Of a stretch of DNA of 44,560 bases, positions 1 through 44,560 are shown piece by piece. The notes beneath the pieces were generated by a model, which was not told where the DNA came from, did no database searches, and worked only from the letters and a program-made list of their open reading frames with translations. Each line of letters begins with the position of its first letter. Position 1 is the stretch's first letter. The stretch covers positions 1-44,560 of the forward strand of contig FLMG01001430.1 of NCBI GenBank assembly GCA_900088475.1, in the 5' to 3' direction. A program made the translations under genes and the position numbers. This DNA is from Hyphochytrium catenoides. Taxonomy: Eukaryota > Protista > Hyphochytriomycota.

Positions 1-30
1 CCATCGCTAACTTAAAGCTATGGAGAACAG

Positions 31-2939
<2,909 letters not shown>

Positions 2940-3333
2940 AGGAACAACAAAAGCTGGAGAGAGGACACACGTACATTTGGAGAGAGGAAGAAGGGGCGCA
3001 CGGTCACCCTCTAGAAGGCTCAAGTGAACTCATTTTGGGAGATAAGAGCCACAAAAAAGTCAGTCTGGCGGCACTTAGAAAGACGAAATTGCGCCTGACA
3101 AAAGAAAAAGGTGCCAACTCAAGAGGCAAAGTGTAACAATGTGGAAAAAAAGACAGAGAAGGTCACGGAGATGAGGCCGAGAGTGTCTGTGAGAGAGAGA
3201 GAGAGAGAGCAGATGTCACCAGGAAATCTGCAGAAGAGAGAAGAAGAATAATTTGGAGTCACACAGGCAAGCTGCCAAAAGTGCGCGACAGGATCTTACT
3301 GACTTAAATAAGAACAACAAAAATAGGAACACC

Positions 3334-6300
3334 TCAGTGCATTCCTCCTTTCCCTCCTCCTGGAAGTGTTCTTGAGCTGCCCGCTCTCTCTGTGTCTCTC
3401 TCTCCCTCTTCTTCTGGCACAGCGTCAAGAATCTTCCTACCGAAGAGTAGACCTAATCTGCGCTCAGAGGAAGGATTAATAGGGGATTCTTCTTTCTCTT
3501 TGTCTTTGCCTTTCTCTTCTTCCTCCTCCTCCTCTTCATCTTCTCCCTTGCTGTCTGGCTCTGAGCTGCCATTTGAGGCTTCGTTATTGTCATCAACCGC
3601 TGTGGAGGAAGACCCACTACCAGAGGACTCTTCAGCACCTAGAAGAGAAAAGAAAGGTTAGGCTTGAATAGATGGCTGTTTGCCTCTTGTCTATCTCCCG
3701 TTCTTGGTCGTTTACGCCCTCTCCTAGTTTTCCCTTCATCATCTTTTGGTTCCTTGACCTCTCTCATCTTTCTTCCTCGCTCCTTTCTCTATTCTTTCTG
3801 CCTCTTTTCTTTTCCCTTCTCTTCTGTCTTCATTGCTGGCTGGTGCGTTGATCCTCGCTTCCTCCTCCTTACTGGCAGCGCTTATCGCATCCTTATCCAT
3901 CCCTTACCATTGTCGGCCCTCTCGTCTCCCAACCTCAAGGCATTCATCAAACGGTCGGCGTCTGTCTCTTTTGCTGGAGAGTCGGGCTTGGACTTCTTTC
4001 TCATGGGGGGAGCAGAAGATGTGCTCCGTCTTTTGCCTAAATTTCTCAGTGTCTCTTCTTCTGAAGAGGACGAGGAGCTGCTCAAATGGCAATAGAGGAA
4101 GAGTGTTTTATATATGTGTTTGAAGGGGTGAGTGTAGACAGAGAAGAGAGAGAGAAAGCAAGAAAGAAAGAGAGAGAGGAGAGAGAGAGAGAGAAAGCGA
4201 CAAACGGTTACTAATAGGATATGGCAAATGATGAGCACGACGCTTCGGCAAGAAGAGGGAGCATCATCGCGAGCGAAGGAGAGCACAGATCATCGTCCTT
4301 CACACACCTGCTTTCCTCCTCTTTGGTGCTTGATGCTTGTGCCTCTTCCTGGTTATCCTCAGCTTCCTCTGGGGCAGTCCTAACTACTTCAGGCGCGGGG
4401 CCTAAGAAGCCACGCAGAGGGTAAGAGATGGGTAGAGTGGATTGTCAGGATATGAGAGAGAGAGAGAGAGAAAGGAGAGTATGACACGTATCTTTACCTG
4501 CTTCTACTGCGGGCTCACTGCTGGCCTTCATGTGTCTCAGCGCTGTTGAAGGTAGTGAACTCATAATCTGCGCTACCTCCCATAGTCCCTCTTCCTCAGG
4601 CACGTTCCGTAATAACTTGGCAAAGTAACCGTAAGCATGCGTGCGCACCTACTGGTGGTGTCAGCGGAATCCCTTGCCTATGGAAGACAGATCTATGTTT
4701 TCCGTACCTGCACAGCTGTCTTTGTCTTGACAAGGTGTTGAATCTTCTTCCACTTGCGACCAAACTTCTCTAAGCCCTGAGGAAGCAGATACAAGCAGTG
4801 AGATGTTAACCAGAGTGAGAGAAAATAGAGAGAGAGAGAGTGAGAGCGAGAATGCGGATCAGGAAAGGTGCAAAGCAAAGGAAGCTTATACTGATAGTCT
4901 ATACTCAAGCTTCACGCTGCTAAGAGGATTGACTAACAAAATAGTCAAGCCGAGGAGCAGGAGGCGAAAGAAAGCGCGAGTCACTGCAGATCCGTCAAGA
5001 CAGTACCTCTAGGAACTTCTCATGCTCTTCCTTCGTCCATCTCTCCCGTCTTTTTGATGCTGAGCCGCCTGGTTCTAGAATTAGAAGAAGAAGAGTTAGC
5101 GCAGTGCACTAGCTAGGAGAGGCCACTTTCAGTGGAGTGCGCACTAAAATTTGTGATGACTCTCTATAAGAGAGGATGAGACACAGAAGCTGTGACCAAG
5201 TGCGGGACGTGCAACAGGAGAGATGGAATAGATGCGAGACGGGAGAGAAAATAAGAGAGAAACGATAAGATATAAACCTGAGCTGGCCGCAGCTGCACCC
5301 GTTTCTTCCCTCAGTCCACCTGCCATTTCTCTTCGTTGCTCCTCTCCCTGTGGCTGGTACCAGACTTGAGGGTGATGGGAGCTGGTGTCTGGTGTGCTAT
5401 AATAGGGATATTGATACAGCAGACCCGGGCCCCCTGATGAGGTCAGGCTCATCCCTAAAGGAGCCTGAAGAGCCTGCTTTCCTCTCTGCAGACAAGTGAT
5501 CAGGTAAAGGTATGTCGAATCAGTGACAGCACTAGGGCAAAACTCAAATTTTCTCCTCTCTGCTACCTGATCGAGAAAGCCCAAGTTGCCTGGGAACTGA
5601 TGGGACAGAAGAGTGGCCGCGGCCTGCTGTTCTGCTCTAAAGTCTCTTGGAACTCCTGGATGTGTGGGCACCTGTCGGCCCGCTGGGGCAGGTGAGGGAG
5701 ACTTTGAAGTGGTGGCATGCTTCTCCTGAAACGCAACCGGAAGACCAAGACAGATGCAAACAGCGGTACACAGCAGGTGATTTAGTTAAAGAAATGAAAT
5801 AGCGAGGATAGTCCTACTTTAGACGAGGGAAGACGAGAGACTCCTAAACTGGACAGGAGGACCAATGCGGGGGAGACACATACAGAGAAAAGCAAGAGAC
5901 CCAACAGGAAAATGGTCCAGACCCCGAGGGCAGACTTGCCTGACAGTGTAGACAAAAGACGAGAATGGAAAGGAGAGACTAACACATACAGACACGGAAA
6001 AAGAGAAAATGTGAAAGGTAGAGAGCTTACCATCTGGTGTCCTGGGTGTCTCTTTGGTGTCCCGCCTGCTGCTGAAGGTCTGGGGGGCAGGTTTGCACTC
6101 TGCGGGAGCTGAGATAGCTGTGTCCCGCCCACAGAGACGTCTGAAGAATACGTGGGGCCTAATAACCTATCTGCTTGGTATGGATGGCATTCCCGAAGAT
6201 AGGGAAGAGGTGGAGAAGCCGTCGGACGGAGGCAAAAAGTAGTGGAGGATAAGTGAGAGGCATGCCCTGCAAGAATGAAATCCTGTCGAACCCTAGAAAT

Positions 6301-7162
6301 CCAGGGCGACCCGGAGTGTGTGGTTCCGACATACTGAAAGCCGTACAAAGGCTCAAGGTGAGAAGATAGACCAGACCGCCGGACGTAAACGACAGAAGGG
6401 ATGGAACAAGCCGCTCGCGATCAGACAAAACTCTTACCTATACTACCTAGACCTCTACTCTCTCCTGTCCCTGACAGCATCTGAGACTGGAACTGAAGGG
6501 CCGACGGCGCGCTAAAGCTCCTCTGCTGGTTCTGGCTAGAACCAGATGCAGGCATTTTCACACTTCCACCTCCAAGGTCAGTGGAAGACTGACCGGGAAG
6601 AGGAAGATAGCTCCTCATTCCCGATGAGGGAAGCATATGGCCTAACATCTGTGTCGGGACAAGCCTGCCATGGGATAGAGAAGGAGGGAGAGACTCCCCT
6701 CGAGAGGAAGGAGCAGACGTTTCTGGTTGGTTCTGGCTCTTTCTGTGGTCCAGGAGATCTCGTACGCCAGGAAGAGGGTTGGAAAACCTTCTTCCCTGGC
6801 TTTCTTCTGGGTAGCCTTCGACAGGCGGTCGACTGAACCTTGAGACTAATGTATCGAGCCGCTACCAAGTTGAAGGATGTTGTTAAGAGAAACAGCAATC
6901 AGTGAGTCGAACAAGAGAAGGAGAGAGAGAGAAGGGGAAAGAGAGAGAAAGAGGGAGGAAAGGAGAGTGAGATGTCAAGCGCGATAGAAGAGAGAGAAAG
7001 GTTGACCGCGATGATCAAACATAACAGCGTGAGGCTCTTTTGCAGCCATAGCATTGTAAGAGGACTCCGTACCTGTTGCTGAGGTTGTTGGGGTTGCCCC
7101 CTCTGGCCAGCTGCATCCTCCAGCTGATTTGAAGTGCCAGGGGGATACCTCCCAGGCCTCAT
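3334..7162 (-). CDS. Single-repeat MYB (SHAQKYF class, CCA1/LHY/RVE-like) transcription factor with long disordered flanks
   Basis: Exons 5074-5007, ~4776-4708 and 4648-4497 splice to SKRRERWTKEEHEKFLEGLEKFGRKWKKIQHLVKTKTAVQVRTHAYGYFAKLLRN. Upstream exons (7162-7073, ~6861-6438, ~6266-6031, ~5726-5567, ~5486-5278) and downstream exons join in phase. Stop TGA at 3336-3334. Start codon and the last junction are less certain. Confidence 0.85.
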
Positions 7163-8740
7163 CCTAGGCATAAGACACAAGCACACACAGAAGTGCGGCG
7201 ATGGGGAGTGGCCGATGTCGTTGTGAGACAGCGAGGGAGACCCACCAAAGGAAACGGAGAGTGGAGAAAGGGCGAAGCGAGAGGAAGAGCCAGTCGACGA
7301 GGAACAGATTAGTTTGGCAATCATGAGAATGGTCAACGGCCCGGTCTTACCTTCCCTGAAGCCGAAGGCTTGCAAAGGGAGGAGCCTCTGTTTCCTACTG
7401 TGGAAAGGTGAATATTATAAGCCTCCTCACGTAAACAAACACAGCGAGGCGTGTGTGCATAAAGAATGATGCGTAGAGTGTTGACCTTACCCCAGAGACA
7501 GAGCGCCAAATGACTACTCGAGGCAACATGCGAAGAGATAGCAGGAAAGATAGCAGCACGATCACCTGTCCGCCTTCTTAAGTACTAACCTATGGAGATC
7601 CTGCTCAGGTAACTTTCAGACTTCCCCAGCGGCCCATTTCCATCCTACACGTTCACAGGGAGACAAACAAGAGAGAGTTGGCAAAGCCGGGAATGGCGGA
7701 AGAAAGTGAGAAGAGGTCGAAGAAGCAGAAGGAACATGGATAAACGGGGGAGCGAGCCATCAGCTTGCGCTATGAGATGCACAATCTCTTCGTCAAGCCT
7801 TACCTATGATCGACACTAGTATGACCCTTCCATCCAAGGTAAAAGGAGAAAGGAGAGAAGAATGAGAGACCGAAGGCGCCACCGATACTAAGAGTCTTCC
7901 CGCCAGATGATAGGAGAAAGTCAGGGTCTGAATGATTTGAGAGCCTCAGACCGGTACCATTAAGAGGTTCGCCGAAGAGTGGTAGCGGTGAGACAAAGAG
8001 AGAGCTCGAGTAGCCGCGAGCACTTGGCTCACAGAGACGGCCAGCGAGGTCTCATGCTCCCCACCTGCCGACAGGGAGGTTCTATAACTTAACCCTCGGC
8101 CTAGAGGAGAACAGAAGTCAAGAGAGGAGCGTTAGCACATTCGAGGAAGAACAAGCAGAGAGTGCTAGATGAAGGCATAAGTAGGGAGGTAGGGCGACGA
8201 ATGACGGGTTGGCGCAAAGAATAAACCCTCTATAAGGGAAGATAGGTTAAGTCGTCTAAGTCTAGCGGTAAAGGGCTGGCGGGGGAGAGGCAAGAGGCGG
8301 CGTAAGGTATCTAATCGATGTCCCTGTGTTGGGGATGGACCCTACCTCCACTAGCTGCTATCAAGAGCGAAAGCTTAAGAAGCGGTGAGACTTAAGGGAG
8401 ATAGACAAGAAACAGAGAAGGCAGACACAGAGATCGGCTTCGGGTCTAAAGCTCAGTGGTGTTCGGCATAGGCAAGGACCAGATCTCGAAGCAGACTCTC
8501 ATCGCGCTTGGGCGAAGTGGGAGAAGAGCCACGAATGGCAGCAAGGGCGGAGGGCAGAGGCCAAAGATATGGTGATCGTGTTGGTCCTAGGCTAGTGCTC
8601 GTTCGATCGCTTCCTGCTGATGGCGAGCTTGGGTCCTCTTCCTTGGCTACAGCAGCACCGGCCGCGTATAGCAAACAGTCAAAAGGGGAGAGGGGCCTGA
8701 AGGAGAGAAAGAAGAGATCGAAAGGCGAACGAGAAGTCAA

Positions 8741-8799
8741 GAGACAGAGACAGAGAGAGAGAGAGAGAGAAGAGAGAGAGAAGAGAGAGAGAGAGAGAG
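8741..8799. repeat. (GA)n microsatellite
   Basis: Imperfect GA run. Confidence 0.9.
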
Positions 8800-10870
8800 C
8801 AGGGCAATGGTCTTTCTTTGTTTTCCCCCTGTCTTTCATGGTCTTCATCTGGCTTTGTCGCCGCTTGTCTCTCCGCTTCGCCTGCCTTTCCCGCTGCCTT
8901 CGCTCCTCTTCTCTCTCCTCCTGCTCTCCTTTTCTCTCCCTTCACTGCTCCTCCTCCTGCTGCTTCATTTGTATTTCCTCGACAATCGCCGCCTAGACAA
9001 ACCTCTGAATCAACCTCTGTCTCTACCCTAAAACTTTAATAAAGCCCAGAGAGCTATAACTCTTGACAGCCACTGTCTCGCTCCATCTTTCTTATCTCAC
9101 CTAGACTTTCACCTCCTTTCAAGTGTTCAAGGTCTCGAAGAATCAAAGGCTAAAATGATGGTATTACGGAGTTAGAAGCTAGAGGTCCTAGGTTGAACTC
9201 CGTTATCCGGTTGTGTCTTAGTCCATACATTCATTAGCAGGTACCAAAGTTCATTCAAAAAGGGTCATAACGGGGATTTAGAAAATAAAAACGAGCAAGC
9301 CACCAACCACTTCCTCTCCCCATCGAACGTGTGGGAGGGGTTTCGAGAGTCCGAATTCCTGTATTTTGGCTATTCCCCTACAGAACGATTATCGCTGATA
9401 ACAGTAAAATAGCTTGCCAAACAACTTCATATCTCGAATACCACTCAAACTTTGGGCCTGGCCTTTTGAATTTGGCTCGGAGTGTTGAGGGTCTGTATCA
9501 TAGCGGAACAGGTGTTGTGTTTGGCTACATCCCTGCCTCCGTCCAACCTCACAATCTATAAAAACGCTTCGGAAAACAAAGGGAACACACTGATGGTAAC
9601 AAACAAGGGGGAGGTGCCCACCCCCAGTCAGTGAGGCCACAGTACATATATAATATACGGTGAAAGCTTTACTGTACTAGGAAGAGCGACGACGCTCACC
9701 TCAGAGCTAACGGATATTCTAGAGATTCTACGGTAATATTCCTAATCTTTGTACGGATGACAACCTTGCAAAACCCCAAAGTGGTGATATGATATTTTTT
9801 ATGATTGCCTGGTATTTACCGCTTTCAGTCATAGGAATCATGCACTTTGGCCCTGGTCTGATGCTATAACTGACCACTTTGCTTTCTCTCTTTTGCCATC
9901 TCTTGAGATCTACCTCCCACACATTCCCCTTTCTACCTTGGTGCCGCTCTGTCTCGCACTCTGTCACTGTTCCGTCTCGTAGCTTCCTACCCTTCAATCC
10001 AGGTTGAGTGCTGTGTCCTTCCCCGCTCTTTGGCTCTCCCCTCCCCTATCAACACATCGACATACAGAACCAAATTTCACACTGCAAGAAACAGGGTAGA
10101 ATTACAATGATGATGATGCTGCACCCTCCGCTATTTTCCGCTCTCTGTCTCTTCATCTCTCGCGTTCTAAGAGCTCCTCTCAACTCCCACTCTATCGGCA
10201 GCAGCACTCTGTCTCGTTGTTTGTCCTTTGATTCCTTGCACCATGAGTGAACTGGCCATCTGCGGGGGCAAAGGCAAGTGGGATTTTGAAATTCAAAAGC
10301 TTCGGCCCGTTTCCGCGGTTGTCAAAAATGATAAATGACAGCTATAGTTGACTCAAAAGTGAAGCTCATGTTCTGGTAGTGTAAAGTTAGGGGTGCCTGT
10401 ATTGTCAATTTATTGTCAATTATTGTTCTGTCCGTTATTGCACTTGTTGAGCTTCTTGCGGTCTGCTCCTACGACAGACAGACTTTCTTGTCTAACTCAT
10501 CACTTCTTTCAAGGCAAGCAGAGTCTTCTCTCCTGTTTCTCTTCTCCTCTGTCTCTTGGAGGCTTCACGCTCCCACAGGGCTCTTCGAGGTCAACTCTGC
10601 CTCGTGAAGGTTCCCCATTCCCTACTTTCTCTTTCGGGATCTCTTTCCGGCGATTCGTGTTCGTGCTTTTTGCACCTGACCGCGTGGATGTAAGGGTTGG
10701 ATCACAAGCTCGTTGTCCTATTCCCCAATTGAACCTTTTGGGGTCTTTAGGTAGGGAGTTGGTGCCAGCCTATGCTATTTCATCTGGTCCTTTGCCTGTC
10801 CCACGGAAGCAGGTATAACCTATTGGCTGATCCATCTCTTAAGGTTCCTTTTAACCCCAGTAGAGACACC

Positions 10871-13832
10871 ATGGCTGGCAAGCAGAGGCCTGCCAAAGTC
10901 TATCGTGATTCTAACGCCTGCCAAAGGAGGGACGAAGACAAGCCCAGTGTCTGCCGGCATGTCAGAATCCGACCGTCACCTAGTCCGGCCCGTCGGAATG
11001 AGCTCTCAGATTTCCTGGTAGAGTACTCCGTTGTCGGTGCCTCAGAGGGCCATCACCCTCTCGTCATTTCTGTCTGTCCACTTCTTTCTCTGCTTGGAGG
11101 CCCTTTTTTGGTTATCTACAGATGGCTTTGTTCTCTCTTAGCTCTCCGTCTTGACTGACCACCCTTCGGCCACTCCTCTTTGGATAGCCACCCCTGGTAA
11201 CTGGAAGCCTGGTCGCATCTTCTCTTTCTCTCTGTGTTCTCTCTCCTTGTCCCCAGCTACTCAGACAAGTAGGCCTTCTTACACCCATTGTGCTCATCTT
11301 AGAATACGGAGGACATTGCACTGGTAAAGGACTTCATGGAACACGGGGGCCGGATAACACAGAAGCTTAATAAGACGGCAGTGGCGGTCAGAAGATCCCC
11401 TGCAGAGAGAGAAGAGGAGCGCATTGCCGCCCTTCTCTTTCAACAACAGGAAATGGACATCGTGGATCTCTCACACCAACGAATAGGTGGGATGCACGGC
11501 TAACTTTCTGCATTGCATCTTAGGCATTGAGAACTTTCTCTGTCTCTAAACTGCTGATCATTCTCTGCTCCTCACTATTTAGGGTCACCCTCTTCCGAAA
11601 ACTTCTGTCATCACGTCTTAAAATCTCCTTCCTTGTGCACGTTCCATGTTCCCCACTGATATGTTGCGGCAAATGACGCCAATCCTTTACTCTCGCCTCT
11701 CCATCCTGCTCCATGGTGTTGCTTCCTGTTCTTTCACACTGCGATCAACGTAGAGGGCTCCTTACGCTTTGGAACGCAGTTTGGCCTGCTACGCATTTTG
11801 GACCTTTCACACAATGGGCTGACGACTTTGAAAGGAGTGGAACACTTAGCTTCCCTCAGGTAGACTCCATGGGGATAAGGAGGCCCAACTAGTGAATGCA
11901 ATCAGGCCCGAGAGGACGTGGATAGGGCGCTAGGGGTTAGCCAACGTGGGGACAAGTTAAATTTAGCAGAAAGAGTACGAAGCACACCGCATTATAAAGA
12001 GAGGGGAGAATAGACGGTTGGCTAACGCATAGCTTTGGCCCTGTACAAAAGGGAGCTTAACGCTAGCCATAATAAGCTTCGGAGCACCCAAGGCCTGGAG
12101 AAGAATAGTCAACTAGAAATACTGAGGGTGGCGCATAACAGGTAGGCCAACAGACACAAGGTCAGAGCTAGAGGCAGAGACGCAGTGTTTCGAACAGGCA
12201 GATCCCAAAACTGTCATACAGAATGAAGCAGAAGGACGTCTATAAAAGACATGTTAGGATAGGTAATGACTGTCATTGCACAGGATAATGTTTGTCTCGG
12301 GTCTAGAGAGTGTTCTGAAGCTCACCCTTCTGGATGTCTCTCACAATCTCCTCACCAAGTAAGTTCGCTCTAACAATTCCTGCCACTCTCTGGTTAGCCA
12401 GCACTTGTTCTTGAAGGTCTCCTTTTGTCGCCTGTGTTGCCTCTATCCTGGTACTCGAATCTCCTACTGGATCGTCAGTCACCTCAAACAAGATTAAACC
12501 TTAGCCTTCCTTGCATACAGCCTTTCTGACATCAGAAGCCTTTCGCTAAATACCGCGTTAGCCCAGCTTTACTTGGAGGTCAGAAGCAGGGCCAGCATTC
12601 TCGTTGCCTCCACATGTGTCCGTTGCTCTAAATATGTTGTGCTCCTCCGTCCCCGTCTCATTACCACGGCATTTACCATCCGTCAATGTTCCGTGTAAGC
12701 TTTATCTGTTACCGTCTAAGTTTAGCCCTTACATCTGCAGGGAAACCCGCTTGTTCTTAAGCCGAACTTAGTTCTGATTCTCCCTGACCTGGTAGGTGGA
12801 CCACAAAGAATAAGTATATCACTTCCACCGTTGCTCGAATTTGTGCCGCGATCAAGAGGGTAACATCTCACAGGAAATATAATGCTTTCATCAACAGATT
12901 CCAAGTCTTCAAGCGCTAGATCAGGTAGTCCTCAGTAAGAGTAAGAGGGGTGCTAAGCGCGCGTCTAGGTTCTCACCGCAGAGTAAGTTGGAGCACCCTG
13001 TTTATGCCTTGTCCCGTCTACAGTCTGCTACTCGCTTCCTTCTTTTCGTCTTATTATCTGTCTATAGTCTGCTACTCGCTACTTACCCTTCCTTGTTTTC
13101 TCTCTGTCTATGAGTATGCTGCCTTCGGTCTTTATCCAGAACTCAAGACAATGAACCTTTCCACATTTAACTGGACAGGACCAAGGTCTGCAAGATCGTT
13201 AACGCAGCTCCAAACTGCGCGACCAAGTTCTGCAAGACTGCTAACGCAGCCCCAACTTGGGCCTACGAAAGGAAGGCATTCTCCTGCTCTTCAGCCAAAA
13301 GAGACCATACTCCATGTCACTGAAGGTATGTGCAGCCGCCTGTAATGGTGATAATTGTGTGGAAAGAAAGAGCTACGGAATTTGAGAAGGCTTGCAAAGG
13401 AAAGGACGGATGAGCGATGTTTAAAACTAAGCTTAGAGATGTTGCTATTCAATGATGGACCGTGCTAGTCCCATAGACAGATAGAAGTGGATTATGGAAA
13501 GGACGAGGTGGCGTCGTCTAAGTTTTTGAACAAGAGTCATGCTAAGGGCTCACTGTCTTCGGTAAGGCCCGTCGCAGACAGCTCACGAGGAGGCGGAAGA
13601 GCTCCATGACGAACCCAAAGTCAAGCAGGAGGAAGCACCCACGACAAGCCACCCTCCTACCGTCTTTCCGCCATCGGAACTACCCGGCAGCCGCGACGCC
13701 CATCAAATTCAATTAATAGAGCTCTGTCAGGCGCTAGAATCAGTTATTGAAAGGAAGCAGGACGTCATCCGCAGGCTAAAGAGTACCCGAGGAGACTATC
13801 ACAGAACGCCAAGACGACTCTCAGGAGCATAA
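10871..13832 (+). CDS. Leucine-rich-repeat protein (SDS22-like LRRs + LRRcap) with disordered C-tail
   Basis: Spliced exons give LRILDLSHNGLTTLKGVEHLASL, RELNASHNKLRSTQGLE, LEILRVAHNRI, LTLLDVSHNLLT, LYLEGNPL and an LRRcap-like IPSLQALD. Last exon ~13582-13832 ends QLIELCQALESVIERKQDVIRRLKS...GA*. The 3' junctions are less certain. Confidence 0.8.
13179..13258 (+). repeat. Imperfect 42-bp in-frame tandem duplication in the LRR gene
   Basis: gaccaaggtctgcaagatcgttaacgcagctccaaact (13179) versus gaccaagttctgcaagactgctaacgcagccccaactt (13221), encoding PRSARSLTQLQ / PSSARLLTQPQ. Confidence 0.85.
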
Positions 13833-14709
13833 AGTGGCACGACTAAAGAAGCAGACGAGAACGATTCCAGCCGTCAATCCATGTCGAGCTCTACAAGTGA
13901 CTCCTATCTTGGCTCCCCCCAAAGCTGAGGATGAATCCCTCGCGGTACACGTTCACAAACAGCAAGTGCCTGGAAGGCGGAACGTCAGCGTGGAGGCAGA
14001 TATTCAGGTCAGGTCCCAAGAAGACTTGCGCGAGCTGAAGCTTAGCTTCACATGGAATTTAGAGACGGCTATTAGATGCAATCGCAAATTGCTTCGTCTT
14101 GGCTCTCCGTTGTAAGACTCTGCTGCCGCTCGCGCTCACTCTGCCCCAAGTGTCAAATTGGTTGGGGCCAAGGACAACCGCATTACTTCTTTCAGCATAC
14201 CATGCATTTGTCGGTGCTCTTGCAGACCCATTTCCGAGTGTGCAGACAATGCTCTGCCTTTTGTTCGGAAGTGGAACCAGGGAATCTGTTCACGGAACGA
14301 TCTTGTTTATCATTAACAGGCATGGCATTCGAAGACCCATGCTCCACTATCAGAATACCTGGGATGTAGAAGCAGAGTATAGGCAGTGATGAAGGGCAGT
14401 GTAAGGACTAGGCTTGTGGCGTGCTTAACAACTTCCTTTCATGAAAAGCAATAAAGAAGGCCCTAGCTTCTCCATAAAATCGACTGATGGAATACAATGA
14501 TCCTGCTTAGGCAGACCATCACAAGACACTTATGGAGGTTCAATGTCCTGTCCAGGCTAGCCACATGGTAGCCATCATCCCAAAGATGAGCGCATCAAAG
14601 CTGTCCAACAACTCCACTTGACCAAAGCATCGATCAGGCTCTTTCTTTACTAGGCCGAGATGACCATCATCACAACGCCCACCACATAGAACCGAACCCC
14701 ATCACAAGC

Positions 14710-14830
14710 TTGCCGCCAACCAATCGCCTTGTCCTTTGGCGCCCATCTCTCCATCACTCAACAGCACAACGTCCCGGCATCATTATTGTAAGGTTTGCCG
14801 CCTATCAGAATCCTTGTCCTTTGGCGCCAT
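14710..14830. repeat. Two-copy direct repeat, 85-bp period
   Basis: CCTTGTCCTTTGGCGCC is exact at 14727-14743 and 14812-14828. Each copy is preceded by TTGCCGCC 17 bp upstream. Confidence 0.85.
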
Positions 14831-16800
14831 GCGGCTCCGGCCGTCAGAGTGTAGGTCCCACGTCCCACCCTGGATCCTAGTTCTCACACCCCCAGGAGTG
14901 GGCACTGTTTGGATTGTTGCTGCTGTATGAAAGCACTAGAAAGACACTGGAATTTTTTTAGTTGTTCAAGGGAACAGCAGGCAGTTATCGTTTTGCCAGC
15001 CCTATTCTCGTTACATGGACTTACTTACAAGGCTTTCGATACAAGGAATTCGGACACGACCAGTGATATTCGGGTTTAAAGCTGCTACCTTCGGTAAGGG
15101 TTGTGTGGGAGTGAGTTTATGATGGGACAGCAGTTTCAGTCAGACTGTACCTATCTGGCCAACCGTGCTGGTTCTATTCTTGTACAGCTCGCCTAAATGA
15201 CTGTCAAGATTCAATGGTGCTACTTCCATAGCGTTCACGGCAATTGACAGTCAAGAGAGTGCTCAAACTCAAAGACTGACCTACTTCCCTTTTTCCCGTA
15301 GAACTATGTTCACAGCGTCAAAAGTTTTGGTCCAAGATGGCGACATCACTGACCTACACCATCCCATCTCCACCACCATAGAAAAATTCCCAGACACCTT
15401 TCCTAACTTAGTGCATTTAAACCTTCACTATTTCGAATTCTACCAGACTGAAAGAGCTTTATACTGAATAAATAGCATATTTGTCCTGAAGACAAGGCTC
15501 ACATGGGGTTGGTGCCGACGAGGTGAGGCCATCTCGATGACTGCGGGACTTTTCACCCTTTCTTGCTCTGCCCCTCTCCCACTAGAAGCACGCCACAAGA
15601 CCAATCAGCGGTCACTGTCGACCATCGAGCAAGTCGAGCTTATACCTTATCTACACGCCTGTATCTACAAATACATCATAGATACATGCCTATTGTTCTT
15701 GATAGATGACAATAACGTGTCCAAAGTAAGGTCGACATGTCCTCTTTGTCCTTTGTAAGGAGATGTCGTACTCTGGTAACAGAGTGAGTGTTTGTTTCAA
15801 GATAGAGAACAGCGGGGACGAGAAAAGAAAAGTCCTCTCAATAAAGTCCTCGTTCTGTTGCCCCTACACCTGCCATAAGAAATAGAGCAGGAGAGCAATA
15901 TGACATCGAGACAGAGAATCATGAGACACGCAACTTGTACTCGTAGGTACAGTTTAAAAGTCAAAGAGAGATGGGCAAACAGAAGTAACAGAGGACAGAG
16001 AGAGGACAGTTAGAGGTTGACATAGATAGAGAGAACAAGAAGGAAAGGGCTAGGAGAATAGTGTTGATCTGTGAGACAATCCAGCCGGTATATTGGGAGC
16101 TCCTTATCAGAGGGCAACTACCAGGCCTACTCGACGGCTATCACCATATCGTCATTGAGTCAGTAGCCTCGGTTGCACTGGGTGTGGGGCGTTCATCCCT
16201 CATGTCGACTGTTACGGTCACCGTGAAGAATGTTTTGGAAGGTTGACCTAGTCTTCACTTTGTCCTACTCTGTCTGCTTTACTCTTGCTATCTATGGCAT
16301 TGTCATCCGTAGGTATATCCTTACTCTTCCTGATAAAGTTTTGACAAGTATTGTATCTATTCTGGTCCTCTGTCTTCCACCTCTAACCAGGAAGTTCCCT
16401 CTCGGTTGTTCCTTCCTCTTCCAATCGTTTTATGGTCGCCATCCAGCAAGAGTCAGTTCTTAGGTTCCACTCTTTTGTTCTCTTAGGGTAGTGCAAGAGG
16501 TGCTGACACATCTCCCTCCACTCTGTCTCTCAAGATGATTCATCTCCTTTCACTCTGTCTACTCCTCACCTCTTTTCTTACCCGTTTTCAAAATATATCT
16601 GCTCGTTCGGTTTTCCCGAATTTATCTCTCAAGTCATCTCTGTCTTTTTTGATAGGCTGCACCTGTTCAGGAGTGTACGCACGATAATAACTCCTCTTCC
16701 CTCCTCCGCTCCTTCATGTCACACTCTTCCATCGCCTTCTATTCAAAGAAGAGAGAGAGTGACACGTAGAGAATCTATCACGTCAACGGTTCTCCTTCTC

Positions 16801-16838
<38 letters not shown>

Positions 16839-17122
16839 CCTTCGCTCTCNNNNNNNTCTATTGCGAGGGTGATGCGAGGCGGGGGCGACTTCCATAAGGT
16901 CCCATTGCGAAAACTGACAGCTATCTCAGATGTCAAAAGTTAAGAGACAGCGCATTGCTCAAGTCACGATAAATCCATCTGGTGCTCCTCTCTCTCTGTT
17001 CTCGCTGATTTTCAGTGAAGCTTCACATTCATCTTTTTCCCAAGTGCATCTGACGCACTTTTCTTGATCCTCGTCATCGGCAAATCTCCATCTTCAATCT
17101 GACAGCGCCTAATATATAGAGC

Positions 17123-18482
17123 ATGACGGGCAATAAGAAGCTCCCATTTAGCCGGAAGAAGAAGTTATCCTCAAGGAAGCTTGAGCTTCTTCGCCTCATT
17201 CCTTCCACCTTCTCTGGACTTCTACTTAGAAAGCACCGCACGNNNNNNNNNNNNNNNNNNNNNNNNNNNNNNNNNNNNNNNNATTCCTGCTCAGGGAAAA
17301 GGAAGACCCGTTACCTTCATGGCAGCTTCTGAGGAGCTGAGGAGCCAGTTCGTCTTCTACATCATGCAGAGTAGCAACAGTATCTCCCTCTCAGACTTCA
17401 AGATTCTGAGCGTTATAGGTAAAGGTTTCTTCGGGACCATACTGGTTGGCTATAAGAAGAATGATCCAGAGAAGAAGCTCTACGCACTAAAGGAGATCAA
17501 GATGTCAATCCTTAGAAATAGATCACGCATTGCGACGATTCAGGGCGAGAGAGCGATACTGCAGAAAGTGATAGGGAATCCGTTCATCGTAGGGCTGGAG
17601 TTTGCGTTTGCCAACGCTAACGCTCTCTACCTTGTGATGGAGTTTATGCCTGGAGGAGACTTTTTGAACTATATGAAGGCTCACAACGGGAGGTTGCCCA
17701 AGGAAAGCGTGCAGTTTTATGGCGCAGAACTTCTCCTAGCGCTGCAGCATCTTCATTCTATGGACATAGTCCATAGAGATCTGAAGCCTGAAAACATTCT
17801 TTTAGACAAAGATGGGCACCTCCGCCTGACGGATATGGGGCTGTCGAAGCAGCTCAAGAAGCACAACCTTGCCCACACGTTTTGCGGTACTGATGCTTAC
17901 CTTGCGCCAGAGATGCTTGACATAGACAACAAACGAGCACATGGAAAGCCGGTAGATTTTTGGCAGTACGGCAGTCTCATCTTTGAGATGTTTGTTGGAC
18001 GTCCGCCGTTCTATAAAAGAAACATCAACAGACATGACATCCACGAAGCTATCTTGGATAATGAAGTGGACATTCCGTCTTATATCCCTCAAGATGCTGC
18101 AGACCTTATCCGTAAGCTATTGGAGAAGGATCCAAGCAAGCGGTTGACAGACTGGGAGACGGTTAAACGCCATCCCTTCTTCACTGGACTAGACTGGGCG
18201 GCTGTGTACGGCAAAAAGCTCTCTCCTCCAGTAGAGTTCAAGACTGGAGAAGACTTCCTCAAGAACTTCGATGAGAATCTGACTAGCATTCCTCTGCGTA
18301 TTGAGCCGGCCCCTGAGTCTACAGCTGATGATTTCTACGGCTTCGACTTCACTCGCCCTTCGTCCTTTGGGGGTGGTGAGAGAGGGTTGACCAAGAAGAA
18401 GTCATCTCCTGTCCTTGAGAAATCAGTATCCACGCTATCTATGCACTCCGGGAAGCAGGTTGTTCTGACTGCTGCTTCCTAA
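17123..18482 (+). CDS. AGC-family Ser/Thr kinase with N-terminal PH domain (Akt/PKB/SGK-like), interrupted by an N gap
   Basis: GKGFFG, YALKE, HRDLKPENILLD, DMG, TFCGTDAYLAPE, and AGC tail NFD plus hydrophobic motif FYGFDF. FSGLLLRK (before the 17243-17282 gap) and TFMAASEELRSQFVFYI (after it) resemble the first strand and last helix of a PH domain. ATG 17123 is in a different frame only across the gap. Confidence 0.92.
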
Positions 18483-19198
18483 CTCCCACGCTCGTCTTTA
18501 TCCATTATTTATTCTCAATTGCTCCCCTATTTATGACTCTAAGACAATCAAGACAAATAGAATAAAAGTAGAGAGAGAGAGAGAAAGGCTCTAGCTTAGA
18601 ACCCTAGCTAGCTGATATATTGAACTGATGAATGACAGATTATCTATCTGCTAGTCCGCCTCTCTCAGCTTTTTATTGTGGCCTTCAAAGTTCTGGCAAA
18701 ACTGACATATGTCCTTTCTCTCCGTCACTGTCTTTTATCTTAGTTCCTGGCCGTCAGTCTTCATATTATCGACCAAGCTCACTCCTCATTAGGTTATGTG
18801 AGAAGGGACCAAGATTCTTCATCTCATATGCTTGGGCCCTTCCCTCTCCAGGAGTTGGCTCTATATTTCAAAGAGTCAACTGGACCCATCTTCTTGCCGT
18901 CCACATAATAAGTGGCTCTCTCTCTTTTTATAAAAGACGAATTGACACATCTTCTCTCCGTCTGTCAATGTCCTACATCATGTGTCTGGCACTCAGTTTT
19001 CTTTCATGGTGTGGCTCAAGCTAGTTTGCGTTGACGCGAATGGCGAAGGTTTACCTCTCTAATCTTCCATACTTCAAAGGTCTCTCTGTCAAGAGAGCAG
19101 AAAAATCTCAAAAGACGCCTATGGCAAGACTAATCCCACTCCTCCGAGAGGGTCGATAAATATGTTTCTGACCCTTATAAGGGGTAGCTGCTCCGACG

Positions 19199-22100
19199 CT
19201 AAAGGGCGACGACAGCGTCATCCTTCTTTTTGTCTGCTATCGAGTCTTCATGCTCTGGCACAACGCCTGGCTCAACTTCTACGTCCTGACTCGCTGTCGT
19301 CGAATTACTGCCGTCGTCCTGCACCTGATTCTCCGTCGTCGCCTCGACCTCCTCTAAATTGTTTACAGTGGCTTTGGCGCTTAACCCCTTCCGTCCTTTT
19401 CGAAGAGTATCTTCGAAGGCCACTGGACCATTGCAAGTGCTAGAATCTTCGTGGGCTGCATGAGGAATCTGACAAGTCGTCATCACGTTATTGTCGAGAA
19501 ATACAAGGGAAACATGAGACTATTGGTGATAGATGTAATAGTGGGTCTCCAAGACAAGAGGCCGAGGATGAGAGCAATTTTATCAAGGTTGACCAGACCA
19601 ACTGAGATTGTGCGAACAAAGGATAATGCCATGGTAAAGAGGCGACAAAATTTATGATAAATGGGTTGGTATACCTGAGAAGAGAGAGCATAGCGTGAAC
19701 TGGTGGCTGAGGGTCGCCAGATGTAGCTGATGGCGCCGATAATAGCAAAGTTTAGTGACCACCACATGCCCCTACTGTGAACCCAGGCCCAGCTCCATGG
19801 CCATGCAAATATGTCTAGATGGCTGTCAGGACGAACCAAGAAGAGCAAGGCATAAGTGTGGGCCAAAGTGGTTCGGCAACGGGAGAGGCAGCTAGCGGAG
19901 AGAGAGAGGCAGATTAAGAAGAGACCTAATAACATAAGCTGTTTCACAGGTCACAGGTGAGGTATCTAAACCTCAGAGAGAGAATTACAGGTCTTCCAAC
20001 CGCATAGTGGCCAGAGCTAGAGTGTTCTTACCTGGCGATGATAACGAAGATGAGTCCTCCAATTATGACGCAAAATATAGAGACGGTAGAGAAGAGCTTC
20101 TCATACATCTGAAGCTTATAGAACTGCCTCTCCTTCTTTAGCTTCGACTGTGTCTCGAATAAAGCCATATAAATCCACACCATAAAAGTAAGGTCACATA
20201 TCTAAGGACAACAGAGACCGGAGGTGGGAACAGTAAGCTCGTTATACTAGGACCAGGAAATGAAGTACATTGAGCAGGCAAGACAACTTACAGAGCACTA
20301 TAGCAATGCTACTAGAGAATATGACCGAAAGCAAAGGAGTTCGGAAGAGGATTGCAAAAGACTGATGCAGTTCAATAGGACTATTGACTTCCGGGCCAAC
20401 AGACTTACCACTGACAGGAGAGTCCAATAAGAGCTGTATATGCGGACAAACTTGTCCTCACTCTCTCCATGCTCGATTTCGTCAAGGACACTTGACACTT
20501 GGTAGATTGCTGTATGTATGGGAGGCATAAGGTGTGGAACGCAGACGCGAGCAGTGGGTCAGGCCGGATGTGCCAAAACATGGGGGAGGGAAGAGGTAAA
20601 GGCCCAGGATAGAAACAAAAACAGACATCTCAACTCACAAGTGCTAACCTGATAGAGTCAAGATTAGCACTATTTCCTGCTTGTCCAAGCGGGCCCTTGT
20701 AACTCCGTAACCGAGACAAAGGGCAAGGAAGAGCATTCTGTTCATCGTCTTCGATAGGATCTAAAGAGCGCAGGTGCAGAAGCTTAGCGCCAACCTTCAT
20801 TTTCTAGGTCTAACTTCCAGCGGGGAAAGCACTGACCTCTAGCACAACTGACAATAGGTAAGGCGCAGCATGCGGACAGCAGATGGGAGTCCCGGTAGTG
20901 TTTAGATTGCCCCAAGTTAGATACCAACTGAGCCAGACAACTATGGTGCATGATAGAGTTAGGGGATTTGCTGGTAGAGAAATAATGGAGAATGATGCGC
21001 AGAGACGAAAAGACATTGCCGCTGATAGAGAGAGAAGAAGAAAATGGATGGGAAAGAGACAGCGAAACACAGAGAGATCAAGGAAAGGAGAGAGACAGAT
21101 ACAGGCAAGAAGGCGAGGAAAGAGAGCGAGAAAGCGAAGAAGAGAGAGAGACAGAGAGAGAGACAGAGAGAGAGAGAGGTAAAGAGAGAGGAGAGAAAGC
21201 GTAGAAGAAAGAAAATAGAGATAGACACAGAGAAGGAGAGAACATGACCAATCAGGACTTGTGAAGGCCAGCACTAGGAGCAAAATATGTTACCCATCGC
21301 TGTAAGAAGCACCACCAAGATATAGAACTGTAAGCGCATGCACTGGGCCCGATGGTAGAGAAGCAAGAGGCCATAGGAGAGCGACATAAGCCCGTATCCC
21401 ACTGCCAAAATCGCGCTAACCGATAGCCGAAAGTGCCACAGGTAGAGACGTCCAGCGGTCATGTCAGAAGACAGATTTATATTAAGCACGCGACAAAACG
21501 ACCAGCAAAGACTGAAAGAGATGGTAGTGAATGGACTTAGCTAGCCACAGAGACGGAAGGCGAGCAGATAGAGCTCTCTTTTGACGGACCTGAAAGGATA
21601 GAGTCCATAAAAAGCCGCGGGCAGATAGCCGTGGGGATTCTTGAACGTGATTGTCCCATTGTACTTCAGGCGCTTAACTAGGTTCGTCGACGAGCACGTA
21701 GAGATCTGAACGAAGTGAAGGCCTCCCTTTCGTACTGAGTACCGCTGCTGGACTACTACGTCAGTCCTATCGTCAAGGAACTTGGCCTCCTAACAATCGA
21801 GTGAGCATCTACTGCCAATTCTCAAGAGTTAGAAGCTTAATAATCTACCTGGCTGGCAAGGCCATCAATGCCTGGAATATCTGTCTCATTGCCGGTGCTG
21901 CAGAACGCTCCATAGGATAGCTTTTCTCTATTTCTTTCTAATAGCGCTCGGTCTCTGATGTGATAGAAGGATGTAACAACCTTAAAATCGCTAACGGCTT
22001 CACCATCAGAGGAAGACGACGGTGCTGATCCGCTCAACTGAACCTGCGAACGAGCGATCAAAATCAGGCAAGAGCTTACGTTGCTTAAATTGACGAAAAG

Positions 22101-22309
22101 CGAGCTTGACGTAGGACCCAACCTACCGCGATGAAAGCTTCTCCCCTAGCTCCAAACGCCCCTTCATCCGTAGCAAACACATTACCCTCAGTAAAAGTCG
22201 TCTCGGCTATTTCACGCTCTTCAAGCGGATAGATGGAGCCGTAAACGAGACTAAAAGCCCCAACAAGAGAAAGAACAAGGACAACGAAGTGAAGTCTGGG
22301 CACACCCAT
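19199..22309 (-). CDS. GOST-family seven-transmembrane protein (TMEM87/GPR107, lung 7TM receptor-like), paralog 1
   Basis: Signal peptide MGVPRLHFVVLVLSL..., luminal domain, then FKNPHGYLPAAFYGLYPF, LCLGYGVTRARL, VWIYMALFETQSKL..RQFYKLQMY and IWRPSATSSRYALSSQ. Ten exons join in phase. Confidence 0.9.
21100..21242. repeat. (GA)n-rich tract in GOST paralog 1 intron
   Basis: GA/GACA runs, i.e. CT-rich on the sense (minus) strand. Confidence 0.9.
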
Positions 22310-23181
22310 GCTTGCCCTTTAAGACGGACGACTTCATGTCAAATCCCTACAACGGTCTGAGTCTTAGCCACAGCTTAACCTGTACGTCAACCACCTCCTT
22401 TCACCTTTACATCCGAAAATCTTTCTTCTGCTGCTTAAAGACTGCAGGCTGCAGACAGAGATTCATTTGCCGATGACGGAAGACAGACAGAGACGCAGAA
22501 TCACGGCGTGAGACAGAGGTTATTGTGCCTTTGAACACTGTGATTCTGATGCCCAGGCATACTTTGCATCTTATTTGACGTCTTCCTATTTTCTTTTTAC
22601 AATCTTCACAAGTTTATTGCCGTTCTTTTCCCTCTTCAATCAGGGAGAATCTATACAATCGTAAACATCTGTGTTTATTGTAAATTCACACCTCGTTTGG
22701 GCTTTTCTTTCACTATTCGAAAATGCCATCCATTTTGACACAGAGGTTGGGACGATGGTGGAATGATTGTTCTGGTGAGCGTTACCCCTCCACCCCGGCT
22801 AGGCTGTGGGCCACCTCCCTCACTTTAATCACGTTGGAAGCCCCGTGTACCCTAGGTGGGGAGGCGCTGCCCTCTCCCAGAAAGTCCACAGTTTATCCGC
22901 AAATAATTCTCAACAAATCTTCCCCCTGCCAAGCGACATCGGGACATCGGGCGCAGATTGAGCTCCGTCTCACAGACCTTGTCCAACAGAGACTCAAAGT
23001 AGGGAAGAAGCTTCAGAGAAGAGGCAGGTTAATTAGCCAGAAAGAGGTTCTGAGAGAGGAAGCAGGACGCATCTCGAGCTCTGCTGCCTTGTGTCTATCT
23101 TCCTATTGAGAAAATTATTAGAGTGTAGAATAAGCTCCTTCATACTTGTCATCGTTCACTCGTATTATCTGACACAGGAGA

Positions 23182-25161
23182 ATGAAGATGGGTAGACTTA
23201 GCGGTGCCATTGCTATGGCGGTGGTCTACATCTTTGCCCTATCGGAGCTGGCCTTCGCACAAGGGCCTCTAGAAAGCGACCTCATGCCAGTAGCTCTCAA
23301 TGAGATGGTTCAATCGAAAGAATCAAGGTTCAGGGAATTCTTCATTCAAAACCTTGGATCTCCTCATGGAGTGAAGACGGATCAAGACCTGGAAGACTAC
23401 TTGCTTCGCACTTACCTCTTCGATGCTTCTCGCGCTTCAGCGACGCATGTTGACAGTACTTGGGGTCAAGACCTCTTCCTCCAAAAGAAAATCTTCTATC
23501 AACGGACAGATATGCCTGTCGTGATCATGCACGGTATGGGAGATGCTGCGGACCACGACGGCATGCAGCGGATTAGAGCGGTAGGCATTCCACGCTTGTC
23601 GTAGCTAGAGATGAAGGCGTAACACTTAGCCGTCTACCATAACACGCTAGGTCGTGGAGAAATACTTGCAAGTATACACTGTGAACGTGCCAATTGGTGC
23701 GTCAAGCTCCGAAGATATGAGAAACAGCTACTTCATGAACCTCGACGATCAGGTTGAGGTCTTCACACAATTCATCAAGAAGGTAGGAGCTTTCATCAAG
23801 GCTTTTGTTGGTCTATTGGAAGCTCAAGGACCATCCTTCGTATCTCCAGGACCCAAAGCTTCAAAACGGCTTCAATGCCATTGGCTTCTCACAGGTGAGG
23901 TCTTCACTTAGACTCATGAGCTTAACTGATGAAGTGGTTTAAGGGTTAGCTCCTGTAGGGCAATCTTATTATCAGAGGTTACATTGAAAGACATAACGTA
24001 CCCGCTGTAAAGCACTGGATCTCACTCCACGGCCCTCACGGAGGCATTGCAGAGCTACCGAGCTGCAAACCAGGCGACACCTTCTGTCAGAGAGTCACAG
24101 AGGTATATCAATCCAATGGTAGTGATGGTAGTAGGTCTAAGTCTAAGTTGGCCTGCCTTGTAGCTCATCGGATCATTCGCATACTCCTCCTGGGTCCAAC
24201 GTAAGGCCATCCTCTCTGTCTCTGCAGTGAAAAAGCCGTCCTTGCTCTCCACGTGAGGCTTTAGTCTGATCTCTAGTCTTTCTGACGGAGTACACGCAAC
24301 GACGGCGTCGTCGGGTTCGCTCTCATTCTTTTCATGCGTGGACTCACACGTCTGGGCCTCCGATGCTTCTTGGTCTATCTTATACTGTCCAGTCTTACAA
24401 TTCTGTCTCTCCTCTTTATTTCCTTCTCACCCTTGCGCCTTGTCTCTCGTTTATCATTAGATCATGTCTGTCAGGCAAACTACTTCCGTGATCCTCTACG
24501 GATTCCGCAATATCTAGCTAACGGTAGGTTCTCGTGTCCCGGCGTCATCTGATCTTCTTCCATCAATGACAAGCGCTCACATCAGAACCTTAGCACTTTT
24601 CCTTCCTGATATCAACAATGAGCGGAAGATGAAGAATGCCACTTACAAGGACAACTTCCTAAAGTTGCAAAGCCTGGCGCTGGTGATGGCAGGCAATGAT
24701 ACCACTGTCATACCTAAACAGAGCGAATGGTGCGTCCCCGTGCTTGCTTCTCCCTCGATCCACTCTGGTCTTTCCTCGTTTGCCTATCGCTCAAGCCTAA
24801 GCCGATGCCCTAGGTGTGTCTAAGTACGTATCGCTCTGCACAGGTTCGGTGCTTTCCGGGACGGCAATTTTTCAGAGATCGTGGAGATGAAAGATACTGC
24901 TTGGTAAGCAACTGGAGCAGGACTTTTGAAAAGGAAGAAGAGAAAGGGAGATGAAGGTGGATAGTCCGCCTAGCACTCTGACGATTGACCTATGCTGCTC
25001 TTGCGACGATTGTGCCAAATAGGTACAAGCAGGATCTGTTTGGCCTACAGACTCTCGATAAGCAGGGCAAGATTTTCAAGTACACGACGAAGGGTAACCA
25101 TATGCACTTCACCAGCGAAGAGCTGCTGGACATCATCAACAAGCACTTTGTCGAGTATTGA
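23182..25161 (+). CDS. PPT1: Palmitoyl-protein thioesterase 1 (lysosomal alpha/beta hydrolase)
   Basis: Nine exons give PVVIMHGMGD, GFNAIGFSQG (Ser), QANYFRDP, FLPDINNE, NDTTVIPKQSEWFG (Asp), YKQDLFGLQTLD and GNHMHF (His). Signal peptide present. Stop TGA at 25159-25161. Confidence 0.93.
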
Positions 25162-25554
25162 ATGACAGAGTAGCCATTGGGAAGGGGCCAAAGTCTGAAG
25201 AGGAGAGAAGAATTGAAGATGCGAGCAGAACTGAGGACACCGAAGGAGTGGGAGAAAGGGTAACCAGCGAGAGAGATGAAAGAGAAAGTGGGAGAGAGAA
25301 AAAGATTACCCTAGCATTTTAAAAGCCAGTAAGTTTTTAGCCATAACGTGCTTCCATATCAATGATTTAAGGCGTTGCAGAAGTGAATCTGCATTGCTGC
25401 CCTGCGTAGTGTGCCCAGCCATAGGTAGACATAGAGAAGAAAGAAAGAGGAGAGGGTCTTGTTAAAGAGAGAGACAGACTGAGAAAGATATTGGCTGGTT
25501 AGTTGGTGTTGGCGTGTAGGTTTTAGGCTCTTGCGAAGGAGAGACTGTTCTCTC

Positions 25555-28500
25555 CTACTCTTCTCCTGAAGAGGGAAGGTCCACGGAATCTTGCTTCTGC
25601 ACCCCTTTCGCGTTCAGCTGCCGAACGAACTCGCCCATCTGCTTCTCCAGCTCTGAGTGCGTAGCGCATCCGCCCGGGCACTCGCAGCATCCTCCATACT
25701 CTTTTGGCACCTGCCAGACAGATTGAAGTTAAAATTGTATCAATGCGGAAGTCCGACACTCTGTTTCTCCCTTGTCTCTCTCCTGTCATTGTCTGAGTTC
25801 CCTCCATCTCGTTCTCTTTTCCTCTGTCTCTTTCATTATCTCTGTCTGTCTGTCTTCTCTCTCCCAGCTTCTTCAGCCACTTCCTCACCTGTGAGGCATC
25901 TACCAGTTCTAAGAGCTCCTTCTCATATCCGCCTTTGTAGATTTTTGTCTTCTGTCTTGTCACTGGATGGACCAGCGGATACATCATCTTCCATATGACG
26001 TTGAACCAGGTAGGAACGTTGATCAGGAAGACTACATGGAGACGCTCAGGATAGTTCGGTCCCACGAACGCAGAAAGAGTCTTCACGAAGTCAAACAGTG
26101 GACCCGCCATATCTGAGAAGGAGATGCCTGGAAACCAGTAGAGAACAGGCATCAGAGGGTCAGAGACACATCTCTAGGGACTTCGAGCAACGAGGAGAAG
26201 AGATACGGGGCAAAAGTACTATTAACGCTCGGTATACTTTCACCTTTCAAGTCCATGATCTTCGTGACCCTTCCTCTAGGCCAGGGTCTGTTGTCTACAT
26301 ACTTCCATAAATATTCCTGTACAAAAGCGTAGTGAAGCAACAAGCTGTCGATAGGGACATTCTCCTCACGAAGAAGCTCGAACGAGCGCCGGCATGTGCC
26401 TGCTATCTCGTAGTTCACAGGGTGCCCTATTTCACGAAAGAGAAAGAAATGGAGATTTACGAAAAGGATGATAACGACAGGAGAGACCACCAAGTGGCGA
26501 AGCAGCCAGGAACCACAAGATGCAGGTCTATTAGCCAGCCGACATGGCTGCTTCGCCACAGATGACAAGACAGGCAAGAGTGGGAGACTGAACATATATG
26601 TGCAGGGAACTAGCACTCGCGTATGTGTTAGACCCGAAGGCTCAGAAATTGAAAGCAAGGAAGAGCTAGAGCTGGAATGAAGGAATAGTAAGCAGTAGGC
26701 GGTAGTACAGGTAGGAGAGAGAGAACAAAAAGAACGAGAGAGTTGTGAGAGCACACCTAGTTTGTCGTAGCCATGAAAGTATGACGGATAGCATCTTTTG
26801 ATCGTCTCAAAGTAAGGCTGAGGCGTGTTCAGCAGCTGTGGAATGTTAAAGTCCTTCACCCATTGTTGATGGACAGCATAACGGCGCTTCGCCTCTTCTA
26901 CGTTGCCTTGTGTGCACTTCAGGAAGCGAAGGGGAAGTCCTCCGCTATCCTCTTCTGCTCGCTCCTGTGCCTCCTGCTGTACCTCTGAAGCGATGCAGCT
27001 AGCAGGACGGGGTTGAGAAGAGAGAGACACACGGTAAATGCGAGGAACCAGAGCCAAAATGGCTAATTATCACTGAAGCTACTAACACCGAGAGGCAAAG
27101 TAACTTTGGCTTGTTTGCAATGCGAGCAATGGATAAGGAAAGAGGGAATAGCCCTTACCTTTCCTTATCTTCCTGCAGAGCTTCAAGTAGGTCCACTCCC
27201 TGCCTACAACCTAAGAAGGTTACCTTCCATGACTTGGCGTGGCTTCGCGTGGGAGGGTGAGCGACGCCTTGCATAAAGAGACAGAGGAAGACAACCCCAG
27301 CTGCGAAAGGTAGGACACTTTCTAGGCGGAGAGTTCCGGAAGATTGGACCACGCCGGAACTGAGAGCAATGCAAACTACCCCTAATCCTCCTAATATTAA
27401 GGGGGAGAGAGCTAGGAGGCGAAGGAAGAAGCGAGAGGTGGATGGCGCCGCCTCTTCCAGTCGAGATGCTCCGCCTTCCGAAACGCGCGTGAGCTCTAGT
27501 TCGAGCCCTATTTGTCTCGGAGTGTCTTCCTCTCCTTCTTGATCTTTGGCACCTTCTGCACTCAATGACTTCGTAGGGATCTGCAGAAGTGGCCACAATA
27601 CCCTCTTTCCTTGGCCATTCTGTCTCTCTCTTCCGAACGGAGCGCTAGGCGTTACTTTCTCCATGTCTTCTCTGCCGATTCTCGCCATCATGCCAGAAGA
27701 TAGATACACCCTAAGACCTTCTGCCGGAGAAAGACGAACTAACATAGAAGAGCCCCATGCAGACTCCCAGCCGATTATCCTCGCTCCCAAAGGAACGCTT
27801 TCTGGGCCCGCATCGACAAGGATCAAATTTATTCGGGTCTCTTCCTCTACCAATGGCTGATCCTCCTCGTATCTACAGAGGCGAGAACACAATGAGCTGC
27901 ATAGGGACAGAATCGTAAAGAATCACAGAAGGGCGGGGCAGACTGAAGGTCAACTTTTCGGAAGATAGACGTGTAGCGGGATAGTGGACAAGAAGGCGCA
28001 TAGAGAATAGCCGGACTACGGCGTACTCCTTATGCATGGAAGTGGAGACGTAAGTCAATTCTTGAAGAAAGGGATTGTCTCAGACGGAAGTTCAAGAGAG
28101 ACCTAGGCTCTTAAGACGAAGAAGAAGAGAGATGTGTACTTCAATACGAGAAAGAGAGAGGCGCGAGAGGGACGGAACGATAGAAAAGAGAGCAAGAGGT
28201 GGGAGTGAGACATGGACTCAGAAACACGGAAGGCATGGATCAAAGGGATAAGAACTTGCGAATATTCTCTGGAGACCCTCGTGCCAAGGGTACAGGGGGC
28301 AGCATGGTACATGACGACTTCTTTCTTACCCTTTGCTGAGATAGACTGGTTTAAGTGAGCCTTCCTTTGCCTTGGCAATTGTCTCCAACCAAAGGTCTCT
28401 GTCCTCTTGCGCCGGAAGTGCAAATACATGCTTTCGGGAACTCCTCTCACTCCTTACTCCCAAACAATATCTCTTCTCGCCTTGAGAGGACGTGAGTTCA

Positions 28501-29784
28501 AGGCCTCTGCTCTCCAGGCTTTCCAACATAAAGTGGCACCTCTCTTCGCCGAGGAGCGTCCCTTCTTGAGGACGGAAGACATGTAAGGCGGCGTTTGTTA
28601 GGACTAAGTGCCTCGAGTTCCATTGCCCAATCTTCGTGTTCTCTTTTGCAAAGCCGGACAGGATAACGCCGATGGAGGGAGAAGAACCATTTCCTCTGAG
28701 TTTCTCTTCCTCCTCACTCTTGATAGAGGCAAAGCAGTCCTTGCACACTCTTACAGGGAATAGGTACCCGTACTGAGGAAGAGGAGAGCGATGAGACGAG
28801 CAGCGTGCACAGAAGGAGAAGCCACATGCACGACAGTAGTGACGATAGCGATTGGATCCAGCACTTTGGATGCCATCGCGAAGTCTGCCTATAGCTCCGC
28901 CTGAGAACGAGATCCTCTGTGCTCTCGTGGGAAGAGGAGGTGAAGGAGCATTGACAGAGAATGAAGAAGACTCTCCATTTACCGCAGCAGGATCGTCAAA
29001 GCTATCGACTGGAGAGGCAGAGAGAGACACCGGTACTGTCGTCGCATCCAGGTGGAATGGGGAGGGAGGGGCACTACGGGTGAGTCTTGTCGCTTCTGGA
29101 GTACTTGGAGATGCATTGGCGGGAGAGACCACTACTGCTGGGGGAGGCAGCCTCTTCTCTCCCTCAGGACTTCCTGCCTCTTGTTTAAGCAGAACAGGGA
29201 GCTCCTGTCCGTGACAGCATATGAGATGAGATAATTGAATATCCAGCATTTTAAAAAAACAAGATCTAGCCATCTGAATGAACTATTCAATTGAGAACCA
29301 AAGCAGTAGCTGCTCTAGAAGGCTCTGGAAAGGCTGGAACTAGAAGGAAAGAAGCTGGAAGGCCGTAAAGTGCCAAGCATAGCAAATAGAGAGAAGGGCA
29401 TCTCCAGGGAGAAAGGGCCACTTGGGGCTGGAGACAGAGACAAACAAGGAGTAGACTCAGCATTGTGAAGAGGCAAATAGACACATATCAAAGGTAGCTC
29501 TGCGCTACATAGGTCAAGAGACAGGCTTGCAAGAGAGCATCCGGCTAGCTAGGGTGCGGTAGACAAAGGACAAGACTCTATTAGGGTTAGAAGAGCCATA
29601 CCACCGTATCCTGCTGACTCTCGCCAGCGGGAGAAGAAGATGCTGAGAAGTTTGGAGCTGAGCTGGAGGAGTTCCTTGTCGGCACCAGGGAGAAAAGAGG
29701 AGCCTTGCAGGCCTTGCAGTGTGTGCTGCGCTTGCGGCGAGGTGGATTGGAGGTCTTCCGCCTCCTCCTCAGGGAGGAGATCAT
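25555..29784 (-). CDS. Multidomain lipid-binding protein: split FYVE zinc finger + PH + two-helix TM hairpin + CRAL-TRIO/Sec14
   Basis: Exons 29784-~29602, 29204-28330, 27872-27159, ~26998-26757, ~26427-26244, ~26127-25889, ~25710-25555 join in phase. Motifs: CKAC ... [16 protein letters not shown]...PVRVCKDCF (FYVE); [24 protein letters not shown] (PH); two hydrophobic segments; LRFLK, HGYDKLGHPV, IMDLKG, NYPERL..INVP..F..IW, VPKEYGG (Sec14). Confidence 0.85.
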
Positions 29785-30056
29785 ACTGAGAGGGCTATGG
29801 AGAGGTGGACCTAGCTAAGGAAGACCAAAACCTTGGGGAGACCGATGCTCCCACTAGCCGCCTGCGATGGGTGCCGAAGAGAAGGAGGACTGTGTCAGCA
29901 ATGCCTGCCAAAAAGGAGTGATGGACAAGGACGAAGCATGGAGACACAGAGTGGAAAGGAAACACGACTAAAGAGCGCTATGGCACCAGCCTCGTCACTT
30001 GACATCCATTAGCCCACGAGAACTGCGGCAAGGTCTAACGTGCTACTTCGCTTCAC

Positions 30057-30064
30057 TATAAAAG
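30057..30064 (+). promoter_or_regulatory. TATA box candidate for a + strand (snoRNA-bearing) transcript
   Basis: TATAAAAG in the region divergent from the FYVE-Sec14 gene, ~770 bp upstream of the snoRNA. No + strand protein gene follows it. Confidence 0.3.
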
Positions 30065-30827
30065 GCTGAGGAGTGATTTTCTTAGAGATTCCTATCGGCT
30101 GGCGTTGAAGCTTCTTCATATGCCAATAGCCCGACAATGGACGTGTCACCCGGCCAGCGCAACAACAACGAGGCACAACGAACCGTTGATTATGTTAATC
30201 CTTCCTGAAACTAGCAGTAGAGCGCCAGGGAAGAAGGGGAGCCACGATCATGCATGGAGAGACAGTGGCAACGGCGCCCACTACTGGCTTTGCAGCAGGG
30301 GATTGGAACAATGGCCGGTCGGACCGCCTTCCGATAGACTGCAAGGAGATCTCCGTCTGCGCAGCCAAGCCAAGTCACCACCAAGCATGAGGAGGTTGGA
30401 GGTGCTTCTTATTATATTATCATGCGGCTTCATCAATCAACATCGGCAGAACGAAGACAGACAAGAAAACTGTGAGCGATGAAACAGACAGAGAAGAGGA
30501 ACTTTAGGAGGATTTGGTCAGGCAATCTGATGAGAGACCCTCCTAACCTTGGCCGCATGCATGATAACTAAGAACTGATAATCAGTATTTGTCTAGTCCC
30601 CCTCTCGCGCCCCCTTCCTTCATTTTTGGAGTGTTTATCTTTGGGCGAAACGTCTTCTGAAGAAAGCGCTATGGCCAAATGACGCCGCAGTAGAGGTTAT
30701 GGACCTCCAGATGGTGGTCTACAGATCAAGTCATGACTGGAAGAGAGACAGCAGTGATAAAGATCTAGGAATACGAGACACCACAGAACTTCATGAATGG
30801 AGAAGATGATGATCTTTCTATTGTTGT

Positions 30828-30913
30828 TGCCACGATGATGTGCACTTCAAGGTCGTTAGGGCTGCTCGATGGCGGCCCGGTGGACGCCTAATGCATGTAT
30901 TAGCTGAGTGGTA
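30828..30913 (+). ncRNA. Box C/D snoRNA, predicted guide for 18S rRNA 2'-O-methyl-U (human Um172 equivalent; SNORD45-like function)
   Basis: Terminal stem TGCCAC (30828-33) / GTGGTA (30908-13), 3-nt k-turn bulge, C box ATGATGT (30835-41), D box CTGA (30904-07). Guide GCATGTATTAG (30893-30903) is complementary to conserved 18S CUAAUACAUGC. The D+5 rule selects the U in CUAAUAC. Confidence 0.8.
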
Positions 30914-30974
30914 CATCCTCTGCTTCCGTCAACCCATTCTCCACGATCAAGGTCATTTGGTTTACATTGGAGAC

Positions 30975-32397
30975 TTAACTGATCATCATTCCATCATCAT
31001 CATCACTCTCATCGCGATTGAGTTTGGCTCTACGCTTTCTCTCTCTGTTGAACTCCAGCAGAGCGGGACCGCCAGGTATGTAGCCACGCAGATCACCTGA
31101 GCTTTTTAGATCTGGTGCGTCCATCGCAGTAAGGACGGCTACCGCTTCAAAAATTAGCTCTTGCACGTTATTGACCGTACATCCATACTTCACCATCAGG
31201 TCCCAGCAGCGGCTCAGTACGCGGTCACTGTATCGGCTGCGGCCAGTTCCTGAGCCTTTTCCCTAAACGCAACGGTAGAAAGGCAGACAAAGCGTGTTAG
31301 AGCCCCCGAAAGTAACGATTGAAAGTCTCTAGCGACCTTAGTCGTCCTAGGATCTGCTAAACGCAGATGAGGTTTGCTGGCATTTGTCGCCAGGCGCCTT
31401 ATGGATTGCTGTGCTTCTTCAAGCTGGCCTCTGAGCTCCTCTTCCCTCTCCTGCTGGTCTTTGATTGTTTGCCTGAGAGTTTCTATGATCGCTTTCTGCT
31501 CTGCCTGGAATGTTGGTCCTAGATGGTGGCTTCTTGGCCGCAAACTACTATCCTCGATGGCTGGAGGGTCGTCGCGCGTCTCCTCATGCCGTTCGTAGAG
31601 GTTGATAAGAGCTAACACGGCCTCTCGACGATAGCCTGACAAGCCTAGACTCAGCCCAGTATAGGAAAGTAATCAACAGAAGGATCCACCTTTATCCACT
31701 TCAAGTAGCCCCTTGAAAGTCTTCTGAAGCCACAGCCTGGAAGCCCTTCTGTTTGCTAATATTGTCTTCCGTCGTTGGCGCCGTTCCTTAGAAGAACTCA
31801 TTTGTTGTTCAGCAGCAGGAGGGCGTGCGGTTATTTGACGTCTTTTCCTTTTTCTTGTGACCCTTTCTCTTCGCTGGGCCTCTGACGGACGGTAGAATGT
31901 CAATCGCAATGGGAGCACAGCATCACTCAACATTTGTTTCGTGCATGAAAGCTGCTCTTGGTGGACCTTCTTCAGAGGTATCTGTTGAGACAGAATAGGT
32001 TCGGTGGCGGTGAGGATTCACAAGGTTTATTTATCGAATTGGCTTTTATTAGGCAGTTGAGTAGCACTCTTACCTGCCGGCCATTCACCTTAAAAAGCAC
32101 ATCCCCCACTTGAAGCTTGTTGCTCTCTTCTGCGCGGCCCCCTGGAATTATCTCAGTCAGTGCAACAGCTAGGCTGTTATGGGCGCAACTCGAAGCTCCA
32201 GCCTTAAAGGTGAGACCAAGAGGCTTGTCTTCAAAGATGACATCAAAAAGTGATGCCAAAAACTCTTCTTCTTCGTTCTGACCACCATTTGTCACGCGTA
32301 TATCGATTGAAGCAGGCTCCACTTCAGAGAACGGAGTGGGTTGTGATAGCGCTTTTTTTGCGCCATCGTCATTGCATGTACCGCCCTCAGATTCCAT
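30975..32397 (-). CDS. PDZ-domain protein with basic (NLS-like) segment, coiled coil and unknown C-terminal helical domain
   Basis: FDVIFEDKPLGLTF...IIPGGRAEESNKLQVGDVLFKVNG...LPLRLTF is a PDZ signature. Introns at ~32073-31982, ~31690-31646 (45 nt) and ~31337-31263 (CTAAC branch) join the ORF-track pieces in phase. Coiled coil IETLRQTIKDQQEREEELRGQLEE. Confidence 0.8.
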
Positions 32398-33136
32398 ACT
32401 CAAATTTTTCAACTACCCACACCACCACCTGCTGTGCACCTCAGTAACTACGGAAGACCAGCGAGGTTGACGAGCCAGGCAGCAAGCTCTTATGTTGTTA
32501 CCGAACGATCTATCATAGTGCACCCTCACAGTCTTCCTTACACCTCGGACAGTATATGTATGGTATGTTGTCATCTATCATCTTTACGGCGTCCTAGAGC
32601 TTTGCATATACTCAAAGACTCATCAGAAGTCTGGAGAAGAAGAGGAAGTGGAGATCGAAGATCGAAGCCTGAAAGCTCTATCAAAACGGATTTTTCTGTC
32701 AGATCCCTGCTTCCCTTTCTGAACTGGATCGTCTGAGGAGAATCAATATTGTGATAACCGATACTATTGATCTGGCAGCCTTGAGCCTTTCATAGAAATA
32801 ATGTCAAGGTTGATTCTCCATAGACCACCCTATAATAACTTGAAATAATCCCACTTGTTTGTTTCTTTCGATAGCTTCCCAGCCACCCAATGATGGCCTT
32901 GGTCAATAGTAGTACTGCTCATCACCAAAACATTAGAGGCTTACAATGGTAGTAGTAATGCTTGGGGATGGCCTTAACATTTGTTAGCGGACAGTGCCGC
33001 GGATTCAGCGCGGCACCGATTGATGGTGGCGAAGAAGTGGGGCTCAACTTGGGCGCAATAAGCTTCGTGCAGTCTTCACTTTGCGCTCTTCTCCTTCTCT
33101 TCCAGCAGCTTGTGGAGTGCTCCATAGACAGGAACC

Positions 33137-34020
33137 ATGGCTGACAAGGCTCCCGTTACGATTAGAACTCGCAAGTTCATCAAGAACCCTCTGCTTCAGC
33201 GCAGACAGATGGTAAGACTAGAATATGTTTCCGATCGGGGAAGAAAGGGCAATGATCTTCACAAGAGTAAAGAGAGACTCCTTTGTGGAGCTAATAATCA
33301 GTCCACGAGATATAGGAGGGAAATGCTGACCCCATGGGATGTCATGGCGTGAAGTACTCAGTCAAGAGGTATATTGGTGACATTTGACGGCCCTGCTGGA
33401 AAGGGTTACTGGTCAGAAAAGGGAAAGAGGTTGATGGATAGGGGGAGGCGCTGCGCAGAATCTAACAGGCGATGTTTTGGCGCCACTAGGTGGTGGATGT
33501 CATCCATCCTGGACGCGCCACCGTTCCAAAGGCTGAGCTTCAGGAGAAGATCGCCAAGGTAATGCAAAGGCTAAGGAAATGTGTATTACTCGACGCGTAT
33601 CTTAGCCCTTCTTGCTCCTACCTTACTCCTCTTACATTCTATCTATTCGCTGCCTTTAGATGTACAAAGTAAACGAGAACAACCTTGTCTTCGTTTTCGG
33701 GTTCAAGACCCTGTTCGGTGGTGGAAAGAGCACTGGCTTCTGCCTGATCTACGACAACCTGCCAGCAGCAAAGAAGTTCGAGCCTAAGTACAGGCTCATC
33801 AGAGTAAGAAAATCTCCTCTTCCTTAAGATCAGGTATCATGGCGGTCCGCTCATACCTCTTCCCCCGCTGTGCCTGCACCTCCCCATTTTATAGAATGGA
33901 CTTGCTGAGAAGGTTGAGACCTCACGTAAGCAGATCAAGGAAGCAAAGAACCGCGCCAAGAAGGTTCGCGGTCTTGGCCGCCGTATCGCTCGGCACAAGG
34001 CAAAGAAGGCCAACAAGTAA
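33137..34020 (+). CDS. RPS24: 40S ribosomal protein S24 (eS24)
   Basis: Exons 33137-33211, 33490-33558, 33660-33803, 33895-34020 give [39 protein letters not shown]...[20 protein letters not shown]...FEPKYRL...[17 protein letters not shown]...KANK*. Confidence 0.98.
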
Positions 34021-34872
34021 ACTTGAACTGTTTGTGCTATGGTCAGCATATGAGGATAGTGGAGAGGAAGCTGCACTCTTTGATAATAAAGAAGGGTACC
34101 TCCGGGTACTTTGCTTGCTGGAGGCCATGGAAGTGCTAGCGTCTCACGTTGCTCTCTACGCTTTATCTTTTGCTTCTTAACCCCATCTCTCTCTATTCAT
34201 CTCTCTCTTTGTGGACGCACTTTCTACATTTACTCTGGAGAAGGATGCCTTTGGCATATCTGCTTTCGCCGAATGCACACCACTTTACGCCTCCAGCGTT
34301 TCTCACTTATTTACGAATGGAAGGCTGACCTATCCTATACATTTTCTTCTTATTTATTGATGCATGTGTGGGTGAGGCATCCATTGAGTTACATTGACAC
34401 CGTCTCCTTGGGGAGTCCGCCCCTTGTTCTATTATTCTTGGTATCTTTCCCACGCTGCGTCCGTCTATATTTGGCAGTGATGAATTTTCTGCCGAGCTGT
34501 TACGGCTATTGGTGAACGCGATCTTGAGGCGCCGATGGCCATATGCCTGTCATCGTCTCTGAGACCACTGCCCATCTTTGATCGTCCATTCTCAGCCTTG
34601 TTGCCATGCCTTCCTCCCCTCCTGCGAACGCACAAACACCTCTTCCAGCCCATTAGAAGAAGAGACACTTAGTATGCCCAACCAGACCCACAGCACAGAT
34701 TAGTCTAGCTCAAGTCATCTAGCAGTGAATGTATTTATAAGAAGTAGGGTAGGGATAACTCTATAACAAGAACTTGCACAAAAGAAAGAATGGCGATCGC
34801 CTCTAGCTAAGCAGGGCCGCAAGCACTCCCTCCCTTAGCGCGCATCACTTCTCTTGTGCATCTTAGGCACGT

Positions 34873-37800
34873 TTACACCGCATCCAGCTGCTTCTTGGAA
34901 GTTCCTCCTTCTTCGTCGTTTTCTTTTCTATGGAGTGGGGGAGGGCTGCTAGGCTTCTCTGAAGGGGACTCGTCATGATCGTCCGTGATTTTGAACGCGG
35001 GCTCTTGCTCTGAGTTGGACTCTGGAATGTCAAGCCGGATTTTGTCTGGAGTGATGGAATGGACCTCAATCGCCGTTCCGTTCTTCTGTTTCTCTGCCTC
35101 CTTCTCGCTTGTTGGCAGCTGTGAAGACCAGTGAGTCCGAAAGAAAGGGGCGTGACGAGGTGAGGAAGACAAAGACTGTAGGGACGAGAATTAGGGTGGA
35201 GAGTGCGCTACTAATAAATATTCAAAGAGGTGACTTGATAGACGTAGGAAGCGACAAAAAACGCGACAAACCCTCGTAAGAATGCGACAGAAACAAAGGG
35301 CCGCGGGCCATGAGTCGTCAGCATTTACCTGCTGTGAGTAAGCGTACATATAGCTCACTCTAGTCGGCCGCCATATAATGCAAATGGCGGCGACGACCAG
35401 GAACAAAAGCAGTTTTTGCAGGGAAGAGAGCCACGCAAACTTCCAGTACGCCTGTTGGTCGAAGTCGAAGAAATATCCGTTGCTAAAGCATGAAAGACGG
35501 AGAGATTAGTTATAGTCAGAGATTGCTTCGCCAAGATCACCATCGTCCATTTCCCATTAGATACCATCAGCAAGCAGGCCCAGGAAAAAGAAAACGACAC
35601 GACACAACTTGCACTAGAACAGCTCTGAGAGAGGTGTACAGGTGTAGCCTACAAGAAGAGATATCGGCCTAGTCTCATAGAATATATGATGCAAGAGATA
35701 CTTTTGCTTACATTCCGAGGTCGACCAGCAGTAACAAACAAGCTGCCACGACATAGGTCAGATATATCCAATACAGCCAGATATACATCTTCTTCTTTGC
35801 TTCCTGGTTGTTGTCATGCAGTTGGTCTCTTGTCTTACTGATGGCTGCGTAGATCCAAACAGCAAAACAGGCGTTTGCACCAAAACATACTAGCTGCCAG
35901 CGCTGATATAGGTCCTGGGAACTGCCAACTTCCGGCGATGACTTTGGATAGAGAATTGGTTCAAAAAGAGTTAGCCAATGGTAAAGATCGACGAGGGAGA
36001 AGCTAATAAAGCTGCTGCAAGCTGATAACGCCACGGAAGCTGCGCGCCCATATTGCAAAGAGAAGGCTCAGATTACATGGAAGAAGTGAGCTGGTAGACA
36101 GTGGAACTGGCTATCCTTCTCACCTGAATGGTATAAAGTTCGACCTGTACCATCAGCCCTGACACCGCGTAGAGTACGCCAAGAGCGGCAACTATGATCA
36201 CCTCCTTCAAGGTAAGTCTCGGTCTTACCACTCCGTAGCCCAGCCCAATGATCAGTATCAGGATCCTAGCAGCTGTTCTCAAAAAGACATCCAGTAGAGT
36301 GCCAGCGTAGAGAGCGTCTGGAGTGGGACAGCAGGCAGGGACACCTGAAGCATTGATCTCCAAGAACCCAGCGAATGTGGTTAGGGAGGCCGCTGTCATG
36401 ATGACGAGCACAGGAATAATCAGCCACTGGAGCCAAATACTAGTGGACCGGTGTCTGCAAGGAATGTGGGTAGAAAGCCGCAAGTCAGACGATCACCATT
36501 CCGACATCAATTGCGAGTACCATGGGAGGTATGGAAAGAGAATAGAACAGGTGAAAAGTCGACATAGAGAGACCAAAGAACGCGAACTGGAGCTGTTGGC
36601 AGTAAGAGAGCGAGTTCGCAAAGACATTCTAGTCACGGCAAGATTGGAGAGTAAAGAACGAAAGATACAACGATTGGCCAGCATATACGCGAGGAGAGGA
36701 GTCTTCGAGGCAGAGGACAAAGAGAAGACCTGCTGGTTTGATGAAGAGTAATGGTAGAAAAAGAGAGTGAACGAGAGAGACGAGACAAAAAACAGAGGAG
36801 GAGGAAGACGAGTAGAAGAAGCAGGTAAACTAAAGAGGCTAGTAAGTTTGAGAGGGGATGGTGACTGGCCAGTGAGTTGAGTCAGAAGGAAGGATATAGT
36901 AGATCAGGCTAGCACAGAAGGGAACTAGAAGTGTAGCTTCATACCTGCAGAAGATACACAGGAAGATAAGATCCAATAGGCCTGTGAGTGCGAAGACCAG
37001 TCCAGACACGACGACCTGGCCGTACCACGAGGCCGGAAGCCAGCCATAGGGATTATGAAACTTCAGATCCGCATCCGCTGTCACAGTGATGCCAGTATAG
37101 TCGGTGCATAGAGACAGAACAACAGTTTGCAGGCCTAGAAAAACACCAGTTTGTTAGCAACCACGGAGAATCGGGAGCGGCGCCGCGGTTGACTTCTCTC
37201 TTTCTTCTGTCTCTTTCTCTCTCTTTCTCTCTCTTCTTCTATTGTTCTCCCTCTCTCTGACTGTCTTGCTTAATGTGCCGGATAAACACTTATCAGCATC
37301 GCTTCTTCACCTTCTCTATTCACTTGGAAGAGTGCTACTCCGTCTGAGCCATTGATAGCAACAGGGATCATGTTGGTGCTGTTGTCTGGGGCAGTGGAGT
37401 TGAAAGTGAAGAACTGTTGCTTGTACGGCGCCTTCCAGTGCTCTTCGATATAAGAACACTCGTTGCCAAGCTCGTCACCGGGACCAAGAAGAACCACCGA
37501 CGCAGCTGCTTTAACCCCTGGAGGGACCTGGGCGCTGAGGTTCAGGCTGACCTGTAGGGCGACAATTGGTAGCAAGAGAGAGAGAAACGTGAGAGAGAGA
37601 GAAAAGACAAAGAAAAAAAAAAAGAGAGAGAGAGAGANNNNNNNNNNNNNNNNNNNNNNNNNNNNNNNNNNNNNNNNNNNNNNNNNNNNNNNNNNNNNNN
37701 NNCGGAAGAAGAGAAAGGGAAGATGGCAAAGAACGGATTGGAAGACTAATAGTAAACATCAATCTTCCCCAGCTTGAGAGCTTATCACCCTGTCTAGCGC

Positions 37801-38126
37801 CTTCAAGTCTAGCTTACCACAATGTATGCCTCGCCGCTGGGAAAGGAGGAACTGGAAAACATTGGTCCCTCGCTCCACTTGACAAACTATACAAGCGATG
37901 GTTGACAGCAGAGGAAAGTCAATCCCTTCAGATGGCCTCGAAGCAGCAAACAGCAGGAACTATTGCGCGCCGGGCGGGCAAGAGATAATAAGCCAAGGGC
38001 ATGGGCTCTTACCGTGTCATGTTTCAAGACCACGAAGCGCTTATACATCGAGGCACTAACTCCATGGTACAGAGCCATCAGGAGCAGAAGCCCCAAGGCC
38101 AGAGATCTTGACACCGAGGTTGCCAT
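34873..38126 (-). CDS. GOST-family seven-transmembrane protein (TMEM87/GPR107-like), paralog 2
   Basis: Signal peptide MATSVSRSLALGLLLL..., FHNPYGWLPASWYG, IGLGYGVVRPRL, VWIYAAISKT..L..NNQEAKKKMY, IWRPTRVSYMYAYSQQ, and an acidic C-tail ending QLDAV*. Confidence 0.9.
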
Positions 38127-38374
38127 TGTAAGCTCTACAGCCTCACGGACAGATGCCTATTGCGTCCCGCGTTGCGTAGCAGAAGAGGCTTTCTGGGTAT
38201 GCAGATTTGATTTCTCTGAGGCCGGATGGAGTAGGAGACTGAGAATAAGGCCACCGCCGTTTGTCTTGGAGGGACAGAGATTGAGACAAAGAAGCAAAGA
38301 GTCATTGTGTCAGACAGGAAAGGAGCGGTGAATGAGCTAACAACAGTTGTGGGGGGAGCGAGAGCCAGATGATG

Positions 38375-38377
<3 letters not shown>

Positions 38378-38414
<37 letters not shown>

Positions 38415-38455
38415 NNNNNNNNNNNNNNNNNNNGAGAGAGAGAGAGAGAGGAGAG
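38378..38455. repeat. (GA)n microsatellite spanning an N gap
   Basis: Perfect GA run on both sides of an assembly gap. Confidence 0.9.
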
Positions 38456-39004
38456 GGTGGGGTTGTGATGGAATCAGATACTCTCAATCAACATCAACCC
38501 AACATCAGAATGGAATCTTTCATCTTCAATGTCCGAACTATTCACTTCAACCAGAAATGCTGACCTCATTAGTCCTACTATAGCTGTGAGGTGTCCATCT
38601 TTCAAAGCCCAAAATCTGAAACCTTCAGTCGGAATGAAATCAATTGGAAATAAACAATTTGTCAGAAACGAGGAAGGACCACTGACTTAGTTATCAGTCT
38701 CACCTACACCCATGATTATCATGCCTGTGGGAAGCATCAAAAGCTCTCTCTGTCAATGAAGATGCAGATCTGCAGATCAGAGCTCCAGGATCCACGATAA
38801 ACTCTTATAAACGTTGAAAGACCGCGGCTTCTCAAACAGTGGGAACGAAGGAGGGAGCGGTCCCGGGCATCACGTGGTGGCTTGGTGGATGAGGCCATTT
38901 GGAGAGTAGACAGCTGTGCTCGAAAGAAGTAATGAGGTGATTGTTGCAATCAGCTTCTCGACATTGCCACGTGCAGGCTGCGAGGGAAACAAACTGTGGA
39001 AGTC

Positions 39005-40196
39005 ATGTCAACGGAGGGTGAGAGCGAGGTTGATGGGCCCGGATCTTCAGTAAGCCTGATGAGGCGGCATCGACATGATTCTGAAGAGTCTCCTGCAAGA
39101 TCGGGAAGAAGACGACGCCTTGACACGCCATCTCCGTCTCCAGAAAAGCGGGCTTCGGGTCAAAGTGCTTCCCGCCGTCATAGAAGCAGGAGTAGAAGTA
39201 AGAGTGTTAGCCGGAGTAGGACCGTAGTTAAAGATAGACCGAGTGAGAGAAGAAGCCGGAGTAGGAGTAGGAGTAGGAGTCGAAGGCGTTCAAGAAGCGG
39301 GAGTCCGGAGAGACGGCATAGATCCAGAAGTAGAAGTCAGGAGAGGAGGAGGAGCAAGGAAAGGGACAACCGAAGCCGCAGCCCCAAAAGAAGCAAGAAA
39401 GAACGACGGCAGGAGAAAAAAAAGAAAAAGGAGATTAAGAAGAAGAAGAAAAAGAAGTCAAAAGCGCGCAGAAGAGCTGACAGTTCTTCTTCCTCTTCCG
39501 CCTCCACGGCTGGAAGTCCCCATCGAGCTCCTCAGCAAGAAACAAACATGCAGACGTCTGTTGGTACTGCGGCAGCTTGCCCAGGTCCTTCCCCTCCGGC
39601 GCCTTCGTCGTCTGCTGTTGGTGGTGTCAAAGACTTTTTCCAGAAGCTAAGGGCTGAGGAGTCTGCGAAGGGTCCTCTAGGCACCAGCCATACTCTGGCT
39701 AGCAAAATAGAAGGTAATAAAGAGCTTCTTGAAGGAGTCAGAAGTCATCTCTGCTTTAACTTTTCTTTGACTCCAATGGTCTTTATTTGCGTCTATAATC
39801 TTTCTTCTTACTCAAGTTCCTTCCCTCCTCCGCCTTCCATGTTGACATGGCTTGTCTCCTCTCTGGCGCTTCTTTTGCCCAGCGAACGCACCAGGAAGCT
39901 CGAGAAGATTATCTCTCTCTCTCACGAAGGCCTCGCTTATGCTCTAATTCGCAGTCTAGCGCTTTCTCTCTCTAGCTCGCAAGAACTACTCTCTTCTCAG
40001 TCTTACGCAGTCTCTCTCCTTTCTTCTGCTATGGTCGTATGCATCTCAATACCTCCAAGACCCTTCTCAAGCGGCGGCCGCTAGTAATAAGGGAGACTGG
40101 ACATGTCAGAAGCGCGGCTGCGGTGCTAATAACTTCAAGTTCAGCTCACAGTGCCACAAGTGCGGAGCCATCAAAAGGATGACTCAGTACAGATAA
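39005..40196 (+). CDS. Arg/Ser-rich protein with a C-terminal RanBP2-type zinc finger (splicing-factor-like)
   Basis: Exon 1 (39005-39713) has long RS dipeptide runs and a poly-Lys tract. A phase-1 intron (39714-40059) joins exon 2, DPSQAAAASNKGDWTCQKRGCGANNFKFSSQCHKCGAIKRMTQYR*, matching W-x-C-x4-C-x3-N-x6-C-x2-C. Confidence 0.85.
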
Positions 40197-40763
40197 TATT
40201 ATAGGGCAGTGTCTAAGGCTTTCTTGCTTCGGCCCACCCCAAACAGTTGGAGACAATCTCAAGCCATCCCATCCCTGTTACTCGTTGATGACTGCGGTCG
40301 CGGGAATCCGGGCACTATATGTGGGTACAAAGAGGAGATAGACAGGAACGAGAAAGAAGCCGCCTCGCTAGAGAATCCTTGCTAACATGATTCAGCTTGT
40401 CGCTCATCTATAGACAACCTTGTATAAAGTCCTGTTTCACCTCCTTCCAAATGGCTAGTATGTTGGGCCTCTTTTCAGTCCTTCTTAAGAGATGGCACCC
40501 TCTTTGTTCCGTCCGAGGCTCCGTGGTGTCCTTATGTATGGAAGCAAACCCCTGATGCAATTGTCGCTATTATCCCGATTTCTTAGCCTTTTGCTTCTCT
40601 GTCGTTGCCCGTGGTTCTCACAATGCGTGCTTACCTCCGCTTTGGGACACAGAGTTTACATTGTCGAGCTCGCTCGTCCCCACCCATGTTGCCCCGCCCC
40701 TGGTCCTCCCTGATCTCGTGTGCTTCTTAGCCTTGCTCTTTGCCTTTGTCGCCTGACGTTCTT

Positions 40764-43700
40764 CTAGTTCTTTTTGGAATCGGGCACGTCATCTCCCTTG
40801 AGCAGCTCTTTCATAGTATTACTGCTAATCCGAGCCACAGCATTCTGGGGCTTTAAAGACATCCTCACGGTTGAACGGCTGGTAGCCTGATGGAGTCCAG
40901 CTGCTGGTTGCTCCCTGGGCGTGAGTTATGTGAGACGTTAAGAAGAGAGGACAAGCAGGCCGTCAGCGAGAAGAAAGAAAGATAAGAAAGCGAGCTCGCA
41001 GAGGAACTAAGTGAGGGAGAGAGAAAGATCCGCACTCCCAAACAAGGCTATTCAGCTTGAGCGATAGGCAGAAGAAGAGAGACAAAGACACAAGAACTTA
41101 CTTGTTGTCCGGACCGATCACTATGGAACCCTTCGTCCCTTTGGTTCTCAAGGGAGAAGACCTCCTTGCAGACCTGGAGGGGCCTTGGCTGCGCTCTTTC
41201 CCTTCTGCCTTAGAAGCTAATTCTCCTGGGGACGGTTGACTCTGTCTCTCCCTTCCTGGGAGCGCAGACGGATCAGGCTGCAACTTGACGTTAAGGATGT
41301 TCTGTCTGTCTGGCGCTTGCTCTTTGACCTGCTGCCCTACGTTGGGCTCCTCTTTCTCTTGTACCTTTGACCTAAGCTCCTCTCTTCCTGCTCTATCGCT
41401 CTCTTTCTTCTCCATGAGAGGGACGGGGTGATCCTCCTTGCTAACTTGTAGCGGGGTGACTTGTGCCCTGTTCAGGAAGAAGTCCGCCTTCTTGCTGTTG
41501 TTCTTTGCTGTCTTGCTGTGCTACTTGGCGGCGAGGGTTCTCTTCCTTCCCCGATGGAGTTTCTGTGTTGTCCTGCTTGGCCACCAGGTCGAAAGAACTG
41601 TCTGGCTTCCTGGCTTCAACCAAAGTCTCGTTTCGTTGAGAAGTTCCTGCATCTCTTGTCTCCTTAATTGGAACTCCTGCTCCTGCTGGTGGGCTCTGCT
41701 GTCTCTCTTTTGCTCTTGCCACTTCCTGCGCTCCAGGCAGATCTTCAGCCTCAGAGGATGTCGCTGCTGTTGTTACATCTACCGCTGTACGGCTCCCTGT
41801 CTTATCCCCTGTAGCGATCAGCCTTTGTTTCACATTCTCTTCAAGCTGCCCTCCACTCTCTTTTCTACTGTCGGACTTCTGTGAACCACCTCCAGTGGTG
41901 TGATGCCGGCGGGAAGAATGCACTCTCTCTCTTTCTCTCTCTCCTCCTCTTCCTCCATCACGCACGGAAACACGGCTGTCTCTCCCACTGCGTCCCTTCT
42001 TTTCTTCCTGGGATGAGGTCGCCAGTAGCGCTTTGGCTTGCTCTTGCTTCTTTATAATCACCTTCGACGGGGCCTTACTGTCAGTCGACTGTTTCTTTTT
42101 CTTACTGTCCCCACTCTTCTTGCCCCATCCGAAGAGAGTGGCGAAGAAACCTCTTGGCTTTTCCTCTTCTTCTATATCGGCCCCCTTTGTGTCTTCCTCG
42201 TTCTTCGTATCTACCTTCGCCTGCTTTGCTCTTCCTTTCTGTTCGTCTTCACCGTCCAACTCGAGAGCATCTTGCTCTGCAAAGATGCTGACTCCAGATC
42301 CTTCTCTCTTATCCCTGTCCAATCGGTCTGATCTACCCCTCATTAGCGCTTCATCATCTGAAGAAGAGAGGTTCGAGAATGAGGCCTCGCAAAGAAAAGG
42401 GGAAGTTTTGGAGAATGGGGTTATGTGCTGAGACCAACCTTTTCTTAGCTGGGCACTCAGAACCTTAGAAGAGGTGGGCGGCGAGGGAGAGCTCTCTGTC
42501 CTACGAGTTTGGGAGGAGAACCTTGCTGAAGTACGCTTACTCGTCTTGCCCTCCGCAATATTTGGCTCTACGCTTCCGGTGCTTTCCGCTCTCCTGGGAG
42601 GACTATCTCTCTTTGGCGATGAACTGTTTCTCTTGGAGGAAGAGATCTCATCTTTCGCNNNNNNNNNNNNNNNNNNNNNNNNNNNNNNNNNNNNNNNNNN
42701 NNNNNNNNNNNNNNNNNNNNNNNNNNNNGAAAGCAGAGAGCGCAGAGGGATATAGATAAGGGCAGAGTTAGCGTTGGGAACAAAAAAGCGACAGGAGAGA
42801 GCGCAGAAAGGATTAGACAAAGGCAAAGTTTGAGTGAGGAACAAGAAAGCGCTAGCGTTTAAAGCCCTTAACAAGGTCTAGGGAGGCACAATGACAGCAT
42901 CTATATAGTTAGAAAAGACCACCGCTAAAGCGCATCTAGATAGACAGGGTGATTTGGATGTAGGTCGCAAAGGACGAAGAGCCGTTACTTCTCTTTTTCA
43001 TACCTGTGCCTGGTTGAGTTATTGGCCGAGGAGAAGTGTCCCCAGCCTTCTCGGAAGGAGAATTTGTCGTCTCCTTTCCAGAGCTCTCCTTTCCTTCTTC
43101 TTCGCTCTCCACTAGGTTACCTAAAGGTGCTTTCTCCAGTTTGAGCTCTGAGACGACAGCAACAGCTGCCCCAAAGACTTTGTATTTACCGGTGAGGAGG
43201 AGACTAGGGGAAGAGTAACCAACGAGGGTGAAGAGGGAAAAGCCTTAAAACAGTCCCCCTTACCTTCTTTTGGACTGGCCACGACGGAAGGTGTGTTATG
43301 GTCTTGTTTCTCCCCAATAGATACCTTCTCTTTCCCGTCAGAATGGTCTTCTCTCTTCTCTGTCGTCTCCATAAGTTGAGATGGTGGCTTTTTCGCTTCT
43401 TCTGAAGGGGAAGAGGGTAACGATAGAGAAGCAGCCGGAGGAGACTTCTCCGTCTCGGTAGACAAAAGAGAGTTTATGCTCGCTGGTGGTGGTGCCTCGT
43501 TCTCCCCGACTGCCTTATCTTCTTTCCTGAGAGTCTCCCCTACGCGCTGCGAGAGAAACAACGGCCAAGAAGGAGCTCCTTGCAACGCTCCGGTCCCTAA
43601 AGTCTGACGTATCTGCGCCCCAAAGGTTGGAAAGAGAGTGAGAAGGCGTAGGTCAATTGATTCAAAGAAAAAAGTGAGCCCAGAGATATGAAGACATAGT

Positions 43701-44345
43701 GATTAAGTAAGGAGCTCTCCGCAAAGTGGCCTTAAGTTAGGCATTAGCCTTGAAGGGAGAGCGTCAGGTGGCAGGAGAGAGAGGACGAGGTAGAAGAGAG
43801 ATCCAGGAAACTGGAAGGTCTGAAGTTCATATTGGCTTCTGTTTGAAATGAGTGCGGACGTATAGATAGGAGATAGGAGCAAGACAAGGAAGGAGAGCTG
43901 ACGAAGTGAGGCACTTCGAGCACAGCCACAAAAAGAATACGGAGAGTGAAACAGAGAAGCAGCTTTGCGACAGACCAGCAGAGGACCAACATACAGTTGA
44001 CAAGTCTACTAAACTAAGGAAAGGACAAGGAACGACGAGATCACCTGCGACAGGAAATTGTCTTCCAGATATTTTTGCAGCTCTCTGACGGTGATGTTCC
44101 TGGTGAACTGCTGCATAGTCCGCTGAACGTCGGCAAGAGACTCGCAACCCAAGAGCTTGTCTCTGAACAAGATGCGCATGACATAACGCCAGTAAGAGGA
44201 GGAGACAGGAGAGAAGGTTGTTCAGAGGAGAACGGTAAGTGTGAAGGTTCACAGTGCAAGAGAGAGAGAGAGAGAGAGAGAGACTCTTACCTCTGAAGAG
44301 TTAGCAGCCCCACGCAAACATGCTGGACAATCCCGTCGAAGCCCA
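40764..44345 (-). CDS. Probable TBC (Rab-GAP) domain protein, C-terminal part with long low-complexity tail; 5' end beyond window
   Basis: Exons 44345-44291 and ~44162-44045 splice to GFDGIVQHVCVGLLTLQRDKLLGCESLADVQRTMQQF, resembling the last helices of TBC domains. Downstream exons are S/E/K-rich. The terminal exon (~40914-40764) joins in phase from a GTAAGT donor at 41101. There is one unresolved frame change near 41441-41524. Confidence 0.6.
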
Positions 44346-44560
44346 CTAGCAAACCTTAATCAACAGTTAAGACAGAGAGTGAGACAAGAGAAAGTAGCAA
44401 TAATTCTCTTGAGAAGAGCTACCCAAAGTCCCATCGTGGCCCTTACAGTCTCCCTTCTATTCTCCACGCACAAATAGAGAGACAGAGAGAGCAGCAGGAG
44501 AGGGAAGAGAGCCAGAGAGAGAGAGAGACACACACAGAAGGAGAGAAAAGAGAGAGAGAG

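Follow-up and report, generated by a model that had tools for sequence, protein, structure and literature searches.

A predicted membrane-anchored protein of Hyphochytrium catenoides combining a split, variant FYVE finger, a PH domain and a Sec14-type domain: a candidate contact-site lipid-transfer tether

Anchored lipid-transfer tethers of membrane contact sites have been tabulated (PMC9692390). Among contact-site proteins, protrudin carries a FYVE domain and hairpins and is found at contacts between the ER and late endosomes (PMC9692390), and MOSPD2 is an ER-anchored CRAL-TRIO protein with a transmembrane helix (PMC9692390, PMC6030701). Predicted PH, transmembrane and CRAL-TRIO elements appear among ten uncharacterised Sec14-like proteins of Toxoplasma gondii in a review figure (PMC10543664). 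The FYVE domain itself is described as a contiguous domain of 60-70 residues (PMC2837644). Its specificity for PI3P is ascribed to two residues, the WxxD Asp and the second His in HHCR, both of which are altered in the class V FYVE domains of plants (PMC3017826). We analysed a window of 44,560 nucleotides of Hyphochytrium catenoides (contig FLMG01001430.1, positions 1 to 44,560), in which a locus on the minus strand (25555-29784) appears to bring such parts together in one protein. An earlier note on this DNA had proposed a single spliced frame running from a FYVE finger to a Sec14 domain, in a domain order not recognised from characterised proteins. Our results agree on both points. The protein represents a new domain architecture assembled from known parts, in line with anchored contact-site proteins.

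The predicted gene comprises seven exons, all on the minus strand, whose summed length of 2658 nt corresponds to ~886 codons; from its sequence, it is a single gene for one protein with a split FYVE finger, a PH domain, a two-helix anchor and a Sec14 domain. The two junctions on which the proposed frame depended, 28330/27872 and 27159/26998, both have GT..AG sites in matching phase. The donors, AAAGG/GTAAGA at the end of exon 2 (28330) and AAAG/GTAAGG at the end of exon 3, are both in phase 2, and the intron positions and phases recur at L001, an orthologous locus that is syntenic and comes from a related, unannotated organism. Altogether L001 shares four intron positions with identical phases, including a phase-0 intron before exon 7; its inter-ORF gaps are small (about 60-100 nt), and DNA similarity between the two loci is limited to the exons. 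One intron of the window, between exons 4 and 5, is precisely missing from L001. The splice 26757/26426 is thus confirmed by the contiguity of these two exons in the related organism. Moreover, exons 4 and 5, which encode part of the Sec14 domain, contain no usable ATG in the window, and no start codon is conserved in exon 3. Because introns are shared, DNA similarity stops at exon borders and the Sec14 exons lack a separate start codon, the locus is best read as a single gene. The exon 1/exon 2 junction admits many phase-compatible donor/acceptor pairs; a phase-0 intron directly after exon 1 (donor 29602 or 29605) fits all three species in which the gene is seen, and the acceptor candidates nearest the donor are 29273 and 29282. 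Exon 6 is 94% identical to L001 in amino acids versus 79% in DNA, which, together with the confinement of DNA similarity to exons, indicates purifying selection.

The FYVE finger is unusual in two respects. Pfam FYVE (PF01363) matches the ORF 28326-29273 at residues 142-185 with an E-value of 2.8e-11, covering profile positions 22-67 only. This core and the conserved segment preceding it (28719..28916) are supported by the Pfam hit, by PDB matches to the FYVE domains of Lst2, Hrs, Vps27 and EEA1, and by an alignment of the three species (the window, L001 and a third locus, L002). The core supplies zinc-binding cysteines C3 to C8 (CRAC, CARC, CKDC) from exon 2. The first pair, C1xxC2 (CKAC), is encoded by exon 1 (29603..29784), which carries the start codon, a polybasic N-terminus (RRRRK..PPRRKR), the Cys pair, a hydrophobic, turret-like LFSL and a Ser-rich tail. 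All eight cysteines are therefore present in four CxxC pairs, and the exon 1 pair is kept in all three species. Exon 1 has a conserved CxxC..LFS(L/F) motif, is 67% identical to L001 over 42 aa and is kept in L002 too. When scored with a model built from the N-terminal halves of FYVE domains, the exon 1 sequences of the three species beat 998, 989 and 1000 of 1000 shuffles. Since the match in the large exon is without the first Cys pair and a conserved CxxC is found in exon 1, we conclude that a long spacer divides the finger, against the contiguous domain expected. Between the first Cys pair and the core lie roughly 140-175 Ser/Pro-rich residues plus an intron, the length depending on acceptor choice. 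The part of the spacer in exon 2 (28917..29273) is rich in Ser, Pro and Ala (P 15%, S 14% and A 11%) and little conserved; in each of the three species an open frame extends ~120 codons upstream of the core. The two halves may fold as one finger.

The second respect concerns the lipid-binding motifs. Neither Trp nor Asp occurs in the ~20 polybasic residues before C1 in any of the three species, so that no WxxD is seen there. The core reads (Y/M/L)RHYCR instead of the canonical R(R/K)HHCR, the first Arg being lost and the second His replaced by Tyr. The C-terminal R(V/I)C motif is present, within an FPVRVC that is invariant across the three species. With WxxD absent and RHYCR in place of RHHCR, PI3P specificity is doubtful. 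The FYVE finger of the earlier note is thus borne out by the Pfam match and the eight cysteines, but it is not canonical, and a grip on PI3P is doubtful. A speculative and rather unlikely extension is a lineage-restricted contact-site protein whose Sec14 lipid-exchange domain, anchored in one organelle, would be aimed at another by the FYVE finger; the disordered, Ser/Pro-rich stretch of about 150 residues that parts the two zinc-binding halves at the membrane-insertion loop could then be a phosphorylation-controlled switch for finger assembly and hence for tethering.

The PH domain (28365..28664) is recognised by Pfam PH (PF00169) with an E-value of 2.1e-07 and 31.8 bits against a curated cutoff of 25.1, over profile positions 2-104 of 105. 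It is strongly conserved in L001 and L002. The closest solved structure is the PH domain of PLEKHA6 (E 0.07); in this alignment, the Lys of KR in the PLEKHA6 sequence ..KQWNKRWFVL corresponds to Ser. Phosphoinositide-binding PH domains typically carry a basic signature, K-Xn-(K/R)-X-R, in strands 1-2. By our own reading of the alignments, no clear copy of it is present.

The first part of exon 3 (27431..27872) had been described as an unassigned region of ~130 aa. It indeed has no Pfam match even at E 10 and is poorly conserved (23-29% identity to L001), but its length is rather ~145 aa. The mean pLDDT of AF2 was 52 when all of exon 3 was modelled and 43 when this region was modelled alone, and in the low-confidence model the region is β-rich. 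A Foldseek search of the region against the PDB found nothing. A wide structural search returned many C2 domains with Z of 6-6.9, below the stated noise level of the tool (about 8), so that a C2-like domain is a lead only. Look-alikes of the exon in the ESM Atlas reached a best score of 0.78, to bacterial clusters, and were uninformative. A PH-like fold of seven strands and a C-terminal helix, with the hairpin inserted, was also considered and left unsupported.

Two hydrophobic helices follow (27257..27430), at about 27344-27430 and 27257-27319; a short neutral loop connects them, and basic residues lie on both outer flanks. Their Kyte-Doolittle means over 19 residues are 2.45 and 2.13, and L001 carries a corresponding pair of segments (2.08 and 2.41) at the equivalent position; all exceed the usual threshold. 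In the AF2 model of exon 3 they form helices 157-177 and 186-203. They contain Pro, Gly and Ser. The exon closes (27159..27256) with a conserved SWKVTF..C motif, in which the window and L001 have W, K, V, T and F in common, and an acidic linker ending at a donor of identical phase in both. The pair of closely spaced helices proposed by the earlier note is thus borne out, and the protein is predicted to be membrane-anchored by a two-helix hairpin. FYVE, PH and Sec14 are cytosolic modules and therefore an even number of membrane passes is required; together with the basic outer flanks, this is consistent with the proposed hairpin whose two ends both face the cytosol.

The remaining exons encode a Sec14-type domain. 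Exon 4 (26757..26998; 69% identity to L001, no in-frame ATG) contributes a linker and the Sec14 N-terminal helices, aligning with residues 57-116 of yeast Sec14 at E 0.011. Exon 5 (26244..26426; 88% identity) encodes the first part of the lipid-binding domain. Exon 6 (25889..26127) encodes the CRAL-TRIO core, which matches Pfam CRAL_TRIO (PF00650) at E 1.1e-18 with 67.9 bits against a cutoff of 22.6, and SFH5 and Sec14 in the PDB. Exon 7 (25555..25710; 65% identity to L001 12242-12394) provides the C-terminus (VPKEYGG..) and the stop codon (25555-25557). The contiguous L001 copy aligns with yeast Sec14 residues 66-258, so that the alignments of exon 4, exon 6 and L001 cover the whole domain. 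The ligand contacts are less well preserved. The PtdIns contacts of yeast Sec14 are R65, K66, E207, D233, T236 and K239; of these, E207, T236 and K239 are kept and R65, K66 and D233 are replaced by T, Q and H. The PtdCho contacts are Y111, Y122, S173 and T175. In the tool alignments Y111 becomes F in the window and the equivalent of Y122 is N in L001, the window being the same; the changes S173 to V and T175 to K come from our manual alignment to the yeast sequence. A complete Sec14 domain, as previously proposed, is thus supported by matches along the whole domain, but the exchange of lipid also ascribed to it sits less well with PtdIns contacts kept only in part and changed PtdCho contacts. 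Because of these replacements and of the non-canonical FYVE finger, the functional premises are weaker than originally stated.

These features suggest how the protein might work. We give roughly even odds (about 0.5) to an anchored protein of ~886 residues that sits in one organelle by its hairpin, its two arms acting as a contact-site lipid-transfer tether. The N-terminal arm would consist of the polybasic stretch, the variant split FYVE, the PH domain and the β-rich region, and the C-terminal arm of the Sec14-type domain on a linker of ~50 residues. The hairpin would fix the protein in one organelle membrane, the ER by default; the basic/FYVE/PH arm would bind a membrane that is anionic and bears phosphoinositides, where the Sec14 domain, which is highly conserved, would bind or exchange lipid. 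We infer topology, host membrane, bound lipid, tethering and lipid transfer alike, and a role as organelle tether is plausible by analogy with anchored contact-site proteins. The tether envisaged by the earlier note therefore fits the architecture and the hairpin, but the PI3P grip is doubtful and the Sec14 contacts are kept only in part.

Somewhat unlikely, to our judgement, is an action in cis: the protein would sit in an endosomal, Golgi or vacuolar membrane, the FYVE/PH arm would bind that same membrane, and the Sec14 domain would present phosphatidylinositol to a lipid kinase or sense lipid, with no bridge between two organelles. The domain falls nearest to yeast Sec14/SFH proteins and retains the E207, T236 and K239 equivalents, the linker between the second helix and Sec14 is short (~50 residues), and a presentation model of this kind, proposed for yeast Sec14, has been summarised (PMC10543664). 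However, R65 and K66 are replaced, and an N-terminal arm that is partly disordered and spans roughly 500 residues could extend to a second membrane. It is more improbable that the protein is a scaffold or tether only, with Sec14 serving as a membrane or protein docking module that moves no lipid. The altered contacts, two tool-aligned PtdCho positions among them, are compatible with this, and the CRAL-TRIO domain of MOSPD2 on lipid droplets and p50RhoGAP are precedents; the hairpin, whose helices contain Pro, Gly and Ser, may also be monotopic and could then partition to lipid droplets. Against it, the Sec14 core is by far the most conserved part of the protein (88-94%), which suggests a constrained pocket. 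Finally, it is very improbable that the locus yields a soluble FYVE-PH protein and a separate anchored Sec14 protein, from two genes or by retention of intron 2, whose donor makes an immediate stop: the FYVE-PH ORF does end in a donor-site stop in all three species, but such a stop is expected from any phase-2 GTAA/GTAG donor, the L001 gaps are about 69 and 100 nt with matching phases, and exons 3 to 5 have the start-codon deficits given above.

Few relatives of the predicted protein were found. Searches were run exon by exon or with the L001 Sec14 ORF. Using the FYVE-PH exon as query, HMMER found two close matches among 1.84 billion representative proteins, both exon-sized ORFs; the remaining 148 matches listed were generic FYVE proteins, and the matches listed included neither a full-length relative nor an apicomplexan orthologue. 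None of these generic matches extended to the present PH domain, the middle exon or the Sec14 exons, even with filters off. The introns are CT-rich, which at first suggested an apicomplexan origin; with no apicomplexan orthologue among the matches listed, that reading was dropped. A word search with the contiguous L001 Sec14 ORF retrieved only itself within its own length range, and in a cluster look-up all three clusters were singletons. A metagenome scan with the three-species alignment yielded two loci matching the FYVE core only, at 38% identity, which are generic. The family was seen in three organisms only, all unannotated. In the literature we found no description of FYVE together with Sec14/CRAL-TRIO, of such a split FYVE, or of a FYVE, transmembrane and Sec14 protein.

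If the parts act as suggested, a Sec14-based anchored lipid-transfer tether would add to the transfer folds at membrane contact sites, and the design of anchor, reader and transfer module would also have arisen among the stramenopiles, on their hyphochytrid/oomycete side. Structurally, the split variant FYVE is of interest in itself: it would test how large an insertion the turret loop can take and which ligand fits a pocket of the HYCR type without WxxD. Practical reach is limited by the restriction to three organisms, for which we know of no genetic system.

Compared with described systems, the protein resembles protrudin (ZFYVE27), which has a hydrophobic hairpin anchor and a cytosolic FYVE with a non-canonical lipid preference. 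Protrudin, however, has neither PH nor Sec14; it carries a contiguous FYVE at its C-terminus along with FFAT, coiled-coil and Rab-binding parts, and we see no sequence relation beyond the FYVE fold. MOSPD2 likewise is membrane-anchored with a cytosolic CRAL-TRIO/Sec14 domain at ER contacts, but through a single C-terminal transmembrane helix, with an FFAT-binding MSP domain and without FYVE or PH, whereas the present protein has its anchor between the arms and its Sec14 domain at the C-terminus. Yeast Sec14/Sfh proteins and plant SFH5 give the best sequence matches (E 2e-14 to 2e-13 with the L001 copy) and share the N-terminal helices and the three retained PtdIns-contact equivalents; they are soluble proteins with a single domain or, in plants, with a nodulin domain as well. 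The class V 'variant' FYVE of plant PRAF proteins (PH-RCC1-FYVE) similarly has no WxxD Asp and has its second His replaced (HNCY there, HYCR here), but it is a contiguous finger in other proteins and common descent is unsupported. The Toxoplasma Sec14-like proteins differ in that no FYVE is listed for them and in that the present host is a stramenopile, not an apicomplexan. A like design is found in ORP5/ORP8, the extended synaptotagmins and Snx13/14, which also combine a transmembrane anchor, a module reading phosphoinositides or anionic lipids, and a transfer module; their transfer folds are ORD, SMP and PXA, and none pairs Sec14 with FYVE as the Hyphochytrium protein is predicted to do.

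The minus strand of the window carries a run of ORFs from 25555 to 29784 that, by reading of the DNA and a scripted check of splice sites, was divided into seven predicted exons: E1 (29784 to ~29603), E2 (~29273 to 28330), E3 (27872 to 27159), E4 (26998 to 26757), E5 (26426 to 26244), E6 (26127 to 25889) and E7 (25710 to 25555, stop included). Every intron has GT..AG borders, and together the predicted exons total 2658 nt (886 codons). The ORF 28326-29273 has a Pfam match to FYVE (E 2.8e-11) and one to PH (E 2.1e-07; 31.8 bits, cutoff 25.1), and the exon 25889-26127 has one to CRAL_TRIO (E 1.1e-18). Intron 4 (26427-26756, minus strand) is 330 nt long, divisible by three and without in-frame stop; its retention would add 110 residues inside the Sec14 domain, not truncate the protein.

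With the FYVE-PH exon as query, HMMER was run exhaustively against 1.84 billion representative proteins. Among the best 150 of 1905 matches, two close relatives were found, P0001 (63% identical) and P0002 (52% identical), both exon-sized ORFs called on unannotated assemblies. P0001 is encoded on L001, a 14-kb contig of a related organism. There an exon 1-like ORF, the FYVE-PH ORF, a 241-aa ORF carrying two hydrophobic segments, a Sec14 ORF and the last exon follow each other on one strand, in the order of the window. The gaps between these ORFs start with GT, end with AG and, at four junctions, match the window introns in phase (2, 2, 1 and 0). Intron sizes in this gene are 116-457 nt in the window versus ~60-100 nt for the orthologous introns of L001 (10622-12240), and the candidate first intron of L002, from a third species, would be ~39 nt. 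The window intron 26427-26756 is missing from L001, which reads through there (FHGFDRQGYPVNFEIAG); this uninterrupted sequence directly confirms the splice 26757/26426. DNA similarity between the window and L001 was found in exons only, and exon 6 shows 94% protein identity but only 79% DNA identity, showing purifying selection.

Synteny extends to the neighbours. A convergent palmitoyl-protein thioesterase gene lies downstream in both contigs (window 24334-25165, plus strand, two exons, Pfam Palm_thioest E 7.8e-15 and 1.1e-05; L001 12575-13067, same orientation). Upstream, the last exon of a co-oriented PDZ-domain gene (30975-32412, minus strand, PDZ E 6.9e-06) resembles L001 8122-8493; ~1.2 kb of non-coding DNA separates the stop of the PDZ gene from the start codon at 29784. 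On L001 itself, ORFs further upstream (3485-4216, plus strand) match GOST_TM, a seven-transmembrane Golgi protein. Two separate genes are very improbable in view of the synteny, the matching intron phases, the exact intron absence and the lack of a start of its own for Sec14: exon 4 has no Met codon, exon 5 a single one near its end and exon 3 no conserved start codon, so the Sec14 domain could not be translated alone. The single spliced frame joining FYVE, PH, helices and Sec14 proposed in the earlier note is thus supported by the order and four intron phases kept in L001; its junctions 28330/27872 and 27159/26998 are both GT..AG and phase 2, with the same phases in L001.

The FYVE finger is present as a Pfam domain but is non-canonical and probably split. 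The Pfam match covers profile positions 22-67 only. The core in exon 2 aligns well to the fingers of Lst2, Hrs, Vps27 and EEA1, and the conserved 22 residues preceding it contain no Cys. The first Cys pair, absent from exon 2, was found in exon 1, in a peptide conserved in L001 (..THCKNCRAPLFSLYP) and L002 (..SSQCNQCNAQLFSFVP). When scored with a profile of FYVE N-terminal halves from 102 ordinary FYVE domains among the HMMER matches, the exon 1 peptides of the three species, which are not independent, beat 998/1000, 989/1000 and 1000/1000 shuffles, pointing modestly to exon 1 as the putative N-terminal half. The two halves are probably separated by ~140-175 Ser/Pro/Ala-rich residues, since in 3/3 species the exon 2 frame is open for 110-140 codons 5′ of the core and extends to a phase-0 acceptor just downstream of the phase-0 donor ending exon 1. 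The insertion position is directly after the hydrophobic LFS(L/F), the membrane-insertion/turret loop site of ordinary FYVE domains. In all three species WxxD is missing, with a polybasic N-terminus in its place, and R(R/K)HHCR is replaced by (Y/M/L)RHYCR, while RVC is retained. PI3P specificity is set by two residues, the WxxD Asp and the second HHCR His, and plant variant fingers in which both are altered may have other phosphoinositides as ligands (PMC3017826). With WxxD lost and this His changed (RHYCR instead of RHHCR), the earlier premise that FYVE binds PI3P cannot be transferred to this finger.

Conservation of the PH domain is good across the window, L001 and L002. Its closest solved relative is the PH domain of PLEKHA6 (E 0.07), and Ser replaces one residue of the usual strand-2 basic pair. 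The following ~145 residues give no Pfam hit up to E 10, are only 23-29% identical to L001 and are poorly folded in models (pLDDT 52 in the whole-exon run, 43 for the region alone). The low-confidence whole-exon model is rich in beta strands; its structural matches repeatedly include C2 domains, at Z 6-6.9, inside the tool's stated noise range. Foldseek against the PDB gave no match. The region stays unassigned, with a C2-like fold as a lead only. Next come two hydrophobic segments (Kyte-Doolittle means 2.45 and 2.13), both modelled as helices and matched by two counterparts in L001, in line with the two-helix hairpin proposed earlier. Because the outer flanks of the pair are basic and the short loop between is near neutral, a cytosolic location of both protein ends would fit, matching the needs of the zinc finger, PH and Sec14 modules. 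After the second helix lies a conserved WKVTF (27203-27232, minus strand; L001 about 11330-11360), invariant between the two species while identity over the surrounding exon is just 23-29%. The low-confidence model shows the motif as a strand adjoining the beta-rich region on the N-terminal side of the helices.

The Sec14 domain is the best-conserved part of the protein (exons 5 and 6, 88-94% versus L001). Its closest matches are SFH5 and yeast Sec14/Sfh1, and the domain is complete, N-terminal helices included. Yeast residues are numbered on the full-length chain 9efp_A of the tool alignments; we take R65, K66, E207, D233, T236 and K239 to contact PtdIns, and Y111, Y122, S173 and T175 to contact PtdCho. 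E207, T236 and K239 are retained, R65 is replaced by Thr, K66 by Gln and D233 by His. Y111 is Phe in the window (tool alignment), at the Y122 equivalent both the aligned L001 copy and the window have Asn, and manual alignment places Val at S173 and Lys at T175. As the PtdIns set is partly kept and the PtdCho positions are changed, the contact residues do not assign a ligand.

Among the best 150 of 1905 HMMER matches, nothing beyond the two ORF fragments shared the PH of this gene, its middle exon or any Sec14 domain; the clusters of ORF fragments were singletons, and a metagenome scan gave only generic FYVE cores. A survey of FYVE architectures makes no mention of Sec14 or CRAL (PMC2837644), nor does one of the CRAL_TRIO superfamily mention zinc fingers or TM segments (PMC3313917). 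The sequence searches used exon-sized queries, and a word search with the contiguous L001 Sec14 ORF, which covers proteins of about exon length, found only that ORF itself. Within those matches and surveys, the domain order that the earlier note had not recognised has no relative with the same combination. A diverged oomycete counterpart is possible, since in oomycetes FYVE proteins number in the hundreds (272 in Phytophthora sojae; PMC8233823) and their partner domains vary.

The evidence best fits an integral membrane protein that extends two arms into the cytosol. The first (polybasic, FYVE and PH) would recognise an anionic or phosphoinositide-bearing membrane, and the second, Sec14, would hold a constrained lipid pocket. 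We regard it as unlikely that the protein acts in cis, where it would present or sense lipid in the membrane that anchors it; that it serves only as a tether, or docks on lipid droplets, is more doubtful still. To a contact-site role in lipid handling, stated in general terms, we assign a probability of about 0.5. Such a role would be reasonable because protrudin, MOSPD2, ORP5/8 and extended synaptotagmins share an anchored two-arm design (PMC9692390), and the predicted anchor, membrane-reading arm and lipid pocket reproduce that design.
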